Shown here: positions 1 to 49,174 of the stretch, one piece after another
Layout of the letters: each line of letters begins with the position of its first letter
How positions within the stretch are numbered: the stretch's first letter is position 1
Origin: Escherichia coli
Lineage (GTDB): Bacteria > Pseudomonadota > Gammaproteobacteria > Enterobacterales > Enterobacteriaceae
Reading direction: 5' to 3' (one strand)
Assembly (NCBI RefSeq): GCF_003334255.1
Contig: NZ_QOWU01000040.1
DNA: 49,174 bases
Program-made: the position numbers and the translations under genes
Notes under the pieces: generated by a model
What the model saw: the letters and a program-made list of their open reading frames with translations, nothing else
Database searches by the model: none
Told to the model about the DNA's origin: nothing

Positions 1-8
1 CGTGTCAG

Positions 9-90
9 TGGTGGCGCATTATAGGGAGTTATTCCGGCCTGACAAGAGGAAATTTAAAATAATTTTCTGACCGCGCATTTTTTATTCTTT
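9..90 (-). promoter_or_regulatory. rrnA P1: rRNA operon P1 promoter (rrnA P1) with UP element; transcription proceeds leftward out of the window
   Basis: Minus strand reads AGAAAATTATTTTAAATTTCCTCTTGTCAGGCCGGAATAACTCCCTATAATGCGCCACCACTGACACG. The -35 TTGTCA is at 40..45, the 16-bp spacer follows, the -10 TATAAT is at 18..23, then the GC-rich discriminator GCGCCACC and an initiating A near position 9. The AT-rich UP element lies at about 46..70. This matches the canonical rrn P1 architecture; hemG lying immediately upstream fits rrnA. Confidence 0.85.
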
Positions 91-94
91 ATGC

Positions 95-640
95 TTATTT
101 CAGCGTCGGTTTGTCGGTTAAATGGGCGATTTCTCGGGCGAAATTCGCCACCTGCTCCCAATCGGTATAGACAACTTCTTTGCGCGTATCCGTTTCACCG
201 CCTGACATCTTCATAATCAGCTTGATCATAAAACGGTCGTACCAGCGATAACGTGGGTAACGCAGCGCCCCGGCAATGACCGCGCAGCGATCGGGACGCC
301 ATTGCGAGTTCATCAGAAACTTGCGCGCGTAGCTGTTGGTCTGTGGAGTACGCTTCTCCGGTTTGCGCGCCACCAGATTCACGGAGTAAAAGGCGCTCGG
401 CATCGAATTCAGCCGCGTCGCATGTTTTTTGACAAATTCCTGGAACGCTGAATGGTAGTGACCATAGCGAATAGAAGCACCAATGACCACACGGTCATAG
501 TTTTCCCACTGTGGTTCTTCAATGCGGTGCACATTGGCGACATCCGCCTGGATCCCCAGTTCTTTCAGTTCCGAAGCCAGGTAGGAGGCAATCTCGCGCG
601 TTTGTCCGTCCCTTGTTGAGAAAAGAATTAATGTTTTCAC
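95..640 (-). CDS. hemG: Protoporphyrinogen IX oxidase, flavodoxin-like, menaquinone-dependent
   Basis: 181-aa ORF starting [22 protein letters not shown], recognised as HemG; flavodoxin-like N-terminus. Confidence 0.95.
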
Positions 641-651
641 GTATTACTCCA

Positions 652-2103
652 TCATTCACGCCAGAAAGTCGGGGTAAAGAGCACCAGCAATGTAAAGACC
701 TCGAGACGACCAAACAGCATGTTGGCAATCAGGATCCATTTAGCCACCGGGTTCATACTGGTAAAGTTATCAGCAACCACGCCAAGCCCTGGCCCCAGGT
801 TATTCAATGTCGCAACAACCGACGCAAAGGCAGAAAAGTCATCCACGCCCGTGGCGATAATCGCCAGCATACTGACAATAAACACCAATGCATAGGCGGA
901 GAAAAATCCCCAAACGGCTTCGAGGATACGTTCCGGCAGTGCGCGATTCCCCAGCTTAATGCTATAGACGGCGTTCGGATGCACCAGTCGTTTCAGCTCA
1001 CGGTTCCCCTGCTTAAACAGCAGCAGGATGCGGATCACCTTCAGGCCACCGCCCGTTGACCCGGCGCAACCGCCGATAAAGGCTGAACATAAAAGCAGTA
1101 CCGGCAAAAAGAGCGGCCAGCGGGCAATGCTGTCAGTTGTAAACCCGGCGGTTGTCGCCATCGACACCACCTGGAAAAACGCCTGGTTAATTGTCATCAG
1201 CGCCGAACTGTAGACATTATGAAACCACAGTACGAGGGTACAAATAACCACCAGCGTAAACTGTACGCCGATAAACATGCGAAATTCCGGATCGCGCCAA
1301 TAAACCTTCAGACTACGCCCACTTAACAGTGAAAAGTGCAGACCGTAGTTACAGCCGGAGATCAGCAGGAAGATAGCAATGATAGTGTTAATAGTCGGGC
1401 TATCGAAATAACCGATACTGGCATCATGTGTCGAGAAGCCGCCAATAGCGATAGTCGCAAAGCTATGGCCGATGGCATCAAAGGCATCCATTCCGGCAAA
1501 CCACAACGCCAGCGCACAGGCGACGGTCAGCAAGACATAAATCAACCACAGGGTTTTCGCCGTTTCCGCAATTCGCGGGCGCATTTTGTTATCTTTCAGC
1601 GGGCCGGGCATTTCTGCGCGATAGAGCTGCATCCCACCCACGCCGAGGATAGGCAGTATCGCAACCGCCAACACGATGATCCCCATCCCGCCAAACCATT
1701 GCAGCATCTGGCGATAAAAGAGGATGGCGTGAGGGAGCGAATCCAGCCCCACCAGCGTAGTGGCTCCCGTAGTGGTCAGGCCAGAGAAAGATTCAAAAAA
1801 CGCATCGGTAATCGTGAGGTTCGGGCTTTCCGAGAAGATAAAAGGGAGCGCACCGACGCTACCCAGCACGGTCCAGAACAGCACCACTATCAGAAACCCC
1901 TCACGGGATTTAAGTTCGCCTTTCTCTTTGCGGTTCGGCCACCACAGCATAGAGCCAATGGCGAGGGCGACAAAAAAGGTCTGGGTAAAAGCGCGGCCCG
2001 CTCCATCCCGGTAGATGAGTGCTACCAGCCCAGGGATAATCATGGTCCCTGAAAATAAGATGACCAGTAGTCCAACGATTCGGGTAATGGCGCGAAAATG
2101 CAT
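652..2103 (-). CDS. trkH: Trk-system potassium uptake protein
   Basis: 483-aa polytopic membrane ORF recognised as TrkH; only 11 bp separate it from hemG, so the two are probably co-transcribed. Confidence 0.95.
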   Translation of the reverse strand: MHFRAITRIVGLLVILFSGTMIIPGLVALIYRDGAGRAFTQTFFVALAIGSMLWWPNRKEKGELKSREGFLIVVLFWTVLGSVGALPFIFSESPNLTITDAFFESFSGLTTTGATTLVGLDSLPHAILFYRQMLQWFGGMGIIVLAVAILPILGVGGMQLYRAEMPGPLKDNKMRPRIAETAKTLWLIYVLLTVACALALWFAGMDAFDAIGHSFATIAIGGFSTHDASIGYFDSPTINTIIAIFLLISGCNYGLHFSLLSGRSLKVYWRDPEFRMFIGVQFTLVVICTLVLWFHNVYSSALMTINQAFFQVVSMATTAGFTTDSIARWPLFLPVLLLCSAFIGGCAGSTGGGLKVIRILLLFKQGNRELKRLVHPNAVYSIKLGNRALPERILEAVWGFFSAYALVFIVSMLAIIATGVDDFSAFASVVATLNNLGPGLGVVADNFTSMNPVAKWILIANMLFGRLEVFTLLVLFTPTFWRE

Positions 2104-2141
2104 CTCTGCCGCTTCCTTAGTTCTGCAAAACGAAGTGGGGA

Positions 2142-2756
2142 TTATTCTTCAATCGCTAACAATTGCAATGAACCACGGCTAAAATCCGCCAGCTTTGCGG
2201 AAAATTCAGCCACTTTCGCCGCCGGAAGCGCCACCCGCAGCAGAACGAATGCCTGATAATCACTGTTGATAATTTTGCCGTCACACTGCCCCAGCAACGC
2301 TTCAATGCCGGTTAACTGATGATATTCACATTGCAAAGTATATTCGGTTAATGGCGTCTTGCGTTGGGTCGTTAGCTGGCGCAGCGCCTGATTCACGCCG
2401 CCGCCATACGCTTTCACTAACCCACCGGTGCCAAGCAATATGCCGCCGTAGTAGCGCACTACCACAGCGGTAATTTCCCCGACGCCGCTGCCCATTAGCT
2501 GGGCGAGCATCGGTTTACCTGCCGTTCCCGCCGGCTCCCCGTCGTCAGAGAAACCCAGCTGTTGAGAATCATCCGGCGCACCCGCGACCCACGCCACGCA
2601 ATGGTGCCGGGCATCGGGGTGTTCTGCCCGCACCGATTCAACAAACGCTTTCGCCGCCTCAACGCCATCGGTATGCGCCAACATCGTTATGAAGCGGCTC
2701 TTTTTGATCTCTTCAACGACCGTGACCGGTGCCGCAGGAATTAACCAGCTTTCCAT
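2142..2756 (-). CDS. yigZ: IMPACT-family protein YigZ
   Basis: Track ORF 2142..2759 (205 aa, MMESW...). I recall the protein as 204 aa starting [10 protein letters not shown], so I chose the second ATG. The alternative start is 2759. Confidence 0.85.
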   Translation of the reverse strand: MESWLIPAAPVTVVEEIKKSRFITMLAHTDGVEAAKAFVESVRAEHPDARHHCVAWVAGAPDDSQQLGFSDDGEPAGTAGKPMLAQLMGSGVGEITAVVVRYYGGILLGTGGLVKAYGGGVNQALRQLTTQRKTPLTEYTLQCEYHQLTGIEALLGQCDGKIINSDYQAFVLLRVALPAAKVAEFSAKLADFSRGSLQLLAIEE

Positions 2757-4087
2757 CACGCCAGTTTCAGATCCCGGGTCATGTTTTCCACGTTGTTTTC
2801 GTGGATCACCACGTTGTCTTCGATACGAATGCCGCCGAACGGTTTCAGTGCTTCAATTTTCTGCCAGTTGAAGTGCTTGCTGAACTGCCCTTCACGCCAC
2901 GGTGCCAGTAGCGATTCGATGAAGTAGATACCCGGTTCGATGGTTAACACCATGCCCGGCTGGAGAATACGGGTGCAGCGCAGGTACGGATATTTTGCCG
3001 GTGCCGCGAGGTGCGTACCGCTATCATCCTGCATAAAACCAGCGACGTCATGCACCTGCAGGCCCAGCGGATGGCCGATACCATGCGGCATAAACGGCCC
3101 GGTAAGATCGTTTTCGACCATCGCTTCTTCACTCATATCGGTGATGATTTGATGTTTACGCAGCAGTTTGGCGATGCGCTGATGGAACTGGATGTGGTAA
3201 TCCACATAGCTGACGCCTGCTTTCATGGTGGCGATCAGCGCCAGTTGTTCATCATTAACGTCCTTCACCAGCTGCGCGTAGTCGTTGTCACTTTTTGCCG
3301 ACCAGGTACGGGTCAGGTCAGCCGCATAGCCGTTATATTCTGCCCCGGCATCCAGCAGGAAGCTGCGCATCTCTTCCGGTGCCTGATGGTCCAGTTTGGT
3401 GTAATGCAGTACCGCAGCGTGTTCGTTAAGCGCCACAATGTTGCTGTAAGGTACGTCGGTATCACGATGACCGGTCGCGGTCAGATAGGCAATGTTGATA
3501 TCGAACTCGCTCATGCCAGAACGGAACGCTTCTTCTGCCGCGCGGTGACCGTTGACCGCCATTTTCTGCGCTTCACGCATACAGGCCAGTTCGTACTCAG
3601 TTTTGAAGGAGCGATAGTAATGCAGGTAGTCGATAACCCCTTTCGGGTTGATGTTGCTGGCCTCAATACCCAGTTGCAGCGCACGTTCCGGCACCGGACC
3701 GATATAACCGATATTGCCGCGCGCAGCAGGCAGCAGGCTACCAATGCCATCGGCTTTCGGCAGCGCGATCACTTCCACATCTTCAGTCCAGAAAGAGGTC
3801 GGCAGCGGTTCGACGTTGTGCCAGTAATCAACCGGCAGATAGAACCACAGTTTCGGCTTGTTCACGCCATCCACCAGCAACCAGCAGTTTGGCACCTGAG
3901 TTACCGGCACCCACGCTTTGAATTGCGGGTTCACTTTAAACGGATAGGGATGATCGTCGAGAAAAACATTGAACAGCTCGCCGGAGTGAATAAGTAACGC
4001 ATCCAGCTTGAAGCGCGCCAGCGCATCGCGAGTCCGTTCTTGTAAGGTAGCTATATGATTTTTATAGAGCGAGGCCAGTGATTCCAT
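2756..4087 (-). CDS. pepQ: Xaa-Pro dipeptidase (prolidase)
   Basis: 443-aa ORF recognised as PepQ (M24 metallopeptidase). Confidence 0.95.
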
Positions 4088-4234
4088 TTTTTACCCTTCT
4101 GTTTTTTTGACCTTAAGTCTCCGCATCTTAGCACATCGTTCATCCAGAGCGTGATTTCTGCCGAGCGTGATCAGATCGGCATTTCTTTAATCTTTTGTTT
4201 GCATATTTTTAACACAAAATACACACTTCGACTC

Positions 4235-4251
4235 ATCTGGTACGACCAGAT
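4235..4251. promoter_or_regulatory. FadR operator in the fadBA promoter
   Basis: Palindrome ATCTGGTACGACCAGAT about 30 bp upstream of the fadB start codon; this matches the FadR operator sequence as I remember it. Confidence 0.7.
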
Positions 4252-4276
4252 CACCTTGCGGATTCAGGAGACTGAC

Positions 4277-6466
4277 ATGCTTTACAAAGGCGACACCCTG
4301 TACCTTGACTGGCTGGAAGATGGCATTGCCGAACTGGTATTTGATGCCCCAGGTTCAGTTAATAAACTCGACACTGCGACCGTCGCCAGCCTCGGCGAGG
4401 CCATCGGCGTGCTGGAACAGCAATCAGATCTAAAAGGGCTGCTGCTGCGTTCGAACAAAGCAGCCTTTATCGTCGGTGCTGATATCACCGAATTTTTGTC
4501 CCTGTTCCTCGTTCCTGAAGAACAGTTAAGTCAGTGGCTGCACTTTGCCAATAGCGTGTTTAATCGCCTGGAAGATCTGCCGGTGCCGACCATTGCTGCC
4601 GTCAATGGCTATGCGCTGGGCGGTGGCTGCGAATGCGTGCTGGCGACCGATTATCGTCTGGCGACGCCGGATCTGCGCATCGGTCTGCCGGAAACCAAAC
4701 TGGGCATCATGCCTGGCTTTGGCGGTTCTGTACGTATGCCACGTATGCTGGGCGCTGACAGTGCGCTGGAAATCATTGCCGCCGGTAAAGATGTCGGCGC
4801 GGATCAGGCGCTGAAAATCGGTCTGGTGGATGGCGTAGTCAAAGCAGAAAAACTGGTTGAAGGCGCAAAGGCGGTTTTACGCCAGGCCATTAACGGCGAC
4901 CTCGACTGGAAAGCAAAACGTCAGCCGAAGCTGGAACCACTAAAACTGAGCAAGATTGAAGCCACCATGAGCTTCACCATCGCTAAAGGGATGGTCGCAC
5001 AAACAGCGGGGAAACATTATCCGGCCCCCATCACCGCAGTAAAAACCATTGAAGCTGCGGCCCGTTTTGGTCGTGAAGAAGCCTTAAACCTGGAAAACAA
5101 AAGTTTTGTCCCGCTGGCGCATACCAACGAAGCCCGCGCACTGGTCGGCATTTTCCTTAACGATCAATATGTAAAAGGCAAAGCGAAGAAACTCACCAAA
5201 GACGTTGAAACCCCGAAACAGGCCGCGGTGCTGGGTGCAGGCATTATGGGCGGCGGCATCGCTTACCAGTCTGCGTGGAAAGGCGTGCCGGTTGTCATGA
5301 AAGATATCAACGACAAGTCGTTAACCCTCGGCATGACCGAAGCCGCGAAACTGCTGAACAAGCAGCTTGAGCGCGGCAAGATCGATGGTCTGAAACTGGC
5401 TGGCGTGATCTCCACAATCCACCCAACGCTCGACTACGCCGGATTTGACCGCGTGGATATTGTGGTAGAAGCGGTTGTTGAAAACCCGAAAGTGAAAAAA
5501 GCCGTACTGGCAGAAACCGAACAAAAAGTACGCCAGGATACCGTGCTGGCGTCTAACACTTCAACCATTCCTATCAGCGAACTGGCCAACGCGCTGGAAC
5601 GCCCGGAAAACTTCTGCGGGATGCACTTCTTTAACCCGGTCCACCGAATGCCGTTGGTAGAAATTATTCGCGGCGAGAAAAGCTCCGACGAAACCATCGC
5701 GAAAGTTGTCGCCTGGGCGAGCAAGATGGGCAAGACGCCGATTGTGGTTAACGACTGCCCCGGCTTCTTTGTTAACCGCGTGCTGTTCCCGTATTTCGCC
5801 GGTTTCAGCCAGCTGCTGCGCGACGGCGCGGATTTCCGCAAGATCGACAAAGTGATGGAAAAACAGTTTGGCTGGCCGATGGGCCCGGCATATCTGCTGG
5901 ACGTTGTGGGCATTGATACCGCGCATCACGCTCAGGCTGTCATGGCAGCAGGCTTCCCGCAGCGGATGCAGAAAGATTACCGCGATGCCATCGACGCGCT
6001 GTTTGATGCCAACCGCTTTGGTCAGAAGAACGGCCTCGGTTTCTGGCGTTATAAAGAAGACAGCAAAGGTAAGCCGAAGAAAGAAGAAGACGCCGCCGTT
6101 GAAGACCTGCTGGCAGAAGTGAGCCAGCCGAAGCGCGATTTCAGCGAAGAAGAGATTATCGCCCGCATGATGATCCCGATGGTCAACGAAGTGGTGCGCT
6201 GTCTGGAGGAAGGCATTATCGCCACTCCGGCGGAAGCGGATATGGCGCTGGTCTACGGCCTGGGCTTCCCTCCGTTCCACGGCGGCGCGTTCCGCTGGCT
6301 GGACACCCTCGGTAGCGCAAAATACCTCGATATGGCACAGCAATATCAGCACCTCGGCCCGCTGTATGAAGTGCCGGAAGGTCTGCGTAATAAAGCGCGT
6401 CATAACGAACCGTACTATCCTCCGGTTGAGCCAGCCCGTCCGGTTGGCGACCTGAAAACGGCTTAA
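4277..6466 (+). CDS. fadB: Fatty-acid oxidation complex alpha subunit (enoyl-CoA hydratase / 3-hydroxyacyl-CoA dehydrogenase)
   Basis: Track ORF 4151..6466. Start trimmed to the ATG at 4277 ([16 protein letters not shown]), which follows a CAGGAG Shine-Dalgarno and gives the 729 aa I recall for FadB. Confidence 0.95.
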
Positions 6467-7639
<1,173 letters not shown>

Positions 7640-7645
7640 CCACTT

Positions 7646-7829
<184 letters not shown>

Positions 7830-7890
7830 TGGTTTGCCAGATACGTCATAGATCTAAATGCCACTGAATAACAGTTTAGTTGCCGTTCTT

Positions 7891-7917
7891 CCCGCCTGTC
7901 AGGGGCGGGTTTTTTTA
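7891..7917 (+). terminator. Rho-independent terminator downstream of fadBA
   Basis: CCCGCC-TGTCAGG-GGCGGG stem-loop followed by T8 on the plus strand. It lies 4 bp from the fre stop, but on the minus strand it is followed by no T-run. Confidence 0.7.
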
Positions 7918-7921
7918 TATC

Positions 7922-8623
7922 TCAGATAAATGCAAACGCATCGCCAAACAGGCGATCTTCCCGCGCATTACGCTCACTGCAAAACAGATCGCGGGCAATT
8001 TTCGCCATCTCAAAACGTCCGGCAATATAGATATCATGCTCTGCCAGCGTACCGTGATCCTGCAATACCGCCGTTAACACGGTGCCAGTACGCCCACGCC
8101 AGCCCGCTTCCGGTTGTTCAACCACCGGCACCACTTGCAGACCAGGATGCTTCAACGAAAGCGCCTCAAGCTCGCAGAGATCATACAGATGCTGCTCTTC
8201 ACGCCCGCCCCAGTAAATGGTGATATCACGGTTTGGGTTACGCGCCAACGCTGTCAGCAAAATCGAGCGGGCATAAGAGAACCCGGTGCCGCCCGCAATC
8301 AAAATCATCGGACGCTCTTCATCATCGCGCAGCCACGCTTCTCCGTGGGGAATGTCGACCACGATTTGATGATCTTTGAGGATGCGGTCCATGACTGCTT
8401 TCGCGTAAAGGTTGATTTCAGAAGCGCCAATATGCAGCTCGATAAACCCTTTTTCATCCGGCGTCGAAGCCATTGAGAACGGACGTTTGTCGCGCTCATC
8501 CATCACTACCATCAAATACTGACCAGCACGAAAAGAAAAGGCCGCGTCTGGCACGATGCGGACACGATATACGGTATCCGTGATAGCTTCTACCGAGGTC
8601 ACTTTACAGCTTAAGGTTGTCAT
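7922..8623 (-). CDS. fre: NAD(P)H-flavin reductase
   Basis: Track ORF 7922..8656. Start trimmed to the internal ATG ([21 protein letters not shown]) to give the 233 aa I recall for Fre. Confidence 0.9.
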
Positions 8624-8668
8624 GCGCTTTCTCTGTCGGATCGATAAATAGGGCAAAACAAACGCGCA

Positions 8669-10162
8669 TCAGGCGCTTTTACCGTTGTTAAAAATAGCCA
8701 GTTCATCCCAGATGGCGTCAATATGCGCGACAACATCTGGATCTTTTTTGATGGGACGTCCCCATTCACGCTGGGTTTCCCCCGGCCATTTATTCGTGGC
8801 ATCCAGCCCCATTTTTGAACCCAGCCCGGAGACAGGCGAGGCAAAATCCAGATAATCAATAGGCGTATTTTCTACCAGAACAGTATCCCGCGCCGGGTCC
8901 ATACGGGTGGTAATCGCCCAAATCACATCGTTCCAGTCGCGTGCGTTAACGTCATCATCGCAAACGATCACAAATTTAGTGTACATAAACTGGCGTAAGA
9001 ACGACCAGACGCCCATCATGACGCGCTTCGCGTGTCCGGCGTACTGTTTTTTGATTGTCACTACCGCCAGGCGATAAGAGCAGCCTTCCGGCGGCAGGTA
9101 AAAATCGACAATTTCCGGGAACTGTTTTTGCAGAATCGGCACAAACACTTCGTTCAGTGCGACACCCAGCACCGCGGGCTCATCTGGCGGACGCCCGGTA
9201 TAGGTGGAATGGTAAATCGCATCTTCACGCTGGGTAATATGCGTCACGGTAAATACCGGGAAACTATCGACTTCATTATAGTAACCGGTGTGGTCGCCAT
9301 ACGGCCCTTCCGGCGCAGTTTCGCCTTGTTCGATATACCCTTCCAGCACAATCTCCGCACTGGCGGGCACTTCAAGATCATTGGAGATACACTTCACCAC
9401 TTCGGTCTTGGTGCCACGTAGCAATCCGGCAAACGCATACTCTGAAAGCGTATCCGGAACGGGAGTGACTGCACCGAGAATCGTGGCGGGATCGGCACCC
9501 AGCGCCACAGAAACCGGGAAACGTTCGCCCGGATGCGCCGCACACCACTCCTGATAATCCAGCGCGCCGCCGCGATGCGACAGCCAGCGCATAATCAGTT
9601 TGTTTTTACCAATCAGCTGCTGGCGATAAATGCCCAGATTCTGCCGCTCTTTATGTGGGCCGCGCGTCACTGTCAGCCCCCAGGTAATCAGCGGCGCGGC
9701 ATCTTCCGGCCAGCAGGTCATAATGGGAATGCGATTGAGATCGACGTCATCGCCAGAGACGATTTTTTGTTGGCAGGGCGCACCACGCAGCCGCTTTGTC
9801 GGCATGTTCAATACTTGCTTAAACTGCGGCAGTTTATCAAACAGGTCGCGGAAACCTTTTGGCGGCTCCGGCTCTTTCAGAAACGCCAATAATTTACCAA
9901 CTTCACGCAGCGCCGAAACATCTTCCTGCCCCATGCCCATCGCCACGCGCTTTGGCGTACCGAACAGGTTGCACAGCACCGGCATTGAGTAGCCTTTAGG
10001 GTTTTCGAACAACAGCGCAGGCCCACCGGCACGCAAAGTGCGGTCAGCAATTTCAGTGATTTCCAGATGCGGATCCACCGGGAGCGTGATACGTTTTAGC
10101 TCACCCTGCTGTTCAAGCAGCGTCAAGAAGTCGCGTAAATCGTTATATTTCATGGCGTCCAT
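8669..10162 (-). CDS. ubiD: 3-octaprenyl-4-hydroxybenzoate decarboxylase (ubiquinone biosynthesis)
   Basis: 497-aa ORF starting [25 protein letters not shown], recognised as UbiD. Confidence 0.95.
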
Positions 10163-10283
10163 TGTAGCCTCTTAATCTGCGCCCATTATACGGCGTTCAT
10201 CTTTGCGATGCTGTAAATTTGTTAAATTAGCGTGAACTCTGACGGTATAACGCAAACCGGGGAATATAATTAACTTAGCGTAA

Positions 10284-11596
<1,313 letters not shown>

Positions 11597-11637
11597 CCTG
11601 TACTCCATATGACAACCGCCCTGACGGGCGGTTGAAT

Positions 11638-12414
11638 TTATTCTTCAGTTTTTTCGCTTTCTGCTTCAGCGTCGTTTTCCTCTTCCCGATTTCGCCCTTT
11701 ACCAACGTAAAAGCGTGAGAAGAAGACACCGATTTCAAACAGACAGTACATCGGGATCGCCAACAGCGTTTGCGAGAAGACATCCGGCGGCGTCAGCAAC
11801 ATCCCGACAACGAATGCACCAACCAGCACATACGGGCGTTTTTTGCGTAAGTCTTCTGGCGAGGTAATCCCCATCCAGCACAGCAGCACAATTGCTACCG
11901 GCACTTCAAAGGAGACACCAAACGCCATAAACAGCGCCATAACGAAGCTTAAATAGCTGGCGATGTCGGTGGATACCTGCACCCCTTCCGGCGCGGTATT
12001 GGCAAGGAAGCCAAATGCCAGCGGAAAGACCACAAAGTAGGCGAATGCCATGCCGATATAAAACAGCAGAGAGCTGGAAACCAGCAGCGGCACCACCAGG
12101 CGACGTTCATGCTTATACAGCGCTGGGGCGATAAATGCCCACACCTGATAGAGAATCACCGGCGCTGACAGAATCAGCGACACCATAAAGGTCAGCTTGA
12201 TCGGCGTAAAGAACGGCGAGGCCACGTCGGTGGCGATCATCGTTGAACCTTGCGGCAACTGCTTGATCAATGGCGCGGATACCAGGTGATAGATGTCATT
12301 GGCGAAATAGACCAGACACAGGAATATCACGATCACCGCGATAATGCAGTTCAGCAGACGCTTACGCAGCTCAATCAGATGCGTGATAAGCGGTTGAGTA
12401 TCTTCTACAGACAT
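11638..12414 (-). CDS. tatC: Twin-arginine translocase subunit TatC
   Basis: 258-aa polytopic membrane ORF starting [21 protein letters not shown]. Confidence 0.95.
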
Positions 12415-12416
12415 GT

Positions 12417-12932
12417 TTACGGTTTATCACTCGACGAAGGGGAAGGTGCAGCGGTTTTCGGTTCAGCGTCCGCAGCAGGTTTTACCACCGGCTCTGGCGT
12501 GGTTTCTGGCTTCTGTTCCGGCGAACTGGCCTGCGTTTGTGCAGCGGCAGGCGTTACGCCCTCATGCGCAGCTTCATTATCTTTCACCACCGGGTTATGG
12601 ATGGTGTGCGCTTCATCGCTCGCCTTTTCAGGATCGTTTGCAACGTAGGAACGCTTCATCGACTCCGCGGCCTGGCGTAGTTCATCCATCGACGCTTTCA
12701 GTTCGGGCGTCAGGTTAGTGAGGCTCGCCTTTTCAACCTTTTTCAGACTGTCCTGAAACTCCTGGAGTTTTAACTCCTGGGTCAGTTCGTTCTGCACCGT
12801 TGTCGCCAGTGAACGCAACGCGCGAATCCAGCCCGCTACCGTTTTTACCGCCACAGGCAGTCGTTGCGGCCCCAGAACGACGAGGCCGATGATGAACACC
12901 AATAGCAGTTCGCTAAAACCGATATCAAACAC
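12417..12932 (-). CDS. tatB: Twin-arginine translocase subunit TatB
   Basis: 171-aa ORF starting [26 protein letters not shown]. Confidence 0.95.
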
Positions 12933-12935
12933 GGA

Positions 12936-13205
12936 TTACACCTGCTCTTTATCGTGGCGCTTCGCGTCTTCTGTTTTAGCCTGTTCCTGATTCGTATCCG
13001 CCTGCTTATCGGCGATAGTTTTCGCAGTAAAATCAGCATCCTGACTGGTTTTATCCTGCTTTGGTTCATCATCGCTCATTGCTTTTTTAAAGCCTTTGAT
13101 CGACGCACCAAGATCGGAACCGATGGAGCCGAGCTTTTTGGTGCCAAAAAGCAGTACAACGATGACGGCAATAATCAATAACTGCCAAATACTGATACCA
13201 CCCAT
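12936..13205 (-). CDS. tatA: Twin-arginine translocase subunit TatA
   Basis: Track ORF 12936..13247. Start trimmed to the internal ATG ([21 protein letters not shown]), 89 aa, which follows a GAGGA Shine-Dalgarno. Confidence 0.9.
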
Positions 13206-13283
13206 ACATGTTCCTCTGTGGTAGATGATGATTAAACAAAGCCGCATTATACGTTACACGGCCCGCCTTGAGCGATGAAAAAA

Positions 13284-15526
<2,243 letters not shown>

Positions 15527-15539
15527 TTCCGGTCTCCTG

Positions 15540-16295
15540 TCAGAACTTATAACCACGATGCAGCGCCACAACCCCTGCCGTCAGATTGTAGTAGTCGACA
15601 CTTTCGAATCCGGCATCCTGCATCATGGCTTTCAGGGTATCCTGATCGGGATGCATACGGATGGATTCTGCCAGATAACGGTAGCTGTCGGCGTCGTTCG
15701 CGACCAGTGAGCCAATACGCGGCAGCACATGGAAGGAGTATGCATCATAGGCTTTGCTCAGCGGCTCGATAATTGGCTTCGAGAACTCAAGCACCAGCAG
15801 GCGGCCGCCGGGTTTCAGCACGCGATACATTGAACGCAGTGCTTTATCTTTGTCGGTGACGTTACGCAGACCAAACGAAATGGTGATGCAATCAAAGGTG
15901 TTATCCGGGAACGGCAGCGCCTCAGCGTTCGCCTGAACATACTCAACGTTGCCAATCACACCGATATTACGCAGCTTCTCGCGGCCCATTTTGAGCATGG
16001 ATTCATTGATATCAGCAAGGACCACTTTGCCAGTTTCTCCGACCAGGCGGGAGAATTTCGCTGTCAGGTCGCCGGTGCCACCAGCCAGATCCAGCACGGT
16101 CTGCCCACGGCGTACGCCGCTGCAATCAATCGTGAATCGCTTCCACAAACGATGAATACCAAATGACATCAAATCATTCATGACATCGTATTTTGATGCC
16201 ACGGAATGGAAAACGTGGGCGACCATATCCGCTTTTTGTTCCTTCGCGACGGTCTGAAAACCAAAGTGCGTCGTTTCTTGTGACTTATCCACCAT
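15540..16295 (-). CDS. ubiE: Ubiquinone/menaquinone C-methyltransferase
   Basis: 251-aa ORF with a SAM-dependent methyltransferase motif ([11 protein letters not shown]). Confidence 0.95.
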
Positions 16296-16389
16296 CTCAA
16301 TGCCTGCTCATCAAAAAATTGTTCCAGAAGTGTAACAGATTGGGCGTCGATGCCCTAGATTTCTACCCGGCTTAACTACTCCCAATGGG

Positions 16390-17817
16390 CTAGCGCGACT
16401 GCTGATTATATTCATCATCGCGTTGATAAGCTTCATCATTCGGCTGCTCCGGAACCGACCGAAGTCGATACTCTTCATCCTGGCTCACCGCCTGTTCAGC
16501 CAAATCCGGATTAATCTCGCGTTTAATTTCTACTCCTAAACCGCGAAACGCTTCTGCCTGCGCCAGCACATTTCCGCGCCCTGAAGAGAGTTTTTTCATT
16601 GCCTGCCGATAATTATCCTGCGCTTTGTCGAGACTTTGACCAATCGCGGACATGTCATCGATGAACAAACGCATCTTGTCGTACAGCTTGCTGGCACGAT
16701 CGGCGATTTGCTGGGCGTTGCGGCTTTGATGCTCATAACGCCACAGGTTGGCGATAGTGCGCAGCGCCACCAGCAGCGTAGTCGGGCTAACCAGCATGAT
16801 GTTGTTTTTCAACGCTTCGGTGATCAGCTCCGGCTGGCGGTCAAGCGCCAGTAAAAAAGCGGGTTCAACGGGAATAAACATCAGCACGTAATCCAGAGTT
16901 CGCAGCCCCGGCAGCTGTTGATAATCTTTGCGTCCCAGCAAACGGATATGGTTACGCACCGACGCGATATGTTCCTGTAGCGCGCTTTCGCGGGTGTAGT
17001 CGTCTTCGGCGTTAAAATAGCGTTCATAGGCGACCAGCGTCATTTTGGCGTCGATCACCACATCTTTTCCCTGCGGCAGGCGCACGATGACATCCGGCTG
17101 CATCCGCGAGCGGGCGTCATTTTCGATGCTGACCTGGGTTTCATATTCATACCCTTCACGCAGACCGGAAGCCTCCAGCACCCGCGTCAATACTACCTCG
17201 CCCCAGTTGCCCTGGGTTTTATTGTCGCCTTTCAGCGCGCGCGTCAGGTTGATCGCTTCCTGGGCCATTTGCGCGTTGAGTTGCTGGAGATTGCGAATTT
17301 CGTGGGTCAGGGTATGGCGTTCTTGTGCTTCTTTACCGAAGCTGTCCTGAACCTGACGGCGGAAACCGTCCAGTTGTTCACGTAGCGGCGACAACAGGCT
17401 GTTCAGACTCTGACGGTTTTGCTCATCAACCCGGCGATTGCTGTGCTCAAAAATACGGTTGGCGAGGTTTTCAAACTGCTCACTGAGGCGCTGCTCGCTG
17501 TTAATCATCTGGCGAATTTTATCGTCAGCATGTTGCTGTGCGGCTTCCATCCGCGTGGTTACTTCACGCAGATCGGCCTCCAGAGAGGTGTTAATACTTT
17601 GCAGGCTGCGCACTTCGTTATTGAGTAACTCGCACTCTGCACGCCAGTGCTCGCTTTGGGTAATTTGTTGTTTTGCCGCGCTTAACTCCGCGACCATCTC
17701 TTCACGTTCAGCTAATTGCTCGGCTTTTTGCTGCGCATGTTGATAACTGGCAAACAGCCAGCCAATTGCCACACCCACCAACGCAATAACTGCGTAAACC
17801 ATGATTGAGAAATCCAC
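16390..17817 (-). CDS. rmuC: DNA recombination protein RmuC
   Basis: 475-aa ORF with an N-terminal transmembrane segment and a long coiled-coil region; recognised as RmuC/YigN. Confidence 0.9.
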   Translation of the reverse strand: MDFSIMVYAVIALVGVAIGWLFASYQHAQQKAEQLAEREEMVAELSAAKQQITQSEHWRAECELLNNEVRSLQSINTSLEADLREVTTRMEAAQQHADDKIRQMINSEQRLSEQFENLANRIFEHSNRRVDEQNRQSLNSLLSPLREQLDGFRRQVQDSFGKEAQERHTLTHEIRNLQQLNAQMAQEAINLTRALKGDNKTQGNWGEVVLTRVLEASGLREGYEYETQVSIENDARSRMQPDVIVRLPQGKDVVIDAKMTLVAYERYFNAEDDYTRESALQEHIASVRNHIRLLGRKDYQQLPGLRTLDYVLMFIPVEPAFLLALDRQPELITEALKNNIMLVSPTTLLVALRTIANLWRYEHQSRNAQQIADRASKLYDKMRLFIDDMSAIGQSLDKAQDNYRQAMKKLSSGRGNVLAQAEAFRGLGVEIKREINPDLAEQAVSQDEEYRLRSVPEQPNDEAYQRDDEYNQQSR

Positions 17818-17910
17818 AACGCCTCCTGACGCAACAACTTACCCGCACAAAATAGAATTGTGCTGTACAAACGTCCAGTTGGAAAGGCATTTCCTGCGAG
17901 GCGCTACGCA

Positions 17911-17939
17911 AAAATACAAAAGGCCGAACGCGTCGGCCT
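17911..17939 (-). terminator. Rho-independent terminator of udp
   Basis: GGCCGA-ACGCG-TCGGCC hairpin followed on the minus strand by TTTGTATTTT, about 20 bp downstream of the udp stop. Confidence 0.65.
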
Positions 17940-17957
17940 TCAGACAGGAGAAGAGAA

Positions 17958-18719
17958 TTACAGCAGACGACGCGCCGCTTCCACCACGATTTTCACCGCA
18001 TGGCTTTCGGTTTGTTTCATCGTCTCAGCATTCGGGATCTCTTGCTGGGTGCGGTTAACGATAACACCCGCTACCATACCGGCACGCAGGCCCTGACTTG
18101 CACACATGGTCAGCAGGGTTGCAGATTCCATTTCATAGTTCATTACGCCCATCGCCTGCCACTCTTCCATAGAACCTTTAAAGTGACGAACTACGCGACC
18201 AGAGTAAGTATCGTAACGTTCCTGACCTGGGTAGAAGGTATCAGAAGAAGCTGTCACGCCAACGTGAGTTGTCGCGCCAATGGATTTCGCAGCTTCAACC
18301 AGCGCAGTCGTACATTCGAAATCAGCGACAGCCGGGAATTCCAGCGGTGCGAAGTGCAGGCTCGCGCCATCCAGACGGACAGACGCCGTGGTAACCAGGA
18401 CATCACCCACATTAATATGCGGCTGAATAGCGCCCGTTGTACCGATACGCAGGAAGGTGCGAATGCCCAGCTGTGCCAGCTCTTCAACAGCAATAGAGGT
18501 AGACGGGCCGCCGATACCGGTAGAGCAGACGATAACAGGTTTACCATCCAGCTCTGCACGCCAGGTAGTGAATTCGCGGTGAGATGCCAGCTTAACCGGC
18601 TTATCCATCAGCGCGGCGATCTTTTCCACACGATCCGGGTCGCCAGGGACGATGGCAAGCGTAGCCCCTTGTAAATCGTTTTTAGTGAGGCCGAGATGAA
18701 AAACATCAGACTTGGACAT
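17958..18719 (-). CDS. udp: Uridine phosphorylase
   Basis: Track ORF 17958..18725 (MYMSKSD...). Start trimmed to the second ATG ([19 protein letters not shown]), 253 aa. Confidence 0.95.
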
Positions 18720-18792
18720 ATACAACTCCTCTGTGAATCGGTTTAGTCAGAAGAAGCAAAAAGACACTTTACCGAAGGGTTTAACATTTTTT

Positions 18793-18860
18793 CGTGATAC
18801 TCATCACCATGACGCAAATGCGTTGCATAAATTTACCCACCAAAAGTGATGCAAATCACA
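18793..18860. promoter_or_regulatory. Tandem CRP sites of the udp promoter (CytR/CRP-type module)
   Basis: cGTGAtactcaTCACc at 18793..18808 and aGTGAtgcaaaTCACA at 18845..18860, centres about 52 bp apart, upstream of udp on the minus strand. This is the classical spacing of CytR-regulated promoters. Confidence 0.55.
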
Positions 18861-18980
18861 TAAATCACCCTTCATTCTGCAGGACTGCATAAAAGATGAG
18901 CCGATTCAGGCAATGTGATTTGTTGCATGCTGACTATAGTTAACATTGCGCAACATTTTTATAAGGGTACGGAGAATACC

Positions 18981-19796
18981 ATGGCAACAACACAACAATC
19001 TGGATTTGCACCTGCTGCATCGCCTCTCGCTTCGACCATCGTTCAGACCCCGGACGACGCGATTGTGGCGGGCTTCACCTCTATCCCTTCACAAGGGGAT
19101 AACATGCCTGCTTACCATGCCAGACCAAAGCAAAGCGATGGCCCACTGCCAGTGGTCATTGTAGTGCAGGAAATTTTTGGCGTGCATGAACATATCCGCG
19201 ACATTTGTCGCCGTCTGGCGCTGGAGGGGTATCTGGCTATCGCACCTGAACTTTACTTCCGCGAAGGCGATCCGAATGATTTTGCCGATATCCCCACGTT
19301 GCTTAGCGGTCTGGTAGCAAAAGTGCCTGACTCGCAGGTGCTGGCCGATCTCGATCATGTCGCCAGTTGGGCTTCCCGCAACGGCGGCGATGTTCATCGT
19401 TTAATGATCACCGGATTCTGCTGGGGTGGACGTATCACCTGGCTGTATGCCGCGCATAATCCACAGCTAAAAGCCGCAGTGGCGTGGTACGGCAAACTGA
19501 CGGGCGACAAGTCGCTGAATTCACCGAAACAACCTGTTGATATCGCAACCGATCTTAACGCGCCGATTCTCGGCTTATATGGTGGTCAGGATAACAGCAT
19601 TCCGCAGGAGAGCGTTGAAACCATGCGCCAGGCGCTGCGGGCTGCTAATGCGAAAGCAGAGATTATCGTGTACCCGGACGCCGGGCATGCATTCAACGCT
19701 GATTATCGCCCGAGCTATCATGCCGCATCTGCAGAAGATGGCTGGCAGCGTATGCTGGAATGGTTTAAGCAGTATGGTGGGAAGAAGTCGCTGTAA
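18981..19796 (+). CDS. ysgA: Dienelactone hydrolase family protein (putative carboxymethylenebutenolidase)
   Basis: Track ORF 18915..19796. Start trimmed to the ATG at 18981 ([14 protein letters not shown]), preceded by GGAGAA, giving 271 aa. Confidence 0.85.
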
Positions 19797-19797
19797 T

Positions 19798-19838
19798 GAG
19801 AAAAGACCGGGTGGTATTACCACCCGGTTTGGATTTTA
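19798..19838. terminator. Bidirectional hairpin terminator between convergent ysgA and metE
   Basis: CCGGGTGG-TATTA-CCACCCGG 8-bp stem at 19807..19827, flanked by an A-tract on one side and a T-rich run on the other. Confidence 0.6.
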
Positions 19839-22097
19839 CCCCCGACGCAAGTTCTGCGCCGCCTGCACCATGTTCGCCAGTGCCGCGCGGGTTTCTGGCC
19901 AGCCGCGCGTTTTCAGGCCACAGTCCGGGTTGACCCACAGGCGCTCTGCCGGAATGCGTTTTGCCGCTTTCTTCAGCAAGGCTTCAATCCATTCCACGCT
20001 CGGTACGTTTGGCGAGTGAATGTCATAGACGCCAGGACCGATTTCATTTGGATAATCAAACTCTTCAAACGACTCCAGCAACTCCATGTCGGAACGCGAG
20101 GTTTCGATGGTGATGACGTCTGCGTCCAGCGCCGCAATCGAATCCATGATGTCGTTGAACTCGCAATAACACATGTGAGTGTGGATTTGTGTGTCATCTT
20201 TCGCCACGGCGGCGTTGATACGGAAGGCCTCTACGCCCCACTGGAGATACGCATCCCAGTCGCTACGACGCAGCGGTAAACCTTCGCGCAGCGCCGGTTC
20301 GTCAATCTGGATGATGCCAATTCCAGCGGCTTCCAGATCGGCCACTTCATCACGCAGCGCCAGCGCAATCTGTTTGGCGATGGTTTCACGGCTGACATCT
20401 TCACGCGGGAACGACCAGCAGAGTATGGTCACCGGCCCCGTCAGCATCCCTTTCACCGGTTTGTCGGTCAGCGATTGCGCATACTTCGCCCACTCCACGG
20501 TAATCGGTGCCGGGCGGCTAATGTCACCAATGACAATCGGTGGCTTCACGCAGCGGGAACCGTAGCTCTGTACCCAACCGTTTTGCGTAAAGACAAATCC
20601 GTCGAGGTGCTCGCCAAAGTATTCCACCATGTCATTACGCTCGGCCTCGCCATGTACCAGCACATCCAGTCCCAAACGTTCCTGCTCAACAATGGCCTGC
20701 TTGATATGTTCCGCAATGCCCGTGCGGTAGTTGTTGGCGTCGAGATTGCCCTTTTTGAAATCCAGACGCAGGGTACGAATTTCCGTGGTTTGCGGGAAGG
20801 AACCAATCGTGGTGGTCGGCCACGCTGGCAGTTTAAAACGCGCACGCTGGGCTTCAGCACGCACTTCATAGACATTCGCACGCTGGCTGTCCTGGGCGGT
20901 GATCGCCGCCAGACGCTTTTCTACCGCCGGATTATGTACGCGGGTAGAGTGACGACGTGCCTGAATCGGGGCGCTCCACTCTGCCAGAGCTGCCGTGTCA
21001 CCACTGTTCAGCGCATCGCGCAGCAGTGCCAGTTCATGGCATTTTTGTAGGGCGAAGGCAAACCAGCTTTTCACTTCTGCATCAAGACGCGTTTCCACGC
21101 TCAGGTCGATGGGGCTGTGCAGCAACGAGCAGGAAGATGCCACCCACAAATCACGTTTGCCGACAATGTCCTTAATTTGCGCATATTTCTCGGTAAGATC
21201 GGCGCGCCAGACGTTACGACCATTGATCAGACCCGCAGACAGCAACCAGTCAGAAGGCAGGCGCTTGTGCAGTTCAGCAACGTCATCTTTACCATGTACG
21301 AGGTCAACATGCAGACCCTGAACAGGCAGCGCAGTAATCGTGTCGAGATTTGGCGTTACGCCTTCAAAATAGGTGGTCAGCAGCAGTTTCACCTGTCCCT
21401 GGAGCGCGTCGTAAGCGGGTTTGTATGCGTCCAGCCACGCCTGTGGTAGTTCCAGTACCAGCGCGGGTTCATCAATCTGTACCCACTCGATGCCGCGTTT
21501 CGCCAGTTCTGCCAGCACTTGCTGATAAACCGGCAGAATGTCGTTCAGCAGGCTCAGGCGGTCAAATTGTTCACCTTTCACTTTCCCCAGCCACAGCCAG
21601 GTAACCGGCCCCAGCAGCACAGGTTTCACCTTGTGGCCCAGCGCCAGCGCCTCGTCCACTTCGTCCAGCAGCTGCGTCCAGGTCAGTTTGAACTGTTGGC
21701 CTTTAACGAACTCCGGCACCATGTAGTGATAGTTGGTGTTAAACCATTTGGTCATTTCCGCTGCCGCCGCAGGTTCGCCAGTCGGCGCACGTCCACGACC
21801 AATACGGAACAGGGTGTCGATATCTACCGAACCATCTTTGTTCTGATGACGCGCCGGAACGTTACCCAGCAGCAGACTGGTGGTCAGTACATGATCGTAC
21901 CAGGCAAAATCGCCCACCGGCAGCAGGTCGATACCCGCTTGCTTTTGTTGATCCCAGTGACGAGCACGCAATTCACGCCCTACCGCCAGCAGTTCTTCAC
22001 GCGTGGAGTTCCCCGCCCAATAACTTTCTTGCGCTTTTTTCAGCTCGCGACGCAGGCCAACGCGAGGGAAACCGAGGGTGTGATTCAATATTGTCAT
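19836..22097 (-). CDS. metE: Cobalamin-independent methionine synthase
   Basis: 753-aa ORF starting [29 protein letters not shown]. Confidence 0.95.
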
Positions 22098-22333
22098 TTT
22101 TTCTTCCTCTAATTATATGTAAATCCTATGGATTTTGAATTTAGGGAAGGCGGCAAGTTTATTCATCCCCGGGAGCTTACTGAAGTAAGTGACCGGGGTG
22201 GAGAAACGCAGCCAACGCACCATAAATTTAAAAGACGAAGGATTTTAGCCGTCCAGATGTTTACACATCCATAATTGGCGGTTACTGTATATTCCTCAAG
22301 CGCAAATTATTCATGCCGAAGTGAAGGACTTTC
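22098..22333. promoter_or_regulatory. Divergent metE/metR control region (expected to hold the metE and metR promoters and MetR/MetJ operators)
   Basis: 236-bp divergent intergenic region. It contains the palindrome CTTACTGAAGTAAG and degenerate 8-bp AGACGTCT-like repeats (AGCCGTCC, AGATGTTT). I did not resolve exact operator positions. Confidence 0.4.
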
Positions 22334-23287
22334 ATGATCGAAGTAAAACACCTGAAAACGCTACAAGCGTTGCGGAACTGCGGCTCGCTCGCAGCCGCTG
22401 CGGCGACGTTGCATCAGACGCAATCCGCCCTGTCTCACCAGTTTAGCGATCTGGAACAACGCCTTGGCTTCCGGCTATTTGTGCGTAAGAGCCAGCCGCT
22501 ACGCTTTACACCGCAGGGAGAAATCCTGTTGCAACTGGCAAACCAGGTACTGCCGCAAATTAGCCAGGCCCTGCAAGCCTGCAATGAACCGCAGCAGACG
22601 CGTCTGCGCATTGCCATTGAGTGCCATAGCTGTATTCAGTGGCTGACACCCGCGTTAGAAAATTTCCATAAGAACTGGCCGCAGGTAGAGATGGATTTTA
22701 AATCGGGCGTGACATTTGACCCGCAGCCCGCCTTGCAACAGGGAGAGCTGGATCTGGTAATGACGTCCGATATTCTGCCGCGCAGTGGCCTGCATTATTC
22801 GCCGATGTTCGACTATGAAGTGCGTCTGGTGTTAGCACCTGACCATCCACTGGCGGCGAAAACGCGAATTACACCGGAAGATCTCGCCAGCGAGACGCTA
22901 TTAATTTATCCGGTGCAGCGTAGTCGACTGGATGTCTGGCGGCATTTTCTTCAGCCGGCAGGCGTCAGCCCGTCACTGAAAAGCGTCGATAACACCTTAT
23001 TGTTGATTCAGATGGTTGCCGCGCGGATGGGTATTGCCGCGCTACCGCATTGGGTAGTAGAGAGTTTTGAGCGCCAGGGTCTGGTGGTGACCAAAACCCT
23101 GGGCGAAGGCTTGTGGAGCCGACTGTACGCCGCCGTGCGCGATGGCGAGCAGCGTCAGCCAGTTACGGAAGCGTTTATTCGCTCAGCGCGCAATCACGCC
23201 TGCGATCATCTGCCGTTTGTGAAGAGCGCGGAGCGACCCACTTACGATGCACCCACAGTGAGGCCAGGATCACCAGCGCGCCTGTAA
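22334..23287 (+). CDS. metR: LysR-family transcriptional activator of metE/metH
   Basis: 317-aa ORF starting [36 protein letters not shown] (LysR-type helix-turn-helix). Confidence 0.95.
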
Positions 23288-24074
23288 TAAACGTTGGCCA
23301 GTGCGGCTGTTGGTGCCAGATAGCCAGGTTTACCAGCAGCCCTGCCGGAACGTGCATATTATTCATAATGCCCAGCGTTCCGGCGTCCACCTGCGTCGCG
23401 CCGTAGTTCCACATAAAGTAGCCAATCCCGGAAGCCACCACGCCAAGAAACACCAGAATGCCCCATTGCAGCGTGGTTTGCGGCATTTTCTGCGCATTTC
23501 CCAGCAAGAACCATGCAATCACTGCCACCAGAAACGCGCCAAGATAGAACCACGCAAAGGCGTTATGCTGTGGCATCGGGCGAGTTTCCATCAGGCGTTT
23601 GTAACCCACCATGCCAATGGCAAAAGTGATATTGGAGAGTTGCACCAGCAGCAAGCCAGTCCAGAAATGGTCGGTGACCTGATCATAGCGAATAATCCCG
23701 GCACCAATCACCGCCAGCAAGGCGCTAAAGGCATAGCCCCAGCGCAGACGGCGCTTACTCATGATGTCATAAATCAGCGTGATGTAGAGCGGCGTCAGCA
23801 CGGTGAACAGCAACAGCTCGGAAACCGTCAGGTAGAGATAAGCGCGGAAACTCAGCATATACATCACGCCAAGCTGCATCGCGCCCACCAGCATATACAG
23901 GCCGACCGTTTTCAGGCTATTGCCACGGGTACGCAGAAACGGCAGAAAAACGAGTGCCGCCAGGCCAACGCGCACCAGCACCGCAAAATAGCTATCGACG
24001 TGCCCCGCAAGGTACTCGCCATAAAAGCTAAAGGAGAAGGCCCACAGAATCGTGGTGATGATAAGTAGCGCCAC
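23175..24074 (-). CDS. yigM: EamA/DMT-family inner membrane transporter YigM (recalled as the biotin transporter BioP)
   Basis: 299-aa polytopic membrane ORF starting [21 protein letters not shown]. Its 3' end overlaps the metR 3' end convergently. Confidence 0.85.
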
Positions 24075-24149
24075 AATGGAAAACTCTTTGATTAACGGGT
24101 ATCCATTGTAGCGAAGTATCAGGTTGACAACTGACCAAATAAAGAACGA

Positions 24150-24950
24150 TTACGATAAATAGAGTTTACGCAGATAATGCGGCACCGCGTCGTCGGCATT
24201 AGTACCAATCACTTCCAGCTCGGGATGAAGGTCTTTCAGACGCTGGTGCGCACTGCCCATAATGCAGCCTTTCCCCGCCATCGACAGCATTTCGGCGTCG
24301 TTCATCCCGTCACCAAACGCAATACAATCCTTCAGGCTGTAGCCCAGTTTCTTCGCCACCGCTTCCAGCGCATGGCCTTTTGAAACGCCGCCCGCCATCA
24401 CTTCCAGACAGGTTAAGGTAGAGAAACTGACGTTGACGCGATCGCCCCAACGAGCGTTAATCGCCTGCTCCAGCGGCAGCAGTTGTTCATGGGAATCGCA
24501 GGTGAAGAACACTTTGCTGACGCCTTCCGGCTCCAGTAATCCAGGCTCATACAGCGCATATTGGAACACCGCTTCTTTAAAAAAGCGCATCTCTTCCGGG
24601 CGATGGCGATTCATAAACCATTCGTCGTCGCGATAAACGTTAGTAATGATGTCCGGATTGTCGTTGACTACGCCAAACAGATCGCTGGCAATGTCGCGAT
24701 CCAGGTTATGAGCAAAAATCAGATTACCATCCAGATCGTGAACGCGCGCACCATTGGAGGTAATCATGTAAGACTTAATCTCCAGATTATCGCGAATTTG
24801 CCCCACATCAACGTGGTGACGACCGGTCGCAAACACAAAGTTGATGCCGCGCGCGGTGAGCAGCTTCAGAGTTTCTTTGGCGTAAGGGGATAACGTATGG
24901 TCGGGAGAAAGTAACGTGCCATCTAAATCAGACGCAACAACCTGGTACAT
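24150..24950 (-). CDS. yigL: HAD-family sugar/pyridoxal phosphate phosphatase (Cof subfamily)
   Basis: Track ORF 24150..25076. Start trimmed to the internal ATG (MYQVVASDLDGTLLSPDH; the HAD DxDGT motif), 266 aa, 7 bp downstream of the pldB stop. Confidence 0.85.
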   Translation of the reverse strand: MYQVVASDLDGTLLSPDHTLSPYAKETLKLLTARGINFVFATGRHHVDVGQIRDNLEIKSYMITSNGARVHDLDGNLIFAHNLDRDIASDLFGVVNDNPDIITNVYRDDEWFMNRHRPEEMRFFKEAVFQYALYEPGLLEPEGVSKVFFTCDSHEQLLPLEQAINARWGDRVNVSFSTLTCLEVMAGGVSKGHALEAVAKKLGYSLKDCIAFGDGMNDAEMLSMAGKGCIMGSAHQRLKDLHPELEVIGTNADDAVPHYLRKLYLS

Positions 24951-24957
24951 AAGAAAT

Positions 24958-25980
24958 TTAAACCTCTGTAGAGCGGTTTCCGCTGGGTGAGTTATGCCTG
25001 TTGAAAAAATCAACGATGGCGTGGAGCGCGACTGAGCGCATTGCGTCCTTTTCAAAAAGGATCTCATGGTAAGCACCTTTAATTACCAACGGCCGTCCTC
25101 CTTCGACAGGATGGCCCGCGGCGGTGCGGAGTTCACAAAAACGGTCATGCATGCGGTTATCCACCACGCGTTCCTCTTCAGCCTGCAAGAGAAGCGTTGG
25201 CGTGGCGTCATCACCCGCACCGGCTAACACCTGTTCGCCAGCCAGAATACTTTCGCGTACCCAATGGTAGGTCGGCCCACCGACGCGAATCGTTGGGTCA
25301 TCAGCATAGAAGCGTAAGTTACGTCGATATCGCTGTCTGCTGTGGGTCAGTACGTTGATAGCAAACGGCAACGCGCGCCAGCGCCCGGTGCCTATTGCAT
25401 AGCCATCACGGAAACGTGGATGCGCTTCGGCCCAGTTGAGGATCTGCCGTGCCATAAATGACGGCATACGAATCACGATCCCAAACATTGGCGCAGTTAG
25501 CGCAATGGCGTCACATACACCTGGATGGCGTTGCAGAAATAATGTGGAGATCGCACCGCCCATCGAATGTGCCAGTATATAGCGTTTACGCCACGGACCG
25601 GGCTGAACCTCCTGCTGCCAGAATGCCGCCAGATCATCAACATAATCATTAAAGCGATTAACATGCCCGAGATGCGGATCGGCTAACAGGCGACCGGAAC
25701 GTCCCTGCCCGCGATGGTCGATGATTAAGACATCAAACCCCAAATGGAACAGGTCATAGGCCAGTTCCGCATATTTTACGTAGCTCTCAATACGCCCCGG
25801 GCAGATGACTACCACCCGGTCATGGTGCTGTGCGCGAAAACGGACAAAGCGCACCGGAATGTCATCCACACCAGTAAACTCTGCTTCATCACGCTGACGC
25901 CAGAAATCAGTCAGCGGTCCCATGGTAAAAGCAGCAAACGCGTTTTCTCTTGTTTCCCAGTCTTTTTGCTGCTGAAACAT
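24958..25980 (-). CDS. pldB: Lysophospholipase L2
   Basis: 340-aa ORF starting MFQQQKDWETRENAFAAF; alpha/beta hydrolase with a GHSMGG motif. Confidence 0.95.
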   Translation of the reverse strand: MFQQQKDWETRENAFAAFTMGPLTDFWRQRDEAEFTGVDDIPVRFVRFRAQHHDRVVVICPGRIESYVKYAELAYDLFHLGFDVLIIDHRGQGRSGRLLADPHLGHVNRFNDYVDDLAAFWQQEVQPGPWRKRYILAHSMGGAISTLFLQRHPGVCDAIALTAPMFGIVIRMPSFMARQILNWAEAHPRFRDGYAIGTGRWRALPFAINVLTHSRQRYRRNLRFYADDPTIRVGGPTYHWVRESILAGEQVLAGAGDDATPTLLLQAEEERVVDNRMHDRFCELRTAAGHPVEGGRPLVIKGAYHEILFEKDAMRSVALHAIVDFFNRHNSPSGNRSTEV

Positions 25981-26090
25981 CGGGTAATCTGCCTCTTAAA
26001 CCACGTAAAATCGTTTTTTTTAGCGTGCCTGACACAACGCTGCGACAGTAGCGTATTGTGGCACAAAAATAGACACACCGGGAGTTCATC

Positions 26091-26711
26091 ATGACCTTAG
26101 AATGGTGGTTTGCCTACCTGCTGACATCGATCATTTTAAGCCTGTCGCCAGGCTCTGGTGCAATCAACACTATGACCACCTCGCTCAACCACGGTTATCG
26201 CGGCGCGGTGGCGTCTATTGCTGGGCTTCAGACCGGACTGGCGATTCATATTGTGCTGGTTGGCGTGGGGTTGGGGACGCTATTTTCCCGCTCAGTGATT
26301 GCGTTTGAAGTGTTGAAGTGGGCAGGCGCGGCTTACTTGATTTGGCTGGGAATCCAGCAGTGGCGCGCCGCTGGTGCAATTGACCTTAAATCGCTGGCCT
26401 CTACTCAATCGCGTCGACATTTGTTCCAGCGCGCAGTTTTTGTGAATCTCACCAATCCCAAAAGTATTGTGTTTCTGGCGGCGCTATTTCCGCAATTCAT
26501 CATGCCGCAACAGCCGCAACTGATGCAGTATATCGTGCTCGGCGTCACCACTATTGTGGTCGATATTATTGTGATGATCGGTTACGCCACCCTTGCTCAA
26601 CGGATTGCTCTATGGATTAAAGGACCAAAGCAGATGAAGGCGCTGAATAAGATTTTCGGCTCGTTGTTTATGCTGGTGGGAGCGCTGTTAGCATCGGCGA
26701 GGCATGCGTGA
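26091..26711 (+). CDS. rhtB: Homoserine/homoserine-lactone efflux protein (LysE/RhtB family)
   Basis: 206-aa membrane ORF starting [27 protein letters not shown]. Confidence 0.95.
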
Positions 26712-26719
26712 AAAATAAT

Positions 26720-26749
26720 GTCGGATGCGGCGTAAACGCCTTATCCGAC
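26720..26749. repeat. REP element between convergent rhtB and rhtC
   Basis: GTCGGATGCGGCGTAAACGCCTTATCCGAC, an imperfect palindromic REP consensus. Confidence 0.75.
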
Positions 26750-26772
26750 TTACTCTGAAGACGCGTCTGGCA

Positions 26773-27393
26773 TCACCGCGAAATAATCAAATGAATGCCA
26801 AATCCGGCAAATAACGCCCCGGCAAAACCATCAATCCACTTCGCCAGACGTTGATAACCACGGCGCATTTGCGGCAGGGCAAACAGGCTGGCAACGACGG
26901 TAAACCACGCCAGCGTTTCGACAATGATCAGCGCAAAAATGCCCCAGCGCGCGGTAGTGCCAACGTTATCACCGACAAACAATGAGAACACCGAGCCAAA
27001 GTAGATAATCGCTTTCGGATTAGCGAGATTGGTCAGTAAACCTTTCAGGAAACTGCGCCCACTTTTCGCCAGCTCGACCTGTGGCGCAGGTGCAGAAACC
27101 GCCTCTTTTTTCAGTGCACCACGTAGCATCTGGTAACCCATCCAGCAGAGATACAGGCCACCGCCCACCATAATCAGCGTATGCAGCCAGGCCATTTTTT
27201 CGATAATCAAATGCAGGCCAAGCAGCGCAATCCCAGCCCAAACCATTACGCCGCAGGTAATGCCCAGCACGCCCATCATCGCTTCTTTACGGGAACGACT
27301 GACAGCGGTCTGAGAGACAAAAAAGAAATCGGGACCGGGGCTCATAAGCGCCACAATGTGCACCATGGCGACGGTGAGAAATAACATCAACAT
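26773..27393 (-). CDS. rhtC: Threonine efflux protein (LysE/RhtB family)
   Basis: 206-aa membrane ORF starting MLMLFLTVAMVHIVALMSPGPDFFFV; paralog of rhtB. Confidence 0.95.
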   Translation of the reverse strand: MLMLFLTVAMVHIVALMSPGPDFFFVSQTAVSRSRKEAMMGVLGITCGVMVWAGIALLGLHLIIEKMAWLHTLIMVGGGLYLCWMGYQMLRGALKKEAVSAPAPQVELAKSGRSFLKGLLTNLANPKAIIYFGSVFSLFVGDNVGTTARWGIFALIIVETLAWFTVVASLFALPQMRRGYQRLAKWIDGFAGALFAGFGIHLIISR

Positions 27394-27456
27394 ACATTTG
27401 ACTCGCGGGGGAAACGTTTACGGAGTCTTCATACTGGCACTTTTTTATGCTGCTGA

Positions 27457-29286
27457 CTACTCTTCGTCATCGCCATCAACATGCGCACGAATCAGCGCCA
27501 TAAACGGTTTGCCAAAGCGTTCCAGCTTGCGCATCCCAACGCCGTTAACGCTGAGCATTTCGCTGGCGGTGATCGGCATCTGTTCAGCCATCTCAATCAA
27601 GGTTGCGTCGTTAAACACCACGTACGGCGGGACATTACTTTCATCGGCTATCGATTTACGCAGTTTGCGTAATTTGGCGAACAGTTTGCGATCATAGTTG
27701 CCGCCGAACGATTTCTGCATCGCTTTCGGTTTGAGCGCCACGATACGCGGCACGGCAAGTTGCAAAGAGGATTCGCCGCGCAGCACCGGGCGCGCGGCCT
27801 CTGTCAGTTGTAGGGCAGAATGCTGGGCAATATTTTGCGTCACCAGGCCGAGGTGAATCAGCTGGCGGATCACGCTCACCCAATGTTCATGGCTTTTATC
27901 ACGGCCCATGCCATAGACTTTCAGTTTGTCATGACCATAGTCGCGGATACGCTGGTTATTAGCACCACGAATCACTTCCACCACATAACCCATCCCAAAC
28001 CGCTGATTCACACGACCAATGGTGGAAAGGGCAATCTGAGCATCGGTTGAACCGTCGTACTGTTTCGGCGGATCGAGGCAGATATCGCAGTTCCCGCACG
28101 GCTCCTGACGCCCTTCGCCAAAATAGTTCAGCAATACCAGACGACGGCAAGTTTGCGCTTCGGCAAACGCGCCCATCGCATTGAGTTTGTGGCGCTCGAT
28201 ATCCTGCAACTGCCCCTGCGGCTTCTCTTCCAGACAACGGCGCAGCCACGCCATATCAGCCGGATCGTAAAACAGCATCGCTTCCGCGGGCAGGCCATCA
28301 CGCCCGGCGCGTCCGGTTTCCTGATAATAGGATTCGATATTGCGCGGAATATCAAAGTGGACCACGAAGCGAACGTTTGGTTTATTGATGCCCATGCCGA
28401 ACGCCACCGTCGCCACCACAATTTGCAGGTCATCGCGCTGGAATTTTTCCTGCACATCGGCGCGAACATTATTTTCCAGCCCGGCATGATAGGCCGCCGC
28501 GCTAATTCCCTTGCTTTGCAGGCGCGCAGCGGTGTCTTCTACTTTCGCGCGGCTGTTGCAGTAGATAATGCCTGACTTACCGCGCTGTTCCTGCACGTAG
28601 CGCATCAACTGATCGAGCGGTTTGAACTTCTCCATCAGCATGTAGCGAATATTCGGACGGTCAAAACTGCTGATTTGAATCAGCGGATCGTTCAGCCCCA
28701 GCAGGCGCACGATATCCTGGCGCGTGGTGTCGTCGGCTGTGGCGGTCAGCGCCATAAACGGCAGCGTCGGGAACCGCTGGCGCAACTGACCGAGCGCGGC
28801 ATATTCCGGGCGGAAATCGTGGCCCCATTGGGAGATACAGTGCGCTTCATCAACGGCTAATAACACCGGATTCCAGTGCGCCAGATGCTCAAGAAAGTTA
28901 TCCAGCATCAGGCGTTCCGGGGCGATATAAAGCAGACGAATTTGCCCGGTGCGGCAGCCTGTCATCACTTCAAGTTGCTGTTCGCGGGTTTGCGTCGAGT
29001 TAAGGCACGCCGCCGCCACGCCGTTGGCTTGCAGTTGATCCACCTGATCTTTCATCAACGAAATCAGCGGTGAAACAACCACGGTAAGGCCGTTTAGCAA
29101 TAAGGCAGGGATTTGATAGCAAAGGGATTTTCCGCCACCAGTGGGCATGACGACGAGGCAATCGCGGCCGGAAAGCACAGTGTCGATAATTTCTTCCTGG
29201 CCGGGGCGAAACTGTTGGTAGCCAAAGGTTTCTTGTAAAACCTGTTTAGCTCCGGACTCCAGATTCAACACTTCCGCCTGCGCCAC
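27457..29286 (-). CDS. recQ: ATP-dependent DNA helicase RecQ
   Basis: Track ORF 27457..29292 begins at a GTG (MNVAQAEV). I recall the protein as 609 aa starting MAQAEV, which corresponds to the second GTG at 29284..29286, with GGGG five nt upstream as Shine-Dalgarno. DEAH helicase, RecQ-C and HRDC regions are evident. Confidence 0.9.
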
Positions 29287-29302
29287 ATTCACCCCGATTG
29301 CC

Positions 29303-29335
29303 TGAAATAAAAACAGGCGCTATTTTCAGCGCCTG
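29303..29335 (-). terminator. Rho-independent terminator of pldA
   Basis: Perfect 8-bp stem CAGGCGCT/AGCGCCTG with a 6-nt loop, followed on the minus strand by TTTTTATTT. Confidence 0.7.
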
Positions 29336-29418
29336 CGCGAGAAACTGCAATGCTTTTAGTCTCTGAGAGGGTAATCCTGGATGCTGGATTCCAGATTTGC
29401 CAACCACTCAACCGTTCA

Positions 29419-30288
29419 TCAAAACAAATCGTTTAGCATAACCCCCACACCGACACGGGTCTGGTTGAAGTTATAGTCGATGAGCGATTCGCCATAGCCG
29501 CTGTAAACCTGAGTATAAAGGCGCACATGTTTGGTGATCGGGTAACTTAAGCCTAACTCCGCGCCGCCGTAGCCGGTGTTCCAGTTGTACTGTCCTTTCG
29601 CACTGAGCACCGCATCACCGAGGTGATAGCCGATTTTAAGCTGGTAGTAACCCATATATTTGGTGATATCCGGGTTATCGTCAGTATTACCCACCACATA
29701 CCACGGCTTCACTTCTACCAGCCAGTTACCGTTTTCTGCCATCAGGCGAGTATAAAGGCGGTTCCAGCTGCGGGAGGTCGGGTCGGAACGCCCGTTAGAG
29801 TCGTGGTTATACCCCATCTCCACATCGCGCAGCGTCCAACCTGCAAAACGGTAATCGGTGGCAAAACCGAGGAACAATTGCGGTTCGTAGTTGGTTTCAC
29901 GAAACGGTGAAGACTCTTCGCTATTGGACAGTTGCCACCAGGATTTTTGCGTATAAGACGCACCCAACACCGAGTTCGGGCCTAAAATCCCACGCCACAG
30001 CGGAAATGCCAGGCTCAACTGAAACTTTACTTCATCCTTACGCGCATTTTCCGCCCAGTCGTAACTGGCAATCGCTTCTTTATTCAGATCGCTGGTTTGG
30101 GTGTAAATGAGGTAGTTGGTGTCATAAGGATAGAGCGTGAACGGATTGTCATGCTCCTGCAGCATATTGGCGATAATACTGCCACGCACCGCTGGCGCGT
30201 CATGCACCTCTTTCACCGTTGCCTCTTGTGCATATACTGCCATAGGCAACATAAACACCGGCAACAACCAGCCCTGCAGAGTCCGCAT
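29419..30288 (-). CDS. pldA: Outer membrane phospholipase A
   Basis: 289-aa ORF with a signal peptide (MRTLQGWLLPVFMLPMAVYAQE); recognised as OMPLA. Confidence 0.95.
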   Translation of the reverse strand: MRTLQGWLLPVFMLPMAVYAQEATVKEVHDAPAVRGSIIANMLQEHDNPFTLYPYDTNYLIYTQTSDLNKEAIASYDWAENARKDEVKFQLSLAFPLWRGILGPNSVLGASYTQKSWWQLSNSEESSPFRETNYEPQLFLGFATDYRFAGWTLRDVEMGYNHDSNGRSDPTSRSWNRLYTRLMAENGNWLVEVKPWYVVGNTDDNPDITKYMGYYQLKIGYHLGDAVLSAKGQYNWNTGYGGAELGLSYPITKHVRLYTQVYSGYGESLIDYNFNQTRVGVGVMLNDLF

Positions 30289-30452
30289 CGGTCGTGTTCT
30301 CCGTAACGAATTATTGATAAGGTGAATATTTTTCTGCGGGCTATTTTACATACTTAACTCCATAGCCGTTAGTTATCCCTTCCTAAAGTAGAAACCAACA
30401 ACAAAGAAGCATAAAATCAACATTTCATTAACCAATGAAGTGTAAGGATGAT

Positions 30453-30920
30453 ATGTCTGCCGTACTGACCGCTGAACAAGCCCTGAAATTAGTGGGTGAG
30501 ATGTTTGTTTATCACATGCCATTTAACCGCGCATTGGGGATGGAACTGGAGCGTTACGAAAAAGAGTTCGCACAGCTGGCCTTTAAAAATCAGCCAATGA
30601 TGGTGGGCAACTGGGCGCAAAGCATTTTGCACGGCGGGGTCATTGCGTCGGCGCTGGATGTCGCCGCCGGTCTGGTGTGCGTGGGAAGTACCTTAACCCG
30701 CCACGAAACCATCAGTGAAGATGAACTACGCCAGCGGCTATCGCGGATGGGGACCATTGATCTTCGCGTTGATTATCTGCGCCCAGGCAGGGGCGAGCGT
30801 TTTACTGCTACTAGTAGCCTGTTGCGTGCAGGCAATAAAGTCGCCGTCGCCCGCGTTGAATTACACAATGAAGAACAGCTTTATATTGCCAGTGCCACCG
30901 CCACCTATATGGTAGGTTGA
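30453..30920 (+). CDS. yigI: Hotdog-fold (PaaI/4HBT family) acyl-CoA thioesterase
   Basis: Track ORF 30435..30920. Start trimmed to the ATG at 30453 ([18 protein letters not shown]), 155 aa. Confidence 0.85.
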
Positions 30921-30971
30921 AGACATAAAAGCAGGTAAACTGCTGTTACCAATTAAAAATGAGTATTCCCG

Positions 30972-31862
30972 ATGGATGCAAAACAAACGCGGCAGGGCGT
31001 ATTACTCGCTCTTGCCGCTTATTTTATTTGGGGTATAGCGCCAGCGTACTTCAAGTTGATTTACTACGTGCCCGCCGATGAAATCCTGACGCATCGCGTG
31101 ATCTGGTCGTTTTTCTTTATGGTGGTGCTGATGAGCATTTGCCGCCAGTGGTCCTATTTAAAAACGCTGATTCAGACGCCACAGAAAATTTTTATGCTGG
31201 CAGTCTCTGCCGTGCTGATTGGTGGCAACTGGCTACTGTTTATCTGGGCGGTGAACAATCACCATATGCTGGAAGCGAGCCTTGGTTACTTTATTAACCC
31301 GCTGGTGAACATTGTGCTGGGGATGATTTTCCTCGGCGAGCGATTCCGCCGGATGCAATGGCTGGCGGTGATTCTGGCGATATGTGGCGTGTTAGTCCAG
31401 CTGTGGACTTTTGGTTCGCTACCTATTATCGCGCTGGGACTGGCATTTAGTTTTGCCTTCTACGGTCTGGTACGCAAGAAGATTGCCGTTGAAGCGCAAA
31501 CCGGCATGTTAATCGAAACCATGTGGCTGCTGCCCGTGGCGGCAATTTACCTGTTTGCTATTGCCGACAGCTCAACCAGCCATATGGGGCAAAACCCGAT
31601 GTCGCTGAATTTACTGCTGATCGCCGCCGGTATTGTCACTACCGTACCGCTGTTGTGTTTTACCGCCGCTGCCACGCGCTTGCGTCTCTCAACGTTAGGC
31701 TTTTTCCAGTACATTGGCCCGACGCTGATGTTCCTGCTGGCTGTGACGTTTTATGGTGAAAAACCGGGTGCCGATAAGATGGTGACTTTCGCCTTTATTT
31801 GGGTGGCGCTGGCAATTTTTGTGATGGATGCGATTTATACGCAGCGTAGAACGTCCAAATAA
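30972..31862 (+). CDS. rarD: EamA/DMT-family membrane protein RarD
   Basis: 296-aa polytopic membrane ORF starting MDAKQTRQGVLLALAAYFIWGIAPAYFKL. Confidence 0.95.
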   Translation: MDAKQTRQGVLLALAAYFIWGIAPAYFKLIYYVPADEILTHRVIWSFFFMVVLMSICRQWSYLKTLIQTPQKIFMLAVSAVLIGGNWLLFIWAVNNHHMLEASLGYFINPLVNIVLGMIFLGERFRRMQWLAVILAICGVLVQLWTFGSLPIIALGLAFSFAFYGLVRKKIAVEAQTGMLIETMWLLPVAAIYLFAIADSSTSHMGQNPMSLNLLLIAAGIVTTVPLLCFTAAATRLRLSTLGFFQYIGPTLMFLLAVTFYGEKPGADKMVTFAFIWVALAIFVMDAIYTQRRTSK

Positions 31863-31956
31863 AAAATAAATATATTCTGAAAAAATATGCCGACTCTTGC
31901 ATGAGAGTGGGCATATTGCCATGCTGACCGGAGACTCATACAAGGATGTAAAATTT

Positions 31957-32337
31957 ATGTTACGTATATTTATCCCAACATCTAACGGTAAGATTTCCAG
32001 ACGTCGTTATATATTTTCATTTATTTTAATAAATTTCATTTTTGCCTTTCTTATTATCTTTTTTAACGATGGAGAAGCAGGCTTTCTTGTTATAGTCTCT
32101 ACCATCGTACTCCATTATCTCGTCATCAACATGAATTGCCAGCGACTCCGTGATAGTGGTTTCATCTATATAAAAACTTATGTTTTTGGTACATTAGCAG
32201 TATATATCATCTCTATCATCACAATGATAGCCGAAGATTTTGCCTGTTCAGGCAATGGTTCGATGATTTTTTTGATTTGTTATTTTTCCACTTTCAGTAT
32301 GCTAATGCTTGCACCTACTGATTCATCAAAACAATAG
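31957..32337 (+). CDS. yigG: Small inner-membrane protein of unknown function (YigG)
   Basis: Track ORF 31897..32337. I recall yigG as 126 aa, which matches the ATG at 31957 ([18 protein letters not shown]); alternative starts are 31897 and 31921. Very AT-rich and hydrophobic. Confidence 0.6.
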
Positions 32338-32350
32338 TTATGGAGTATTT

Positions 32351-32731
32351 ATGAGTAAGGAATATATGAACGATGGTTCATTAAGTGAAAAATGGAAATA
32401 CCGATTTAATTTTTATGATCAACATGGTTTTCCTGGATTCTGGGGGGCAACACCAGAATATAAAGCAGCATTTAAAGCATTAAAAGTAAGACAACGCTTA
32501 ACTATTCAAATGAATTTCATTGCTTTCTTCTGTTCCTGGATATATTTATTTGTCCTGGGGTTATGGAAAAAAGCAATTATAGTTCTATTACTTGGTATTC
32601 TATCTCTATTTGTTGGTGCACTAATTGGCGTTAACATTCTGGGAATTGCCGTAGCAGCCTATGTTGCTGTTAACACGAACAAATGGTTCTATGAGAAAGA
32701 GGTAAAAGGGTTAAATACCTGGAGCCTTTGA
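32351..32731 (+). CDS. yigF: Small inner-membrane protein of unknown function (YigF; DUF2628-like as I recall)
   Basis: Track ORF 32309..32731. Start trimmed to the ATG at 32351 (MSKEYMNDGSLSEKWKY), preceded by GGAG, giving 126 aa. Confidence 0.65.
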   Translation: MSKEYMNDGSLSEKWKYRFNFYDQHGFPGFWGATPEYKAAFKALKVRQRLTIQMNFIAFFCSWIYLFVLGLWKKAIIVLLLGILSLFVGALIGVNILGIAVAAYVAVNTNKWFYEKEVKGLNTWSL

Positions 32732-32737
32732 ATAACA

Positions 32738-32775
32738 GGTGGCTTAGCCAGACTAAGCCACCGCTCTCGTTTTTT
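32738..32775. terminator. Hairpin terminator between convergent yigF and corA
   Basis: GGTGGCTTAG-CCAGA-CTAAGCCACC 10-bp stem followed by GCTCTCGTTTTTT; the T-run overlaps the corA stop codon. Confidence 0.65.
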
Positions 32776-33724
32776 ACAACCAGTTCTTCCGCTTAAAGTA
32801 CAGATACGGTGCCAGGCCCGCGAGGATCATAAAGATAATCGCGCCAGGGTAGCCGAAGCTCCACTTCAGTTCTGGCATAAACTCAAAGTTCATGCCATAG
32901 CTGGAAGCAACGAGCGTCGGCGGCAGGAATACCACGGATACCACCGAGAAGATTTTGATGATGCGGTTCTGCTCGATGTTGATAAAACCCATTGCCGCCT
33001 GCATCAGGAAGTTCACCTTCTGGAACAGGGATTCGTTATGCGGCAGCAGGGATTCGATATCTCGCAGGATTTCACGCGCCTGCTCCAGTTGCCCACCCGG
33101 TAAACGCGCTTTACGCACCAGGAAGTTGAGCGCGCGCTGGGTATCCATCAGACACAGGCGAACTTTCCAGCCGATATCTTCCAGTTCCGCCAGAGTGGAG
33201 AGCGCCTCGTCGTACTCATCGCCCTGATGCCCTTCCATAATCACCCGGCTCAACTGCTCCAGGTCGCTATAGATATTTTCAATTTCATCTGCCAACTGTT
33301 CGATTTTGGTTTCGAACAGATCCAGCAGCAACTCGTAGGCGTTACCGTCTACCATCGACTGGCTACGGGCACGCATACGATACAGACGAAAAGCGGGCAG
33401 TTCACGCTCACGCAGAGTAAACAGACGACCATCACGGATGGTAAATGCCACAGTGGAGTTACCGGCGTGATCTTCCGCATCTTCAAAGAAGAAGAAGGAG
33501 TGAATATGCAGGCCGTCGTCGTCTTCAAAGAAACGTGCCGATGCTTCGATGTCTTCCAGTTCCGGGCGGGTTGCCAGGCTCTGGCCAAGTTCAGATTGTA
33601 CGCGCAGTCGCTCGTCGTCGTCCGGTTCGACAAGATCAATCCATACTGCATTTACAAGGGGTTGTGACTCTTCGACTTCCAGCCGGGTCAGTCGGTTATT
33701 TTCCAGTTGAAATGCGCTCAGCAT
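32774..33724 (-). CDS. corA: Magnesium/cobalt transport protein CorA
   Basis: Track ORF 32774..33739. Start trimmed to the internal ATG ([17 protein letters not shown]), 316 aa. C-terminal YGMNF motif present. Confidence 0.95.
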
Positions 33725-34093
33725 GACCGGGACTCCCAATGCTTAAAATATCGGACAGTTCGGTGGGCACACAGAAACAAATTGGGTTTCAGACCATTAA
33801 ACAGCCTGACTCAGCGCGACGGGAAAAATTGAGGTCGCTGACAACCGCTAAGGCTATCAGCAAAAAGGGATAGCCTTAGGAGTTGATCCTGGATGACAGG
33901 ATAGTGAGCCAGTATCTACTGGGTGTGTCCAAGGCGAATGTCCTCTTAGAGTGATCGTGCGCGCATGTTACGCCAGCAAAATTTTGCCGTCAACACGCAA
34001 CAGAACACCACAGAACAATAGTTGAACTTCGCGCTTTTTGGTACTCGTCAAGGTCGCTAACAGGATAAAAAAATCCCACATCCAGGACCTATA

Positions 34094-34858
34094 ATGGCGC
34101 ATCAGCTACTCATTGGTAAAGGAATGATCACCTTGAATCTCAAACGGATTTTTCTCGCCCTCACCTTACTTCCCTTGTTTGCTGTTGCCGCTGATGATTG
34201 CGCACTCTCAGATCCGACGCTGACCGTACAGGCGTATACCGTTAATCCTCAAACAGAGCGGGTGAAAATGTACTGGCAAAAAGCCAATGGCGAAGCGTGG
34301 GGAACGTTACATGCTCTGCTGGCGGATATTAATAGTCAGGGTCAGGTGCAGATGGCGATGAACGGCGGCATCTATGATGAAAGCTATGCGCCGCTCGGTT
34401 TGTACATCGAAAACGGTCAGCAGAAGGTGGCGTTAAATCTCGCTTCAGGTGAAGGGAATTTCTTTATCCGTCCTGGCGGCGTGTTTTATGTCGCGGGAGA
34501 TAAAGTCGGCATCGTTCGTCTGGATGCCTTCAAAACCAGTAAAGAGATTCAGTTTGCGGTGCAGTCAGGGCCAATGTTGATGGAAAACGGTGTAATTAAT
34601 CCGCGTATTCATCCCAACGTCGCCTCAAGCAAAATTCGTAACGGTGTTGGGATTAATAAACATGGGAACGCCGTGTTTTTGTTGAGCCAGCAGGCAACAA
34701 ATTTTTATGATTTTGCCTGTTATGCCAAAGCGAAACTGAACGTTGAGCAGCTGCTTTATCTTGATGGCACGATTTCACATATGTATATGAAAGGCGGGGC
34801 AATCCCGTGGCAACGCTATCCTTTTGTCACCATGATTTCCGTCGAGCGGAAAGGTTAA
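34094..34858 (+). CDS. yigE: Secreted/periplasmic protein of unknown function (YigE, DUF2233-like as I recall)
   Basis: 254-aa ORF; a signal-peptide-like segment (LKRIFLALTLLPLFAVAADD) follows a short N-terminal extension, so the true start may be an internal ATG. Confidence 0.8.
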   Translation: MAHQLLIGKGMITLNLKRIFLALTLLPLFAVAADDCALSDPTLTVQAYTVNPQTERVKMYWQKANGEAWGTLHALLADINSQGQVQMAMNGGIYDESYAPLGLYIENGQQKVALNLASGEGNFFIRPGGVFYVAGDKVGIVRLDAFKTSKEIQFAVQSGPMLMENGVINPRIHPNVASSKIRNGVGINKHGNAVFLLSQQATNFYDFACYAKAKLNVEQLLYLDGTISHMYMKGGAIPWQRYPFVTMISVERKG

Positions 34859-34897
34859 AACGATAGTTTTGTGTCAGATACTGAAGATGGCGCAGAT

Positions 34898-35005
34898 GCC
34901 GGATGCGGCGTAAACGCCCTATCCGGCCTACATGACGTTGCAATTTATTGAATCTGAATGATTTTTTAGGCCAAATAAGGTGCGCAGCACCGCATCCGGC
35001 AACGT
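34898..35005. repeat. REP pair (BIME) between yigE and the uvrD 3' end
   Basis: GCCGGATGCGGCGTAAACGCCCTATCCGGCCTAC at 34898..34931 and an inverted partial copy GCGCAGCACCGCATCCGGCAACG at 34983..35005. Confidence 0.7.
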
Positions 35006-37167
35006 TACACCGACTCCAGCCGGGCGTATGCCGCCACCAGCCATTTAATACCCTGGCCCTGAAATGCCACCTGCAAACGGCTATGCTCACCGCTGCCTTC
35101 CATATTGACAATGGTGCCTTCACCAAACTTAGCGTGGCGTACGCGCTGGCCGAGCTTGTAGCCGCTGTCGTTCTCGACCATCGGCGTACCCATCCGCTGA
35201 TGGCTGACCGGGCGGCTTACCGTGGCGCGCAGGCGCACCTCTTCCACACACTCTTCCGGCAGCTCGCCGATAAAGCGCGACGGGCGATGGTAAACCTCTT
35301 TACCATACAGACGGCGGGTTTCCGCGTAGGTCAGCGTCAGTTTCTGCATCGCGCGGGTTACGCCAACGTAGGCCAGACGGCGTTCTTCTTCCAGACGCCC
35401 GCCTTCATCCAGCGACATCTGGCTTGGGAACATGCCCTCTTCCATACCAACGATAAACACCTGCGGGAACTCCAGGCCTTTCGCCGAGTGTAGCGTCATC
35501 AACTGCACCGCATCCTGCCAGGTATCCGCCTGCCCTTCACCTGCTTCCAGTGCCGCATGGGAGAGGAACGCCTGCAGCGGCATTAAATCTTCGTCTTCTT
35601 CGTTGTAGCTGAACTGGCGCGTTGCCGTCACCAGTTCCTCTAAGTTTTCGATACGCGTCTGACCTTTTTCGCCCTTCTCCTGCTCATACATGGTACGCAG
35701 GCCGGAGTCTTTAATTACCCGGTCAGTCTGTACATGCAGCGGCATATCGGCAGTTTCCTGCGCTAAGGCGTCGATTAATTCCATAAATCGCTGCAAGGCG
35801 CTGGCAGCTCGCCCGGCGAGGGCTTTTTCCTGCAACAGCTCACGACATGCCTGCCAGAGTGTTAACTGGCGATCGCGCGATGTCTGACGTACCACGTCCA
35901 GCGTCCGGTCACCAATACCCCGCGTTGGCGTATTCACCACACGCTCAAAGGCCGCGTCGTCGTTGCGGTTGGCAATCAGGCGCAGATACGAGAGCGCATC
36001 TTTGATTTCCTGGCGTTCGAAGAAGCGCATCCCGCCGTAAATACGGTACGGCATACTGGCCTGCAATAACGCCTCTTCGAGCACCCGCGACTGGGCGTTG
36101 CTGCGGTAGAGAATGGCGCACTCGGCAAGCGCTCCGCCGTTGTCCTGCCAGGTTTTGATGCGGTTAACCACAAAACGCGCTTCATCGAGTTCGTTAAAAG
36201 CGCAATAGAGGGAAATAGGCTCACCGTCCGCGCCATCGGTCCACAGTTTTTTACCCAGACGCCCGTTATTGTTTTCAATCAGGGCGTTAGCGGCGCTCAG
36301 AATATTGCTGGTAGAGCGGTAGTTTTGCTCCAGACGAATAGTTTCGGCACCGGGGAAATCATTAAGGAAACGCTGAATATTCTCCACCTGCGCCCCGCGC
36401 CAGCCGTAGATTGACTGGTCGTCATCACCGACGATCATCACTTTGCCGGTGTCGCCCGCCAGCAGGCGGATCCACGCGTACTGAATGTTGTTGGTATCCT
36501 GGAATTCGTCCACCAGGATATTGGTAAAACGTTCGCGGTAGTGTTGCAGGATATGCGGCTTGTTAAGCCACAACTCGTGAGCGCGCAGCAGCAGCTCGGC
36601 GAAGTCCACCAGGCCCGCGCGGTCACACGCTTCCTGATACGCCTGATACACCTTCTGCCAGGTCTGCTCCACCGGATTACCGTAGCTTTGAATATGATGC
36701 GGACGCAGGCCTTCATCTTTCTGGCTGTTGATGTACCACATTGCCTGCCGCGGCGGCCACTGCTTCTCGTCGAGGTTCATGGCTTTGATCAGACGCTTAA
36801 GCAGGCGTAGCTGGTCTTCACTGTCGAGGATCTGGAAATCCTGCGGCAGATTGGCGTCCATATGGTGCGCACGCAGCAAACGGTGCGCCAGCCCGTGGAA
36901 GGTGCCGACCCACATACCGCCCTGGCTCGTGCCCATCAGTTGCCCGATACGATGACGCATCTCCGCCGCCGCTTTGTTGGTAAACGTCACCGCCATAATC
37001 GAGTATGGCGAGCAGTTTTCCACGCTCATCAACCAGGCGATACGATGCACCAGTACGCGCGTCTTACCACTGCCCGCGCCCGCCAGCACCAGAAGGTTGC
37101 TGCGTGGCGCGGCCACCGCTTCGCGCTGTTTGTCATTAAGGCTGTCGAGCAGGTAAGAAACGTCCAT
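35005..37167 (-). CDS. uvrD: DNA helicase II
   Basis: Track ORF 35005..37356. Start trimmed to the internal ATG (MDVSYLLDSLNDKQREAV), 720 aa. Walker A motif GAGSGKT present. Confidence 0.95.
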   Translation of the reverse strand: MDVSYLLDSLNDKQREAVAAPRSNLLVLAGAGSGKTRVLVHRIAWLMSVENCSPYSIMAVTFTNKAAAEMRHRIGQLMGTSQGGMWVGTFHGLAHRLLRAHHMDANLPQDFQILDSEDQLRLLKRLIKAMNLDEKQWPPRQAMWYINSQKDEGLRPHHIQSYGNPVEQTWQKVYQAYQEACDRAGLVDFAELLLRAHELWLNKPHILQHYRERFTNILVDEFQDTNNIQYAWIRLLAGDTGKVMIVGDDDQSIYGWRGAQVENIQRFLNDFPGAETIRLEQNYRSTSNILSAANALIENNNGRLGKKLWTDGADGEPISLYCAFNELDEARFVVNRIKTWQDNGGALAECAILYRSNAQSRVLEEALLQASMPYRIYGGMRFFERQEIKDALSYLRLIANRNDDAAFERVVNTPTRGIGDRTLDVVRQTSRDRQLTLWQACRELLQEKALAGRAASALQRFMELIDALAQETADMPLHVQTDRVIKDSGLRTMYEQEKGEKGQTRIENLEELVTATRQFSYNEEDEDLMPLQAFLSHAALEAGEGQADTWQDAVQLMTLHSAKGLEFPQVFIVGMEEGMFPSQMSLDEGGRLEEERRLAYVGVTRAMQKLTLTYAETRRLYGKEVYHRPSRFIGELPEECVEEVRLRATVSRPVSHQRMGTPMVENDSGYKLGQRVRHAKFGEGTIVNMEGSGEHSRLQVAFQGQGIKWLVAAYARLESV

Positions 37168-37225
37168 TGGCACCGCCGCGTAAAAATAGGTTGGGCGGAG
37201 AAGCGCAACGCCCTCCGCCAAAAAG

Positions 37226-37241
37226 CTGGGTATATATACAG
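37226..37241 (-). promoter_or_regulatory. LexA (SOS) box of the uvrD promoter
   Basis: Minus strand reads CTGTATATATACCCAG, matching the CTGT-N8-ACAG consensus, about 60 bp upstream of the uvrD ATG. Confidence 0.8.
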
Positions 37242-37250
37242 ATTTGCTGA

Positions 37251-37967
37251 TTATATCAGCGAGGTCAGAGATGCCAACCGGGAAATTTCCAGATGCGGCA
37301 GTAAACGGCTGTCCCAGGTTTGCATCAGATCGCCATTTTCCGGTCTGATCCAACAAGCCTGCATTCCGCTGCGAATTGCCCCACCCACGTCAGTGGTGAG
37401 ATCGTCCCCAACATGTAAGATCTCGCCGATCGGCACGTTGAGTTTTTCCGCAGCCAAAAAGTACATATCGCTGAACGGTTTTGAGCGCCCGTGCGGGCCA
37501 GCGCGCAGCACAAACTCAAAATAATCCCCCAAACCAAACAGCTCCGGCTGGGCGTTACCGTTGGTGATCGCCACCAGCGGCCATTTCTTCGCCAGCTGTT
37601 TTAAGGTGTCGTGAGTTTGCTGCGGGACGTCGATTCGGCTGCGCCATTTGGCAAAGTTGATCATTGCTGCGTGTGCGCCTGCACTGGCTTCTTCGGCACT
37701 CAGCCCGGCGTCGAGCATCGCTTGTTCAATCGAACGAAAACGCCAGCGCGTCACGTCGTGATAAATCTCGGGTTCCGCTTCCCGTACCGCCTGGCGCAGG
37801 CGTTGCAGATCTTCATTCTGGAAGCTGCGCAGCGCCGGATGATAATTTTGCACAAAGGTAAGCGCCTCTCGCTCGGTGCGCAAAATCACCGGACGGTTAT
37901 CGTAAAGGGTATCATCCAGGTCAAAGGTGAGCGCCGAGATGCGCCCCAAAGGCCGGTAAAAACGCAT
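37251..37967 (-). CDS. yigB: HAD-family phosphatase YigB (recalled as 5-amino-6-(5-phospho-D-ribitylamino)uracil phosphatase)
   Basis: 238-aa ORF starting [24 protein letters not shown] (HAD DxD motif). Confidence 0.9.
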
Positions 37968-38863
37968 TATTTCCCCCGTTTGGCGCGTGGATGCGCCGCA
38001 TCGTACACCGAGGCAAGGTGTTGAAAATCAAGATGAGTATAGATTTGCGTGGTGGAGAGGTTGGCATGACCCAGCAGCTCCTGCACACCACGAAGATCGC
38101 CGCTCGACTCCAGCATATGCGTGGCGAACGAGTGACGTAATTTATGCGGATGAACGTGATTATTCAGCCCTTGTTTTATGCCCCATTCGGCAAAGCGTTT
38201 CTGCACATTACGCGCGGAGATACGCTTGCCCAGTTTCGACAGAAAAAGCGCGTCGTCTTCGCTACCAAACAGGTCGCGCAAATCAAGCCAGTGCTCAATC
38301 CACGCCACAGCGTTGCGACCAATCGGCAGGCGGCGCTCTTTGCTGCCTTTCCCCATAACCCACACTTCACCAGACTCCAGGTCGAGGTGTTTAATATCCA
38401 GCCCCACCAGCTCAGAAAGACGCAGACCCGCGCCGTACATCACTTCCAGCATTGCACGGTCGCGTACAGCGAGGGGATCATTGATATCAATATCCAGCAG
38501 CCGATTCATATCGTCGACGTCGATGTTTTTCGGCAGATGACGCGGCGCTTTCGGTGCCGAAACACCTTTCGCCGGGTTAGCTTTGAGTTCGTTCTGGCTG
38601 ACCAGCCAGTCAAAAAAGCTACGTAGCGCAGAAAGCCGTAACGCCAGACTTGCTGCTCCCAGCCCTTTACGGCGACTGCGTACAGCAAAATTGCGCACCA
38701 TCGTCACATCACATTGCTGCCAGCTTTGCAGGCCGTTTTCGCTGGCAAAATTGATGATCGCCTCAAGCTGACGCTGGTAGTTAAGCAGGGTTATCGGGCT
38801 AAGCTGGCGCTCCACGCTCAGATAACGTAGGTAGCGTTCTACATCGGTGTGTAAATCGGTCAT
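37967..38863 (-). CDS. xerC: Tyrosine recombinase XerC (chromosome dimer resolution)
   Basis: 298-aa ORF starting [33 protein letters not shown]; the C-terminal part carries the conserved tyrosine-recombinase residues ([13 protein letters not shown] ... [15 protein letters not shown]). Confidence 0.95.
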
Positions 38864-39567
38864 ACGCGTTCAATCCAACGCTCCAGAAGCTCCGGCAACA
38901 TCAGCGCAATTTCATGAAGTAACTGCGTTCCTTGCCCTTGTTGATAGTGACTGGCATCGCGACTGGTAAACAGCACGACACCCAAATCAGCATCGCTTCC
39001 CAGCATCGACATCGCCACCGATCCCACCGCTTTCGCTTCCGGTAGCACCACCAGCAGCTCTGGTCCGTTAAGCGGCCCAAGATAGTGCTGTTCCTGCCCC
39101 AAACGCTGAATACGCAGCGGTTCGAAAGACTGACGGCTTAATGCCAGATGAGTGTGGTTCGACGGCGCACCTAAGCGCCAGCGATCCGGAAACAGGCGCA
39201 GACTCGCACCTGCCAGGCCGAGATCGCGCGCCCAGCGGTGAAAGCGCATCAGCATATCGTCGAGACTGCTGGCGGCGGTGAGACTGCGCTGCAGGTAGAG
39301 TAGGCGATAAAACAGGCCTTCGTTGGCGATAGCCTGTTCCATCAACAGCGCCATGTTCTCTTCCAGAACATGAATATGATTACGTGCGCGGGCCATGTGC
39401 CACTCGACCAACGAAACGGTGCCGCGTACCGGATGCGGCACACGTATCGCTTCTACTGCGCGCGCATTACGGATAAAAAACTCAGGATTTTTAATCAGAT
39501 AATCGACAACCGCCCGGTCATCAAGCTCCGTGAGTGTTTCCTGCAGTTCTTCCCCTGGTTGCTTCAT
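38860..39567 (-). CDS. yigA: DUF484-family protein of unknown function
   Basis: 235-aa ORF starting [23 protein letters not shown]; 4-bp overlaps with both dapF upstream and xerC downstream. Confidence 0.85.
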
Positions 39568-40388
39568 AGATGAATAAATCCGTCGTAGACATGTACCGCC
39601 GGGCCAGTCATATATAACGGGTGACCCGGACCTTTCCAGGCGATATCAAGACGACCGCCGGGGAGTTCCACGCGTACTTCTTCGGCCAGCAAACCTTGCT
39701 GAATCCCTACTGCAACCGCCGCACACGCGCCGCTGCCGCAGGCCTGGGTTTCTCCTGCCCCACGCTCATAAACGCGTAAACGAATATGCTCGCGCTTAAC
39801 CACTTGCATAAAACCGATATTGGCGCGCTCCGGAAAACGCTCGTGGCTTTCCAGAACAGGACCAAGCGTTTCTACCGCCGCGGTATCGACATCATCGACC
39901 TGAATCACGCAATGCGGATTTCCCATCGACACCACGCCGCATAAGATTGTCTGCTCGGCGGCGCGCATAATATAGGTCTTTTCCGCTTTGTTAGCGCGAA
40001 ACGGCACGGCGGAAGGTTCGAAGTTGGGTTCGCCCATATTTACGCGGACCAGATCATCATCGGTGACGGTCAGAACCATCCGCCCGTTGGCGGTGCTGAC
40101 GCGGATATCACGCTTATTGGTCAGTCCTTTCAGACGCACAAAACGGGCAAAGCAGCGCGCACCGTTGCCGCACTGCGCCACTTCACTGCCATCAGCATTG
40201 AAAATGCGATAGTGAAAATCCAGTTCAGGATCATACGGCGGCTCAACCACCAGCAGTTGGTCAAACCCTACCCCCAGGTGCCGATCAGCCAGGCGACGAA
40301 TCAGCTCCGGTGAAAAAAAGACATTCTGCGTTACCGCGTCGACGACCATAAAATCGTTGCCAAGGCCATGCATTTTCGAGAACTGCAT
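39564..40388 (-). CDS. dapF: Diaminopimelate epimerase
   Basis: Track ORF 39564..40391 (MMQFSK...). Second ATG chosen, 274 aa. Confidence 0.95.
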
Positions 40389-40424
40389 CATTTACTCCAA
40401 TCACGCGGGTACAGAAACTGACTT

Positions 40425-40628
40425 TTAGTAATTCACCTGGGATGGACCATCGCCAGTGGCGCGATCGTTTTTATCCGGCACCGTGGATTGCGTTTGCGTC
40501 TCTACCGGTTTGGTCGGCGGCGGTGCGTTTTTATCTGCAGGCGGGAAATAGAGCGGACCTTTCAGACCGCAGCCCGTCAGGCTGAAGAGAGTAAGTAATA
40601 CAGTGAGTGCCTTAAACACGTTTTTCAT
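40425..40628 (-). CDS. yifL: Small lipoprotein YifL
   Basis: 67-aa ORF with signal peptide and lipobox (LTLFSLTGC). Confidence 0.85.
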   Translation of the reverse strand: MKNVFKALTVLLTLFSLTGCGLKGPLYFPPADKNAPPPTKPVETQTQSTVPDKNDRATGDGPSQVNY

Positions 40629-41031
40629 TATGGATTGCCTGTAAAGTTCATCGCTTTCTGCTTTCTATCATCGCAGGAGAAGACGTAAAAGCAAGCGTTT
40701 AGCGACTCTTTATGAAGTCTGAAAAGTGAGGAAATGCTGCGAGTATAACGCTTACTCGTGGGGATTTATGTTTTGCTGGTAGTTTCGTGATCGGCACCTC
40801 GCGCCAGGATGGCTTTATGCACTATCGCAATGTGGTTTGTTTGTTGTCTTTTTTAGTTCCGTCAGCGTGAGGATGCTCGCTCGGTAAACCTGATCATAAT
40901 GTTTACCAGAAACAGGGAAAGACGTGGTGTAACTGCGCCCTAATGAAGAGACAAATCTTTCGCTACACAGAGACATCATTATTCCGGTGACGGATGAATC
41001 GTGCCGGAACGCAGCCGCAGAGGTGCAAACT

Positions 41032-41060
41032 TTGAAGCCCTGACCCCATGCCGCTATACT
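41032..41060 (+). promoter_or_regulatory. Candidate sigma70 promoter of cyaY
   Basis: TTGAAG (41032..41037), 17-bp spacer, TATACT (41055..41060), about 30 bp upstream of the cyaY ATG. Inferred from sequence only. Confidence 0.45.
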
Positions 41061-41090
41061 GCCGCCATCACTTAAAAACAGGATACAACA

Positions 41091-41411
41091 ATGAACGACA
41101 GTGAATTTCATCGCCTGGCTGATCAACTCTGGCTGACCATTGAAGAACGCCTGGACGACTGGGATGGCGACAGCGATATCGACTGCGAAATCAACGGCGG
41201 CGTACTGACCATTACCTTTGAGAATGGCAGCAAAATCATTATCAACCGCCAGGAGCCGCTGCACCAGGTATGGCTGGCAACCAAACAGGGCGGCTACCAT
41301 TTTGACCTGAAAGGCGATGAGTGGATTTGTGATCGCAGCGGCGAAACCTTCTGGGATTTGCTGGAACAGGCGGCGACGCAGCAGGCGGGTGAAACAGTCA
41401 GTTTCCGCTAA
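41091..41411 (+). CDS. cyaY: Frataxin homolog CyaY (iron-sulfur cluster assembly)
   Basis: 106-aa ORF starting [33 protein letters not shown]. Confidence 0.95.
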
Positions 41412-41450
41412 GATTGCATGCCGGATAAGCCTCGCTTTCCGGCACGTTCA

Positions 41451-43997
41451 TCACGAAAAATATTGCTGTAATAGCGGCGTATCGTGATCCTGATTGGCAG
41501 GCGGCATGTTACCGATAGATTTTGTGCGGAACGGAATCACCTGTTCACGACCATCAACCTTCACAATCTGATAGAACTGCGGCAGGTTGAAGTTGATGAA
41601 GCTTGAGCCGTAGGTAAAACGGTCATGCGATGACGAGTAGAAGCGACTGACGTCACGTACCAGCTCCTCTTTGCTGCCTTCGCAGTGGTGATATACCTCA
41701 ACCCGGTTGCTTTCGTCGAGAATGTAGATATTAAAGCCATTCTCGTCTTGCGTTTCTTCGAAAAAGAACTGGATGATCCCTTCGCTGGCAAAGCCGTCCA
41801 CCACCGCCGGTAATTTGACGTGATTGGTTTCAACCTGCACTGACAGGCCGTGCAGTTTGTTATGCGAAATCGCGCCATAAAACTCGATGGCGTTTTCCAG
41901 TTTCTGTACCGATACATTCAGGCGTTCGAAGAACAACCCCCAGGTTTGACCAGAAACGCGCAGCGCCTTGAAACGCCCGGTTTCCTGGCGGGTGCTGGAA
42001 AGACGCAATTCAATACACTCAGAAACCAGTTGCTGCACGCGAGTACGAATTAAGCCGCGCAGATGCTGGCTATAACAGAAGACTTCCACGCTATCTGGCG
42101 GTGCGGCGTCCTGATGCATTTTGCCGAGAATAGTTTTCAGGGCTTCGATCATCGATTGCTCGCCGTTGAAGTGCAGCGTACGCACTTCGTTCCACGAGTT
42201 GCGGTACAGCAGGTCAACGCTACCTACCAGGCAATTTTGATTCTCGCCAAAGCTGAAGACATCCAGCTTACGGAAATCGAAATGCACCACCTGATTGCGG
42301 AACGCCGCTGTCGGGTCATATTCCAGGTTAACGATAATCGCCAGATGGCGGATCTCACACGGGCTGTAGAGCGCCTTCGGTGTCGGTGCAGGTAAGCGCA
42401 GCGGGAAATGGTGCGACACGTCGGCGACCATCTCCTGCAACTTAGGCAAATCGACAATGCCGTTACCTTTAATATACAAACGGGTGCGCGAGGTCAGCAG
42501 GCCGTTAAACCATGCCCACGCCACCAGTTTATTCAGGTAACGGTTATATTCCAGCGGCTGATGGCTGATGATCGACTCAATATTTGGCGCGCGGTTATAC
42601 AGATACCAACCTGAACGGTTAGCCCGGCCCGGCGGCACATAAATAAAGGTCAGATTCGGTTCCGAGAGATCGGGTGAAATCTGCGGGTTTACCAGCGTCA
42701 CTTTACCTGGTAATGCTTCAAACGCGGCATACAGCTTACGCGTCAGCACGCCGATATCCTGCGGACTGGCGGAGACGCTAAGGTTATTGCGACGCGCAAA
42801 GCGGATCAGATTACGGTAGCTCTGCATCATCGCGTCGAGCAACTCGTTGTGCGCCTCACGCACCTGATCAATCTTCCAGTTAGCGCGGTTATCGAGCATT
42901 GCCAGACGAGCTTCGTCCCAACCCCACTCGCTCACTAACTGGCTCAACACTGCGCGACGCCAGCCTACGCAGGCGCGTTCACGGCTGAGCTTTTCGCACA
43001 CTTTTAAATAGAAGCAGCGACGTACTAAATCCAGACGGGTAAGATCTTCAATCGCCGTCAGGTATTCAGTAACACGCTCCAGCATCATGCAGTATGGATC
43101 GAGACCAAACGATACAATCTCGCCGTCGTGCAAACGCTGTTTGATATCTTTCGCCAGCAGACGTGGGTTCGGGTATTCCCAGGAATAGGCTTCCAGCAGC
43201 AGTGTTTTCAGTACCGCTTTGTATGGGGAATCGATACTCTTGTAGAGCTGCCAAAGGCTGGCACCAAAGTACTCTTCAGCAGAAAGCGAGCTTAAGCCAC
43301 CGAGATCCAGCCATTCATTTGGCGTCAGCACGCCCTGCGCGTAAAGCGTCATCACATAGTCGTCGTAATGCTCTTCTTCGTCGCACGGCACCATATTCCA
43401 CAGAATACGCTTACCGGCGAGACGCACGGCGGTACGATAAAATTCGTCAAGCAGCAGTATATGCTGGGTGGAGCCACAATCTTCGCCCCCCAGGCTGCCG
43501 CTTTCATTATGACGGAAGCGGTTTTCATCAATCAGGAAGAAGCTGACTTCCACACCCAGCGAGGCGGCCCAGTTTTCCAGCAGGCTACATTTACGTTGTA
43601 GCAATTGGCGCTCTTCGCTATCGAGCCAGGATTGATGACAGACCCAGATATCCAGGTCAGAGGAACAACTTTGCCCTACGGACGAGGTGCTGCCCATGGT
43701 GTATACACCAGTAATTGGAAGCTCACCTTTCGGCGGATCCTGTACTGACATTCCACGATACAGTTCAAGCTCGTTCAGGTAGTGGCGTTGAGTTTCATCA
43801 GGCGTGTAAAGGCAAATGCCTTTGGGAACGTTACCATCAAGGTAACCCGGCATTAGCGGATGGTGATAGTGCAACAATGTCGGCAGTAGACTGTAGACCT
43901 GTTGGAATGCAGGCCCCATAGCAGCAAGCGCGCGATCCACACGCAATTGATTTATGGCATCCAGTCTCTGTTTCAGAGTCTCAATATAGAGGTACAA
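41451..43997 (-). CDS. cyaA: Adenylate cyclase (class I), TTG start codon
   Basis: 848-codon ORF. The first codon on the minus strand (43995..43997) is TTG, not ATG; the track shows M by convention. The product begins (M)[23 protein letters not shown]. Confidence 0.95.
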
Positions 43998-44383
43998 GAC
44001 GTATCGCCTGATTTGCTACCCGTCATGACTGTGATTCCGCCAACATCAACGGTAACACGCGGCATTCGGGATATTTCGTATGTCAAAGGTAACCGTTACC
44101 ACTTTTCGCGCCTGGTTTTTTTAGTTTCACGACGAAAAAATGGTCTAAAACGTGATCAATTTAACACCTTGCTGATTGACCGTAAAGAAAGATGCGCTAC
44201 ATACAAGTGTAGCACCGTTTATTCTCTGTAAATTCCTTATTACAACGGCGTGAAACGCCTGTCAGGATCCACTGCCAGACCTCATTTTACGGTTTGCGCA
44301 GGCGTCTACGTTTCACCACAACACTGACATCACTCTGGCAAGGATGTTAGGATGGACCACGGATGATAATGACGGTAACAAGC

Positions 44384-45325
44384 ATGTTAGACAATGTTTT
44401 AAGAATTGCCACACGCCAAAGCCCACTTGCACTCTGGCAGGCACACTATGTCAAAGACAAGTTGATGGCGAGCCATCCGGGCCTGGTCGTTGAACTGGTA
44501 CCGATGGTGACGCGCGGCGATGTGATTCTTGATACGCCGCTGGCGAAAGTAGGCGGAAAAGGCTTATTTGTAAAAGAGCTGGAAGTCGCGCTCCTCGAAA
44601 ATCGCGCCGATATCGCCGTACACTCAATGAAAGATGTGCCGGTTGAATTCCCGCAAGGTCTGGGACTGGTCACTATTTGTGAGCGTGAAGATCCTCGCGA
44701 TGCCTTTGTGTCCAATAACTATGACAGTCTGGATGCGTTACCGGCAGGCAGTATCGTCGGGACGTCCAGTTTACGTCGCCAGTGCCAACTGGCTGAACGC
44801 CGTCCGGATCTGATTATCCGCTCCCTGCGCGGCAACGTCGGCACTCGCCTGAGCAAACTGGATAACGGCGAATACGATGCCATCATTCTTGCCGTAGCCG
44901 GACTAAAACGTTTAGGTCTGGAGTCACGTATTCGCGCCGCGTTGCCACCCGAGATTTCTCTTCCGGCGGTAGGACAAGGTGCGGTGGGTATTGAATGCCG
45001 CCTTGATGATTCACGCACTCGCGAGCTGCTTGCCGCGCTGAATCACCACGAAACTGCACTGCGCGTTACCGCAGAACGCGCCATGAATACCCGTCTCGAA
45101 GGCGGATGTCAGGTGCCAATTGGTAGCTACGCCGAGCTTATTGATGGCGAAATCTGGCTGCGTGCGCTGGTCGGCGCGCCGGACGGTTCGCAGATTATTC
45201 GCGGTGAACGCCGCGGTGCGCCGCAAGATGCCGAACAAATGGGGATTTCGCTGGCAGAAGAGCTACTGAATAACGGCGCGCGCGAGATCCTCGCTGAAGT
45301 CTATAACGGAGACGCCCCGGCATGA
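44384..45325 (+). CDS. hemC: Porphobilinogen deaminase (hydroxymethylbilane synthase)
   Basis: Track ORF 44363..45325. Start trimmed to the ATG at 44384 ([20 protein letters not shown]), 313 aa. Confidence 0.9.
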
Positions 45326-46062
45326 GTATCCTTGTCACCCGCCCGTCTCCCGCTGGAGAAGAGTTAGTGAGCCGTCTGCGCACACTGGGGCAGGTGGCCT
45401 GGCATTTTCCGCTGATTGAGTTTTCTCCGGGTCAACAATTACCGCAACTTGCTGATCAACTGGCAGCGCTGGGGGAGAGCGATCTGTTGTTTGCCCTCTC
45501 GCAACACGCGGTTGCTTTTGCCCAATCACAGCTGCATCAGCAAGATCGTAAATGGCCCCGACTACCTGATTATTTCGCCATTGGACGCACCACCGCACTG
45601 GCACTACATACCGTAAGCGGACAGAAGATTCTCTACCCGCAGGATCGGGAAATCAGCGAAGTCTTGCTACAATTACCTGAATTACAAAATATTGCGGGCA
45701 AACGTGCGCTGATATTACGTGGCAATGGTGGTCGTGAGCTAATTGGGGATACCCTGACGGCGCGCGGTGCTGAGGTCACTTTTTGTGAATGTTATCAACG
45801 ATGCGCAATCCATTACGATGGTGCAGAAGAAGCGATGCGCTGGCAAGCCCGCGAGGTGACGATGGTCGTTGTTACCAGCGGTGAAATGTTGCAGCAACTC
45901 TGGTCGCTGATCCCACAATGGTATCGTGAGCACTGGTTACTACACTGTCGACTATTGGTCGTCAGTGAGCGTTTGGCGAAACTCGCCCGGGAACTGGGCT
46001 GGCAAGACATTAAGGTCGCCGATAACGCTGACAACGATGCGCTTTTACGGGCATTACAATAA
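45322..46062 (+). CDS. hemD: Uroporphyrinogen-III synthase
   Basis: 246-aa ORF starting [19 protein letters not shown]; 4-bp ATGA overlap with the hemC stop. Confidence 0.95.
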
Positions 46063-46083
46063 CTCTCATAACAGGAAGCCATA

Positions 46084-47265
46084 ATGACGGAACAAGAAAA
46101 AACCTCCGCCGTGGTTGAAGAGACCAGGGAGGCCGTGGACACCACGTCACAACCTGTCGCAACAGAAAAAAAGAGTAAGAACAATACCGCATTGATTCTC
46201 AGCGCGGTGGCTATCGCTATTGCTCTGGCGGCGGGCATCGGTTTGTATGGCTGGGGTAAACAACAGGCCGTCAATCAGACCGCCACCAGCGATGCCCTGG
46301 CTAACCAACTGACGGCATTGCAAAAAGCCCAGGAGAGCCAAAAAGCCGAGCTGGAAGGCATTATTAAGCAACAAGCTGCACAACTTAAGCAGGCGAATCG
46401 TCAGCAAGAAACGCTGGCAAAACAGTTGGATGAAGTCCAACAAAAGGTCGCCACCATTTCCGGCAGCGATGCTAAAACCTGGCTGCTGGCTCAGGCCGAT
46501 TTTCTGGTGAAACTCGCCGGACGGAAGCTGTGGAGCGATCAGGACGTCACGACCGCTGCAGCGTTGCTGAAAAGTGCAGACGCCAGCCTGGCGGATATGA
46601 ATGACCCGAGTCTGATTACCGTTCGTCGGGCAATTACCGATGATATCGCCAGCCTTTCTGCAGTATCGCAGGTGGATTATGACGGCATCATCCTTAAGCT
46701 TAATCAGCTTTCAAATCAGGTAGATAACCTGCGTCTGGCCGATAATGACAGCGATGGTTCGCCGATGGATTCAGACGGTGAAGAGCTTTCCAGTTCCATC
46801 AGCGAATGGCGTATCAATCTGCAAAAAAGCTGGCAGAACTTTATGGACAACTTCATTACGATTCGCCGTCGTGATGACACCGCCGTACCGCTGTTAGCGC
46901 CAAATCAGGATATCTATCTGCGCGAAAATATTCGCTCTCGCCTGCTGGTCGCAGCACAAGCTGTACCGCGTCACCAGGAAGAGACTTATCGCCAGGCGCT
47001 GGAGAACGTCTCCACCTGGGTACGTGCTTACTACGATACTGATGATGCCACCACCAAAGCGTTCCTCGACGAGGTGGACCAGTTAAGCCAGCAAAATATC
47101 TCGATGGATCTTCCGGAAACCCTGCAAAGCCAGGCGATGCTGGAAAAACTGATGCAGACTCGCGTGCGTAACCTGCTGGCACAACCGGCAGCGGGGACAA
47201 CGGAAGCTAAACCTGCACCTGCACCGCAAGCTGATACTCCGGCAGCCGCGCCGCAAGGAGAATAA
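46084..47265 (+). CDS. hemX: HemX membrane protein (function unclear)
   Basis: 393-aa ORF with one transmembrane segment and a coiled-coil region ([18 protein letters not shown]...). Confidence 0.9.
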
Positions 47266-47267
47266 CC

Positions 47268-48464
47268 ATGCTAAAAGTGTTATTGCTCTTTGTGTTGCTG
47301 ATTGCGGGGATCGTGGTTGGCCCGATGATTGCCGGCCATCAGGGTTATGTGCTGATCCAGACCGACAACTACAATATCGAAACCAGCGTCACGGGCCTGG
47401 CGATCATATTGATTCTGGCGATGGTAGTGCTGTTTGCCATTGAGTGGCTACTGCGGCGGATCTTCCGCACTGGCGCGCACACCCGTGGGTGGTTTGTCGG
47501 ACGTAAGCGTCGCCGTGCACGTAAGCAGACCGAACAGGCGCTGCTGAAACTGGCGGAAGGCGATTATCAGCAAGTTGAAAAGCTGATGGCGAAAAATGCC
47601 GATCACGCGGAACAACCGGTGGTGAACTATCTACTGGCTGCCGAAGCCGCGCAACAACGTGGTGATGAAGCACGCGCCAACCAACATCTGGAACGCGCAG
47701 CGGAGCTGGCCGGCAACGACACCATTCCGGTAGAAATCACCCGCGTACGTCTGCAACTGGCCCGTAATGAAAACCATGCTGCACGCCACGGCGTGGATAA
47801 GCTGCTGGAAGTTACGCCACGCCATCCGGAAGTATTACGTCTGGCGGAACAGGCGTATATCCGCACAGGTGCATGGAGTTCGCTGCTGGATATTATCCCA
47901 TCAATGGCGAAAGCCCATGTTGGTGATGAAGAACATCGTGCAATGCTGGAACAACAGGCATGGATTGGCCTGATGGATCAGGCGCGTGCCGATAACGGTA
48001 GCGAAGGTTTGCGTAACTGGTGGAAAAACCAAAGCCGGAAAACGCGTCATCAGGTAGCGTTGCAGGTGGCAATGGCGGAACATCTTATTGAATGTGACGA
48101 TCATGATACTGCCCAGCAAATTATCATCGATGGCCTGAAACGCCAGTACGACGATCGCCTACTGCTGCCGATTCCTCGACTGAAAACAAACAATCCGGAA
48201 CAGCTGGAAAAAGTGCTGCGCCAGCAAATCAAAAACGTCGGCGATCGCCCGCTGTTGTGGAGCACACTGGGCCAGTCACTGATGAAGCACGGAGAATGGC
48301 AGGAAGCATCGCTCGCCTTCCGCGCAGCGCTGAAACAACGTCCGGACGCCTACGATTACGCATGGCTTGCCGACGCGCTGGACAGACTGCACAAGCCGGA
48401 AGAAGCTGCAGCGATGCGTCGCGACGGTTTGATGTTAACGTTGCAGAATAACCCGCCACAGTAG
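47268..48464 (+). CDS. hemY: HemY membrane protein (TPR-like; function in heme metabolism unclear)
   Basis: 398-aa ORF starting MLKVLLLFVLLIAGIVVGPMIAGHQGYVLIQTDNYNIE; 2 bp after hemX. Confidence 0.9.
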   Translation: MLKVLLLFVLLIAGIVVGPMIAGHQGYVLIQTDNYNIETSVTGLAIILILAMVVLFAIEWLLRRIFRTGAHTRGWFVGRKRRRARKQTEQALLKLAEGDYQQVEKLMAKNADHAEQPVVNYLLAAEAAQQRGDEARANQHLERAAELAGNDTIPVEITRVRLQLARNENHAARHGVDKLLEVTPRHPEVLRLAEQAYIRTGAWSSLLDIIPSMAKAHVGDEEHRAMLEQQAWIGLMDQARADNGSEGLRNWWKNQSRKTRHQVALQVAMAEHLIECDDHDTAQQIIIDGLKRQYDDRLLLPIPRLKTNNPEQLEKVLRQQIKNVGDRPLLWSTLGQSLMKHGEWQEASLAFRAALKQRPDAYDYAWLADALDRLHKPEEAAAMRRDGLMLTLQNNPPQ

Positions 48465-48501
48465 TTCCTTCTCACCCGGAGGCAAGCACCTCCGGGGCCT
48501 T

Positions 48502-48718
48502 CCTGATATATAAAAAAACGCCTGCTCTTATTACGGAGCAGGCGTTAAAACAGGTCTGTATGACAACAAGTGGGTGCTTCACTCAACGTTGTGTCCATGG
48601 TGTCTGATGAGGCATAAGCGACATCTGTCAGTGGACGATAAGCACCGTAAACGGCTCTGCGTCATTCCGGAGTTTATGAGGCACTAAGGCGAACATAAGA
48701 GATGGAATGAGCATCTAC
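48502..48718 (-). ncRNA. glmZ: GlmZ small regulatory RNA (activator of glmS translation; formerly SraJ/RyiA)
   Basis: Minus strand reads GTAGATGCTCATTCCATCTCTTATGTTCGCC ... GACCTGTTTTAACGCCTGCTCCGTAATAAGAGCAGGCGTTTTTTT, which I recognise as GlmZ, including its intrinsic terminator (10-bp stem plus T7). No ORF on this strand. The span includes the whole T-run, so the 3' end is approximate. Confidence 0.85.
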
Positions 48719-49174
48719 TCGTTTATTATGCCACAGAGAATCGGGAAATAACATCCCTTAACACTTGTTATGAGATAATTCTGTAATCCTCTTTGCTTCC
48801 TGAGTAATAACTTCCTGAGTGAATATTTAACCTGAGCTTGATCCTACACATACTTATTATGAATGATAAAATTCATTCAATTAATAACACATATATTAAT
48901 TGCCGTTAAAACTAAAAACAGCATCAATAATCAACGCGATATAATAAACCTGCCTTACATATCAACTGCGCCAGAGGTAGGATTGAAAACGCTCTCCTGA
49001 TTTTCCAATTCATTTTCTGGATAAATAAATAATTTATTTTTGTCACTATTATTTATGTAATCATCCTGTCAGGGAGAGGGATCTCAATTATCAATGCGGT
49101 AATGACTCCAACTTATTGATAGTGTTTTATGTTCAGATAATGCCCGATGACTTTGTCATGCAGCTCCACCGATT

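What the first reader, a model, noticed from the sequence alone, without database searches (positions are those of the whole stretch)
1..200. rRNA P1 promoter at the left edge, with upstream activator region running into the hemG 3' end
The minus strand of positions 9..70 is a textbook rrn P1 core promoter with UP element, so an rRNA operon begins immediately left of the window. The hemG stop codon is at 95..97. Fis sites of rrn P1 promoters normally extend to about -150, which here would fall inside the last codons of hemG. One sequence would then serve both as coding sequence and as promoter upstream activation region, and the hemG-trkH operon would be transcribed into the rrn promoter in the same direction.
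Basis: partly seen in the sequence, partly recalled or inferred. Interest (0 to 1): 0.4.

Follow-up and report, generated by a model that had tools for sequence, protein, structure and literature searches.

The report
rrnA P1 promoter overlapping hemG's end
This is the well-studied Escherichia coli rrnA ribosomal RNA promoter P1; its upstream Fis-activator region runs into the last codons of the neighbouring hemG gene, an arrangement that is already known in outline, although the comparison across 80 species shows that those codons are shaped by the promoter as well as by the protein.

Summary
The minus strand of window 1..70 is the E. coli K-12 rrnA P1 promoter: -35 TTGTCA at 45..40, -10 TATAAT at 23..18, start A at 9 and UP element at 49..69. 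It is 100% identical to MG1655, where 16S rRNA begins 292 nt downstream. The hemG stop codon is at 95..97, which is -88..-86.

A published Fis consensus recovers exactly the three footprinted rrnB P1 sites. In rrnA it finds site I at -71 (intergenic) and sites inside hemG at -111, -123 and -136.

In 80 other Enterobacteriaceae, hemG is always followed by an rrn P1, with no net indel. Third codon bases that coincide with critical Fis positions are almost invariant although the amino acids vary: C at -104 in 79/81 and G at -98 in 78/81. Leu174 is fixed on the rare codon TTA.

This indicates phased Fis-type sites at -71, -91 and -111. No terminator lies between hemG and P1, so read-through is plausible but was not shown.

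The layout is not unique. murI ends at -82 of rrnB P1, so two footprinted Fis sites lie inside it, and gmhB ends at -77 of rrnH P1. The feature is already known, the added detail is modest, and interest is low.

The parts
9..9 (-). rrnA P1 transcription start (+1, A). Promoter coordinate c maps to window position 9-c.
   Evidence: The position follows the 8-nt discriminator GCGCCACC after the -10 hexamer. The sequence is identical to rrnB P1. The start-site assignment comes from established knowledge of rrnB P1.
10..17 (-). GC-rich discriminator GCGCCACC
   Evidence: Sequence. At least 90% conserved in the loci that reach it.
18..23 (-). -10 hexamer TATAAT
   Evidence: It sits at the same offset (617 nt from the hemG start codon) in 65/65 sequences that contain it.
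40..45 (-). -35 hexamer TTGTCA with a 16-nt spacer
   Evidence: 11/12 match.
49..69 (-). UP element (-40..-60), AGAAAATTATTTTAAATTTCC
   Evidence: Identical to the rrnB P1 UP element. An A/T-rich block is conserved across species.
73..87 (-). Fis site I, GAATAAAAAATGCGC, centred at -71 (window 80), intergenic
   Evidence: 5/5 critical and 11/11 consensus positions, at the same position as the footprinted rrnB site I. Across species: G-7 81/81, R-3 81/81, C+7 78/79.
93..107 (-). Fis-like site GACGCTGAAATAAGC centred at -91 (window 100). It covers the hemG stop codon and the last three codons.
   Evidence: 4/5 critical positions in E. coli and 5/5 in 43% of species. G-7 78/81 although it is the third base of a hypervariable codon; W0 80/81, Y+3 79/81, C+7 81/81.
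113..127 (-). Fis-like site GCCCATTTAACCGAC centred at -111 (window 120), inside hemG codons 172-176
   Evidence: 5/5 critical and 10/11 consensus positions. It is the second-best conserved consensus match of 565 positions tested. C+7 is the third base of codon 176 and is C in 79/81 with amino-acid entropy 3.06 bits. Leu174 is TTA in 67/81.
125..152 (-). Further consensus matches seen in E. coli at -123 (window 125..139) and -136 (window 138..152), inside hemG
   Evidence: 5/5 critical positions in E. coli. Across species, the critical base that falls on a free third codon position is not conserved for -123 (C+7 17/81), and the central W is only 53% for -136. These remain candidates only.
95..640 (-). 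hemG CDS (protoporphyrinogen IX dehydrogenase, 181 aa), stop TAA at 97..95 = -88..-86
652..2103 (-). trkH CDS, 11 nt upstream of hemG, co-directional

Best explanation

Mechanism, by analogy with rrnB P1 and tyrT:
- RNA polymerase sigma-70 holoenzyme uses the near-consensus -35 and -10 hexamers with a 16-nt spacer and a GC-rich discriminator.
- The alpha C-terminal domains bind the A/T-rich UP element at -40..-60.
- A Fis dimer at site I (-71) contacts alpha-CTD and activates transcription.
- Further Fis dimers at about -91 and -111, 20 bp apart and so on roughly the same helix face, add to activation or stabilise a bent upstream loop.

hemG ends at -86, so everything upstream of site I lies in the hemG reading frame. 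The last 5-10 codons of hemG are in effect translated promoter DNA. Their amino acids and the stop codon position drift between species (176-183 aa, stop at -101 to -80). The DNA register and the Fis-critical bases stay fixed.

hemG and trkH are transcribed towards P1 with no intrinsic terminator in between, so weak read-through into the rrn leader is likely.

What is shown here: promoter identity, gene order, consensus matches, cross-species nucleotide constraint, and absence of a hairpin terminator. What is inferred: actual Fis occupancy at -91 and -111, their contribution to activation, and read-through.
For: Identity and context:
- 100% identity to MG1655, and annotation hemG-16S-tRNAIle-tRNAAla-23S.
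- The P1 sequence is identical to rrnB P1 from -64 to +9.

Fis scan:
- The consensus GnnnRnnWnnYnnnC (PMC2885671) returns rrnB sites at -71, -102 and -143, exactly the published footprint centres. One extra 5/5 match at -201 is weaker (9/11 consensus positions).
- In rrnA it gives -71, -111, -123, -136 and -222.
- Matches with 5/5 critical and at least 10/11 consensus positions occur at 0.9 per kb in the window. There are 3 in 170 bp here (Poisson P = 5e-4, threshold chosen post hoc).

Cross-species comparison (80 species; 81 sequences with the window):
- hemG is followed by an rrn P1 in every locus that reaches it, with no net indel from the hemG ATG to the -10 in 65/65. By contrast, the 11-nt trkH-hemG spacer varies from 10 to 12 nt.
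- Of 35 codon columns with variable amino acids in trkH plus hemG, the two with the lowest third-base entropy are hemG 176 (0.19 bit) and hemG 178 (0.23). The next lowest is 0.84. These bases are C+7 of the -111 site and G-7 of the -91 site.
- Leu174 is the most codon-conserved of 76 Leu columns and the only one fixed on TTA, a codon used for 9% of Leu in these columns.
- For other in-frame consensus matches, the critical base on a third codon position is only 21-59% conserved.

Literature:
- Fis binds 3-5 sites at each rrn P1, and the rrnA number was confirmed by gel shift (PMC4696680).
- tyrT has cooperative Fis sites at -71, -91 and -122 (PMC2885671).

No terminator: (z +0.57).
Against: - No binding data were produced here, and the primary footprinting paper (Hirvonen et al. 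2001) could not be read, so the exact experimental rrnA site positions are unverified.
- Fis consensus predictions are known to be unreliable. In PMC2885671, predicted guaB sites were not bound and an unpredicted site was.
- The -91 site lacks the -3 purine in E. coli and in 53% of species.
- Four of the five critical bases of the -111 site lie on first or second codon positions, so protein conservation explains them.
- 4-fold degenerate sites in hemG codons 129-172 show no reduced variability (mean 1.53 vs 1.45 bits, p = 0.63). The constraint is therefore local, and there is no sequence evidence for sites between -125 and -150.
- The species are phylogenetically related, so the counts are not independent.
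Confidence: 0.8

Rival explanations
1. Only site I (-71) is a functional Fis site. The consensus matches and conserved bases inside hemG reflect protein coding, codon preference or phylogenetic inertia, and the hemG 3' end has no promoter function.
For: - Site I is dominant at all rrn P1 promoters (Hirvonen 2001 abstract, from memory).
- Most critical bases of the -111 site are fixed by the amino acids A-H/Q-L-T.
- 4-fold sites show no general constraint.
- Fis predictions are unreliable (PMC2885671).
Against: - Third bases of the hypervariable codons 176 and 178 are 96-98% conserved, while 4-fold sites elsewhere are near saturation (mean 1.45 bits). They are the two extreme outliers of 35 variable codons.
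- The rare TTA codon is fixed at Leu174.
- There are no indels over about 100 nt that include a non-conserved protein tail.
- The literature reports at least 3 Fis sites on rrnA (PMC4696680), and only one fits downstream of hemG.
Confidence: 0.12
2. The conserved bases at -112..-98 serve another DNA-binding factor of the rrn upstream region (H-NS or Lrp), or intrinsic DNA curvature, rather than Fis.
For: - H-NS SELEX binding is reported for the rrnA, rrnB and rrnH promoters, and Lrp and H-NS bind rrn P1 upstream regions (PMC4696680, PMC5110994).
- The region is A/T-rich with A-tracts.
Against: The conserved signal is a G and a C exactly 14 nt apart, flanking an A/T core, seen twice and in 20-bp register with site I. 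That is the Fis signature, not the A/T-only preference of H-NS. The two readings do not exclude each other.
Confidence: 0.06
3. The conserved nucleotides act at the RNA level, for example as a hemG mRNA 3'-end structure, a terminator or a processing signal.
For: The region is at the 3' end of an mRNA.
Against: - There is no stable fold: -32.9 kcal/mol against a shuffle mean of -35.1, z +0.57; and -7.5 kcal/mol, z -1.25 for the 51-nt gap.
- RNAalifold on 26 species predicts zero pairs.
- The clpB-rrnG gap, by contrast, has a clear terminator at -20.3 kcal/mol, z -4.85.
Confidence: 0.02

Closest known systems
E. coli rrnB P1 promoter with UP element and Fis sites I-III (-71, -102, -143)
   Same: The core promoter, discriminator and UP element are identical from -64 to +9. 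Fis site I is at the same position, -71. A co-directional upstream gene (murI) ends at -82 without a terminator, so rrnB Fis sites II and III also lie in coding sequence.
   Different: The upstream sequence is unrelated beyond -64. Candidate distal sites in rrnA are at -91 and -111 (20-bp spacing), not -102 and -143.
tyrT promoter upstream activating sequence (Fis sites at -71, -91, -122)
   Same: Site I is at -71 and a second site lies 20 bp upstream at -91. At that spacing tyrT sites bind Fis cooperatively (PMC2885671).
   Different: The third site is at -111 rather than -122. In rrnA the sites overlap a protein-coding gene. Cooperativity was not tested.
E. coli rrnH P1 / gmhB junction
   Same: The co-directional CDS ends at -77 with no hairpin before P1. 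There is a Fis consensus at -71 and further matches inside the CDS at -122, -130, -134 and -173.
   Different: The core promoter variant differs (TTGTCT -35, different spacer). Cross-species constraint was not examined.

Membership tests
Enterobacterial rrn P1 promoter | Near-consensus -35 and -10 hexamers with a 16-nt spacer and a GC-rich discriminator GCGCC(A/T)CC | tested here: met
   TTGTCA-16-TATAAT-GCGCCACC, identical to rrnB and rrnC P1.
Enterobacterial rrn P1 promoter | A/T-rich UP element at -40..-60 | tested here: met
   AGAAAATTATTTTAAATTTCC, identical to the rrnB P1 UP element.
Enterobacterial rrn P1 promoter | Lies about 290 nt upstream of a 16S rRNA gene, with a P2 promoter about 120 nt downstream | tested here: met
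   In MG1655 the P1 start is 292 nt before 16S. P2 is TTGACT-16-TATTAT, beginning 84 nt downstream of the P1 start. Rfam SSU rRNA scores 1578 bits. Both lie off the window to the left.
Enterobacterial rrn P1 promoter | Fis site I centred at -71 | tested here: met
   GAATAAAAAATGCGC matches 5/5 critical and 11/11 consensus positions at -71. G-7 and C+7 are conserved in at least 78/81. This is sequence evidence only.
Fis-dependent upstream activator region with multiple sites | Additional Fis sites upstream of site I that are bound by Fis | not testable with these tools
   Consensus and conservation support sites at -91 and -111. The literature states 3-5 sites per rrn P1, with the rrnA number confirmed by gel shift (PMC4696680). 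The paper with the footprint positions is not held.
Fis-dependent upstream activator region with multiple sites | Sites phased on one face of the helix relative to site I | tested here: inconclusive
   Centres at -71, -91 and -111 give 20-bp steps, about 1.9 turns. This resembles tyrT -71/-91 but is not an exact multiple of 10.5 bp.
Dual-use (coding plus regulatory) sequence | Nucleotide-level constraint in a CDS beyond what the protein requires | tested here: met
   The third bases of codons 176 and 178 are conserved at 96-98% while the amino acids vary. Leu174 is fixed on rare TTA. The signal is local only, with no general 4-fold constraint.
Read-through from the upstream operon into rrn | Co-directional upstream genes with no terminator before P1, and transcripts that cross the junction | tested here: inconclusive
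   The orientation is as required and no hairpin terminator is present. Rho-dependent termination and actual transcripts were not testable.

The most novel reading that the evidence does not exclude
The C-terminal tail of HemG (about codons 175-181) is not maintained for the protein. It is the rrn upstream activator region read through by the ribosome. Selection acts on Fis-critical nucleotides and on exact helical register: there are no indels in 80 species, while the stop codon wanders between -101 and -80. The same embedding in rrnB/murI and rrnH/gmhB may limit how strong those promoters can be, since they are the three weakest of the seven in PMC4696680.
Probability: 0.5. Interest if true: 0.35.

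Novelty: already known. Interest (0 to 1): 0.2.

Why it matters
rrn P1 promoters are the strongest and best-studied bacterial promoters. That rrnA P1 sits directly behind hemG and is activated by several Fis sites is established and annotated, so the finding adds no new kind of element.

The cross-species analysis adds a clear small example of overlapping codes. A few synonymous or tail-codon positions of hemG are held by promoter function, and the gene's stop codon slides within a fixed regulatory register. This matters in practice for anyone recoding, deleting or tagging the 3' ends of hemG, murI or gmhB, because such edits would alter rRNA operon promoters. It also matters for models of synonymous-site neutrality.

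Tried and rejected
- Primary literature. I tried to read the footprinting papers for rrnA (Hirvonen 2001 by DOI and PMC100122; Nachaliel 1989, PMC335215). None is held. Full-text searches for the rrnA site sequences, for 'rrnA P1' with Fis, for hemG with rrnA, and for murI with rrnB P1 gave nothing specific.\n- General synonymous constraint over the hemG 3' third. The raw third-position entropy dip disappears for 4-fold sites once amino-acid composition is controlled (p = 0.63). Only 2-fold sites show a modest drop (p = 0.004). I therefore rejected a broad constraint and kept the local one.\n- The -123, -136 and -222 consensus matches as conserved sites. Their free third-position critical base or central position is not conserved.\n- An RNA structure or terminator explanation. 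Rejected.\n- The terminator scan tool. It missed the obvious clpB terminator, so absence of a terminator rests on folding rather than on that scan.\n- A positive control on murI across species (footprinted sites II and III).

Full report
**1. What is in the sequence**

Read on the minus strand, window 70..1 is TCAGAAAATTATTTTAAATTTCCTCTTGTCAGGCCGGAATAACTCCCTATAATGCGCCACCACTGACACG. The sigma-70 scan gives TTGTCA-16 nt-TATAAT at 45..18. That is 11 of 12 matches and the best hit in 2.2 kb.

The hemG ORF occupies 95..640 on the minus strand (181 aa, GTG start, stop TAA at 97..95). trkH occupies 652..2103 on the minus strand.

Window 1..700 is 100% identical to E. coli K-12 MG1655 and is present in all 5,426 complete E. 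coli genomes. In the annotated MG1655 record, hemG is followed by 16S rRNA, tRNA-Ile, tRNA-Ala and 23S rRNA, which is the rrnA operon. Rfam confirms the 16S at 1578 bits.

I place the start at the A after the 8-nt discriminator GCGCCACC, following the established rrnB P1 assignment. The promoter start is then window position 9, and promoter coordinate c equals window position 9-c. The 16S begins 292 nt downstream, and P2 lies off the window. The hemG stop codon is at -88..-86.

**2. Context among the seven K-12 rrn P1 promoters**

I fetched all seven promoter regions and placed the nearest upstream gene in promoter coordinates.

| Operon | Upstream gene | Orientation | Gene end | Terminator before P1 |
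|---|---|---|---|---|
| rrnA | hemG | co-directional | -86 | none |
| rrnB | murI | co-directional | -82 | none |
| rrnH | gmhB | co-directional | -77 | none |
| rrnG | clpB | co-directional | -152 | yes |
| rrnC, rrnD, rrnE | yieP, yrdA, purH | divergent | beyond -189 | not applicable |

The clpB-rrnG terminator folds at -20.3 kcal/mol with z = -4.85. The hemG, murI and gmhB gaps have no significant hairpin: -7.5, -7.2 and -2.7 kcal/mol.

rrnA, rrnB and rrnC are identical from -64 to +9. The published rrnB Fis sites II and III (-102 and -143; PMC2885671) therefore lie inside murI.

**3. Fis consensus scan**

The published 15-bp consensus is Gnn(c/t)(A/g)(a/t)(a/t)(T/A)(t/a)(t/a)(T/c)(g/a)nnC, with critical positions -7, -3, 0, +3 and +7 (PMC2885671).

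Applied to rrnB, requiring 5/5 critical positions returns -71, -102 and -143, exactly the footprint centres, plus one weaker hit at -201. The crude scan therefore has some validity here.

In rrnA it returns five sites:
- -71, GAATAAAAAATGCGC, 11/11, intergenic.
- -111, GCCCATTTAACCGAC, 10/11, inside hemG.
- -123, 9/11, inside hemG.
- -136, 7/11, inside hemG.
- -222, 11/11, inside hemG.

The background in the whole 49-kb window is 9.3 matches per kb for 5/5, and 0.9 per kb for 5/5 with at least 10/11. Three of the latter in 170 bp gives Poisson P of about 5e-4, and five of the former gives P of about 0.02. The thresholds were chosen after seeing the data. The same paper warns that Fis predictions often fail experimentally.

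**4. Cross-species test**

One scan of 100,044 species genomes with HemG returned 80 Enterobacteriaceae loci at 73-99% protein identity. They include Escherichia, Salmonella, Citrobacter, Enterobacter, Klebsiella/Raoultella, Kosakonia, Buttiauxella and Cedecea.

In every locus that extends far enough, hemG is followed by an rrn P1. Most draft contigs break a few hundred bases later, as expected at an rRNA repeat.

The -10 hexamer is at exactly the same offset from the hemG start codon (617 nt) in 65 of 65 sequences, so there is no net indel. By contrast, the 11-nt trkH-hemG spacer varies from 10 to 12 nt. The hemG stop codon itself moves: proteins are 176-183 aa, and the last stop base lies between -101 and -80.

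Because the alignment is gapless, each column can be read in promoter coordinates.

| Site centre | G-7 | R-3 | W0 | Y+3 | C+7 |
|---|---|---|---|---|---|
| -71 | 81/81 | 81/81 | 81/81 | 68/81 | 78/79 |
| -91 | 78/81 | 38/81 | 80/81 | 79/81 | 81/81 |
| -111 | 81/81 | 81/81 | 81/81 | 63/81 | 79/81 |

The -71 site also keeps an A-tract core. At -91 several genera carry a perfect site, for example GCCCGTTTAATGGGC.

The decisive point is where these bases fall in the reading frame.
- C+7 of the -111 site is the third base of codon 176. Its amino acid is hypervariable (S, G, D, N, R, A, V, H, I, C, P; entropy 3.06 bits), yet the codon is NNC in 79/81.
- G-7 of the -91 site is the third base of codon 178 (S, stop, T, P, A, L, M, Q), which is NNG in 78/81.
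- Among the 35 codon columns of trkH plus hemG with amino-acid entropy of at least 1.5 bits, these two have the lowest third-base entropy, 0.19 and 0.23 bits. The next lowest is 0.84.
- Among 632 non-Met/Trp columns, only 18 have entropy of 0.23 or below. All the others sit at amino acids that are invariant or nearly so.
- Leu174, which supplies the A/T core of the -111 site, is TTA in 67/81. It is the most codon-conserved of 76 conserved Leu columns and the only one fixed on TTA, which accounts for 9% of Leu codons in those columns.

There is also an internal control. I scored all 565 possible centres across hemG and the spacer. The two best conserved consensus matches are -71 and -111. For the other in-frame matches (-382, -325, -222, -594, -366, -123), the critical base that falls on a third codon position is only 21-59% conserved.

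**5. Limits of the constraint**

Conserved 4-fold sites in hemG codons 129-172 are as variable as the background (mean 1.53 vs 1.45 bits, p = 0.63). Conserved 2-fold sites are modestly less variable (0.58 vs 0.78, p = 0.004).

The evidence therefore supports a local dual-use segment from about -118 to -84. It does not support a blanket constraint out to -150. The E. coli matches at -123 and -136 get no independent support. The sequences are related by descent, and I did not run a phylogeny-aware test. Saturation at neighbouring 4-fold sites argues against simple inertia.

**6. Rival explanations**

An RNA-level explanation is rejected.
- The 180-nt hemG 3' end through P1 folds no better than shuffles (z +0.57).
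- RNAalifold on 26 diverse species predicts no pairs.

H-NS or Lrp binding (PMC4696680, PMC5110994) is not excluded and may coexist. However, a G and a C 14 nt apart around an A/T core, repeated in 20-bp register with site I, is the Fis signature.

The reading 'only site I matters' is hard to reconcile with the literature statement that each rrn P1 carries 3-5 Fis sites, with the number for rrnA confirmed by gel shift (PMC4696680, citing Hirvonen 2001). Only one 15-bp site fits between the UP element and the hemG stop. I could not read Hirvonen 2001 or the older rrnA UAS papers, so the experimentally mapped positions remain unchecked.

**7. Mechanism**

By analogy with rrnB P1 and tyrT (established knowledge; PMC2885671, PMC4696680), alpha-CTD binds the UP element and Fis at -71 contacts alpha-CTD. 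Upstream Fis dimers at about two-turn spacing add activation or cooperative binding. tyrT has sites at -71, -91 and -122.

hemG and trkH transcription runs towards P1 with no intrinsic terminator, so low-level read-through into the rrn leader is likely. It would be quantitatively trivial beside P1 output. This step is inferred only.

**8. Verdict**

The feature is the known rrnA P1 promoter, and the coding/regulatory overlap is shared with rrnB/murI and rrnH/gmhB.

The new element is modest. It is a clean comparative signature showing that a few hemG tail positions and the exact register are held by promoter function while the stop codon drifts.

Novelty: already known. Interest: about 0.2.

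Noticed in passing
window 2077..2100 (minus strand; trkH codons 2-9): Third bases of trkH codons 2-9 are almost invariant in 78 Enterobacteriaceae (entropy 0.10-0.27 bit against a median of 1.20). This suggests a 5'-end synonymous constraint from translation initiation or an overlapping signal.
   Followed up: no
L001, L002, L007 (the rrnA, rrnB and rrnH P1 regions of MG1655): The three rrn P1 promoters whose activator region is embedded in a co-directional CDS without a terminator are rrnA/hemG, rrnB/murI and rrnH/gmhB. They are the three weakest of the seven in PMC4696680 (E>G>C>D>B>A>H) and the only three with H-NS SELEX binding there. With n = 7, chance probability is about 1/35.
   Followed up: partly
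window 176..196 (minus strand; hemG codons 149-155, -187..-167): The two-fold codons GAA149, GAT151, AAA154 and GAA155 are less variable across species than the background (p = 0.004). No conserved Fis consensus match lies there, so this is unexplained.
   Followed up: partly
L006 455..505 (minus strand; clpB-rrnG gap): The terminator scan reports nothing, yet the sequence has an obvious hairpin followed by a U-run (-20.3 kcal/mol, z -4.85). The tool lets the stem absorb the T-run, so its negatives are unreliable.
   Followed up: yes
L040, L066, L068, L070, L071, L076, L081, L085, L087 (about 3118..3123): The Buttiauxella and Cedecea-type loci carry TATACT instead of TATAAT as the rrn P1 -10 hexamer, at the same offset.
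   Followed up: no
L008-L087, 3' ends of loci: Most draft-genome contigs stop 30-400 nt after hemG. This is the usual assembly break at an rRNA repeat. It confirms hemG-rrn synteny indirectly, but it limits downstream comparison.
   Followed up: yes
window 95..127 and L008-L087 at 3026..3052: The hemG stop codon sits at five different positions (proteins of 176, 177, 180, 181 and 183 aa) in a DNA segment that has no indels. In 183-aa versions the ORF ends at -80, directly abutting Fis site I.
   Followed up: yes

Follow-up and report, generated by a model that had tools for sequence, protein, structure and literature searches.

The window analyzed here is a stretch of Escherichia coli DNA of 49,174 nucleotides that carries the divergent genes pepQ and fadB. 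Specifically, pepQ (Xaa-Pro dipeptidase) occupies 2756..4087 on the (−) strand as a 443-aa ORF (NCBIfam equivalog NF010133, 794 bits vs. a cut-off of 339), and fadB occupies 4277..6466 on the (+) strand (TIGR02437 equivalog, 1410 bits vs. a cut-off of 934); both assignments agree with the RefSeq annotation of identical DNA. The operon continues with its second gene, fadA (3-ketoacyl-CoA thiolase), at 6476..7639 on the (+) strand (TIGR02445 equivalog, 807 bits vs. a cut-off of 591, and RefSeq annotation). Between the pepQ start codon, which ends at 4087 on the (−) strand, and the fadB ATG at 4277..4279 lies an intergenic control region of 189 bp (4088..4276) with a G+C content of 41.6%, compared with 52.6% for the window. 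This gap is exactly the interval that an earlier note, made from the sequence, had described as the pepQ/fadB divergent region. A Shine-Dalgarno sequence of fadB, AGGAG, is found at 4266..4270 on the (+) strand within the conserved TCAGGAGAC.

The pepQ–fadB gap is identical to that of K-12 MG1655 over all 189 bp, while the whole window shares 99.96–99.99% identity with MG1655, mapping to approximately 3,986,000–4,035,250 on the reverse strand; the window is thus this very locus from a K-12-like strain. A query of 801 bp spanning the site described below matched all 5,426 of 5,426 complete E. coli genomes at at least 95% identity, with the annotation pepQ | fadB. The fadR gene is absent among the genes annotated in this 49-kb stretch, so the FadR regulator acts in trans. 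Directly 3′ of fadA, at 7639..7830, we observed a REP/BIME-like tandem repeat (GCCGGATGCGGCG...) with a period of 98, 1.9 copies, and 85% matches, and the window contains one additional repeat unit of ~98–99 bp downstream of fadA relative to MG1655.

Within the intergenic region, the sequence ATCTGGTACGACCAGAT reads on the (+) strand at 4235..4251, as an exact search also found, which corresponds to K-12 coordinates 4,031,013..4,030,997. A repeat finder returned two arms of 7 nt each, ATCTGGT (4235..4241) and ACCAGAT (4245..4251), that are 100% complementary and flank a 3-nt center, ACG, that is not self-complementary, leaving seven of the eight symmetric pairs intact. The 17-bp near-perfect palindrome upstream of fadB that the earlier note had reported is therefore exactly in place, with its 7 + 7 arms complementary, and the operator is a near-perfect rather than a perfect palindrome. 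Its distance to the fadB ATG is 25 nt. The TGG at 4238..4240 and the CCA at 4246..4248 form dyad recognition motifs that lie 5 bp apart, which is the spacing asked for by the structural work on FadR, where base-specific contacts are made through the TGG of each half-site with the motifs 5 bp apart (PMC3592433). Perfect inverted repeats of the 7-3-7 type number six in the 49-kb window against approximately three expected; the significance of the operator accordingly lies in its identity to the FadR site, its position, and its conservation, and not in its symmetry as such.

The identity with DNA that FadR is known to bind is exact at several lengths. Biosensor work gives the 17-mer verbatim under the name "fadO", an operator bound by FadR (PMC7372789), so that the earlier description of a known element proved right letter for letter. 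The operator 19-mer that was co-crystallized with FadR, CATCTGGTACGACCAGATC (PMC3592433), is an exact string match to 4234..4252, and the corresponding FadR–DNA crystal structure is PDB 1H9T, as named in PMC9329746. Similarly, the fadBA gel-shift (EMSA) probe ACTTCGACTCATCTGGTACGACCAGATCACCTTGCGG, which is bound by wild-type FadR and not by its W60G mutant (PMC4259882), is identical to 4225..4261. Deletion of fadR has been reported to raise the expression of a fadBA-lacZ fusion 5- to 10-fold (PMC3460868) or more than 3-fold (PMC4259882), and the FadR site of fadBA has been described as overlapping the start site and blocking RNA polymerase, with acyl-CoA of C14 or longer as the ligand (PMC9329746). 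Since the 17-mer equals the published operator, the core of the EMSA probe, and the core of the crystallized DNA, the proposal that FadR represses fadBA through this site is borne out.

Formal scoring against known FadR sites leads to the same assignment, with some limits. Compared with the published FadR consensus, aaCTGGTCnGACC(T/A)Gtt (PMC9329746), the operator matches at 13 of the 16 specified positions and departs from it at positions 2, 8, and 16. In a consensus scan of the window, it is the position with the fewest mismatches (three, vs. four for the next-best position), and the chance expectation of the 17-mer pattern with at most three mismatches is 0.05 per shuffled window. The site had previously been called a "perfect FadR operator"; the designation as a FadR operator stands, whereas "perfect" does not, given the three departures from the consensus and the asymmetric center.

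We also scored the window with position weight matrices (PWMs) from which the fadB site was left out. With the first such matrix, built from six other FadR sites in a published table of gel-shift probes and primers, the operator was neither ranked first nor significant in the window scan; we consider this matrix inadequate because of its small size and the dominant weight of the near-identical fabA and fabB sites in it. A symmetrized matrix of 11 sites combined the six probe sites with those of fadE, fadI, fadH, fadM, and iclR, each of these five being chosen as the closest match to the consensus in the K-12 promoter of a documented FadR target. With this matrix, the operator scored 15.2 bits and ranked first among 98,316 window positions, a value that falls inside the range of the 11 training sites (6.8–20.4 bits), while the next-best position in the intergenic region scored ~4 bits. 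In dinucleotide-shuffled controls of the whole window, the operator score was reached in 7 of 100 shuffles (10 of 100 with a larger pseudocount), and with the unsymmetrized matrix in 39–44 of 100. A FadR matrix scan, which the earlier note had named as a check, thus places the site at the top of the window with 11 sites, but it is borderline at the scale of 49 kb and fails with six. The PWM scan supports the FadR assignment and alone would not prove function. The second-best match to the FadR matrix in the window, AGGTGGTCTGATCGCCT (13313..13329, (−) strand, 12.2 bits), falls within the 3′ end of ubiB; it is probably due to chance, because its score equals the level of the best matches in shuffled windows.

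The position of the operator relative to the fadBA transcript follows from published numbering. A putative FIS site in the fadBA promoter, TTGCATATTTTTAACACAA, was numbered −36 to −18 by Feng and Cronan (PMC3460868); it maps to 4199..4217, which sets +1 at 4235. For fadB, the Park et al. 2013 supplement (PMC3798270) gives an ArcA box, gtgttaaaaatatgcaaa, and a 43-nt region of four repeats at −50 to −9, together with a listed ChIP peak and 27.2-fold repression. By exact mapping of these sequences, the ArcA-P binding region with its four direct repeats spans 4184..4226 and the core ArcA box 4198..4215, both on the (−) strand, and +1 again falls at approximately 4235, independently of the FIS numbering. 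The comparison with mapped starts that had been suggested for this site therefore yields +1 at 4235, a value derived from two published site numberings, and the FadR operator consequently covers +1 to +17 of the fadBA transcript.

A candidate promoter fits this start. The putative −35 hexamer TTGCAT (4199..4204, (+) strand), with TTTGCA conserved, lies inside the putative FIS site, and the putative −10 hexamer CACACT (4222..4227, (+) strand) follows after a 17-bp spacer in a conserved block at a position that fits a start at 4235; the latter reads CACAAT in Serratia, Dickeya, and Brenneria. A generic sigma-70 consensus scan of 3950..4400 returned no promoter at threshold. Placed by conservation and published numbering, the fadBA promoter with TTGCAT and CACACT would be a weak sigma-70 promoter. 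On the opposite side of the gap, a candidate extended −10 element of pepQ, TGCTAAGAT, may be assigned to 4125..4133 on the (−) strand, where TAAGAT is located on the bottom strand. A comparison of 72 distinct Enterobacterales sequences among the matches listed shows the block that holds it, CGCATCTTAGCACA (4122..4135), to be conserved. This candidate lies ~100 bp from the FadR site, which suggests that pepQ is not under FadR control.

Next, we consider the conservation of the operator within and beyond E. coli. Of the 5,426 complete E. coli genomes, 5,415 carry the 30-mer at 4234..4263 with 100% identity. In approximately half of the E. coli genomes (2,806), the allele differs at two positions within the 37-nt probe region (4225..4261); in an O157:H7 example, these are CT>TG at 4232–4233, directly upstream of the operator, accompanied by G>A at 4197, outside the probe. 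The polymorphisms at 4197 and 4232..4233 thus hug the operator and do not enter its core. In strain SCU-125, the first operator position is changed from A to G (locus L133, position 120).

A search of 298 Gb of sequence for the exact 17-mer gave a cross-species set of more than 120 genome loci. In 83 of the 120 loci listed, the exact 17-mer lies 23–28 nt upstream of a fadB orthologue, a number that documents retention and is biased towards it because of the exact-match retrieval, so that the fraction of species with a lost or changed site is not derivable from it. These 83 loci belong to Escherichia, Salmonella, Klebsiella, Enterobacter, Serratia, Dickeya, Erwinia, Providencia, and other Enterobacterales, and pepQ is divergent in them wherever the locus extends far enough. 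Over their first 200 residues, the FadB orthologues of the 83 listed loci are 67–98.5% identical to the FadB of the window, and the intergenic DNA around the site agrees with the window at only ~60–80% of positions. The remaining 37 of the 120 listed loci come from scattered unrelated taxa, approximately the level expected by chance for a 17-mer in 298 Gb. The 17-mer also recurs in several genomes of Phascolarctobacterium/Acidaminococcaceae (loci L020, L051, L069, and L082; also L019 and L065) with neither fadB nor pepQ nearby, where it is probably a conserved coding segment of that lineage.

Among the 83 listed loci, 15 have unchanged arms and a central triplet that reads CGT instead of ACG towards fadB (L021, L029, L031, L042, L049, L057, L059, L060, L071, L078, L084, L098, L111, L115, and L125). 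They represent the genera Serratia, Dickeya, Brenneria, Providencia, Moellerella, and Symbiopectobacterium. A symmetric dimer that leaves the center unread would be expected to accept such a flip.

A second conserved element lies further upstream at 4163..4184 and follows the pattern (T/C)GTGATC-N6-NCA(A/T)3, which resembles a CRP half-site. Its center at 4173.5 corresponds to −61.5, and within it GTGATC (4167..4172) and GCA (4179..4181) are near-invariant. In a cross-genus alignment of the listed loci, the element reads TGTGATC in most genera, and in 80 of the 83 listed Enterobacterales loci GTGATC keeps an almost constant spacing to the operator start, mostly 66–68 nt. Read as a 22-bp CRP site against TGTGA-N6-TCACA, it has G5, G7, C18, and A19 conserved and C16 not. 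The position −61.5 is the classical location of class I CRP sites. The direct repeat GAGCGTGAT, 9 nt long and exact, occurs at 4147..4155 and 4163..4171, 16 bp apart, and only its second copy, which is part of the −61.5 element, is conserved beyond the Escherichia/Salmonella/Klebsiella group.

To score this element, we used a CRP PWM made from 23 published sites as given in a supplement (PMC5772556). The leave-one-out median of the 23 training sites was 15.4 bits. As positive controls we used udp and cyaA, both known CRP targets: the matrix recovered AAAAGTGATGCAAATCACATAA (18842..18863, 20.7 bits), ~125–145 bp upstream of udp, and AAACGTGATCAATTTAACACCT (44148..44169, 14.7 bits) in the hemC–cyaA divergent region. 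The −61.5 element itself scored a weak 2.2 bits in E. coli, and across the 80 listed loci the median was 5.2 bits with a maximum of 16.3 bits in Tatumella. The element reads GTGTGATCCGACCAGCA in the Klebsiella/Raoultella/Enterobacter/Kluyvera group, where it scores as a second FadR-like site (12–14.5 bits with the FadR matrix).

Expression of fadBA has been reported to be crp-dependent, with no CRP site identified and a possibly indirect effect (PMC3460868 and PMC9329746). Neither fadB nor pepQ is named in the CRP genomic SELEX paper, nor in the main text of the CRP ChIP-exo paper. Based on its sequence and spacing, we tentatively put the element forward as a direct cAMP-CRP site of fadBA, possibly a degenerate class I site of which one half is good; it is a candidate and not a finding, and we regard the proposal as doubtful. 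If true, a direct site would explain the crp-dependence of fadBA. The −61.5 element thereby offers a concrete candidate for a gap stated in the literature, namely, how CRP acts on fadBA.

Taken together, the 17-bp dyad at 4235..4251 is almost certainly the single operator through which a FadR dimer represses fadBA. Its sequence, identity to bound DNA, position, score, and conservation come from the present analysis, and binding, repression, ligand release, and the transcription start come from the K-12 literature. FadR, a member of the FadR subfamily of the GntR family whose gene lies elsewhere in the chromosome, sits on the operator as a dimer, with each winged-helix domain reading one of the two TGG/CCA motifs 5 bp apart. 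The operator begins at the transcription start, directly downstream of the putative weak sigma-70 promoter, and at +1 to +17 bound FadR occludes RNA polymerase. Long-chain acyl-CoA (C14 or longer) binds the C-terminal domain of FadR and separates the recognition helices, whereupon FadR leaves the DNA and fadBA is transcribed. ArcA-P at −50 to −9 adds anaerobic repression, and cAMP-CRP is required for full expression of fadBA.

Other explanations of the palindrome are far less probable. It might act mainly as RNA, with the very start of the fadBA mRNA folding into a 7-bp stem capped by a 3-nt loop; this hairpin would serve transcript stability or tune translation, and binding of protein would come second. 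A transcript starting at 4235 would indeed open with this hairpin, the minimum-free-energy fold of 4235..4290 includes it, and invariant arms around a free loop triplet (ACG or CGT among taxa) are a pattern that a stem-loop would tolerate as well. However, the fold is unexceptional (z = −1.79; 14 of 200 shuffles fold as well), Rfam covariance models gave no match at E-values up to 1 over 3900..4500 on both strands, and the invariance of the arms means that there is no covariation to support RNA pairing. Binding of FadR to the operator DNA and fadR-dependent repression are, on the other hand, published (PMC3460868, PMC4259882, and PMC3592433). We therefore consider a primary role in RNA very improbable and the hairpin at most an incidental by-product.

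Even less credible is that another regulator of the GntR/FadR subfamily, e.g., the pyruvate sensor PdhR (box AATTGGTnnnACCAATT), uses the site instead of or beside FadR. Of the 14 specified positions of the PdhR box, 10 recur in the 17-mer, the complete TGGT-N3-ACCA core among them; sites found by PdhR genomic SELEX have 8–10 of 14 matches, and PdhR effects on fad genes have been reported (PMC7660256). The SELEX targets in the same study, however, do not include pepQ or a site close to fadB (the text has 0 occurrences of "pepQ" and refers to fadB only in descriptive terms), whereas the operator is the best match to the FadR matrix in the window and its binding by FadR has been shown structurally (PMC3592433). 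A chance palindrome without function, for which the excess of only six over three 7-3-7 repeats and the 7–10% of shuffled windows reaching the PWM score might speak, is ruled out by the exact identity to an experimentally characterized operator, its invariance in 5,415 of 5,426 E. coli genomes beside polymorphic flanks, and its retention 23–28 nt from fadB in the 83 listed loci of many genera.

Regulation by FadR thus remains the reading of this site, and the operator is already known and fully described, with nothing new in it. It is the reference FadR operator, i.e., one that has been footprinted, crystallized with the protein, and reused as a part in fatty-acid/acyl-CoA biosensors. Compared with the K-12 fadB operator (OB or fadO), the window site is the same at 17 of 17 positions (19 of 19 with the flanking C's) and has the same context and position relative to fadB, leaving no difference between the two. 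The other E. coli FadR sites (fadL, fadD, fadE, fadI, fadH, fadM, iclR, fabA, and fabB) share its 17-bp architecture, with half-sites of the CTGGT/ACCAG type around a central base, and in the repressed genes of the regulon the site is placed at or close to the −10/+1 region, as in fadB. In contrast to them, the fadB site is the most symmetric of the regulon, with both arms reading ATCTGGT, and carries A in place of C at position 8 and T/A in place of A/T at positions 2 and 16. The number and the effect of the sites differ as well: fadBA has one FadR site whereas fadL and fadD have two, and the fabA and fabB sites activate whereas the fadB site represses. Beyond FadR, the TGGT-N3-ACCA core is common to the fadB site, the PdhR box, and the generic GntR operator, (N)yGT(N)xAC(N)y, but the outer positions of the fadB site fit FadR and not PdhR (10 of 14 matches to the PdhR box).

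Follow-up and report, generated by a model that had tools for sequence, protein, structure and literature searches.

Two genes, udp (uridine phosphorylase) and ysgA (also known as dlhH, a member of the dienelactone hydrolase family), are transcribed away from each other in Escherichia coli, and the question raised by this locus is whether the CRP and CytR sites located upstream of udp also control its divergent neighbor. We have addressed it within a stretch of 49,174 nucleotides (contig NZ_QOWU01000040.1, hereafter the window). Both genes were recognized from their open reading frames and from the RefSeq annotation: udp on the minus strand (17958–18719, ATG at 18719) and ysgA on the plus strand (18981–19796, ATG at 18981), the latter preceded by an SD sequence GGAGA at 18971–18975. 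The pair is flanked by rmuC and metE. The divergent region that the first-pass annotation had delimited at 18720–18980 turns out to be exactly the 261-bp intergenic region between the two ATGs. The segment 18600–19100 is 100% identical to that of K-12 MG1655, and none of the 5,426 complete E. coli genomes lacks it. Published coordinates were converted with the relation NC_000913.3 = 4,035,150 minus window position, and those given for U00096.2 were shifted by +1977 beforehand.

Upstream of udp, the first-pass annotation had described two CRP half-site pairs about 52 bp apart, and these are indeed present as two 16-mers resembling TGTGA-N6-TCACA, namely CRP1, the proximal site (CGTGATACTCATCACC, 18793–18808, centered at 18800.5), and CRP2, the distal one (AGTGATGCAAATCACA, 18845–18860, centered at 18852.5). 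Their centers are separated by 52 bp, within the approximately 50–53 bp expected of CytR/CRP promoters. Counting matches to the CRP consensus with up to two mismatches yielded 10 in the 49-kb window versus 18.8 expected from shuffles; such counting is uninformative here, and a position-weight matrix was therefore used instead. This matrix is symmetric and was derived from 105 sites of an ETEC ChIP-seq study, with the two udp entries excluded. In the matrix scan, which had been proposed along with the initial description, the udp boxes obtained the best (CRP2, 16.9 bits) and second-best (CRP1, 13.2 bits) scores among the ca. 49,000 positions of the window. The third-best score, 11.5 bits, fell on CGTGATCAATTTAACA at 44151–44166, a sequence that the ETEC ChIP-seq table gives as the CRP site of hemC/cyaA. 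Pairs of at least 8 bits each, 50–54 bp apart, were seen in 10 of 300 dinucleotide shuffles, and shuffled pairs equal in strength to the one observed at udp would be far rarer.

Published binding records coincide with both boxes. They are the reverse complements of the two udp CRP sites of RegulonDB, an activator site at −41.5 and a dual one at −93.5, both given in a supplement of Shimada et al. (2011), and an ETEC CRP ChIP-seq peak labeled ysgA/udp contains the two boxes. Genomic SELEX has likewise yielded clones and a chip peak for CRP at the udp locus (Shimada et al., 2011, supplement). A reading of the two boxes as chance matches devoid of function could appeal to the consensus count, which falls below the shuffle expectation, but it is confronted with their first and second ranks in the matrix scan, with a spacing of 52 bp that is invariant across 63 sequences (see below) and with the ChIP-seq, SELEX, and RegulonDB records. 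We give it practically no credence, since published evidence of binding has already refuted this reading.

The RegulonDB positions of −41.5 and −93.5 imply a udp start at window position 18759. With the start taken from these literature-derived positions, CRP1 occupies −41.5, a class II position, and CRP2 −93.5. The −10 hexamer TAAAGT lies at 18766–18771 on the minus strand (−12 to −7) and reaches at least 80% conservation among 63 sequences, and the udp 5′ leader (18720–18759, minus strand) is well conserved too. A Salmonella MarA ChIP-seq peak labeled dlhH<>udp carries the motif GCTTCTTCTGACAAA, which corresponds to the beginning of this well-conserved leader (18744–18758, minus strand), where E. 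coli has GCTTCTTCTGACTAAA. A generic scan for sigma-70 promoters together with a terminator scan of 18600–19500 gave no matches; both known promoters, those of udp and ysgA, are devoid of a −35 element.

Between the two CRP boxes, the published udp CytR operator oligonucleotide GTAAATTTATGCAACGCATTTGCGTCATGGTG matches exactly at 18805–18836 (minus strand); this natural 32-mer is the one used in NMR and binding studies. It contains two octamers, TATGCAAC (18822–18829) and TTTGCGTC (18811–18818), also read on the minus strand and separated by a 3-bp spacer (GCA, 18819–18821). The octamer consensus for CytR is GTTGCATT. The CytR-type tandem CRP architecture previously attributed to this region is thus corroborated, the CRP boxes being identical to the RegulonDB sites and the 32-bp operator matching at its place between them.

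The way in which these elements work together has been described in the comparative-genomics paper on CytR, where udp figures as a member of the CytR regulon, only the proximal CRP site is required for its activation, and CytR alone is said to bind DNA weakly and to require flanking CRP. In the published scheme, cAMP-CRP occupies the two udp sites centered at −41.5 and −93.5, the proximal one acting as a class II activator site that substitutes for the −35 element. CytR settles on the weak inverted-repeat operator TATGCAAC-GCA-TTTGCGTC between them, touching both CRP dimers and turning an activating complex into a repressing one, from which cytidine frees it. Relief of udp repression by cytidine is credited to Brikun et al. 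(1996) in the CytR comparative-genomics paper. All these steps are published, and the anatomy of the sequence and its conservation are the only parts that come from the present analysis.

To place the region in a broader context, we compared 80 udp loci, one genome per species. In 78 of them ysgA is the divergent neighbor of udp; the two others, both from Rahnella (L080 and L081), are the only ones without a ysgA homologue within 2.5 kb upstream. The distance between CRP1 and CRP2 is 52 bp in all 63 distinct intergenic sequences from Enterobacteriaceae and 52–53 bp in Yersiniaceae and Hafniaceae, the latter values agreeing with the 30–31 bp gap given in the CytR comparative-genomics paper. Across the 63 sequences, conservation is concentrated in the leader and −10 of udp, the two CRP boxes, the TTGCA/CAA cores of the CytR operator, and a separate block close to ysgA. 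A further block at 18886–18913, TGCA(C/T)AAAAGATAG...GGCA(A/C)TGTG, located upstream of the ysgA −10, is kept in Escherichia, Citrobacter, Salmonella, and Enterobacter and is not conserved in genera further away; it might serve as an UP-like element or as the binding site of some factor.

The ysgA-proximal block has the consensus G-n-C-TATA(G/T)T-TA followed by TGCGC, and in E. coli it corresponds to a −10 region G-A-C-TATAGT-TAA at 18932–18943 on the plus strand, with C-TATAGT-TAA at 18934–18943. C18934 and the T, A, T, A, and T of the hexamer are invariant in the 57 sequences compared, while T18941 and A18942 are conserved in 56 of them. The same number keep TGCGC (18947–18951, plus strand), a motif that spans the putative start of transcription at G18948. 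No −35 element is conserved, and AATGTG, the hexamer found 17 bp upstream, agrees with TTGACA at none of its six positions. Sigma-S-selective promoters are marked by a C directly before the −10 hexamer and by TAA after it, and TCTATACTTAA is reportedly their extended −10 consensus. The ysgA promoter presents precisely this combination, with the C before the hexamer, the TAA after it, and no −35. As one paper also counts ysgA, in a secondary statement, among the genes of the RpoS regulon, the promoter looks sigma-S-dependent, a view based on its sequence and on that single statement.

The start at G18948 was obtained by mapping through the alignment the transcription start of Salmonella, where a dlhH reporter begins at the mapped position and the 5′ UTR measures 31 nt. 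A different value arises from the "overlap length 225" given by Conway for the divergent units, which would bring the 5′ end of ysgA near 18926, about 22 nt upstream of 18948; no convincing −10 is seen ahead of 18926. The choice between these starts matters for the position of the CRP boxes, as CRP2 would be centered at about −95.5 from 18948, but at −73.5 from 18926. CRP1 would lie at −147.5 from the start at 18948, and with that start neither box would occupy a canonical class I or class II position. In the arrangement that we propose, ysgA would be transcribed in the direction opposite to udp from a promoter of its own, whose −10 hexamer begins 82.5 bp beyond the center of the distal CRP site.

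The first-pass annotation had also suggested that ysgA, sharing this region, may be co-regulated by CRP. In its most explicit form, the distal box would be bifunctional, activating the ysgA promoter in a class I-like manner as well, so that ysgA would follow cAMP-CRP and would possibly be subject to anti-activation by CytR. The established class I positions of CRP are −61.5, −72.5, −82.5, and −92.5, and the class II position is −41.5. A single CRP molecule can serve divergent promoters, the absence of a −35 in the ysgA promoter recalls activator-dependent promoters, and, were the 5′ end near 18926, CRP2 would fall at −73.5, close to, though not at, a class I position. The value of −95.5 obtained with the start at 18948 is instead 2–3 bp off the class I face, and a candidate at the class II position for ysgA (around 18895–18910) has a matrix score of −2.5 bits. 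The only other CRP-like sequence close to ysgA, at 18914, reaches 5.7 bits and is kept in Escherichia and Citrobacter alone. The idea of CRP control for the gene opposite udp is itself an earlier one, put forward in general terms by Shimada et al. (2011), whose group C includes udp and for which regulation of the opposite gene was "not ruled out"; ysgA also appears alongside udp among the top CRP predictions of PhyloScan. On the other side, the ysgA promoter has a sigma-S-like appearance, the RegulonDB 6.0 connectivity used in one study assigns udp to Crp and ysgA to FNR, and the literature search found nothing that connects the expression of ysgA with crp or cytR. Neither ysgA nor udp has an entry in the supplements of the Crp ChIP-exo paper. 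A separate FNR box for ysgA was considered and discarded, the sole FNR-like matches in the intergenic region being the CRP boxes themselves.

Spacing across species bears on the same point. CRP2 and the ysgA −10 are 82.5 bp apart in 32 of 57 sequences and 10 of 20 clusters, a clear mode that favors a bifunctional CRP2. Against this, other genera depart from the spacer length by −11, −9, −7, +6, +9, and +13 bp, half-turn shifts included. When the sequences were collapsed to 20 clusters and the CRP–ysgA spacer was set against control spacers, the gap between CRP1 and CRP2 was at its mode of 36 bp in all 20 clusters, with no range at all, whereas the spacer separating CRP2 and the ysgA −10 was at its mode of 74 bp in 10 (range 63–87 bp). 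The ysgA leader, from −10 to ATG, was at its mode of 35 bp in 9 (range 32–59 bp); the spacer is no more tightly held than this leader. The candidate status of the 82.5-bp distance as a special constraint was weakened by this clustering and by the control spacers. In Yersiniaceae, moreover, CTATAGT has remained beside ysgA, with CRP2 now 122–315 bp away, and no additional strong site for CRP is seen.

The 52-bp distance between the CRP sites is the only strict spacing rule visible in the region and belongs to the udp module. As the spacer towards ysgA is no better conserved than the leader and is uncoupled in Yersiniaceae, the ysgA promoter appears as an autonomous element. Spacing and conservation thus weakly disfavor co-regulation of ysgA by CRP, and we regard a bifunctional CRP2 as unlikely. 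Of what had been claimed for the region, the tandem CRP/CytR arrangement upstream of udp holds, with its published sites, while the extension to ysgA finds no support in the variable spacer or in the position of CRP2, which changes with the putative start. The 82.5-bp mode among Enterobacteriaceae could still be a trace of some coupling between CRP2 and ysgA.

A direct action of CytR at ysgA has to be weighed as well, since the region contains a second element, GGCAA-N9-TTGCA, with the CytR-octamer-like GTTGCATG at 18922–18929 (plus strand). This octamer lies inside a weak CRP-like 16-mer, TGTGATTTGTTGCATG (18914–18929, plus strand), which overlaps the −35/spacer region of the ysgA promoter. 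The core of the octamer, GTTGCAT, is rare, with 3 copies in 49 kb versus 10.8 expected, and two of the three lie within the 261-bp region, at 18822–18828 and 18922–18928, in the same orientation and exactly 100 bp apart. GTTGCATG agrees with GTTGCATT at 7 of 8 positions, and CytR accepts between 0 and 11 bp between half-sites. However, the 16-mer scores only 5.7 bits (rank 56), below the 10th percentile of the ChIP-seq sites, and is probably not a functional CRP site. CytR, for its part, binds weakly alone and needs flanking CRP. Besides, the TTGCA core is present only in Escherichia and Citrobacter and is replaced in Salmonella and Enterobacter, and ysgA was not flagged by the comparative CytR study, nor does it have an entry in its supplement. 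Direct CytR control of ysgA through this second element and the weak 16-mer seems very unlikely to us.

A more restricted proposal is that, in Escherichia and its close relatives, CRP2 doubles as an upstream activator site for the sigma-S-type ysgA promoter, to which the octamer at 18922–18929 might contribute. We hold this to be rather improbable. If it were true, cAMP-CRP and CytR would tie a stationary-phase hydrolase to nucleoside catabolism, and the modal spacing of 82.5 bp would be the imprint that such a link has left in evolution.

There is a further layer of control at ysgA that acts after transcription. The gene is a verified target of GcvB R1, and dlhH is a target of SdsR in Salmonella; the ysgA mRNA is controlled post-transcriptionally by GcvB and, in Salmonella, by SdsR. 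Directly after the start codon there is a CA-rich stretch, GCAACAACACAACAATC (18984–19000, plus strand), with which the GU-rich R1 of GcvB likely pairs. Elsewhere in the window, Rfam matches at the gathering threshold were obtained on the minus strand for three RNAs, Erse sRNA (14921–15172, 319 bits), GlmZ (48512–48718, 218 bits), and naRNA4 (7698–7775, 92 bits).

The two genes might also be coupled not by shared protein sites but by overlapping divergent transcription, in an excludon-like manner, whereby a transcript starting at about 19150 would cross the ysgA promoter and form RNase III-sensitive dsRNA with the 5′ region of ysgA. A published dsRNA cluster obtained by p19 capture does lie here, at 19007–19159 (U00096.2 4014014–4014166), where the ysgA mRNA overlaps a transcript running in the direction of udp; it depends on RNase III, belongs to the stationary-phase top 20 and is detected by dsRNA immunoprecipitation too. 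Inside ysgA, a start in the udp direction is placed at 19150/19151 (minus strand) by the antisense TSS of Thomason, 4014022(+), and by the operon start of Conway, P 4014023 (U00096.2), which agree within 1 nt, and a −10 hexamer TACAAT is found in the sequence at 19158–19163 (minus strand), at the correct distance from the antisense start. But this hexamer is limited to Escherichia (4 of 77 loci), the synonymous positions being free elsewhere, the literature search found no reported functional consequence for either gene, and the presence of dsRNA does not amount to regulation. We consider such a coupling of the two genes unlikely.

Overall, we are confident that the region is the characterized E. 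coli udpP and that ysgA is transcribed from a separate promoter in the opposite direction, a common intergenic region not being enough to couple it to CRP or CytR. The finding is already known, and what we have re-discovered is a classic model promoter of combinatorial control by CRP and CytR. As for ysgA (dlhH), which encodes a conserved protein of the dienelactone hydrolase family, if it were shown to be driven by sigma-S, with or without CRP, and trimmed by GcvB, SdsR, and the antisense transcript, this would make a mildly useful annotation.

Among known systems, the CRP–CytR–CRP complex of E. coli udpP (Brikun et al., 1996; RegulonDB) is the same locus, with identical CRP boxes and CytR operator, and nothing is different here, in keeping with the full identity of 18600–19100 to K-12 MG1655. 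The promoters deoP2, cdd, nupG, tsx-P2, ppiA, and rpoH resemble that of udp in having CRP sites approximately 50–53 bp apart with TTGCA-type CytR repeats between them and in using CRP both as activator and as co-repressor. They vary in the spacing of the CytR half-sites, which is 3 bp in udp compared to 0 in deoP2, 9 in nupG, and 11 in rpoH, and udp differs from other CytR promoters in that its activation requires the proximal CRP site alone. As for the divergent arrangement, araBAD-araC, gcd-hpt, and guaBA-xseA (Shimada et al., 2011) are similar to udp/ysgA in having CRP boxes in a short divergent spacer, although in those cases both promoters have documented CRP dependence and suitably positioned sites, whereas for ysgA both are at most putative. 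The ysgA promoter is like sigma-S promoters in its C-TATAGT-TAA and its missing −35, and the gene has been called a member of the RpoS regulon. A CRP-activated promoter of the sigma-S-dependent kind is that of csiD, where CRP is located at −68.5, compared to approximately −95.5 for ysgA, if CRP acts on ysgA at all.

Follow-up and report, generated by a model that had tools for sequence, protein, structure and literature searches.

The metR-bioP locus and its shared DNA

The stretch of DNA analysed here, called the window throughout, is 49,174 nucleotides of the Escherichia coli chromosome running from hemG to aslA. Within it, metR on the plus strand and bioP (also named yigM) on the minus strand run into each other tail to tail, so that the 3' ends of the two genes lie on opposite strands of the same DNA.

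22334-23287, plus strand: metR coding sequence, LysR-type regulator MetR, 317 aa and stop (ORF, RefSeq annotation)
23175-24074, minus strand: bioP (yigM) coding sequence, EamA/DMT biotin transporter, 299 aa and stop (ORF, RefSeq)
23175-23287, both strands: convergent overlap of the two coding sequences, 113 bp, also present in Salmonella

Read from the open reading frames of the window, the shared 113 nt encode MetR residues 281-317 and the stop on one strand, and on the other BioP from residue 263, of which two of the three bases are shared, to residue 299 and the stop. Hence, the preliminary description of this DNA was correct in its coordinates, gene identities and length, on which the ORFs and RefSeq agree, and in holding that about the last 37 codons of each gene are co-encoded. 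The RefSeq/PGAP ends of metR and bioP in E. coli are the ends seen here, and RefSeq names yigM "bioP: biotin transporter". MetR matches the NCBIfam MetR equivalog NF011950 over 1-317 of 317 positions; BioP matches TIGR00950, and its function as a biotin transporter rests on the literature (PMC5120140, PMC4049904). The locus is found in 5426 of 5426 complete E. coli genomes, 5424 of which carry at least 80% of a 1.8-kb query. The two frames are phased so that first codon positions of metR face first positions of bioP, second positions of metR face third positions of bioP, and third positions of metR face second positions of bioP; given this phase, there is no site in the overlap that is silent for both genes.

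Because the message of each gene has to include that gene's final 113 nt, the mRNAs of metR and bioP are complementary along 113 nt or more whenever both are made. Antisense transcription across the two 3' ends, which the preliminary description took the overlap to imply, would follow logically from the arrangement, and it fits the finding of no intrinsic terminator-like site on either strand between 22000 and 24400. A shared bidirectional intrinsic terminator was likewise not found at the E. coli locus, and the separated locus of Serratia has a terminator-like site of this kind. RNA folding energies across the overlap are unremarkable, with z-scores of -1.5 and -1.8, and no Rfam family matches within the overlap. 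Our literature search found no paper linking yigM with antisense RNA, and the SMRT-Cappable-seq supplements have no entry for this locus.

Elsewhere in the window, 3 Rfam matches score above the gathering threshold, all on the minus strand: the Erse sRNA at the ubiB/ubiJ junction (14921-15172, 319 bits), GlmZ (48512-48718, 218 bits), and naRNA4 between fadA and fre (7698-7775, 92 bits). Compared with E. coli strain G1/2, the window is identical and in register between 12.5 kb and about 47.5 kb; upstream of 12.5 kb it is shifted by 15 nt, so that an indel of 15 bp is implied in the tatC/tatB area (about 11600-12500). Beyond the bioP start, the longest ORF for yigL (24150-25076, minus strand) begins at a GTG at 25076 and would encode 308 aa, reaching into pldB, while RefSeq has the start at 24950, giving 266 aa.

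Conserved cores, tails and stop codons

How far the conserved part of each protein reaches into the shared DNA can be read from domains, homologs and structure models. On MetR, Pfam places HTH_1 at residues 5-63 and LysR_substrate at residues 86-288, and alignments to PDB 5FO5 and 4AB5, the latter being the solved MetR regulatory domain of Neisseria, reach residue 296. In an alignment of 43 MetR sequences, with non-overlapping taxa included, columns are invariant or nearly invariant up to P302. BioP has 2 EamA domains by Pfam, the second ending at residue 275; alignment to distant BioP relatives stops at about residues 275-285, and conservation in the alignment with non-overlapping relatives extends to V280/P282. 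The AlphaFold2 model of BioP, with a mean pLDDT of 84, closes its last helix (259-280) shortly before residues 284-299, which score below 50, so the BioP tail is probably disordered as modelled. The MetR tail is probably disordered as well, judging by the limits of homology. An AlphaFold2 model of MetR was also computed from the 43-sequence alignment, and with a mean pLDDT of 39 it was unusable. The parts of the overlap are then as follows.

23174-23239, plus strand: last conserved part of MetR, residues 281-302, under the BioP tail; second codon positions nearly invariant
23240-23284, plus strand: MetR tail, residues 303-317 (15 residues), antisense to BioP TM10; inverted codon pattern
23229-23300, minus strand: last TM helix and conserved end of BioP, residues 259-282; AlphaFold2 helix, conserved columns
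23178-23228, minus strand: BioP tail, residues 283-299 (17 residues), antisense to the MetR core; inverted codon pattern
23229-23239, both strands: core junction, MetR A299-P302 facing BioP W279-P282; codons frozen in overlapping taxa

On the DNA, the MetR core reaches as far as 23239 and the BioP core, coming from the other side, as far as 23235-23229, so that the cores meet at about 23229-23239 with no spacer. The 113 bp thus split in three, with the MetR tail over the BioP helix, a junction of 5-11 nt, and the BioP tail over the MetR core; beyond its core, each ORF reads 15-19 codons antisense to the core of its partner. The stop codons where this reading ends are both complementary to codons of the other gene.

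23285-23290, plus strand: metR stop TAA and a second in-frame TAA, reverse complement of BioP F262-I263-T264 (TTT ATT A..)
23175-23177, minus strand: bioP stop TAA, reverse complement of MetR F281 positions 2-3 and I282 position 1

Any Phe-Ile at F281-I282 makes a bioP stop, because TT[T/C] followed by A becomes TAA or TGA when the opposite strand is read, and a bioP stop stands here in all 66 colinear loci. The metR stop lies opposite I263-T/I264 of BioP, where position 264 is T or I; among the same loci a stop stands at codon 318 in 55/66 and at codon 319 in 57/66. When I263 is written with another codon, MetR gains one residue and the overlap becomes 116 bp. Since conserved residues of the partner fix each stop through their reverse complement, the 113-bp length stays stable, and no selection for a given length is needed to account for it.

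The length of the tails calls for little explanation either. In E. coli genes of this region, stops occur in the antisense frame of this phase at 0.043 per codon; the run to the next stop has a median of 15 codons and lasts 15 codons or more with a probability of 0.50. Given abutting cores, open tails of 15 and 17-19 codons are unsurprising; what goes beyond chance is the conservation of the arrangement over four families and the frozen synonymous sites.

Diversity at each codon position was obtained from 66 colinear overlapping loci among the 79 with both genes, as counts that take no account of phylogeny. Outside the overlap, diversity is 0.42-0.45 at third positions and 0.05-0.07 at second positions. 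Sites under the end of the BioP tail have a diversity of 0.022 where they are third positions in bioP and second positions in metR, and of 0.304 where they are second positions in bioP and third in metR; under the end of the MetR tail the corresponding values are 0.455 and 0.092. Codon for codon, BioP 259-282 has the normal pattern, with diversity near 0 at second positions and high at third positions, and the MetR tail codons have diversity near 0 at third positions and high at second positions. Both tails are inverted in this way, their second positions changing about as fast as the silent sites of the partner, and therefore most tail residues are under little or no selection of their own.

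The reverse effect is seen in codons for conserved residues. Third positions that are nearly invariant (diversity below 0.1) make up 53% of such codons in metR and 46% in bioP inside the overlap, compared with 4-5% in the rest of the genes (metR p = 3e-7, bioP p = 1e-4 by Fisher's test, not corrected for phylogeny). When codon usage is compared between 67 overlapping and 12 non-overlapping loci, the synonymous sites that are frozen in the overlapping lineages vary in the 12 non-overlapping taxa.

MetR I282: ATT in 66/67 overlapping loci; mostly ATC or GTG in non-overlapping loci
MetR C290: TGC in 65/67 overlapping loci; 7 TGC and 5 TGT in non-overlapping loci
MetR F295: TTT in 64/67 overlapping loci; 7 TTT and 5 TTC in non-overlapping loci
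MetR A299: GCG in 66/67 overlapping loci; varies in non-overlapping loci
MetR R301: CGA in 67/67 overlapping loci; varies in non-overlapping loci
MetR P302: CCC in 66/67 overlapping loci; varies in non-overlapping loci
BioP V280: GTC in 66/67 overlapping loci; GTG in 10/12 non-overlapping loci

Both frames leave their mark strongly where the cores join and only weakly in the tails, and part of the codon freezing belongs to this junction. The tails do not appear to be entirely neutral, as a few of their residues seem to be held by selection, namely BioP Q286, R291 and E299 and MetR P311 and S313. A constraint shared by the two protein tails, which the preliminary description read from the overlap, is therefore borne out in part. 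At the DNA level it stands, with synonymous codons frozen only in overlapping lineages. For the protein tails it holds only weakly, since the constraint is asymmetric, the tails are mostly an antisense shadow of the partner core, and natural truncations exist.

Relatives, natural alleles and knockouts

A BioP profile search of the genome collection was used to fetch the 80 closest loci, 79 of them with both genes, and all stops were recomputed from the reading frames. The genes overlap in 70 of the 79 loci, by 113 bp in 54, by 116 bp in 9, by 95 bp in 6 (Rahnella, with a MetR of 311 aa) and by 71 bp in 1 (Biostraticola). Every sampled genus of Enterobacteriaceae has the overlap, with BioP at 299 aa and MetR at 317-318 aa. 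Further out it is found in Yersinia, Rahnella, Rouxiella and Chimaeribacter of the Yersiniaceae, in Brenneria of the Pectobacteriaceae (95 bp, MetR 311 aa), and in Biostraticola of the Bruguierivoracaceae. There is no overlap in Erwiniaceae, Serratia and Gibbsiella, where both genes are kept; there BioP is 286-291 aa and the tail of the E. coli type is absent, and MetR is 305-319 aa with different tails, as in Pantoea and Gibbsiella. As to the conservation of the C-terminal ends, proposed earlier as a check on the overlap, the lengths of 299 and 317-318 aa are kept in Enterobacteriaceae, and the tails are absent or different in relatives without the overlap. The more distant BioP relatives P0125 and P0126 do not have metR adjacent; the other outgroup candidates, P0123, P0124 and P0130, are Yersiniaceae-like or degenerate loci.

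The separated loci differ in what lies between the genes. In Serratia the spacer is 4-36 bp and has a terminator-like hairpin for metR; in Serratia quinivorans (L068, 3362-3385) this consists of a GC-rich hairpin of 10 bp with a T-rich run after it, on the metR strand. In Gibbsiella (L089, 2862-3188) a spacer of 327 bp is an array of REP-like palindromic repeats. Nothing comparable to the Gibbsiella repeats or the Serratia hairpin is found at E. coli metR/bioP. In Erwiniaceae (Pantoea, Erwinia), a two-repeat DUF1456 gene of 159 aa is placed between bioP and metR in the direction of metR.

L075 3689-4168, minus strand: DUF1456 gene, with equivalents in L061, L065, L078 and L080-L083, occupying the site where the E. 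coli cores abut

The Serratia MetR tail (e.g., GAGVTSVKPLASQP) resembles the Yersinia tail (NAGVPIARPLSQLPQ) though it is no longer antisense to bioP (L062, L068, L074, L076). This likeness hints at separation by duplication of the shared segment, with a DNA resemblance to the Yersinia overlap that is weak at z of at most 3.2; when a tandem duplication was looked for in Serratia, no DNA similarity was found between the bioP and metR 3' ends of the same genome (z about 0-1). One metagenomic locus (L092, about 3102-3202) is degenerate with broken gene calls, both genes being about 50% identical to those of E. coli, and about 100 nt are still shared by the homology tracts of metR and bioP in it; a fast-evolving symbiont may be its source.

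Erwiniaceae are said to stand next to Enterobacteriaceae, and Serratia within Yersiniaceae, in the tree by Adeolu et al. of 2016. With Hafniaceae, Morganellaceae and Budviciaceae outside the sample, one origin of the overlap followed by at least 2 separations would be the simplest reading by parsimony on that family tree.

Two natural alleles truncate BioP, and in these the overlap falls to 71 bp and 68 bp.

L090 1501-2358 and 2288-3241; L091 1501-2355: natural truncation alleles, BioP ending at 284-285

The first is a Salmonella-type allele (66 member sequences; serovar Gaminara per one source) with BioP Q286stop, where a single base change is both BioP Q286stop and MetR V296M. In the second, a separate lineage, BioP stops at codon 285. 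Going by such alleles and the lengths in relatives, most of each tail would seem to be dispensable.

The shared DNA has practical consequences for genetics, since a deletion or insertion in either metR or bioP alters the other gene. By the Keio design of Baba et al. from 2006, all but the last six codons of a gene are reportedly removed. The Keio yigM allele by this design presumably removes MetR residues 288-317. The Keio metR allele by the same design cuts BioP inside its last TM helix. The standard metR knockout thus also takes the end of bioP, and the standard yigM knockout takes the last 30 codons of metR. A deletion of metR phenocopies loss of yigM: it is synthetic lethal with bioA, and it confers sensitivity to a BioA inhibitor in rich medium (Cote et al. 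2016, PMC5120140). The phenotype therefore shows that the shared DNA matters for bioP, though with a cut inside the helix it does not bear on the BioP tail itself. [quoted passage not shown] Phenotypes of metR or yigM are open to misattribution, as Cote et al. showed for metR and bioA.

Explanations and comparison with known systems

We conclude, with a probability of roughly 85%, that this is a real and ancient tail-to-tail overlap of two unrelated functional genes, produced by passive extension of both 3' ends where the cores abut. In this explanation, the MetR core (to about P302) and the BioP core (to about V280/P282) would meet without intergenic DNA, and because the cores abut, each ORF therefore reads on antisense to the partner core until its first stop. 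That first stop would be the one supplied by the reverse complement of conserved residues in the partner, and the tails of 15 and 17 residues would be mostly passive antisense "shadows". There is no room for an intrinsic terminator at the junction, and what halts transcription inside the partner gene is probably Rho or a collision of polymerases. The arrangement would persist since a separation needs an insertion or duplication exactly at the junction.

That the pair is a genuine convergent overlap of protein-coding genes is plain from the shared 3' ends, the recognised families, the lengths matching orthologs and the two-frame footprint. The preliminary description had left room for one ORF really ending earlier through a frameshift or mis-called stop, and a general reason for such suspicion exists in that Palleja et al. 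2008 judged most overlaps above 60 bp to be mispredictions, 124/178 for the convergent ones (PMC2478687). Here neither stop is mis-called, ortholog lengths match across many genera, and stops, unlike starts, cannot be mis-called. The same ends recur in 5424 E. coli genomes and dozens of genera, the selective footprint of both frames goes up to the stops, and the MetR equivalog match covers 317/317 positions with lengths equal to those of orthologs, so an artefact of annotation or sequencing is effectively refuted. Another proposal is that MetR and BioP each need their C-terminal tail for function, and that the overlap is kept because neither tail can be dropped. We hold this to be unlikely. 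The stability of 299 and 317 aa in Enterobacteriaceae and the synonymous freezing opposite BioP Q286, R291 and E299 and MetR P311 and S313, seen only in overlapping lineages, speak for it; however, most tail residues change at their second positions no less freely than the partner does at synonymous sites, BioP manages with 286-291 aa in Serratia, Gibbsiella and Erwiniaceae and MetR with 311 aa in Rahnella and Brenneria, BioP ends at 284-285 in natural alleles of the Salmonella type and others, and the pLDDT of the BioP tail is below 50.

Biotin synthesis uses S-adenosylmethionine, so a physiological link between metR and bioP is conceivable, and with the conservation of the overlap across four families and the lack of a terminator between or inside the 3' ends in E. 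coli, it counts in favour of the overlap being kept as a regulatory device, in which complementary 3' ends or polymerase collisions would couple the 2 genes in the manner of an excludon. Against this, Erwiniaceae and Serratia/Gibbsiella separated the genes and kept both, passive extension fully accounts for the anatomy and the tail lengths, the folding z-scores of -1.5 and -1.8 are nothing out of the ordinary, and no paper was found that pairs yigM with antisense. A regulatory device is thus distinctly improbable, and nothing in this analysis shows a dedicated one. The more specific version, a selected coupling that makes transcription of metR and bioP antagonistic through polymerase collision, Rho access or RNase III acting on the duplex of at least 113 nt, has nothing specific in its favour and we consider it very improbable; if true, it would link the methionine/SAM regulon to biotin uptake and be the reason why four families hold the arrangement. 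Passive double extension of abutting cores remains our preferred explanation. The metR/bioP overlap opens no long-standing question.

The nearest theoretical counterpart is the model of random 3'-end extension for convergent overlaps by Kingsford, Delcher and Salzberg 2007, as summarised in PMC3887535. So far as that summary gives the model, the likeness is that a gene runs beyond its conserved core to the next stop antisense to its neighbour, with tail lengths that fit. The overlapping parts here lie mostly beyond the core shared with homologs, their lengths agree with the model, and in non-overlapping relatives the C-termini are shorter or unrelated. What differs is that metR and bioP are both extended at once, with the cores touching. 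The phases of conserved convergent overlaps were analysed by Rogozin et al. 2002, as tabulated in PMC2478687; in the phase of metR/bioP, each third position faces a second position, which is what leaves no jointly silent sites.

As for rarity, Palleja, Harrington and Bork 2008 counted 3035 convergent cases among 42,055 overlaps in 338 genomes (PMC2478687). Convergent overlaps above 60 bp numbered 178 in that survey, of which 54 were possibly real and most of those were kept only in very close species (PMC2478687), so the earlier remark that such an overlap is uncommon is a fair one. We did not find the metR/bioP pair in the supplementary list of the survey (PMC2478687). It belongs with that class in being a long convergent overlap that survives comparison of orthologs, and it is unlike most of the candidates there in spanning four families. 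Within the window, the only other convergent overlap is that of rfaH (10329-10817, plus strand) and tatD (10814-11608, minus strand), which have the same orientation and an ordinary 4-bp overlap at 10814-10817; unlike metR/bioP, they share only stop codons and no co-encoded residue.

Excludons and overlapping convergent units, reviewed in PMC7154746, are similar in that convergent genes have transcripts complementary at their 3' ends. They differ in that the functions of metR and bioP are not known to oppose each other, and the complementarity here is known from sequence, with no reciprocal regulation found. The closest precedent is the locus itself in E. coli K-12, where the overlap was already recorded, in the RefSeq annotation and by Cote et al. 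2016 in mBio (PMC5120140), at the same coordinates and without being dissected there. Beyond Cote et al., the present analysis separates cores from shadow tails, traces each stop codon to residues of the partner, and gives the phylogenetic distribution. With these, the locus becomes a deeply conserved example of a stable long convergent overlap, for which the lineages that have separated the 2 genes are natural controls.

Follow-up and report, generated by a model that had tools for sequence, protein, structure and literature searches.

The pldA and recQ genes of Escherichia coli raise a simple question: where does transcription of recQ begin if what looks like the terminator of pldA ends just before the recQ ribosome-binding site? 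The question comes from a first-pass annotation of the DNA analysed here (hereafter the window, a stretch of 49,174 nucleotides from E. coli, GCF_003334255.1 NZ_QOWU01000040.1), which claimed that a strong pldA terminator adjoins the recQ Shine-Dalgarno sequence and leaves no room for a promoter between them. According to the ORF list and its translation, pldA, encoding outer-membrane phospholipase A (289 aa), spans 29419..30288 on the minus strand, with its TGA stop at 29421..29419; it is annotated under that name in K-12, in EDL933 and in all 5426 complete E. coli genomes. The recQ coding sequence (609 aa by translation) spans 27457..29286 on the same strand and starts with GTG at 29286, and the K-12, BL21, GF43 and EDL933 annotations all contain an identical 1830-nt version of it. 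The intergenic spacer is 132 nt long (29418..29287, minus strand), as it is in EDL933. The recQ Shine-Dalgarno sequence, GGGGUG, lies at 29290..29295 on the minus strand (GGGG at 29295..29292), and the GTG sits 5 nt past the GGGG. Its purine run is kept in 14/14 aligned orthologues, two of the G residues being invariant and two more nearly so. An alternative GTG located 6 nt upstream of the start (29292) is not kept in the Citrobacter or Enterobacter alignments.

Between 23150 and 35150 the window is 99.99% identical to MG1655, a window coordinate w corresponding to NC_000913.3 position 4035150 - w, and the segment 29200..29560 is base-for-base the same in the window, MG1655 and EDL933. Upstream of rarD, the EDL933 sequence (4886000..4888200, locus L085) differs from that of the window (about 31850..32920): the alignment breaks at window position 31851, and the yigF-yigG region gives way in EDL933 to a hypothetical gene together with part of a corA-family pseudogene.

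A terminator scan combined with folding identified a stem-loop at 29313..29336 on the minus strand, in which the 5' arm (29336..29327) and the 3' arm (29322..29313) are joined by an AAAA loop (29326..29323). The minus-strand sequence of this hairpin, from 29336 to 29313, is GCAGGCGCUG-AAAA-UAGCGCCUGU; six of its 10 pairs are G-C and the loop is 4 nt long. The U-tract UUUUAUUU follows at 29305..29312 (minus strand), so that eight of the nine nucleotides from the last stem base (29313) to 29305 are U. The hairpin has a calculated free energy of -16.6 kcal/mol, compared with -9.8 ± 2.5 kcal/mol for dinucleotide shuffles (z = -2.7), and 4/200 shuffles fold as well. The G+C-rich stem-loop and the U-rich tract behind it are on the transcribed strand, in the same orientation as pldA and downstream of its coding sequence. 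With its G+C-rich 10-bp stem, tetraloop, immediate U-tract and location downstream of a stop codon, the element resembles canonical Rho-independent terminators. From this canonical anatomy and from the conservation described below we infer that the hairpin and U-tract form an intrinsic terminator that closes the pldA unit. Among the supplement entries listed for Kim 2012 and for the Term-seq study of Adams 2021 we found none for recQ or pldA, and there was no coordinate match in Adams 2021.

The hairpin does not directly follow pldA. Its stem starts 82 nt past the pldA stop codon, because most of the spacer is occupied by the remnant of an immunity gene. This remnant (29356..29402, minus strand; a by-eye match with substitutions) corresponds to the 3'-terminal part of an immunity gene of the WapI family and reads ...LANLESSIQDYPLRD*, with its TAA stop at 29358..29356. 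It resembles, by eye, the end of a 152-aa gene found intact between the two genes in E. coli GF43 and in E. albertii NBRC 107761; that gene matches Pfam PF24716 (WapI-like immunity) with E = 6.6e-22. The intact gene is present in 3 of the 5426 complete E. coli genomes (N3, GF43 and GF4-3); in the compared loci it occupies positions 1089..1547 of L083 and about 1450..1960 of L002. In GF43 and E. albertii its stop codon directly precedes the GCATTGCAG of the conserved block described below. The remnant of BL21(DE3) is 8 nt shorter.

Only 9 nt separate the U-tract from the GGGG of the Shine-Dalgarno sequence, and since no more than ~18 nt lie between the U-tract and the start codon there is no space for a -35/-10 pair downstream of the hairpin. 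The first-pass annotation was therefore right about the lack of promoter room, and it reasoned that recQ has to rely on a promoter that overlaps the terminator or precedes it, or else on read-through from pldA. Published start sites point to the first of these options. Table S5 of Zehentner et al. (BMC Microbiol 2023, PMC10469882) compares distances from start codon to transcription start site (TSS) in K-12 (RegulonDB v10.5) and EDL933 (Cappable-seq). Its recQ entries place the K-12 starts 31, 28 and 6 nt ahead of the start codon and those of EDL933 (gene 25395) 218 and 28 nt ahead of it, the 28-nt start differing by 0 from that of K-12. Gene 25395 is EDL933_RS25395 recQ, which has the same start codon and 132-nt spacer as recQ in the window. 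By these entries the main recQ TSS, which gives a 28-nt leader, is G29314 (minus strand; K-12 4005836, about 4003859 in U00096.2; ±1 nt by counting convention), the second-last base of the hairpin 3' arm. The second RegulonDB start, at 31 nt, is C29317 (minus strand) and lies in the 3' arm as well. The position of the main start is thus shown by two independent 5'-triphosphate mapping sources, in K-12 and in EDL933. In these entries the main start falls inside the 3' arm, and not at a promoter with its own -10 and -35 downstream of the hairpin, the finding that would have told against the annotation. Folding of the 28-nt leader revealed no significant structure.

The sequence upstream of G29314 contains elements with the geometry of a sigma-70 promoter. 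A PWM scan assigned the -10 element to GAAAAT (29322..29327, minus strand), which matches the consensus at 4/6 positions, among them the critical A at -11 and the T at -7, likewise critical, and coincides with the hairpin loop plus the G-U pair that closes it. The putative -35 element, TTGCAG (29345..29350, minus strand; 3/6), is directly 5' of the hairpin and 17 nt upstream of GAAAAT, where 16-18 nt are expected. The primary 5'-triphosphate end of the published entries lies 7 nt past the -10, within the expected 6-8 nt, and in the orthologue alignment the hexamers and their spacing are kept while the flanks drift. At 7/12 matches to the consensus the promoter is weak. Its PWM score, 6.56, is the second best in the region; the window has about 8 sites per kb and strand that score at least 6, which makes this promoter unremarkable on sequence alone, and a promoter scanner with a threshold of 9/12 called nothing on the minus strand of the region. 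The hexamer assignment was deduced from geometry and conservation, and the case for an embedded recQ promoter rests on the mapped start together with conservation. A search of the supplement of the ROSE in vitro TSS study found no recQ promoter entry. Using genomic SELEX, Shimada et al. 2017 (PMC5493296) reported a sigma-28 (RpoF) peak that lies within pldA, in the interval from yigI to recQ, and maps to about 29727 in the window (K-12 U00096.2 4003446); no obvious sigma-28 consensus was seen near the recQ start sites.

The EDL933 start that lies 218 nt ahead of recQ raises the possibility of a different arrangement, in which recQ is transcribed from a promoter upstream of the hairpin and the hairpin, as an attenuator, sets the recQ level. 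Such an arrangement has a precedent in E. coli, where the frd terminator and the ampC attenuator reportedly overlap, as Grundstrom and Jaurin are said to have described in 1982. Both there and at pldA-recQ, units of the same direction overlap and the terminator of the upstream unit is located directly before the ribosome-binding site of the downstream gene. One candidate for the upstream promoter is the secondary TSS within pldA, A29504 (29504..29517 with its -10, minus strand; K-12 4005646), which the EDL933 Cappable-seq entries of Table S5 contain and which has a good -10, TATACT (29517..29512), at the correct distance, the discriminator being 7 nt long. This start is absent from the K-12 RegulonDB starts given in the same table, and its -35, CGATCA, is poor. 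The other candidate, TTGGCA-18-CAGGAT, has the top PWM score of the region (6.79); the rough PWM used does not distinguish it from TTGCAG/GAAAAT, both being at chance density. It lies within the Escherichia-only pseudogene remnant, and the recQ entries of the table report no TSS ~80 nt upstream of the gene; we therefore rejected it as the recQ promoter. Nor does any alternative antiterminator stand out, the fold of the whole intergenic region giving z = +0.39 against shuffles. Sequestration of the Shine-Dalgarno sequence in read-through RNA, a further candidate, was also rejected: pairing of an upstream segment with the one that holds the Shine-Dalgarno sequence was seen, by eye, only in the minimum free energy structure of that fold and was absent from the centroid.

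We consider it decidedly unlikely that an upstream start and attenuation at the hairpin account for recQ expression. In ampC the promoter is inside frdD, upstream of the hairpin, and the hairpin in the ampC leader attenuates transcription; the main recQ start, in contrast, is in the 3' arm and escapes. Only the minor 218-nt start would act like that of ampC. RNA from A29504 would meet the terminator after ~195 nt. Since it must cross the terminator, this RNA could be at most a minor, attenuated input to recQ, and the start could also be a spurious intragenic promoter or yield a small 3'-end RNA.

To see how far the arrangement extends, we scanned genomes at the species level with the RecQ N-terminus and obtained 80 loci. 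pldA lies directly upstream of recQ in 20 loci (19 from the scan plus the K-12 reference). The conserved block is present in 13 taxa: E. coli, E. albertii, three Citrobacter, four Enterobacter-like taxa, Mangrovibacter, a soil MAG, Brenneria and Pectobacterium. All 13 have TTG[C/A]AG, exactly 17 nt, GAAAAT and [A/G]GCGCCTG, in a block placed 30-36 nt before the recQ GTG. The -10 GAAAAT is invariant (13/13) and the -35 is TTGCAG in 12/13 and TTGAAG in the remaining one. The hairpin core GGCGCUGAAAAUAGCGCC is nearly invariant over the 13 taxa, and the 18-mer GGCGCTGAAAATAGCGCC differs only by one A-to-G change in Enterobacter sp. Ag1. The bases that join the -35 to the stem vary, and all that precedes the -35 differs in both sequence and length (0 to about 110 nt past the pldA stop codon). 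In Citrobacter, Enterobacter and Mangrovibacter the block begins 0-25 nt, and the stem ~17-43 nt, past that stop.

In this alignment of the 13 taxa we found no covariation support for the hairpin: 91% of the cells are paired, there are 0 compensatory changes, and the stem simply does not vary. In this respect the element is unlike canonical intrinsic terminators, as its loop and stem are sequence-invariant across family-level distances. We take this invariance to reflect a second function in the same bases. An invariant loop is expected of a -10 element and is not needed by a plain terminator, which supports the embedded promoter. A U-rich tract is found in 11/13 of the block-bearing orthologues; the promoter elements stay intact in Enterobacter sp. 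Ag1, Brenneria and Pectobacterium, taxa whose U-tract or outer stem is degraded.

Loci outside this group differ in what they have kept. At the orthologous site of Budvicia diplopodorum (L017 1942..1970) we found ACGACA-17-TAAAAT-AGCGCC, a better promoter and the sole promoter-like site that the scanner called in that region; no stable hairpin and no U-tract were found at this site. A separate weak palindrome followed by T5 (GCGAGATATCTCGGTTTTT) is located closer to the Budvicia pldA stop codon. In Erwinia psidii (L014) a diverged hairpin, GGCGGCTGAATCCTTCAGTCCGCC, followed by T5 adjoins the Shine-Dalgarno sequence and has no -10-like loop. In Pantoea stewartii, Ca. Pantoea persica and Rosenbergiella (L018, L019 and L022) the gap between pldA and recQ is 16-25 nt and contains no hairpin, which suggests that the two genes form a true operon in Pantoea and Rosenbergiella. 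The patterns in Budvicia, in the taxa with weakened terminators and in Erwinia and Pantoea indicate that promoter and terminator are separable in evolution. They are fused in the Enterobacteriaceae and Pectobacteriaceae and appear unfused in Budvicia.

These comparisons also bear on whether pldA and recQ of E. coli are themselves an operon, with recQ expressed mostly by read-through from the pldA promoter, whose start lies 48 nt before pldA, and the 28-nt start being minor. The synteny of the two genes in 20 Enterobacterales loci is what such an operon would lead one to expect, and the short, hairpin-free gaps of Pantoea and Rosenbergiella imply that co-transcription is probably an ancestral or alternative state. 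The hairpin of Erwinia psidii, which adjoins the Shine-Dalgarno sequence with no -10 in its loop, shows moreover that the embedded promoter is not universal, so that read-through must suffice in some lineages. In E. coli, however, the terminator looks strong (10 pairs, -16.6 kcal/mol, 8 U in 9 nt), the start-site entries place a primary 5' end 28 nt upstream of recQ in two strains, and the -35 and -10 hexamers, like the distance between them, are kept more strictly than termination would require. We think it very unlikely that most recQ mRNA of E. coli originates at the pldA promoter.

The block being invariant without covariation, it could also be argued that the palindrome GGCGCT-N6-AGCGCC is kept mainly as the site of a regulator, or as part of a small RNA from the pldA 3' UTR, and that the promoter hexamers are incidental. 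A conserved single-stranded GCAUUGCAGUUUCUC lies just 5' of the hairpin, as in 3'-UTR small RNAs, and the A29504 start of the EDL933 entries could give a ~195-nt RNA that ends at the terminator. Small RNAs of the DapZ and MicL type derive from 3' UTRs and have their own internal promoter. Like these, pldA has an internal start (29504), then a conserved stretch and then a terminator; unlike them, it has no Rfam match, and most of its 3' UTR is an unconserved pseudogene remnant. In a scan of 28900..29800 against Rfam 15, with E up to 10, we obtained two chance matches (E = 0.75 and 2.1), to unrelated eukaryotic and archaeal families, and no family at the element. The palindrome occurs once in the window, which is compatible with chance. 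A promoter accounts for the mapped TSS and for the Budvicia site, which has a -10 and discriminator without the 5' half of the palindrome; an RNA or a dimeric operator does not. We know of no candidate regulator for GGCGCT-N6-AGCGCC and, to our knowledge, no 3'-UTR-derived small RNA has been described for pldA. That a regulator or a small RNA is the main reason for the conservation appears to us extremely improbable, and we retain the promoter as the second function of the block.

A specific candidate for regulation at this site is LexA. SOS regulation of recQ was reportedly, to go by the title, the subject of a 1986 study by Irino, Nakayama and Nakayama (Mol Gen Genet 205:298), while the first-pass annotation had found no clean LexA box upstream of recQ. 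The sequence agrees with the latter: the 210 nt upstream of recQ (29480..29270) contain no CTG-N10-CAG. The best 20-mer, GCCTGTTTTTATTTCAGGCA (29318..29299), overlaps the recQ start site, but it is a degenerate CTG-N9-CAG whose half-site spacing is wrong by 1 nt, and it has 9/20 mismatches to the consensus TACTGTATATATATACAGTA. As many as 122 sites in the window match the LexA consensus as well or better, which is the level expected by chance. The top match of the window, AGCTGGGTATATATACAGAT (37224..37243), has 6 mismatches and lies, by coordinate mapping, just upstream of uvrD. We assume this site to be the SOS box known for uvrD, and it served as a positive control for the scan. As judged from these matches, there is no support for a direct LexA site at recQ, and LexA control of recQ at this position seems very improbable.

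Taken together, we consider it quite probable that a block of ~50 nt (29350..29303, minus strand) is at once the intrinsic terminator of pldA and the sigma-70 promoter of recQ, contained in one and the same DNA. When a polymerase arrives from pldA, the RNA of both arms would be present and would fold, and the transcript would be released in the U-tract. Read as double-stranded DNA, TTGCAG, the 17-nt spacer that holds the 5' arm and the GAAAAT of the loop would recruit RNA polymerase, and the first nucleotide transcribed would then be G29314, among the final pairs of the 3' arm. The recQ mRNA would thus begin with GUUUUUAUUUCAGGCAAUCGGGGUGAAU-GUG, having the U-tract but not the 5' arm. As an mRNA that lacks the 5' arm forms no terminator hairpin, it should proceed into recQ. 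It is plausible that the weak promoter, the short 28-nt leader and the GTG start go with a low level of recQ expression.

Two consequences may follow from the overlap. Terminating polymerases cross the entire recQ promoter, and pldA transcription may therefore interfere with initiation at recQ. And since the U-tract of the terminator doubles as initial transcribed sequence, at positions +3 to +10, the recQ transcript would start with G followed by UUUUUAUUU. Homopolymeric T-tracts in the initial transcribed sequence have been linked to reiterative initiation in E. coli (bioRxiv 10.1101/2024.12.23.630015). In the UTP-sensitive reiterative-initiation promoters of pyrBI, codBA and upp, a T-tract lies within the first transcribed nucleotides, as it does in recQ (G at +1, then UUUUU). 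Unlike in those promoters, the T-tract of recQ is explained by its role in the terminator, and the likeness is one of resemblance only. One can nevertheless imagine that the fusion of terminator and promoter is itself regulatory: occlusion by polymerases could couple recQ inversely to pldA, or UTP-dependent reiterative or abortive initiation could tie RecQ to the pyrimidine pools, and the invariance of GGCGCTGAAAATAGCGCC would then be the outcome of a triple constraint. We regard this as improbable. The first recQ mutants were obtained through their resistance to thymineless death, and in view of that origin a link to UTP, if true, would be of interest.

The element itself is already known as a promoter. 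RegulonDB records a recQ promoter of K-12, reportedly going back to Irino et al. 1986; its entries, as given in Table S5, have the same locus and the same starts 28 and 31 nt upstream of the GTG. It is the same object, and its start sites are public. Relative to that record, the present analysis adds that the -10 element is the loop of the terminator and that the arrangement is conserved across genera. A literature search on a promoter/terminator overlap at recQ-pldA returned nothing useful. Nothing in the data calls for a new kind of element, and we regard the arrangement as a tidy but ordinary piece of E. coli gene organisation.

The apparent paradox of a gene without room for a promoter is resolved by the public start sites, and beyond annotation this matters little. 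The overlap has some practical relevance for the deletion of pldA, for cassettes inserted between pldA and recQ, and for reuse of the sequence as a synthetic 'terminator part': such a part would fire a downstream transcript of its own, which calls for caution in synthetic constructs. For the biology of the family, the block offers a clean and conserved case in which a single 50-nt stretch would act as a terminator when read as RNA and as a promoter when read as DNA. Should the speculative link of recQ to UTP pools or to transcription of pldA be real, a genome-maintenance helicase whose control is poorly defined in E. coli would gain an extra regulatory input.

Follow-up and report, generated by a model that had tools for sequence, protein, structure and literature searches.

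Whether the AT-rich two-gene islet between rarD and corA of Escherichia coli is a recent import or a long-standing resident of that position is the question raised by this locus. An earlier note, made from the sequence of the stretch analysed here (49,174 nucleotides of contig NZ_QOWU01000040.1, hereafter the window), had singled out the islet as the only part of the window with the look of horizontally acquired DNA. The observation is correct and already published, i.e., the locus is annotated and, in the figures, tables and passages that mention it, stands as a literature example of AT-rich, H-NS-silenced and presumed foreign DNA of E. coli K-12. Taken as a whole, the locus is quite probably best explained as an old AT-rich yigG-yigF cassette, silenced by H-NS, exchanged by recombination and with a role at the cell envelope.

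Composition and Organisation of the Islet

The locus is the E. coli K-12 yigG-yigF operon, an atypical two-gene cassette occupying the slot between rarD and corA with two conserved hairpins around it (Table 1). RefSeq annotation confirms the gene names and the location given in the earlier note. The two tandem plus-strand ORFs of 126 codons are each preceded by a Shine-Dalgarno motif; the 13-nt spacer, which holds the motif of yigF, suggests a two-gene operon. The GC content of positions 31863-32773 is 0.347 against 0.530 for the remainder of the window (z = -7.2 relative to the other 911-nt windows, with a mean of 0.532, a standard deviation of 0.026 and a minimum of 0.436), and an 800-nt GC profile of the whole window reaches its minimum (0.346) at the same place, the second-lowest value being 0.472. 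The sharp drop reported earlier is thus real, the difference from the neighbours is strong and the islet is the sole compositional outlier of the window; even the hand count of 20-32% GC for the initial 120 nt of yigG is close to the computed 25.8% (17-33% in 30-nt blocks). Codon usage points the same way, with GC at third codon positions (GC3) of 0.315 for yigG and 0.283 for yigF vs. 0.51-0.69 for 35 reference genes, and a codon adaptation index, derived from genes of the same window, of 0.49 for the pair vs. 0.55-0.76 for the reference genes. As such, yigG-yigF combines two marks of a xenogeneically silenced island, namely an AT content well above the host average and an atypical codon usage.

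Table 1. Features of the rarD-corA junction, with positions in the window
Feature	Position	Strand	Evidence
rarD (EamA-family transporter), conserved left flank	30972..31862	+	ORF, RefSeq annotation; RarD 84-100% identical across genera
Left-edge hairpin just after rarD, 8+6 bp with single-base bulges	31884..31917		Folding, covariation
Shine-Dalgarno-like AAGGA, 10 nt before the yigG ATG	31942..31946	+	Sequence reading
yigG, 126-aa four-helix inner-membrane protein, divergent DUF805-like	31957..32337	+	PRK11371, weak DUF805, AF2, Foldseek, dN/dS
Fragment in yigG with published H-NS-repressed intragenic sigma-70 promoter, AT-tract-dependent	32109..32258	+	PMC7229825 primers
Shine-Dalgarno GGAG of yigF, inside the yigG-yigF spacer	32342..32345	+	Sequence reading
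yigF, 126-aa DUF2628 protein	32351..32731	+	Pfam, AF2, Foldseek, alignment, dN/dS
Right-edge GC-rich 10-bp hairpin, common to convergent yigF and corA	32738..32762		Folding, covariation
corA (Mg/Co transporter), conserved right flank	32774..33724	-	ORF, RefSeq annotation, cross-genus comparison

A low GC content could in principle follow from the proteins alone, both being small, hydrophobic and rich in Ile, Phe, Leu, Asn and Lys. Written in the codon usage of the window, yigG and yigF would have a GC content of 0.42 and 0.46, respectively, vs. 0.51-0.58 for the other genes, so that about half of the GC deficit is a matter of amino-acid composition; likewise, DUF2628 genes at 71 other loci average 6.6 GC points under their surroundings. 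Against this, GC3 is 0.28-0.32 where host codon usage would give 0.58-0.59 for the same proteins, the non-coding leader (31863-31956) is AT-rich too, and rarD, which also encodes a polytopic membrane protein, has a GC content of 0.506 and a GC3 of 0.62. Amino-acid composition is therefore a partial contributor to the low GC content, refuted by GC3 as the full explanation and very unlikely to be the only cause.

The Proteins YigG and YigF

YigG is a membrane protein with four helices and a likeness to DUF805. Over residues 1-126, it matches the equivalog model NF008474 of NCBIfam (PRK11371) with 255.6 bits (E = 1e-76; cutoff 217), and its AF2 model (pLDDT 83) shows four long helices. The resemblance to DUF805 proteins perceived in the earlier note is real, although weak, since K-12 YigG scores under the Pfam threshold for DUF805 (PF05656; E = 0.023, 15.6 bits). 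Among eight diverse members of the YigG family, a DUF805 match is obtained at E <= 0.001 for two and at E <= 0.1 for five (best 5.8e-5), DUF805 being the sole Pfam family to recur across the members tested, and a distant relative (P0183) bears a weak precomputed DUF805 match. In Foldseek, the orthologues come first and ranks 18-46 are nearly all DUF805, albeit with weak scores (E 0.26-3; query-normalised TM 0.40-0.70). YigG resembles DUF805 proteins, e.g., YhaH and YhaI of E. coli, in (i) what may be a common multi-helix membrane fold, (ii) an arginine-rich segment ahead of helix 1, and (iii) an R-x-R-D-x-G motif after helix 2; the conserved residues of YigG are R15, R63-x-R65-D66-x-G68 and P120. 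It differs from them by its sub-threshold score and by the tiny size of its clade: a set of 1.84 billion proteins yields 37 representatives of it at E <= 0.001, and in the sampled loci the clade is restricted to the rarD-corA slot of Enterobacteriaceae, with the exception of one distant plasmid-like relative.

YigF is clearly a DUF2628 membrane protein, as stated in the earlier note. The match to Pfam DUF2628 (PF10947; E = 5.2e-10, 40.1 bits) covers residues 17-117 and positions 9-91 of the 93 of the model, homologues of YigF bear the same family in precomputed annotation, and the AF2 model has a pLDDT of 85.5. Foldseek returned 141 matches at E <= 0.001; among the best 50 of these 141, all except two are named DUF2628, and the query-normalised TM of full-length matches is mostly 0.75-0.99. 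YigF thus belongs to DUF2628 by sequence and by fold, with relatives in Pseudomonas, Pantoea, Proteus, Nocardia and others. About the first 50 residues are polar and are followed by hydrophobic helices, with a conserved LGLWKK motif. The description of both proteins as strongly hydrophobic is consequently apt for YigG (GRAVY 0.90) and less so for YigF (GRAVY 0.36).

The two proteins are not tandem paralogues, a possibility rejected by the lack of a BLASTP alignment between them and an hhalign probability of 0.8%. The order yigG then yigF holds in every lineage with YigG orthologues (at least 30% identical), and among the Kosakonia and metagenomic contigs there is one on which ATGA belongs to both genes, a 4-nt overlap. 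From this conserved adjacency only, it may be proposed that YigG and YigF would jointly serve, in the inner membrane, an accessory envelope function that is usually off. The partnership is not obligatory, since none of 70 more distant DUF2628 loci (Pseudomonas, Pantoea, Proteus and others) has a YigG-like neighbour and since E. coli B combines an intact yigF with a yigG pseudogene. The gene context of DUF2628 in Pseudomonas is ordinary, and a YigG-like partner distinguishes the DUF2628 protein of the Enterobacteriaceae rarD-corA slot from those of the 70 loci. Of note, as the pair is met in this slot alone, its adjacency might be plain inheritance.

Hairpins, Promoters and Silencing

Both edges of the cassette are marked by a hairpin. 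The left one folds with -20.5 kcal/mol (z = -3.9; none of 200 shuffles as stable), and 7 of its 15 pairs show compensatory changes among seven sequences from four genera, namely Escherichia, Salmonella, Superficieibacter and Atlantibacter. It was not called by a consensus terminator scan. On the plus strand, a run of A precedes it, which gives a U6 tail on the minus strand; for this reason, it looks like a terminator of minus-strand (antisense) transcripts and would be a weak terminator on the plus strand. The right hairpin has a stem of -17.5 kcal/mol (z = -3.5 when read as the plus strand, -3.6 as the minus strand) with compensatory changes in 6 of 10 pairs among seven sequences from five genera, and the consensus scan accepted it as a candidate intrinsic (rho-independent) terminator on both strands, marginally only. 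On the plus strand, a T-run (32770-32775) starts 7 nt past the stem; the tail on the other strand reads TGTTATTC. The strong hairpin reported at the end of the pair is confirmed, but its stem ends short of the corA stop codon (32774-32776), which is reached, by two bases, by the T-run alone. A scan of the islet against Rfam gave chance-level matches alone (E 0.45-0.72), far under the gathering scores.

The silencing of this locus is documented. In PMC3661553, yigF-yigG serves as an example (Figure 1) and is tabulated as a 663-bp promoter island with H-NS binding in all studies (Table 1 of that paper), with a listing of two predictions of foreign origin, from Nakamura (2004) and from Lawrence and Ochman (1998); in PMC8282354, yigF-yigG is displayed with its small extended protein occupancy domain as an example of silencing (Figure 7C); and in PMC7229825, an H-NS-repressed promoter inside yigG was dissected, the primers of which (yigG 1.2 F/R) match the window at 32109-32134 and 32234-32258. 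Among the AT-rich promoter islands and extended protein occupancy domains silenced by H-NS in K-12, yigF-yigG, with its spurious intragenic promoters, is therefore itself a published example. Where they deal with the locus, these three papers treat it as generic foreign DNA, with the synteny, the alleles, the alternative cassettes and the T6SS (type VI secretion system) module left aside. A simple sigma-70 consensus scan of 31500-33100 found two promoter-like sites vs. 3.7 expected from shuffles, with none on the plus strand upstream of yigG. The published promoter-island property of yigF-yigG was not reproduced by this crude scan.

The segment might be retained for its DNA, as a promoter island or a site where H-NS nucleates, with ORFs that are incidental. 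The locus is silent and coated with H-NS under laboratory conditions, with many predicted start sites, in the data shown for it (PMC3661553, PMC8282354), and besides the decay of yigG in E. coli B, IS1 insertions or deletions occur within the slot. Nevertheless, both frames are open and of equal length across genera at saturated dS, with dN/dS of 0.05-0.27 overall, i.e., 0.20-0.27 for yigG and 0.14-0.15 for yigF within Escherichia and 0.05-0.13 for yigF vs. other genera; motifs are conserved and structure models confident; and in Salmonella, where yigG is regulated under chlorine stress, its deletion lessens surface attachment (PMC3579871). The two ORFs are genuine genes on which purifying selection acts (dN/dS 0.14-0.27 within Escherichia), and incidental frames are extremely improbable.

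A Polymorphic Slot in E. coli

The presence/absence comparison of the rarD-corA junction reveals a patchy distribution in E. coli. Among 5426 complete genomes, in which haplotypes were categorised from BLAST coverage counts that sum to about 5418, the full pair is present in 2964, and is thus not universal, and comes in two allele classes; an allele about 77% identical is carried by 565 of the 2964, and its YigF is 99% identical to that of E. albertii. The two classes differ by a dS of 0.70-1.25 vs. 0.17 for the adjacent rarD, their divergence starting at the rarD stop and ending at the corA stop, and they appear to predate the species E. coli. Phylogenetic incongruence accompanies this patchiness, K-12 YigF being 84% identical to Salmonella YigF vs. 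70% to the other E. coli allele.

Where the pair is missing, the slot is occupied otherwise. In about 990 genomes, only a 50-nt remnant of yigG persists, beside DUF3289/DUF943, a colicin-M-like T6SS effector-immunity pair (PMC11148199, PMC12135965) found in 2648 of the 5426 genomes, and in 1464 genomes an O157-type cassette carries a distant YigG-like ORF without YigF. Because pair-less genomes hold either a yigG remnant or a distant YigG-like ORF, some form of the YigG family is ancestral to the slot. A minus-strand ORF of 99-104 aa in the O157-type cassette was considered as a relative of DUF805 or DUF2628 and gained no support from Pfam or hhalign. A composite haplotype (299 genomes) runs from yigGF through a corA fragment to DUF3289/DUF943; in such haplotypes of other strains, the last ~145 nt of corA (3' end) are duplicated as a direct repeat. 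In E. whittamii, yigG-yigF is followed by a lone DUF943 immunity gene.

Age of the Cassette

The same slot holds yigG-yigF in Escherichia species, Salmonella, Superficieibacter, Atlantibacter, Kosakonia and one metagenomic relative, i.e., in at least five genera. The GC content of the pair is 0.33-0.37 in most and 0.45 in Kosakonia, that of the flank on the rarD side being 0.47-0.55. Across genera, RarD and CorA are 84-100% and 93-100% identical, respectively, vs. 31-79% for YigG and 44-89% for YigF, and on the Kosakonia and metagenomic contigs identity falls to 29-33% for YigG and 38-49% for YigF. In Salmonella, both cassette types are present and the slot is polymorphic. Among Enterobacteriaceae, this is an old cassette that is AT-rich wherever it occurs and evolves much faster than its flanks; judging from the sequences compared, it has been in the slot, AT-rich, since before the divergence of Escherichia and Salmonella.

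These data bear directly on the reading of the islet as a recent acquisition by E. coli, namely a foreign AT-rich fragment that has not yet drifted to the host composition. Such an event would fit the GC content of 0.347 vs. 0.53, the GC3 of about 0.3 and the low codon adaptation, the absence of the pair from 45% of E. coli genomes and the predictions of foreign origin listed in PMC3661553. However, Salmonella, Superficieibacter, Atlantibacter and Kosakonia have the pair in the same slot and gene order and with low GC as well; E. coli genomes without it still hold a yigG remnant or a distant YigG-like ORF; the split between the allele classes goes deeper than species; and the pair is 68-76% identical at the nucleotide level between genera, near-identical copies, as a common recent donor would give, not being seen. 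Nor does the islet bear the signature of mobility by which a recent arrival is recognised: integrase, IS ends and flanking repeats are lacking in a position that is syntenic in at least five genera. Recent acquisition is largely refuted by this synteny and is quite unlikely. Since slot and low GC are common to several genera, alleles are deep and YigF is phylogenetically incongruent, low GC is here a long-maintained trait and not the mark of a recent arrival. The earlier claim of horizontal acquisition accordingly stands in that no other part of the window is foreign in composition, and falls as far as recent import is concerned.

Proposed Exchange and Origin

A search of the islet edges for direct or inverted repeats yielded nothing meaningful; att sites and IS ends are likewise missing there, and no integrase is present, two small ORFs being all that lies between rarD and corA. 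This lack of flanking mobility genes and repeats points to exchange via recombination in the flanks. Cassettes would be gained, lost or swapped by homologous recombination in rarD, in corA and between duplicated corA 3' ends, with no mobile element involved, and the K-12 arrangement would be the expected product of a recombination between corA repeats that deletes the effector-immunity module.

Other origins were examined and set aside. For anti-phage defence or a phage origin, PADLOC and PHROGs gave no matches, and the apparent phage DNA matches are two unannotated records of 1.6-3.5 kb. For a plasmid origin, the six PLSDB matches are non-mobilizable, with chromosomal genes or of chromosome size, and look mislabelled.

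A Possible Role in Interbacterial Competition

In a further reading of the locus, YigG and/or YigF, and likewise the YigG-like ORF found in the alternative cassette, would give immunity-like protection of the envelope against a toxin targeting the membrane or the periplasm, under diversifying or balancing selection. A colicin-M-like T6SS effector-immunity pair that has been validated does occur in the same slot; in E. whittamii, the lone immunity gene follows yigG-yigF; the proteins are small, located in the inner membrane and fast-diverging, with deep allele classes across species; and both cassette types persist in E. coli and Salmonella. Orphan T6SS effector-immunity modules such as DUF3289/DUF943 likewise are AT-rich, variable and made of small membrane proteins, and the sequential displacement known from immunity arrays resembles the composite and remnant haplotypes of the slot with their duplicated flank fragments. 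Unlike these modules, yigG-yigF is devoid of a neighbouring effector, not homologous to known immunity families and not tied to competition by any experiment: no toxin gene adjoins the pair in K-12 or in the pair-only genera, DUF3289 already has DUF943 as its immunity protein (PMC11148199), and PADLOC and PHROGs are silent. Moreover, the T6SS effector-immunity survey lists neither DUF805 and DUF2628 nor their Pfam accessions in its supplementary tables, DUF2628 genes are elsewhere solitary in ordinary chromosomal contexts, and dN/dS is well under 1. A literature search tying rarD-corA to T6SS orphan modules returned word-fragment artefacts alone. On balance, an immunity-like role is unlikely. 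The broader proposal, i.e., that the slot would be an ancient competition locus where balancing or frequency-dependent selection keeps alleles and cassettes of E. coli, E. albertii and Salmonella beside the T6SS pair, is equally doubtful.

Concluding Remarks

For the old, H-NS-silenced and recombining cassette favoured here, low GC is no evidence of recent transfer, and this calls for caution. A modest lead is provided by the slot itself, an exchange site with multiple haplotypes where about half of E. coli genomes harbour a T6SS toxin-immunity pair. It suggests that two families of domains of unknown function could be approached experimentally from the side of envelope protection or of competition. 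If the reading in terms of competition were true, DUF2628 and a DUF805-like clade would each obtain their first function.

Composition and layout of the islet

From 31400 to 33200, the window is 100% identical to O16:H48 genomes, i.e., E. coli K-12-type DNA, where RefSeq names the successive genes rarD, yigG, yigF, and corA. As an earlier note made from the sequence alone had it, the segment 31863-32773 is an AT-rich islet holding two tandem plus-strand ORFs of 126 codons each, namely yigG and yigF; a 13-nt spacer separates the two. Its GC content is 0.347, compared with 0.530 in the remainder of the window (z = -7.2 relative to the other 911-nt windows, mean 0.532, sd 0.026, minimum 0.436), falls to 25.8% over the first 120 nt of yigG, and makes the islet the sole compositional outlier of the window, with an 800-nt profile low of 0.346 and a next lowest value of 0.472. 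A second, smaller dip at 30300-30500 (0.375-0.42 in 200-nt windows) occupies the divergent pldA-yigI intergenic region and has the look of a normal promoter region, AT-rich as such regions are, rather than of an islet. GC3 is 0.315 in yigG and 0.283 in yigF vs 0.51-0.69 in 35 long genes of the window taken as reference; since recoding the same proteins with the window codon usage would give a GC3 of 0.58-0.59 and a total GC of 0.42-0.46, amino-acid composition and synonymous codon choice each account for roughly half of the shortfall. Amino-acid bias alone is contradicted by this gap in GC3 (0.28-0.32 vs 0.58-0.59 expected).

Features of the rarD-corA region in the window (positions without a handle) and in compared loci
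Feature	Location	Strand	Remark
rarD stop	31862		left limit of islet
Left hairpin	31884-31917		just 3' of rarD
yigG	31957-32337	+	126 codons, Shine-Dalgarno motif upstream
yigF	32351-32731	+	126 codons, Shine-Dalgarno motif upstream
Right hairpin	32738-32762		
corA stop codon	32774-32776		right limit of islet
Short ORF	33876-33932	-	upstream of corA
DUF3289/DUF943 pair	L002:4272-5614		
DUF3289/DUF943 pair	L001:3266-4576		E. coli O157:H7 E32511
DUF3289/DUF943 pair	L088:3001-4337		E. coli B (NEBExpress)
Duplicated corA 3' fragment	L088:2672-2818		between cassettes
Duplicated corA 3' fragment	L001:2933-3079		between cassettes
Duplicated corA 3' fragment	L011:4429-4907		between cassettes, Atlantibacter
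Unannotated YigG-like ORF	L001:2522-2908	+	128 aa, between rarD and corA fragment
yigG with internal stop	L088:1857-2237		E. coli B (NEBExpress)
yigG/yigF removed or interrupted	L004:1451-2329		IS1 insertion or deletion
Distant YigG relative	L094:4001-4399		plasmid-like metagenomic contig
Inserted genes	L090:193-2584		metagenomic Enterobacterales relative

The cassette is bounded by two conserved hairpins, with compensatory changes in 7 of 15 pairs over four genera on the left and in 6 of 10 pairs over five genera on the right. The right one is as strong as the earlier note described, but it does not overlap the corA stop codon by its stem, only the downstream T-run touching it. The left one, which carries a U6 run on the minus strand and went uncalled in a consensus terminator scan, looks better suited to stop antisense transcripts leaving the AT-rich islet than to terminate rarD. 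A crude sigma-70 consensus scan of 31500-33100 gave no promoter enrichment (2 sites vs 3.7 expected). Upstream of corA, the short ORF (TTG start, 18 codons, LDTPSRYWLTILSSRINS) sits where RefSeq places ysgD (YsgD/CorL family) in other genomes of E. coli and Salmonella.

The core claim of the earlier note, an AT-rich gene pair with no known function and a probably foreign origin, can already be read in the literature. PMC3661553 takes yigF-yigG to illustrate a "promoter island" in its Figure 1 and lists the island at 663 bp, with H-NS binding in every dataset and a foreign origin predicted by two methods; an H-NS-repressed, AT-tract-dependent promoter lies inside yigG (PMC7229825; its primers map to 32109-32258), and an extended protein occupancy domain covers both genes, given there as a case of silencing (PMC8282354, Fig 7C). 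In Salmonella, yigG responds to chlorine stress, its deletion lessens surface attachment, and it is absent from serovar Enteritidis (PMC3579871).

The YigG and YigF proteins

YigG passes the cutoff of the NCBIfam YigG equivalog (255.6 bits; cutoff 217). Its proposed resemblance to DUF805 holds as a likeness and not as Pfam membership (E = 0.023); two of eight diverse family members reach DUF805 at E <= 0.001, and no other family recurs among the eight. The AlphaFold2 model (pLDDT 83) exhibits four long helices, and Foldseek places Enterobacteriaceae orthologues first among its neighbours, followed by a series of DUF805 proteins that score weakly. Both the arginine-rich N-terminus and an invariant R-x-R-D-x-G motif after helix 2 are consistent with a DUF805-like protein that has diverged. 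Among 1.84 billion representative proteins, a profile search returned only 37 relatives at E <= 0.001, and the YigG clade is therefore very small. A distant DUF805-like relative (L094) lies directly downstream of topoisomerase III, Hha, H-NS-family and Pmp3 genes; a ParA-family gene follows some 2 kb downstream.

The assignment of YigF to DUF2628 in the earlier note is borne out by sequence (E = 5.2e-10) and fold, and relatives occur in Pseudomonas, Pantoea, Proteus, Nocardia, and others. A relationship between YigG and YigF was considered and rejected, the two being unrelated, and PADLOC and PHROGs models matched neither. When the E. coli allele classes are compared with each other and with E. 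whittamii, yigG has a dN/dS of 0.20-0.27 and yigF one of 0.14-0.15; yigF compared with Superficieibacter and Atlantibacter, where synonymous sites are saturated, gives 0.05-0.13. Given such low values (0.05-0.27), yigG and yigF are real genes, and a reading as incidental ORFs is contradicted. Adjacency conserved at 29-49% identity, together with one case of gene overlap, hints that the two proteins may work together; the argument is a weak one because all examples of the pair share one slot. A YigG-like neighbour was found at 0 of 70 more distant DUF2628 loci.

An old resident of the rarD-corA slot

For the distribution, a scan covered a single genome from each species, and further cases were looked up singly. 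The pair, with yigG ahead of yigF and both between rarD and corA, is found in E. coli and E. whittamii (the E. albertii contig starts at yigF) and in the same slot of Salmonella, Superficieibacter, Atlantibacter, Kosakonia, and a metagenomic relative. Across genera, identity is 84-100% for RarD and 93-100% for CorA vs 31-79% for YigG and 44-89% for YigF, and the GC of the pair is 0.33-0.37 across lineages (Salmonella 0.357; Kosakonia 0.45) vs 0.47-0.55 on the rarD side. Because slot and order are conserved and the pair is AT-rich everywhere, it is an old resident whose low GC has been maintained. "Horizontally acquired," as the earlier note had it, is contradicted by these data in the sense of a recent transfer, and the islet is better read as an ancient, AT-rich cassette whose slot is a polymorphic site of exchange.

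In a metagenomic Enterobacterales relative (L090), LacI-family regulator and mandelate racemase/muconate-lactonizing-enzyme-family genes lie between rarD and a pair of YigG-like and DUF2628 genes, which shows that the slot admits other cargo as well. A 1564-nt "uncultured Alistipes sp." MAG contig (CASFSC010000152.1) encoding RarD (C-terminal 49 aa), YigG, YigF, and CorA (C-terminal 166 aa), all 100% identical to K-12, is almost certainly a piece of E. coli DNA contaminating a Bacteroidota bin. Some PLSDB and phage records (H63-H68) look mislabelled, i.e., 4.9 Mb "plasmids" and a Salmonella Senftenberg "plasmid 4" carrying chromosomal recQ-pldA-yigI-rarD-corA-uvrD, and two "phage" records of 1.6-3.5 kb holding yigG/yigF-like chromosomal DNA.

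Haplotypes and probable exchange

Of 5426 complete E. coli genomes, the full pair is present in 2964, and 565 of these have it as an allele only about 77% identical in DNA, whose YigF is 99% identical to that of E. albertii and 70% to that of K-12; K-12 and Salmonella YigF share 84% identity. Divergence between the allele classes runs from the rarD stop to the corA stop (dS 0.70 for yigG and 1.25 for yigF vs 0.17 for adjacent rarD). About 990 genomes retain a 50-nt remnant as sole trace of yigG, followed by DUF3289/DUF943, and 1464 bear a different, O157:H7-type cassette, namely a 99-104-aa minus-strand ORF, a YigG-like ORF, a 147-nt corA 3' fragment, and DUF3289/DUF943. In O157:H7 E32511, the unannotated ORF encodes a distant YigG-like protein (24-32% identity) in which a K-R-I-R-D-T-G motif is kept; a YigG-family HMM whose building set included that sequence gives it 133.7 bits, and NCBIfam PRK11371 gives E = 5.5e-6. 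In Salmonella, the yigG-yigF and O157-like types are both found, and a related form of the cassette with this ORF occurs there. In some lineages the pair is in decay, with an internal stop in yigG of E. coli B and IS1 insertions or deletions removing or interrupting yigG/yigF in other strains (L004; NZ_CP073949.1).

DUF3289 is a periplasm-acting, colicin-M-like T6SS effector and DUF943 its immunity protein (PMC11148199, PMC12135965). DUF3289 (YPO3983 family) and DUF943 occupy the slot in 2648 of the 5426 genomes, including E. coli B and O157:H7, and are absent from K-12. In 299 composite genomes, such as E. coli B, yigG-yigF is followed by a corA fragment, then DUF3289/DUF943; E. whittamii has the pair with a lone DUF943 gene, and Atlantibacter the pair, fragments of corA and also of rarD (3' end), and DUF3289/DUF943. 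The corA 3' end thereby forms a direct repeat of about 145 nt in composite haplotypes. Such corA/rarD repeats could mediate module loss: if the corA 3' copies recombined, the effector-immunity module would be lost and precisely the K-12 arrangement would remain. The islet borders show no integrase, IS end, or flanking repeat. Replacement of alleles within the limits of rarD and corA fits homologous recombination in these flanks, and we infer that the cassette is exchanged in this way.

An immunity-like role of YigG/YigF in competition is suggested by the sharing of the slot with an effector-immunity module, the depth of the allele classes, and a membrane location, yet no toxin adjoins the pair and neither protein has homology to known immunity families, so that we hold this role to be improbable. 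The best-supported reading is that of a silenced, co-transcribed pair of probable small inner-membrane proteins in an old, fast-evolving accessory cassette exchanged by recombination. The yigG-yigF islet is real, was correctly identified by the earlier note and was already known; the link of its slot to a competition locus offers the one modest lead.

Follow-up and report, generated by a model that had tools for sequence, protein, structure and literature searches.

Why is the E. coli gene corA separated by 369 bp from its divergent neighbour yigE, and what does this gap contain? In enteric bacteria CorA serves as the main constitutive Mg2+ channel. In the stretch of DNA analysed here (49,174 nucleotides, the window) the corA ATG occupies 33724–33722 on the minus strand, as in RefSeq, and the yigE ATG lies at 34094 on the plus strand, leaving 33725–34093 between the genes; the listed ORF 32774–33739 (minus strand) contains the CorA sequence. 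From the spacing, and from the lack of any ORF of 60 or more amino acids, it had been proposed that the gap is a regulatory leader. The coordinates are exact, and the longest ORFs touching the gap on either strand have 44 amino acids. Neither this length nor the lack of such an ORF is unusual for a divergent intergenic region of E. coli. What exceeds chance in the gap is its content, i.e. the fold, an inverted repeat and conservation, and not its length. The region is found in each of the 5426 complete E. coli genomes, with at least 99% identity in 5434 of the 5444 matching records. Our results indicate with high probability (about 0.93) that the gap holds the corA promoter and an mRNA leader that acts as a translation-coupled, Rho-dependent transcription attenuator. 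None of the sequence features of the window contradicts this model. Since the leader and its short ORF, corL, are already published and annotated, the finding as such is not new.

For the comparative part, a CorA scan with one genome per species yielded 80 Enterobacterales loci (including Escherichia, Citrobacter, Enterobacter, Klebsiella, Serratia, Yersinia, Pectobacterium, Dickeya, Pantoea, Erwinia, Hafnia and Edwardsiella), a 77-sequence leader alignment and 76 distinct leaders for counting base pairs. In the 80 species there is hardly any variation in the corA promoter and in the 5' two-thirds of the leader. A single sigma-70-like promoter was found, TTGACG–17 nt–TAACAT at 33993–33965 of the minus strand, matching the consensus at 9 of 12 positions. 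TTGAC is kept at −35 in nearly all loci (four Pectobacterium loci have TTGAAG), the spacer between −35 and −10 is 17–18 nt, and GCGTAACATGCGC recurs unchanged in essentially all of the 80 loci. This promoter leaves about 234 nt between the corA start site and the ATG. Together with the published constructs, its conservation contradicts the scenario set against the original prediction, in which transcription would start no more than 50 bp from the ATG. Three indirect sources for the start site differ by 1–2 nt: the numbering of bases mutated in Salmonella (G24C25C26 and G105C106C107) fits a +1 at 33958, 33957 agrees with U211, G216 and U220, the termination sites published for E. coli, and the oligonucleotide name corA41-71txR fits 33956. 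The published E. coli numbering is accordingly offset by 1–2 nt from the Salmonella-based one, and the start site in Table 1 is a probable placement to within 2 nt. GC-rich discriminators, such as the one in this promoter, are typical of stringently (ppGpp/DksA) controlled promoters. Published tests of the corA promoter covered Mg2+ and other cations only (PMC11552253). In Escherichia a perfect 12-bp palindrome, GCAAAATTTTGC, is present between −35 and −10 (33976–33987); it is not conserved in other genera and is therefore probably incidental.

A short ORF with a Shine-Dalgarno sequence had been suggested as something to look for on the minus strand, and it is there. The sequence AAGAGGA (33947–33941) comes 26 nt into the corA transcript, followed after 8 nt by a UUG (33932) whose frame runs to UAA at 33876. 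Translation gives the peptide (M)DTPSRYWLTILSSRINS. Over all 57 bases the ORF coincides with RefSeq ysgD, annotated as "protein YsgD" or "YsgD/CorL family protein". The peptide reaches 48 bits with the NCBIfam equivalog NF041266 (YsgD_CorL; cut-off 30), and its match covers profile positions 2–18 of 18; for this search two non-coding codons from upstream were added to the query, which has to have at least 20 aa. The short ORF, which immediately precedes corA on the minus strand, is a member of the YsgD/CorL family. It was missing from the ORF list because its 18 codons fall under the 20-aa floor and because it starts with UUG. The YsgD sequence of strain BW25113 in the PIRT-seq supplement (PMC12350097) is identical to corL of the window. 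A corL-like ORF with a UUG start at the same position is found in 80 of 80 loci and has 18 amino acids in 73 of them; GAGGA of the Shine-Dalgarno sequence and the UUG are invariant in the 77 leaders. In codons 1–9, first, second and third positions are invariant in 7, 7 and 8 of 9 cases; in codons 10–18 the numbers drop to 1, 1 and 3 of 9, and the variation tracks the hairpin. In corA of the same 70 genomes, 18 of 316 third positions are invariant.

Table 1. Features of the corA–yigE gap and adjoining positions (leader position n = window coordinate 33959 − n)
Feature	Coordinates	Strand	Leader positions or sequence	Basis
corA promoter −35 hexamer	33988..33993	−	TTGACG	consensus scan
corA promoter −10 hexamer	33965..33970	−	TAACAT	consensus scan
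GC-rich discriminator, between −10 and start site	33959–33964	−	GCGCGC	sequence
corA mRNA transcription start (probable, to within 2 nt)	33956..33958	−		7–9 nt after −10
corA 5' leader (5' upstream region), ~234 nt	33725..33958	−		promoter, alignment, folding; published regulatory 5' UR (PMC11552253)
CDS177	33857–33955	−	AUC at transcript positions 4–6	PIRT-seq (PMC12350097)
corL Shine-Dalgarno	33941..33947	−	AAGAGGA	sequence; 8 nt before UUG
corL = ysgD, 18 codons + UAA, UUG start	33876..33932	−	MDTPSRYWLTILSSRINS	translation
Stem-loop A, three-way junction enclosing corL	33873..33935	−		RNAalifold consensus, pair counts
Stem A closing helix			24–30:80–86	
Stem A inner hairpins			37–41:46–50 and 57–62:68–73	
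Stem-loop B, OFF-state	33837..33861	−	98–104:116–122 + 106–107:113–114	consensus, pair counts
Stem-loop C, ON-state	33842..33885	−	80–90:101–111 + 74–78:113–117	inverted repeat, pair counts
Stem-loop D, loop = pyrimidine tract	33811..33841	−	121–125:139–143 + 118–120:146–148	folding, pair counts
Stem-loop E	33789..33809	−	150–156:164–170	consensus, pair counts
G-free tract	33862–33873	−	86–97; CUAUCCCUUUUU	
G-free tract	33821–33834	−	125–138; CCUCAAUUUUUCCC	
rut region (probable placement), by homology to Salmonella positions 89–177	33784..33870	−		composition + Salmonella mapping
Published in vitro Rho/NusG-dependent termination sites	33738..33747	−	U211, G216–U220	PMC11552253, mapped with +1 = 33957
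corA Shine-Dalgarno (33733–33737) and ATG (33722–33724)	33722..33737	−	GGGAG; ATG	sequence
yigE-proximal spacer, presumably with yigE promoter and 5' UTR; outside corA control element	33994..34093	.		comparison

The leader RNA can form five stem-loops, A to E (Table 1). Stem C is mutually exclusive with A and B, and in the OFF-state stem B leaves the pyrimidine tracts on its two sides exposed. Independently of the folding, a search for inverted repeats found a 17-nt repeat with 88% complementarity (33842–33858/33869–33885) that is stem C. The fold of the whole leader has a z-score of −4.15, and 0 of 200 shuffled sequences fold as well. Over the first 175 nt of the leader the two folds differ little in energy, with −39.5 kcal/mol for A+B+E and −46.0 kcal/mol for C+D+E plus the two inner hairpins. 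As more of the leader is transcribed, the fold predicted to be best switches back and forth (A at 90 nt, C at 112, A+B at 125, C+D at 150), as is required of a co-transcriptional switch. All helices A–E are formable in the window sequence, which demonstrates a potential to fold and not actual folding.

The 80 loci contain no Salmonella locus, and Salmonella was compared through the numbered mutations in PMC5314796. This comparison, also proposed with the original prediction, finds the mutated bases at the same or at 2-shifted positions: G24C25C26 and G105C106C107 are the same bases in the window leader, and G155G156C157U158 and G166G167U168C169 have their counterparts, shifted by two positions towards the 5' end, in GGCU and GGUC. 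The Salmonella leader is longer by about 2 nt in the region of the D loop. The positions of these mutations fix helices A–E in the window leader. More specifically, stem B is assigned on the basis that M2 (G105C106C107) disrupts both B and C in Salmonella, the model of stem A agrees with the M1* and M1 mutants, and stem E corresponds to the Salmonella hairpin 152–172. The extension of stem C is confirmed by published oligonucleotides for ON-state mutants, in which 74–79 and 113–118 are swapped (PMC11552253).

Evidence from the alignment points in the same direction. RNAalifold run on the 77 leaders recovers A+B+E unaided. In the 76 distinct leaders 96.1% of base-pair cells are kept for A+B+E and 96.4% for C+D+E; when the 3' partners are slid by 1–3 columns as a control, only 15–44% of cells are paired. 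Changes on both sides were counted at 8 pairs for A+B+E and at 11 for C+D+E against shuffled means of 4.0 and 3.5, a control that overstates significance because the aligned leaders are related. The closing helix of stem A is 99% paired with no pair changed on both sides; hairpin 2 of stem A is fully paired (100%), and in hairpin 3 both sides have changed at 4 pairs, with UA↔AU exchanges in 28–29 sequences. In stem B 99.7% of cells are paired and in stem C 96.7%, the latter with 4 pairs changed on both sides. The core helix of stem D (100% paired) and stem E (94%) have 3 such pairs each. Many helix positions are invariant and hence uninformative on pairing. Bases common to B and C change in a way that suits both stems: A104→G keeps the pairings with U116 in B and with U87 in C, and G117→A occurs together with C74→U, so that partners are kept. 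Judged from the alignment, at least five families of Enterobacterales have kept the promoter, corL and the capacity for both alternative folds.

Rho dependence, the termination sites, the inverse coupling of corL and corA and the Mg2+ response are taken from the literature. In Salmonella the corA leader adopts A+B or C+D, and corL overlaps stem-loop A (Kriner & Groisman, NAR 2016, PMC5314796; earlier work on this leader, Kriner & Groisman, J Mol Biol 2015, is cited there). Efficient translation of corL favours stem-loop B and exposes a rut site at 89–177; Rho terminates at about 220–250, and stem-loop E (152–172) governs the position of termination (PMC5314796). That E. coli has an equivalent of this leader, with a short ORF and Rho, was the core of the original prediction, and it is borne out by corL in the window and by published work on Rho. 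In E. coli K-12 the mechanism has likewise been demonstrated by experiment, with Rho ChIP, in vitro Rho/NusG termination and corL start-codon mutants; the Rho termination score of the leader is 3.3 (Vezina Bedard et al., RNA Biol 2024, PMC11552253). With AGG in place of the UUG of corL, corA expression rises, and with AUG it falls; regulation depends on the leader and not on the promoter, and leader deletions abolish it (PMC11552253). The signal is intracellular Mg2+, and the regulation is modest, about 3-fold, decreasing to 2.4-fold in rho R66S; in the authors' view the step that senses Mg2+ and a part for further factors, for instance RNases, are still to be resolved (PMC11552253). RNase III also affects corA mRNA, according to a paper that cites Lim et al. 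2012. The E. coli and Salmonella leaders described in these studies share with the window the uORF, stems A–E, the rut tracts and the termination position. The oligonucleotides of Vezina Bedard et al. and the K-12/BW25113 sequences of ysgD and CDS177 match the window, and nothing substantive differs. Note that both tracts flanking stem B (leader 86–97 and 125–138) have 0% G and 86–92% C+U, that UCC stands at 89–91 as in Salmonella, and that the Salmonella YC sites 129–130 and 138–140 map approximately onto CCUC and CCC of the 125–138 tract. In E. coli, the rut region probably extends about as far as given in Table 1.

Taken together with the published experiments, these features make the following course of events very probable. 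Transcription would start at about 33957, and the first ~86 nt could form the three-way junction of stem-loop A around corL. When corL is translated efficiently, which would be favoured at higher intracellular Mg2+, stem-loop B would form and the rut tracts would stay single-stranded. Rho could then load on the exposed rut site and, with NusG, terminate transcription about 15–25 nt before the corA start codon. With inefficient translation of corL, stem-loops C and D would form instead, the rut nucleotides would be sequestered and RNA polymerase would read into corA. Stem-loop E is expected in both states and would position the termination site.

Another reading places the sensing of Mg2+ in the RNA: the leader would be a direct Mg2+-binding, riboswitch-like RNA that shifts between A+B and C+D, with corL translation being secondary. 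We consider this possible, if unlikely. The constraint on corL codons 1–9 at the nucleotide level, where 8 of 9 third positions are invariant, would suit such an RNA; it is expected anyway, though, because the bases serve two alternative helices, the Shine-Dalgarno sequence and the start codon. About 1.3-fold Mg2+ regulation persists in the corL-AGG mutant, for Vezina Bedard et al. the target of Mg2+ may be either the RNA structure or translation, and in Salmonella mgtA Mg2+-dependent folding alone modulates Rho termination (PMC11552253). Against these points stand the strong and opposite changes of corA expression with AGG and AUG as the corL start (PMC11552253). In addition, Rfam cmscan of 33400–34400, both strands, found no family covering the leader even at E ≤ 10, Mg_sensor and M-box included. 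Its three hits (mir-76, AaHKsRNA54 and sR53) are at chance level and all far below gathering scores.

Translation-coupled attenuation could also involve more of the leader than stems A–E. The minimum free energy (MFE) fold of the whole E. coli leader joins positions 3–54 to 146–234, long-range segments included. It is conceivable, albeit doubtful, that the 5' part of the leader, freed when C replaces A, pairs with distal segments and, as a related idea, that CDS177 is translated and contributes to the switch. The long-range helices of the MFE fold are 85% paired on the alignment, but their double changes do not exceed those of shuffled alignments, in which pairs and pair types were reached in 197 and 297 of 500 cases. 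The sole compensatory change is the Pantoea-specific A35:U→G:C. Because covariation is weak, we rejected these helices as a finding and keep them as a low-probability lead. If such pairing were true, it could be how C+D acts over more than 100 nt to suppress pausing of RNA polymerase downstream. Several complementary invariant segments of the leader (all minus strand) are paired in the MFE fold. The invariant CUGGCUC of corL codons 7–9 (33906–33912) is perfectly complementary to the invariant GAGUCAG (33806–33812), each of them already having a role in a published stem; CACAC (33923–33927) is complementary to GUGUG (33768–33772), and the bases GGA of the corL Shine-Dalgarno sequence (33941–33943) to UCC (33753–33755).

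CDS177 was reported by PIRT-seq as a frame overlapping corL, +1 relative to it, with 32 amino acids from an AUC (PMC12350097). The frame is open to a conserved UGA in 75 of the 77 leaders, as expected from the nucleotide invariance of the leader. Among the 77 leaders no canonical start codon is conserved for it, and in Yersiniaceae and Hafniaceae an in-frame stop precedes the Shine-Dalgarno sequence. For these reasons we do not accept CDS177 as a conserved gene.

It is quite improbable that YsgD/CorL works in trans as a functional small protein, with CorA or some other membrane protein as a conceivable target, and that the ORF is kept for its peptide. The N-terminus MD(T/A)PS(R/K/T)(Y/C)WL is found at all 80 loci and the length of 18 amino acids at most of them. 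Some changes in corL are synonymous (AGA→CGA in about 12 leaders, ACA→ACG), and YsgD has been detected as a tagged small protein (10.1101/511675) and also by PIRT-seq (PMC12350097). However, third positions of codons 1–9 are as invariant as first and second ones and the variation in codons 10–18 follows the hairpin. The invariant third positions indicate that the conserved "peptide" is largely a by-product of constraint at the RNA level, which argues against a trans-acting YsgD protein. The published corL phenotypes are all explained in cis (PMC11552253, PMC5314796).

That the gap is merely a divergent promoter region shared by corA and yigE, long enough for two promoters with their regulators and free of post-initiation control, is almost certainly wrong: the genes do diverge at an ordinary distance, and a fusion of just the corA promoter shows activity that does not respond to Mg2+ (PMC11552253), yet the conserved promoter lies far from the corA ATG, the transcribed leader is more conserved than synonymous sites of corA, it is kept where yigE is absent (77 of 80 species and at least one E. 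coli strain, ECN24), and its deletion abolishes regulation (PMC11552253).

The attenuator accounts for most of the gap. About 270 of the 369 bp (33725 to ~33993) are corA control, and for this part the leader explains the spacing as had been proposed; for the ~100-bp spacer next to yigE, which is unconserved outside Escherichia, it does not. Upstream of the −35 hexamer the sequences of the 80 loci are unrelated outside Escherichia. yigE is the neighbour of corA in 3 of 80 loci, all Escherichia, and is missing from this position in the other 77. In E. coli ECN24, which lacks yigE, similarity to the window ends at ~34001, just upstream of −35. As conservation ends at −35 and yigE is a neighbour only in Escherichia, the ~100 bp beside yigE do not belong to the element.

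Some observations concern the surroundings. The annotated start of yigE (MAHQLLIGKGMITLNLKRIF..., 34094–34140, plus strand) precedes a second Met at codon 11 (34124), and a signal-peptide-like hydrophobic segment follows this second Met, so that the downstream ATG may be the true start. Between uvrD and yigE/corA, O157:H7 and ECN24 have a gene of the SAM hydrolase/halogenase family that is not in the window. Downstream of corA there are DUF943 and DUF3289 genes in O157:H7 and yigF and yigG in ECN24; judged by gene order, the window apparently has yigF and yigG there. The module of corA promoter, leader and gene is constant among E. coli strains despite these varying neighbours. At ~34880–35005, between yigE and uvrD, there are imperfect palindromes of the GCCGGATGCGGCG/CGCATCCGGC type that resemble REP/BIME elements.

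Among known systems, the mgtA/mgtL leader has a similar design, with a three-way junction around a short uORF and alternative stem-loops A+B versus C, and in both leaders expression is inverse to uORF translation and to Mg2+ (PMC11552253). The resemblance is architectural and not homologous, as there is no detectable homology in sequence or structure and no Rfam match at E ≤ 10. A further difference lies in the corL peptide, which has one proline and few acidic residues. In contrast to mgtA, the promoter of corA is not under PhoP/Mg2+ control, and corA also responds to Mn2+; the mgtA leader is Rho-dependent in Salmonella, whereas involvement of Rho was not detected for E. coli mgtA (PMC11552253). 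The attenuators of trp, his and pheA likewise have a short translated leader ORF that decides between alternative hairpins during transcription. Unlike them, the corA leader uses Rho at a rut site and not an intrinsic terminator. A scan of the region for intrinsic terminators gave 2 terminator-like hits against a shuffle mean of 0.9, i.e. no excess; the two hits are stem B and a sub-hairpin, with an interrupted U-run 9 nt away from stem B. Unlike leader peptides of the trp type, the corL peptide has no repeated codons and no regulatory codon run for a cognate amino acid.

A real regulatory leader had thus been inferred from spacing alone, and its anatomy lends itself to base-by-base mapping. 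The comparison contributes modest detail and leaves the biological picture unchanged: the corA leader is among the few well-dissected cases in which uORF translation, RNA folding and Rho together set the expression of a housekeeping transporter.

Follow-up and report, generated by a model that had tools for sequence, protein, structure and literature searches.

The yigB-uvrD junction of Escherichia coli: the known LexA operator of uvrD, a promoter embedded in yigB and a leader hairpin

The window analyzed here, a stretch of 49,174 nucleotides, comes from the E. coli chromosome. The 701 bp around the site under study were matched in 5426 of 5426 complete genomes of E. coli, in many of them at 100%, and are annotated yigB and uvrD in RefSeq. 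As presented in Table 1, uvrD, which encodes DNA helicase II, is preceded on the minus strand by yigB, xerC, yigA and dapF. Between 37965 and 40391 on this strand, the successive genes dapF, yigA, xerC and yigB have overlaps of 4, 4 and 1 nt, suggesting translational coupling among these genes, and uvrD is separated from them by an 83-bp control region, the length given in the preliminary description being exact. Taken as 131 bp, the control region showed an identity of 99% or more in 5402 of the 5426 complete genomes, whereas the surrounding 701 bp reached this identity in only 3101 genomes. At the uvrD control region, the sequence of the window is identical to that of MG1655. An Rfam scan of positions 36000 to 38500 returned zero RNA families at E ≤ 1.

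Table 1. Features of the yigB-uvrD region, in window coordinates.
Feature	Position	Strand	Description and basis
uvrD (DNA helicase II) CDS	35005..37167	-	ORF list and RefSeq (identical E. coli region)
uvrD start codon ATG	37167..37165	-	ORF list and RefSeq
Shine-Dalgarno-like GGCGGT, weak	37177..37172	-	4 nt before the uvrD ATG; from sequence
T5 run	37186..37182	-	begins 7 nt past the stem; from sequence
Leader stem-loop GGCGGAG-(12 nt)-CTCCGCC	37219..37194	-	7-bp stem, between box and ATG; RNA fold
Full 20-bp LexA operator ATCTGTATATATACCCAGCT	37224..37243	-	+1..+20 of the uvrD transcript; best matrix score in the window
LexA box core CTG-N10-CAG, CTGTATATATACCCAG	37226..37241	-	single exact match in the window
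uvrD transcription start site (A)	37243	-	7 nt past the -10; first position of the 20-bp box; ATG 76 nt downstream
-10 hexamer TATAAT	37255..37250	-	contains the yigB stop TAA; TG at 37258..37257
-35 hexamer TTGGCA	37277..37272	-	within yigB codons 230-232 (Arg-Leu-Ala); 16 bp from the -10
yigB-uvrD spacer	37168..37250	-	exactly 83 bp
yigB stop TAA	37253..37251	-	ORF list and RefSeq
yigB CDS	37251..37967	-	ORF list and RefSeq; final 13 codons hold the uvrD promoter
xerC	37967..38863	-	upstream of yigB; ORF list and RefSeq
yigA	38860..39567	-	upstream of xerC; ORF list and RefSeq
dapF	39564..40391	-	upstream of yigA; ORF list and RefSeq

A consensus scan of positions 36800 to 37700 detected only one promoter-like site, with 11 of 12 consensus matches and an upstream TG. 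Its -10 hexamer is made of the final sense codon of yigB (ATA), the stop codon and the first base of the spacer. The uvrD promoter had been described as abutting the yigB stop; it is actually located within yigB, whose stop codon falls in the -10 hexamer. The transcription start site of uvrD is given at position 3997907 of NC_000913.3 (MG1655) in the Reg-Seq supplement, which credits it to Arthur et al. 1987 (PMC7567609). Since uvrD starts at 3997983 and the window matches MG1655 exactly at this place, the transcription start maps to window position 37243. The same supplement also mentions a second validated start site. The hexamers, a spacer within 16-18 bp and a start 5-9 nt past the -10, as in sigma-70 promoters, are thus all present at uvrD. 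In addition, the LexA box begins at the start site, which gives the overlap with the promoter or start site seen for LexA boxes, and because the start site is the first base of the box, bound LexA would cover positions +1 to +20. The text covered of the Cappable-seq start-site supplement (PMC4782308) contains no coordinates near the uvrD site.

The 16-mer CTGTATATATACCCAG, proposed earlier as a LexA box on the minus strand, was indeed located there, as 1 copy in the window and with 0 matches in 100 shuffles. The box carries the CTG and CAG arms at the N10 spacing that are invariant in gammaproteobacterial LexA boxes, and an AT-rich centre, TATATATACC, with 8 of 10 positions A or T. Both of its outer flanks deviate from the TA...TA of the LexA consensus, TACTG(TA)5CAGTA (PMC11228462). 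The bare CTG-N10-CAG pattern is non-diagnostic, since 24 copies were counted in the window compared to 11.4 expected, an excess for which we suspect codon bias. More informative is a LexA position weight matrix, for which we took 17 E. coli boxes from Table 4 of PMC3009722, leaving out that of uvrD. Among about 98,000 window positions, the uvrD 20-mer scored highest, at 18.6 bits, and its heterology index (HI) was 7.8. A low score on a formal LexA scan had been named beforehand as the result that would speak against the box, and the first rank obtained here leaves the proposal standing. Across 100 first-order Markov windows equal in size to this one, the top score was 12.5 +/- 2.2 on average with a maximum of 21.1; because at least one of the 100 random windows scored higher, the score by itself is unusual yet possible by chance. 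The remaining doubt is removed by the position of the box at the start site and by the conservation across species presented below. When each of the 18 known E. coli boxes was scored in the same leave-one-out manner, the uvrD box ranked 11th, and it is of mid-range quality, not strong.

Published data agree with the earlier proposal that uvrD is under SOS control. A UV tiling-array study reported a LexA motif upstream of the UV-induced uvrD gene, and this motif is identical to ATCTGTATATATACCCAGCT (PMC3009722). A LexA-regulon table limited to HI <14 lists uvrD with an HI of 8.5, taken from Courcelle et al. 2001 and compared to 7.8 computed here, and with fold-change values of 2.1, 1.7 and 0.62 (PMC11228462). 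Mutational scanning by Reg-Seq detected a repressor footprint at positions +6 to +14 of uvrD, which its authors attributed to LexA on bioinformatic grounds, grading the prior evidence for the site as 'low evidence' (PMC7567609). The term 'strong' in the preliminary description was overstated, given the rank of the box and two of the three tabulated fold-changes, 2.1 and 1.7 (PMC11228462). In its sequence, the uvrD element has all the features expected of an SOS box in gammaproteobacteria; for binding and induction, the evidence comes from the literature only.

Other LexA-like sites were observed in the window. The second-best matrix score belongs to AACTGGACGTTTGTACAGCA (17861..17880, minus strand; 12.8-14.9 bits, HI about 10-12), located about 43-62 bp upstream of rmuC (yigN). 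The rmuC gene is in the LexA-regulon table with an HI of 8.8 (PMC11228462), and AACTGGACGTTTGTACAGCA is probably the known rmuC SOS box. A further site, TACTGTATATTCCTCAAGCG (22283..22302, plus strand; 14.2 bits), has a perfect LexA left half-site and CAA instead of CAG in the right arm. The site is in the intergenic region between metR and metE, and the metR start is about 33-52 bp downstream of it. To our knowledge, no LexA role has been reported at metR-metE, and TACTGTATATTCCTCAAGCG may be a chance match. Finally, TGCTGGATATTATCCCATCA (47884..47903) is a weak LexA-like match of 10.6-13.3 bits, with CAT instead of CAG in the right arm.

The conservation of the control region was analyzed with a protein-seeded scan, keeping one genome per species, which gave 80 loci from Escherichia to Vibrio, Shewanella and Alteromonas. 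Of these 80 gammaproteobacterial loci, 66 have a box scoring 12 bits or more in the 150 nt preceding uvrD, compared to 1 of 240 control windows taken inside uvrD. Across Enterobacterales, Vibrionaceae and Alteromonas, the CTG and CAG arms and the spacing between them are conserved, and the flanks and the distance between box and ATG vary. We did not detect any LexA-like box in the 400 nt preceding uvrD in nine Shewanella loci (L048, L051, L054, L058-L060, L064, L074 and L075) or in Xenorhabdus ehlersii (L032), whose neighbouring lineages have one. In these Shewanella loci and in X. ehlersii, uvrD may be out of the SOS regulon, or the operator may have diverged.

The overlap between promoter and coding sequence is conserved as well. 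In 46 loci, yigB lies directly upstream of uvrD, with spacers of 34-155 bp, and the promoter register is kept in 44 of these 46 species: a TTGGCA-like -35, a 16-bp spacer and a TATAAT formed from NTA, TAA and T. This NTA-TAA-T arrangement reaches across Enterobacterales into Moritella and Oceanisphaera-like lineages. Among 41 ungapped yigB genes, the final codon is always NTA (Ile, Leu or Val) and the stop always TAA. Leu231 is encoded by TTG in 40 of the 41 species, and the synonymous-codon identity of the last 13 codons was 0.59 compared to 0.43 +/- 0.05, ranking first of 226 windows. Such synonymous conservation at the 3' end of yigB is the signature that would be expected of a promoter inside a coding sequence.

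Downstream of the box, the leader contains a GC-rich hairpin. The preliminary description of the spacer had the box and the length right and overlooked this element between the box and the ATG. When the 96-nt leader was folded, the centroid structure was the GGCGGAG/CTCCGCC stem-loop, at -15.8 kcal/mol. This structure has the GC-rich stem-loop of an intrinsic terminator and lacks a U-tract directly after the stem, and is therefore not a canonical member of the intrinsic-terminator class. A terminator scan of the minus strand from 36800 to 37700 gave zero terminator-like sites, missing the hairpin because the T-run is displaced from the stem, and the E. coli uvrD leader folded no better than shuffled sequence (z +0.55). 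The supplements of a Term-seq study (PMC7815308) contain zero 3' ends for uvrD or yigB. Among the titles listed by a literature search on the uvrD attenuator, none was on the uvrD leader. Judging by its title, the 1983 paper of Easton and Kushner reportedly describes uvrD as controlled by LexA and by attenuation, and we take the leader hairpin to be that attenuator. Closer to the coding sequence, the GGCGGT motif is a putative ribosome-binding site, and the block (G)GCGGTGCC(A) is conserved immediately 5' of the uvrD ATG in Enterobacteriaceae.

Hairpins were also found in the leaders of relatives, at the same position as the E. coli hairpin and with non-homologous sequences. Of 48 spacers, 22 had a perfect GC-rich stem of 6 bp or longer, compared to 4.9 +/- 2.0 in shuffles, and 14 had terminator-like sites, compared to 1.8 +/- 1.3, 3-4 of these sites being the LexA palindrome itself. 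The mean folding z-score of 41 leaders was -1.0. Variants of the hairpin were observed: E. coli SCPM-O-B-8794 has a G-to-A change in the 3' arm (CTCCACC compared to CTCCGCC) that breaks one stem pair, and in E. albertii the stem is still paired via a G-U wobble. In a soil metagenome-assembled genome (L004) whose UvrD N-terminus is 97% identical, the spacer is enlarged to 138 bp by a long palindromic insert (-51.6 kcal/mol, z -3.6), which shows that insertions are tolerated between the box and the ATG. This insert looks REP-like. Because this relative has a REP-like element at the same place, a REP origin of the E. coli hairpin was considered; it was rejected, as local alignment to three REP consensuses, with a best p of about 0.05, was no better than for shuffles. 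One other match to the hairpin was obtained in the window, at 28108..28123 (15/16, E=0.1). Elsewhere in the window, exact matches to the cores of REP consensuses occur at 7648, 7755 and 26730; these are ordinary E. coli repetitive extragenic palindromes.

Read-through into uvrD from the upstream genes had been judged likely from the sequence, and for yigB-uvrD it is supported by transcript data. In Supplementary Data 3, SMRT-Cappable-seq extends the RegulonDB operon b3813 (uvrD) to b3812|b3813, that is yigB-uvrD, and records primary transcripts fully spanning both genes (PMC6131387). The co-transcript on record is that of yigB and uvrD. A consensus scan of positions 37700 to 40700 gave no convincing promoter inside xerC. 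The in vivo data covered here, these transcripts and the Term-seq catalogue, argue against efficient termination at the leader hairpin.

With high confidence, we interpret the locus as the classical uvrD operator of the E. coli SOS regulon, combined with an embedded promoter, read-through and a leader hairpin. A sigma-70 promoter within the last 13 codons of yigB starts transcription at window position 37243. A LexA dimer on +1 to +20 would block the binding or the escape of RNA polymerase, as the geometry and the established SOS mechanism suggest, and upon DNA damage, RecA-stimulated self-cleavage of LexA would free the promoter, following that same mechanism. Because the box is middling (HI about 8), repression would be leaky and induction only about 2-fold. 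LexA-independent transcripts from upstream of yigB would cross the spacer and also supply uvrD. On both kinds of transcript, the GC-rich hairpin of the 76-nt leader and its displaced T-run would probably act as a partial terminator, or attenuator, which is the least secure step of the interpretation.

It could be argued that the palindrome is an AT-rich start-site or discriminator sequence resembling a LexA box by chance, uvrD being free of direct LexA repression. The abundance of CTG-N10-CAG in the window (24 copies), at least one random 49-kb window with a higher score, the induction of only about 2-fold (PMC11228462) and the 'low evidence' label given by Reg-Seq to the prior data (PMC7567609) all fit such a coincidence. 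However, control windows reached such scores in only 1 of 240 cases, the arms and their spacing are kept from Enterobacterales to Vibrionaceae and Alteromonas where the flanks vary, a repressor footprint obtained by mutational scanning is centred on the box (PMC7567609), and uvrD stands in published LexA-regulon tables (PMC11228462, PMC3009722). We consider a chance resemblance very improbable. LexA could also bind the box and serve chiefly as a roadblock to read-through from yigB, rather than as a block to initiation at uvrD, which the geometry permits, the box being inside the yigB-uvrD co-transcript and downstream of the -10. By contrast, the location of the box on +1 to +20 of a near-consensus promoter is the standard layout for blocking initiation, and the two effects can coexist; a predominant roadblock therefore seems unlikely to us.

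The same low probability is given to an efficient terminator, in which the leader hairpin would end the dapF-yigA-xerC-yigB operon and insulate uvrD, leaving it expressed only from the LexA-controlled promoter. A GC-rich stem-loop followed by T5 just 3' of yigB, the excess of terminator-like hairpins among relatives (14 of 48 spacers compared to 1.8 in shuffles, though 3-4 are the LexA palindrome) and the arrangement of four overlapping genes with uvrD set off by 83 bp would be expected from such a terminator. By contrast, primary transcripts fully spanning yigB and uvrD were recorded by SMRT-Cappable-seq, zero Term-seq 3' ends were found for yigB or uvrD, and the T-run starts 7 nt past the stem and was uncalled by a simple terminator scan. 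Moreover, transcription from the uvrD start site has to pass the hairpin, so that an efficient terminator would silence uvrD itself.

The uvrD LexA box is already known: it is textbook biology and has been in SOS-regulon tables for decades. The element described here is the published SOS box and promoter of E. coli uvrD (Easton & Kushner 1983; Arthur et al. 1987; regulon tables), with no difference in E. coli. The only mildly new points, which add to the published uvrD system, are comparative, namely the deep conservation of the overlap between the -10 and the stop codon, and the recurrence of non-homologous leader hairpins. The uvrD operator resembles those of recA, sulA, umuDC, uvrA, uvrB and lexA in its CTG-N10-CAG arms, its TA-rich centre, its overlap with the promoter and its relief by RecA-stimulated LexA cleavage. 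However, it matches the consensus less well than the umuD, sbmC, recN, dinD, sulA and recA boxes, and it differs from other E. coli LexA operators in lying wholly downstream of the -10 (+1 to +20) and in an induction of only about 2-fold. Similarly, the uvrD 5' leader resembles the Rho-independent leader attenuators of pyrBI and pyrE in having a GC-rich hairpin, followed by a T-run, between promoter and start codon. In contrast to these, it showed no leader peptide or alternative antiterminator structure, its T-run is 7 nt from the stem, and zero in vivo 3' ends are catalogued for it.

The uvrD box serves as a positive control, being a real and well-placed regulatory site that was recognized from raw sequence. 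The promoter in yigB with the stop codon in its -10, and the box at +1 to +20 followed by the hairpin, are tidy cases of overlap between regulatory and coding sequence. The layout of promoter and box, together with the yigB-uvrD co-transcript, suggests a reason for the high basal level of uvrD and its modest SOS induction. More tentatively, and with less than even likelihood in our estimation, the yigB-uvrD junction could be an ancient dual-input control module, in which the LexA-gated promoter would force the end of yigB to be NTA-TAA-T and a re-invented hairpin would act as a partial insulator tuning constitutive dapF-yigB read-through into uvrD. If true, such a module would explain why helicase II combines a high basal level with a small SOS induction.

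Follow-up and report, generated by a model that had tools for sequence, protein, structure and literature searches.

On balance, we favor the view that YigA is a stand-alone and probably dimeric GAF sensor or adaptor, and that its gene overlaps xerC because an ancient operon of mixed functions has been compacted and is translated in a coupled manner. YigA is one of the Escherichia coli proteins that still lack a function, and its gene belongs to the core of all sequenced genomes of the species. The recombinase encoded beside it, XerC, has a part in segregating chromosomes, keeping plasmids stable, integrating phages, and sustaining fitness during infection. Control of XerC by YigA would add an extra regulatory layer to a system that is regarded as well understood. 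Gene order alone cannot carry such a claim. In the reading that we favor, yigA belongs to an ancient beta/gammaproteobacterial operon, lptM-(lysA)-dapF-yigA-xerC-yigB, whose genes of unrelated function are packed stop-on-start on one mRNA. The 4-bp overlap of yigA and xerC would then be a feature of operon compaction that probably also drives translation of the Shine-Dalgarno-poor yigA and xerC cistrons by coupling, and it would be no mark of an obligate YigA-XerC partnership. As for the protein itself, a putative GAF domain may bind a small molecule, although the E. coli protein has no Pfam GAF match, and the conserved N-terminal module and helix may pass the ligand state on by contact with another protein.

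The window, meaning the whole stretch of 49,174 nucleotides that was analyzed, covers the hemG-to-hemY region of the E. coli chromosome. According to the open reading frame listing and the RefSeq annotation, five genes lie on the minus strand in the order lptM(yifL)-dapF-yigA-xerC-yigB, and uvrD is the next gene after yigB. The features of this operon are as follows.

40425-40628, minus strand: lptM/yifL (NCBIfam NF047847; annotation)
39564-40388 (or 40391), minus strand: dapF, diaminopimelate epimerase (TIGR00652, 348.5 bits)
39564-39567, minus strand: 4-bp ATGA overlap of the yigA start and the dapF stop, junction string GATTTATTCATCTATGAAGCAACCAG
38860-39567, minus strand: yigA, DUF484 protein of 235 aa, ATG to TGA (PF04340; NF008203)
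38860-38863, minus strand: 4-bp ATGA overlap of the xerC start and the yigA stop, junction string GATTGAACGCGTATGACCGATTTACA
37967-38863, minus strand: xerC, tyrosine recombinase of 298 aa (TIGR02224, 370.3 bits, cut-off 335; RefSeq annotation)
37251-37967, minus strand: yigB, HAD-family phosphatase of the riboflavin pathway (NF008018, 494.8 bits)

Direct reading of the junctions gave ...CATCT ATGA AGC between dapF and yigA and ...GCGT ATGA CCG between yigA and xerC, while xerC and yigB have one base in common in TAATG (...AAATA ATG). The overlaps of 4, 4, and 1 bp that the initial annotation had described are thus present as given, and its gene names and DUF484 assignment are borne out by the Pfam and NCBIfam profile matches. 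The overlapping start codon of yigA is further supported because the NF008203 model aligns from residue 1 of the protein. A 3.5-kb query around yigA has a match of ≥95% identity in every one of the 5426 complete E. coli genomes; one complete genome is base-for-base identical over the query, and the RefSeq coordinates of its 49-kb stretch agree with ours.

These overlaps are real, yet ordinary, and they are not rare in the window. Overlaps of 1 or 4 bp occur in 6 of its 29 same-strand adjacent gene pairs; three of the six belong to the dapF-yigA-xerC-yigB operon and the others are yigZ/pepQ, ubiB/ubiJ, and hemC/hemD. Within the operon, overlap joins genes of unrelated function, since dapF overlaps yigA and xerC overlaps the riboflavin-pathway phosphatase gene yigB. 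Shine-Dalgarno sequences at the usual spacing give only poor matches for yigA and xerC and good ones for dapF and yigB, a pattern that is consistent with translational coupling of yigA and xerC and makes such coupling reasonable to infer. Across 98 loci, in which gene starts were set by a simple heuristic, dapF and the DUF484 gene overlap at 44 of 88 junctions (66 of 88 have a gap of ≤30 nt) and the DUF484 gene and xerC overlap at 35 of 57. Where xerC is missing, the DUF484 gene lies next to yigB, at a median distance of 11 nt. The whole mixed-function operon is tightly packed, and the yigA-xerC pair is not special in this respect. A promoter and terminator scan of the operon gave nothing above shuffled expectation from dapF to yigB, and its sole strong promoter-like site lies upstream of uvrD. 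An NtrC gSELEX peak has been reported between yigA and xerC (PMC8743547). A search for a sigma-54-like promoter on the coding strand inside yigA returned no match, and matches to such promoters in the window as a whole fell below chance expectation.

The gene, family, fold, and operon arrangement of yigA are already known. The dapF-orf235-xerC-orf238 unit of E. coli was reportedly first described by Colloms and colleagues in 1990, and the Pseudomonas sss operon is likewise said to have an original description of its own. More recently, the operon has been listed as one unit in a study of fitness in bacteraemia, where xerC alone was mutated (PMC11376589), and as 'encoding products of diverse functions' (2023 preprint, 10.1101/2023.02.08.523653). 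The literature that we searched assigns no function to YigA and holds no clean yigA mutant phenotype, nor did it yield anything relevant on PA5279, COG3159, or orf235; the initial annotation had stated that a function and a link to XerC were not established, and this agrees with our search. A role in RNA binding was considered and rejected, as the protein served as a negative control that showed no RNA cross-linking in Salmonella (10.1101/466151).

YigA is a full-length member of the DUF484 family above the curated threshold. It matches PF04340 with E = 4.7e-90 over residues 11-233 (model positions 2-219 of 219) and the NF008203 equivalog with 407.6 bits (cut-off 254) over positions 1-234 of 234. 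Among 1.84 billion cluster representatives, searched exhaustively, 864 relatives were found at E ≤ 0.001, and an AlphaFold2 model was built on 70 diverse representatives of these (50% identity), with a mean pLDDT of 91. In the model, a small N-terminal module (approximately residues 17-52), built from a hairpin and three short helices, is followed by a long helix of 45 residues (53-97) and a C-terminal alpha/beta domain of GAF fold (approximately 100-230). Its best structural match is 3E98, the Pseudomonas protein PA5279, and the next matches are true GAF domains, among them those of PtsP, NifA, phytochromes, and PDE2A. The long helix and GAF fold are as in 3E98, which is a solved DUF484 member. 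At the level of sequence profiles, E. coli YigA matches only DUF484 in Pfam and not GAF or GAF_2, although several of its homologues carry a precomputed match to PF13185 (GAF_2). Neither the Pfam scan nor the model contains a catalytic, DNA-binding, or HTH domain. We regard YigA as the product of a genuine conserved housekeeping gene, soluble and cysteine-free (E. coli YigA has zero cysteines), that probably dimerizes through its long helix.

Conservation in the family is highest in the N-terminal module and where the helix begins, rather than in the GAF domain. In the alignment of the 70 representatives, the N-terminal module is the most conserved segment, with an entropy of 1.99 bits as compared with 2.71 bits for the GAF part, and the signature motif reads YL..NPDFF..H..LL..L..PH...G.VSLVE.Q. 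Other conserved residues are R62, A79, N82, G164, and S183. E. coli YigA carries the N-terminal motif together with N82, G164, and S183, the one exception being Q57, where it has H. When the N-terminal module by itself was used for a profile search, the matches were all DUF484 fragments, with no other architecture, and a fold search of AFDB50 returned only DUF484 family members and no functional lead.

The neighborhood of the DUF484 gene was compared in two samples. For the first, a DUF484 motif derived from a sub-alignment of 14 sequences was used to scan 100,044 species genomes, the best 80 of 508 confirmed matches were kept, and neighbors were identified by tblastn with the E. coli operon proteins; this sample is uneven, being biased toward Alteromonadales and Aeromonas, with 31 of the 80 genomes from Colwelliaceae and many from Idiomarinaceae. 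The second consisted of 12 divergent DUF484 representatives, 22%–35% identical to E. coli YigA, on metagenomic or MAG contigs. Among the best 80 of the 508 matches, dapF lies directly upstream of the DUF484 gene in 78, the two exceptions being a locus cut by a contig end and a Thiomargarita locus with neither neighbor; dapF is also immediately upstream in all 12 lineages of the second sample. In the same best 80, xerC lies directly downstream in 48, from Idiomarinaceae, Aeromonas, Bowmanella, Lacimicrobium, Alteromonas, Shewanella, Ferrimonas, Motiliproteus, Neptunomonas, Methylohalomonas, Woeseiaceae, and Natronospirales. A Phage_integrase gene of XerC type follows immediately in 10 of the 12 divergent lineages, and two Burkholderiales MAG assemblies with the same protein are among these DUF484-recombinase loci. 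The XerC model (TIGR02224) beats the XerD model by 13-74 bits in all eight recombinases tested. The DUF484 family was found only in beta- and gammaproteobacteria in the sampled loci. It had been proposed that a linkage confined to close relatives would speak against a functional connection; DUF484-xerC pairs were found in many gammaproteobacterial orders and in Burkholderiales, and the linkage is old and reaches well beyond enterics. An adjacency as old, widespread, and often overlapping as that of DUF484 and xerC is a signal that sometimes reveals partners, and this is a counterpoint to an explanation by compaction.

The association with xerC is, at the same time, the less steady of the two, with dapF the more constant neighbor of the DUF484 gene (78 of 80 and 12 of 12 for dapF versus 48 of 80 and 10 of 12 for xerC). 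An accessory factor of the Xer system would be consistently encoded with xerC, and xerC is absent from 31 of the 80 genomes and 2 of the 12 lineages in which the DUF484 gene stays. The 31 genomes, again among the best 80 of 508, all belong to Colwelliaceae (Colwellia, Thalassotalea, Cognaticolwellia, Pseudocolwellia, and Thalassomonas) and have yigB directly downstream in the order dapF-DUF484-yigB-uvrD, with no xerC within 6 kb. In the two divergent lineages, a HAD gene takes the place of the recombinase. One of these is nearest to Oceanospirillales-like sequences, which have xerC, and the other is nearest to Idiomarinaceae, which also have xerC, only slightly ahead of Colwellia; because the nearest relatives of these lineages bear xerC, the gene must have departed from the cluster at least twice. 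At the loci without xerC, the DUF484 gene keeps its length and its signature residues except one, His45, which is Asp in Colwelliaceae. This substitution was rejected as a correlate of xerC loss, since the two other lineages without xerC keep His, as does the Thiomargarita DUF484 protein with neither neighbor. On one contig, found in two samples, dapF and the DUF484 gene are fused in frame to encode a protein of 515 aa, with xerC-hslV-hslU after the fusion, and no DUF484-XerC fusion was found among the 150 best representatives of the 864. The order DUF484-xerC-hslVU occurs at two metagenomic loci, L001 and L098. In Moraxella catarrhalis, the operon has been reported as lppL-lysA-dapF-xerC, without the 'two additional uncharacterized ORFs' of Pseudomonas (PMC3735583). 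The Colwelliaceae without an xerC neighbor, Moraxella reportedly without DUF484, and the DapF-DUF484 fusion amount to natural 'experiments', and such rearrangements indicate that each pairing is dispensable.

A partnership between YigA and XerC was also addressed directly. The two proteins, joined into one chain by a Gly/Ser linker of 30 residues, were folded with AlphaFold2 on a genome-paired alignment of 30 non-redundant pairs. This crude co-fold, which contained monomeric YigA and neither DNA nor XerD and was run outside multimer mode and without PAE, gave a pTM of 0.44, approximately the value for two independent units of these sizes, and each half folded as it does alone. The N-terminal blocks of YigA gained no confidence over the model of YigA alone. 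No confident YigA-XerC interface was predicted, and we treat this as a weak negative. Partial distance correlations were 0.54 for YigA-XerC (controlling for DapF), 0.67 for YigA-DapF (controlling for XerC), the highest tested, and 0.52 for the unrelated pair XerC-YigB (controlling for DapF); the distances of DapF, YigA, XerC, and YigB all correlate strongly via shared phylogeny, and the test did not discriminate between pairs.

With XerC, XerD, and FtsK alone, XerCD-dif recombination could be reconstituted. To our knowledge, the classical Xer screens yielded only argR, pepA, xerC, and xerD, and XerC is near-universal in bacteria, with most XerC-bearing bacteria and phyla lacking DUF484. Because the reaction proceeds without YigA, the screens did not yield yigA, and the sampled DUF484 genes are confined to beta- and gammaproteobacteria, YigA cannot be a core Xer component and is at most a lineage-specific regulator. 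The step taken in the initial annotation, from tight coupling to a link with XerC, therefore holds in part: the linkage is old and widespread, but nothing singles out XerC over DapF. The step is weak because the same overlaps join dapF to yigA and xerC to yigB, because dapF is the more constant neighbor and three lineages keep dapF-DUF484-yigB without xerC, and because the co-fold gave no interface and the Xer reaction needs only XerC, XerD, and FtsK. It is weakened as well by the report of dapF-xerC without DUF484 in Moraxella (PMC3735583). A specific YigA-XerC partnership is possible but not supported, and by gene order the link of YigA to dapF is no weaker than that to xerC.

It nevertheless deserves to be asked what such a partnership would involve. 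As an accessory regulator of XerC, YigA would sense a metabolite through its GAF domain and bind XerC or the XerCD-dif synapse through its N-terminal module, thereby tuning the level or activity of XerC, for example in FtsK-independent XerC-first exchanges or in the recombination of plasmids and IMEX; with stop-start coupling, YigA and XerC would be made in a constant ratio. We consider this role unlikely. It would account for the XerC-type genes found downstream, and often overlapping, in 48 of the best 80 of 508 matches and 10 of the 12 divergent lineages, Burkholderiales included, and for an xerC without a good Shine-Dalgarno sequence of its own, and it has a loose parallel in the codV(xerC)-CodY operon of Firmicutes and Synergistetes, to which the DUF484-xerC-hslVU order of L001 and L098 may be compared. 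However, the linkage of DUF484 to dapF is stronger, the loss of xerC from the cluster in Colwelliaceae and two other lineages left DUF484 intact, and neither a confident co-fold nor an excess of distance co-variation was obtained. As noted, Xer recombination was reconstituted without YigA, yigA is not among the genes of the classical screens, and most phyla with XerC have no DUF484. In a Keio screen for heat survival, dapF and xerC are listed and yigA is not (PMC5828445), and Moraxella reportedly has dapF and xerC adjacent but no DUF484 (PMC3735583). In a further form of the proposal, which strikes us as quite improbable, the DUF484 proteins of beta- and gammaproteobacteria would act on XerC as ligand-gated partners, made at a fixed ratio to it and relaying a metabolic signal to dimer resolution or to XerC-first recombination of mobile elements. 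The signal might come from the neighboring DAP/peptidoglycan branch, and clades without the linkage would have rewired or relaxed the control.

The constancy of dapF suggests another partner, namely that YigA works with DapF or with the DAP/peptidoglycan-precursor branch, for example by sensing a DAP-pathway metabolite through its GAF domain and modulating DapF or its moonlighting partner RppH. With dapF upstream in 78 of the best 80 of 508 matches and in 12 of 12 lineages, often with the same ATGA overlap, a dapF-DUF484 pair that outlives the loss of xerC, the 515-aa in-frame fusion on one contig, and the highest partial distance correlation tested (0.67), this proposal has evidence in its favor, but we hold it to be unlikely. 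The fusion is single and could be a mutated stop codon in one assembly, shared phylogeny is the main source of the distance correlations, and DapF is nearly universal in bacteria whereas the sampled DUF484 proteins are confined to beta- and gammaproteobacteria; Moraxella is also reported to keep dapF without DUF484 (PMC3735583). That YigA is instead a GAF-fold enzyme resembling the free methionine-R-sulfoxide reductases MsrC/YebR, and not a sensor, can hardly be entertained. Catalysis by fRMsr depends on cysteines, of which E. coli YigA has none; its identity to these fRMsr-type structures is only 9%–13%, and the conserved residues of the family are concentrated in the N-terminal module and helix and not in the GAF pocket. 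An fRMsr-type enzyme was rejected for the lack of cysteine, and the mechanism is effectively refuted. Candidate partners of YigA are narrowed to XerC or DapF, or neither, and a stand-alone sensor or adaptor in a compacted operon remains the reading that we prefer.

Comparison with known systems places YigA apart from each of them. The closest relative of solved structure, PA5279 of P. aeruginosa (3E98, 'GAF domain of unknown function', DUF484), is approximately 25%–29% identical to YigA; the match names a fold and not a role, as PA5279 is likewise without an assigned function. The known Xer factors, which are the gamma domain of FtsK, ArgR, PepA, and ArcA at cer/psi, and the phage protein XafT, control when XerC or XerD cuts, and this is the type of role that had been envisaged for YigA. 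None of them is a GAF protein and none is encoded beside xerC, and YigA, unlike these factors, has no DNA-binding or translocase domain. CodY offers a nearer likeness in gene order, as it is a GAF protein that shares an operon with xerC (codV(xerC)-clpQ-clpY-codY in Firmicutes and Synergistetes), and some proteobacterial clusters of the order DUF484-xerC-hslV-hslU can be likened to it. Unlike YigA, CodY binds DNA through a winged-helix domain; it is a well-characterized transcription factor that is not known to act in Xer recombination. The Pfam scan and the AlphaFold2 model of YigA give no such combination of GAF domain and winged helix. CodY and DUF484 are different families with a different domain order, and the parallel may be a coincidence. 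Finally, the GAF domains of regulatory proteins such as PtsP/EI-Ntr, NifA, the NtrC-like Nlh1/2, PDE2A, and phytochromes are fused to an output domain, which may be a kinase, a phosphotransferase, an AAA+ module, or a cyclase, whereas YigA has no output domain and carries only its short conserved N-terminal module.

The order dapF-DUF484-yigB-uvrD was found at all 31 Colwelliaceae loci (L018, L023, L025, L028, L031, L033-L037, L039, L042, L044, L047, L050-L056, L059, L063, L068, L070, L072, L074, L076, L078, L079, and L081), and xerC was absent inside 6 kb at each of them. Clusters without xerC were also identified in two more metagenomic lineages (L091/L092 and L096), where the gene order is lptM-lysA-dapF-DUF484-HAD. 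In L092, the gene right behind the HAD gene encodes an Arm-DNA-bind_3 phage-type integrase. In a Thiomargarita MAG (L062), the DUF484 gene at 5968-6639 lacks both dapF and xerC inside 6 kb; the ORF that comes after it is 1152 aa long.

The N-terminal module of DUF484 contains an almost invariant Pro-His, whose His is equivalent to His45 of E. coli YigA. All Colwelliaceae sequences carry x-Asp in its place. The Pro-His is retained in the proteins of the two other xerC-less lineages (P0381 and P0384), and in the Thiomargarita DUF484 gene, which has neither a dapF nor a xerC neighbor.

A gene for a TraG/TrwB-type type IV coupling protein was observed immediately 3' of xerC in L087 (1976-4750), and may represent a mobile element inserted next to the cluster.

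Within the E. coli operon, the only outstanding promoter-like site is a strong sigma-70-like site at 37250-37277 (-), comprising TTGGCA, a 16-nt spacer, TATAAT, and an extended -10 TG, which overlaps the yigB stop codon and lies upstream of uvrD. By gSELEX, a peak of NtrC binding has been placed between yigA and xerC (PMC8743547), two genes whose junction lies in the region 38860-38900. No sigma-54-type promoter motif was present inside yigA on the coding strand.

Several other features were located elsewhere in the window:
7698-7775 (-), naRNA4, at the fadA 3' end (Rfam, above gathering score)
10934-10937, rfaH/tatD convergent overlap of 4 bp
14921-15172 (-), Erse small RNA (RF02757), spanning the ubiJ/ubiB junction (Rfam, above gathering score)
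23176-23288, metR/bioP convergent overlap of 113 bp
40787-40965 (+), DKNYY-family pseudogene fragment with a frameshift, between lptM and cyaY (RefSeq annotation)
48512-48718 (-), GlmZ, downstream of hemY (Rfam, above gathering score)
A 161-aa ORF at 40815-41300, on the strand opposite to the DKNYY pseudogene fragment, looks spurious.

On L001, a metagenomic contig present in two samples, DapF and DUF484 are joined in frame as a single 515-aa ORF (P0260, 6001-7548) with no intervening stop codon, and xerC-hslV-hslU come next. Two dapF-DUF484-xerC-hslV-hslU strings were identified:
L001 6001-10399, beginning with the fusion ORF
L098 3123-7411
In the L098 string, all three junctions past DUF484 are 4-bp overlaps. 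Both strings are reminiscent of the Firmicute codV(xerC)-clpQ-clpY-codY operon, in which the GAF-domain protein is CodY (PMC9318921).
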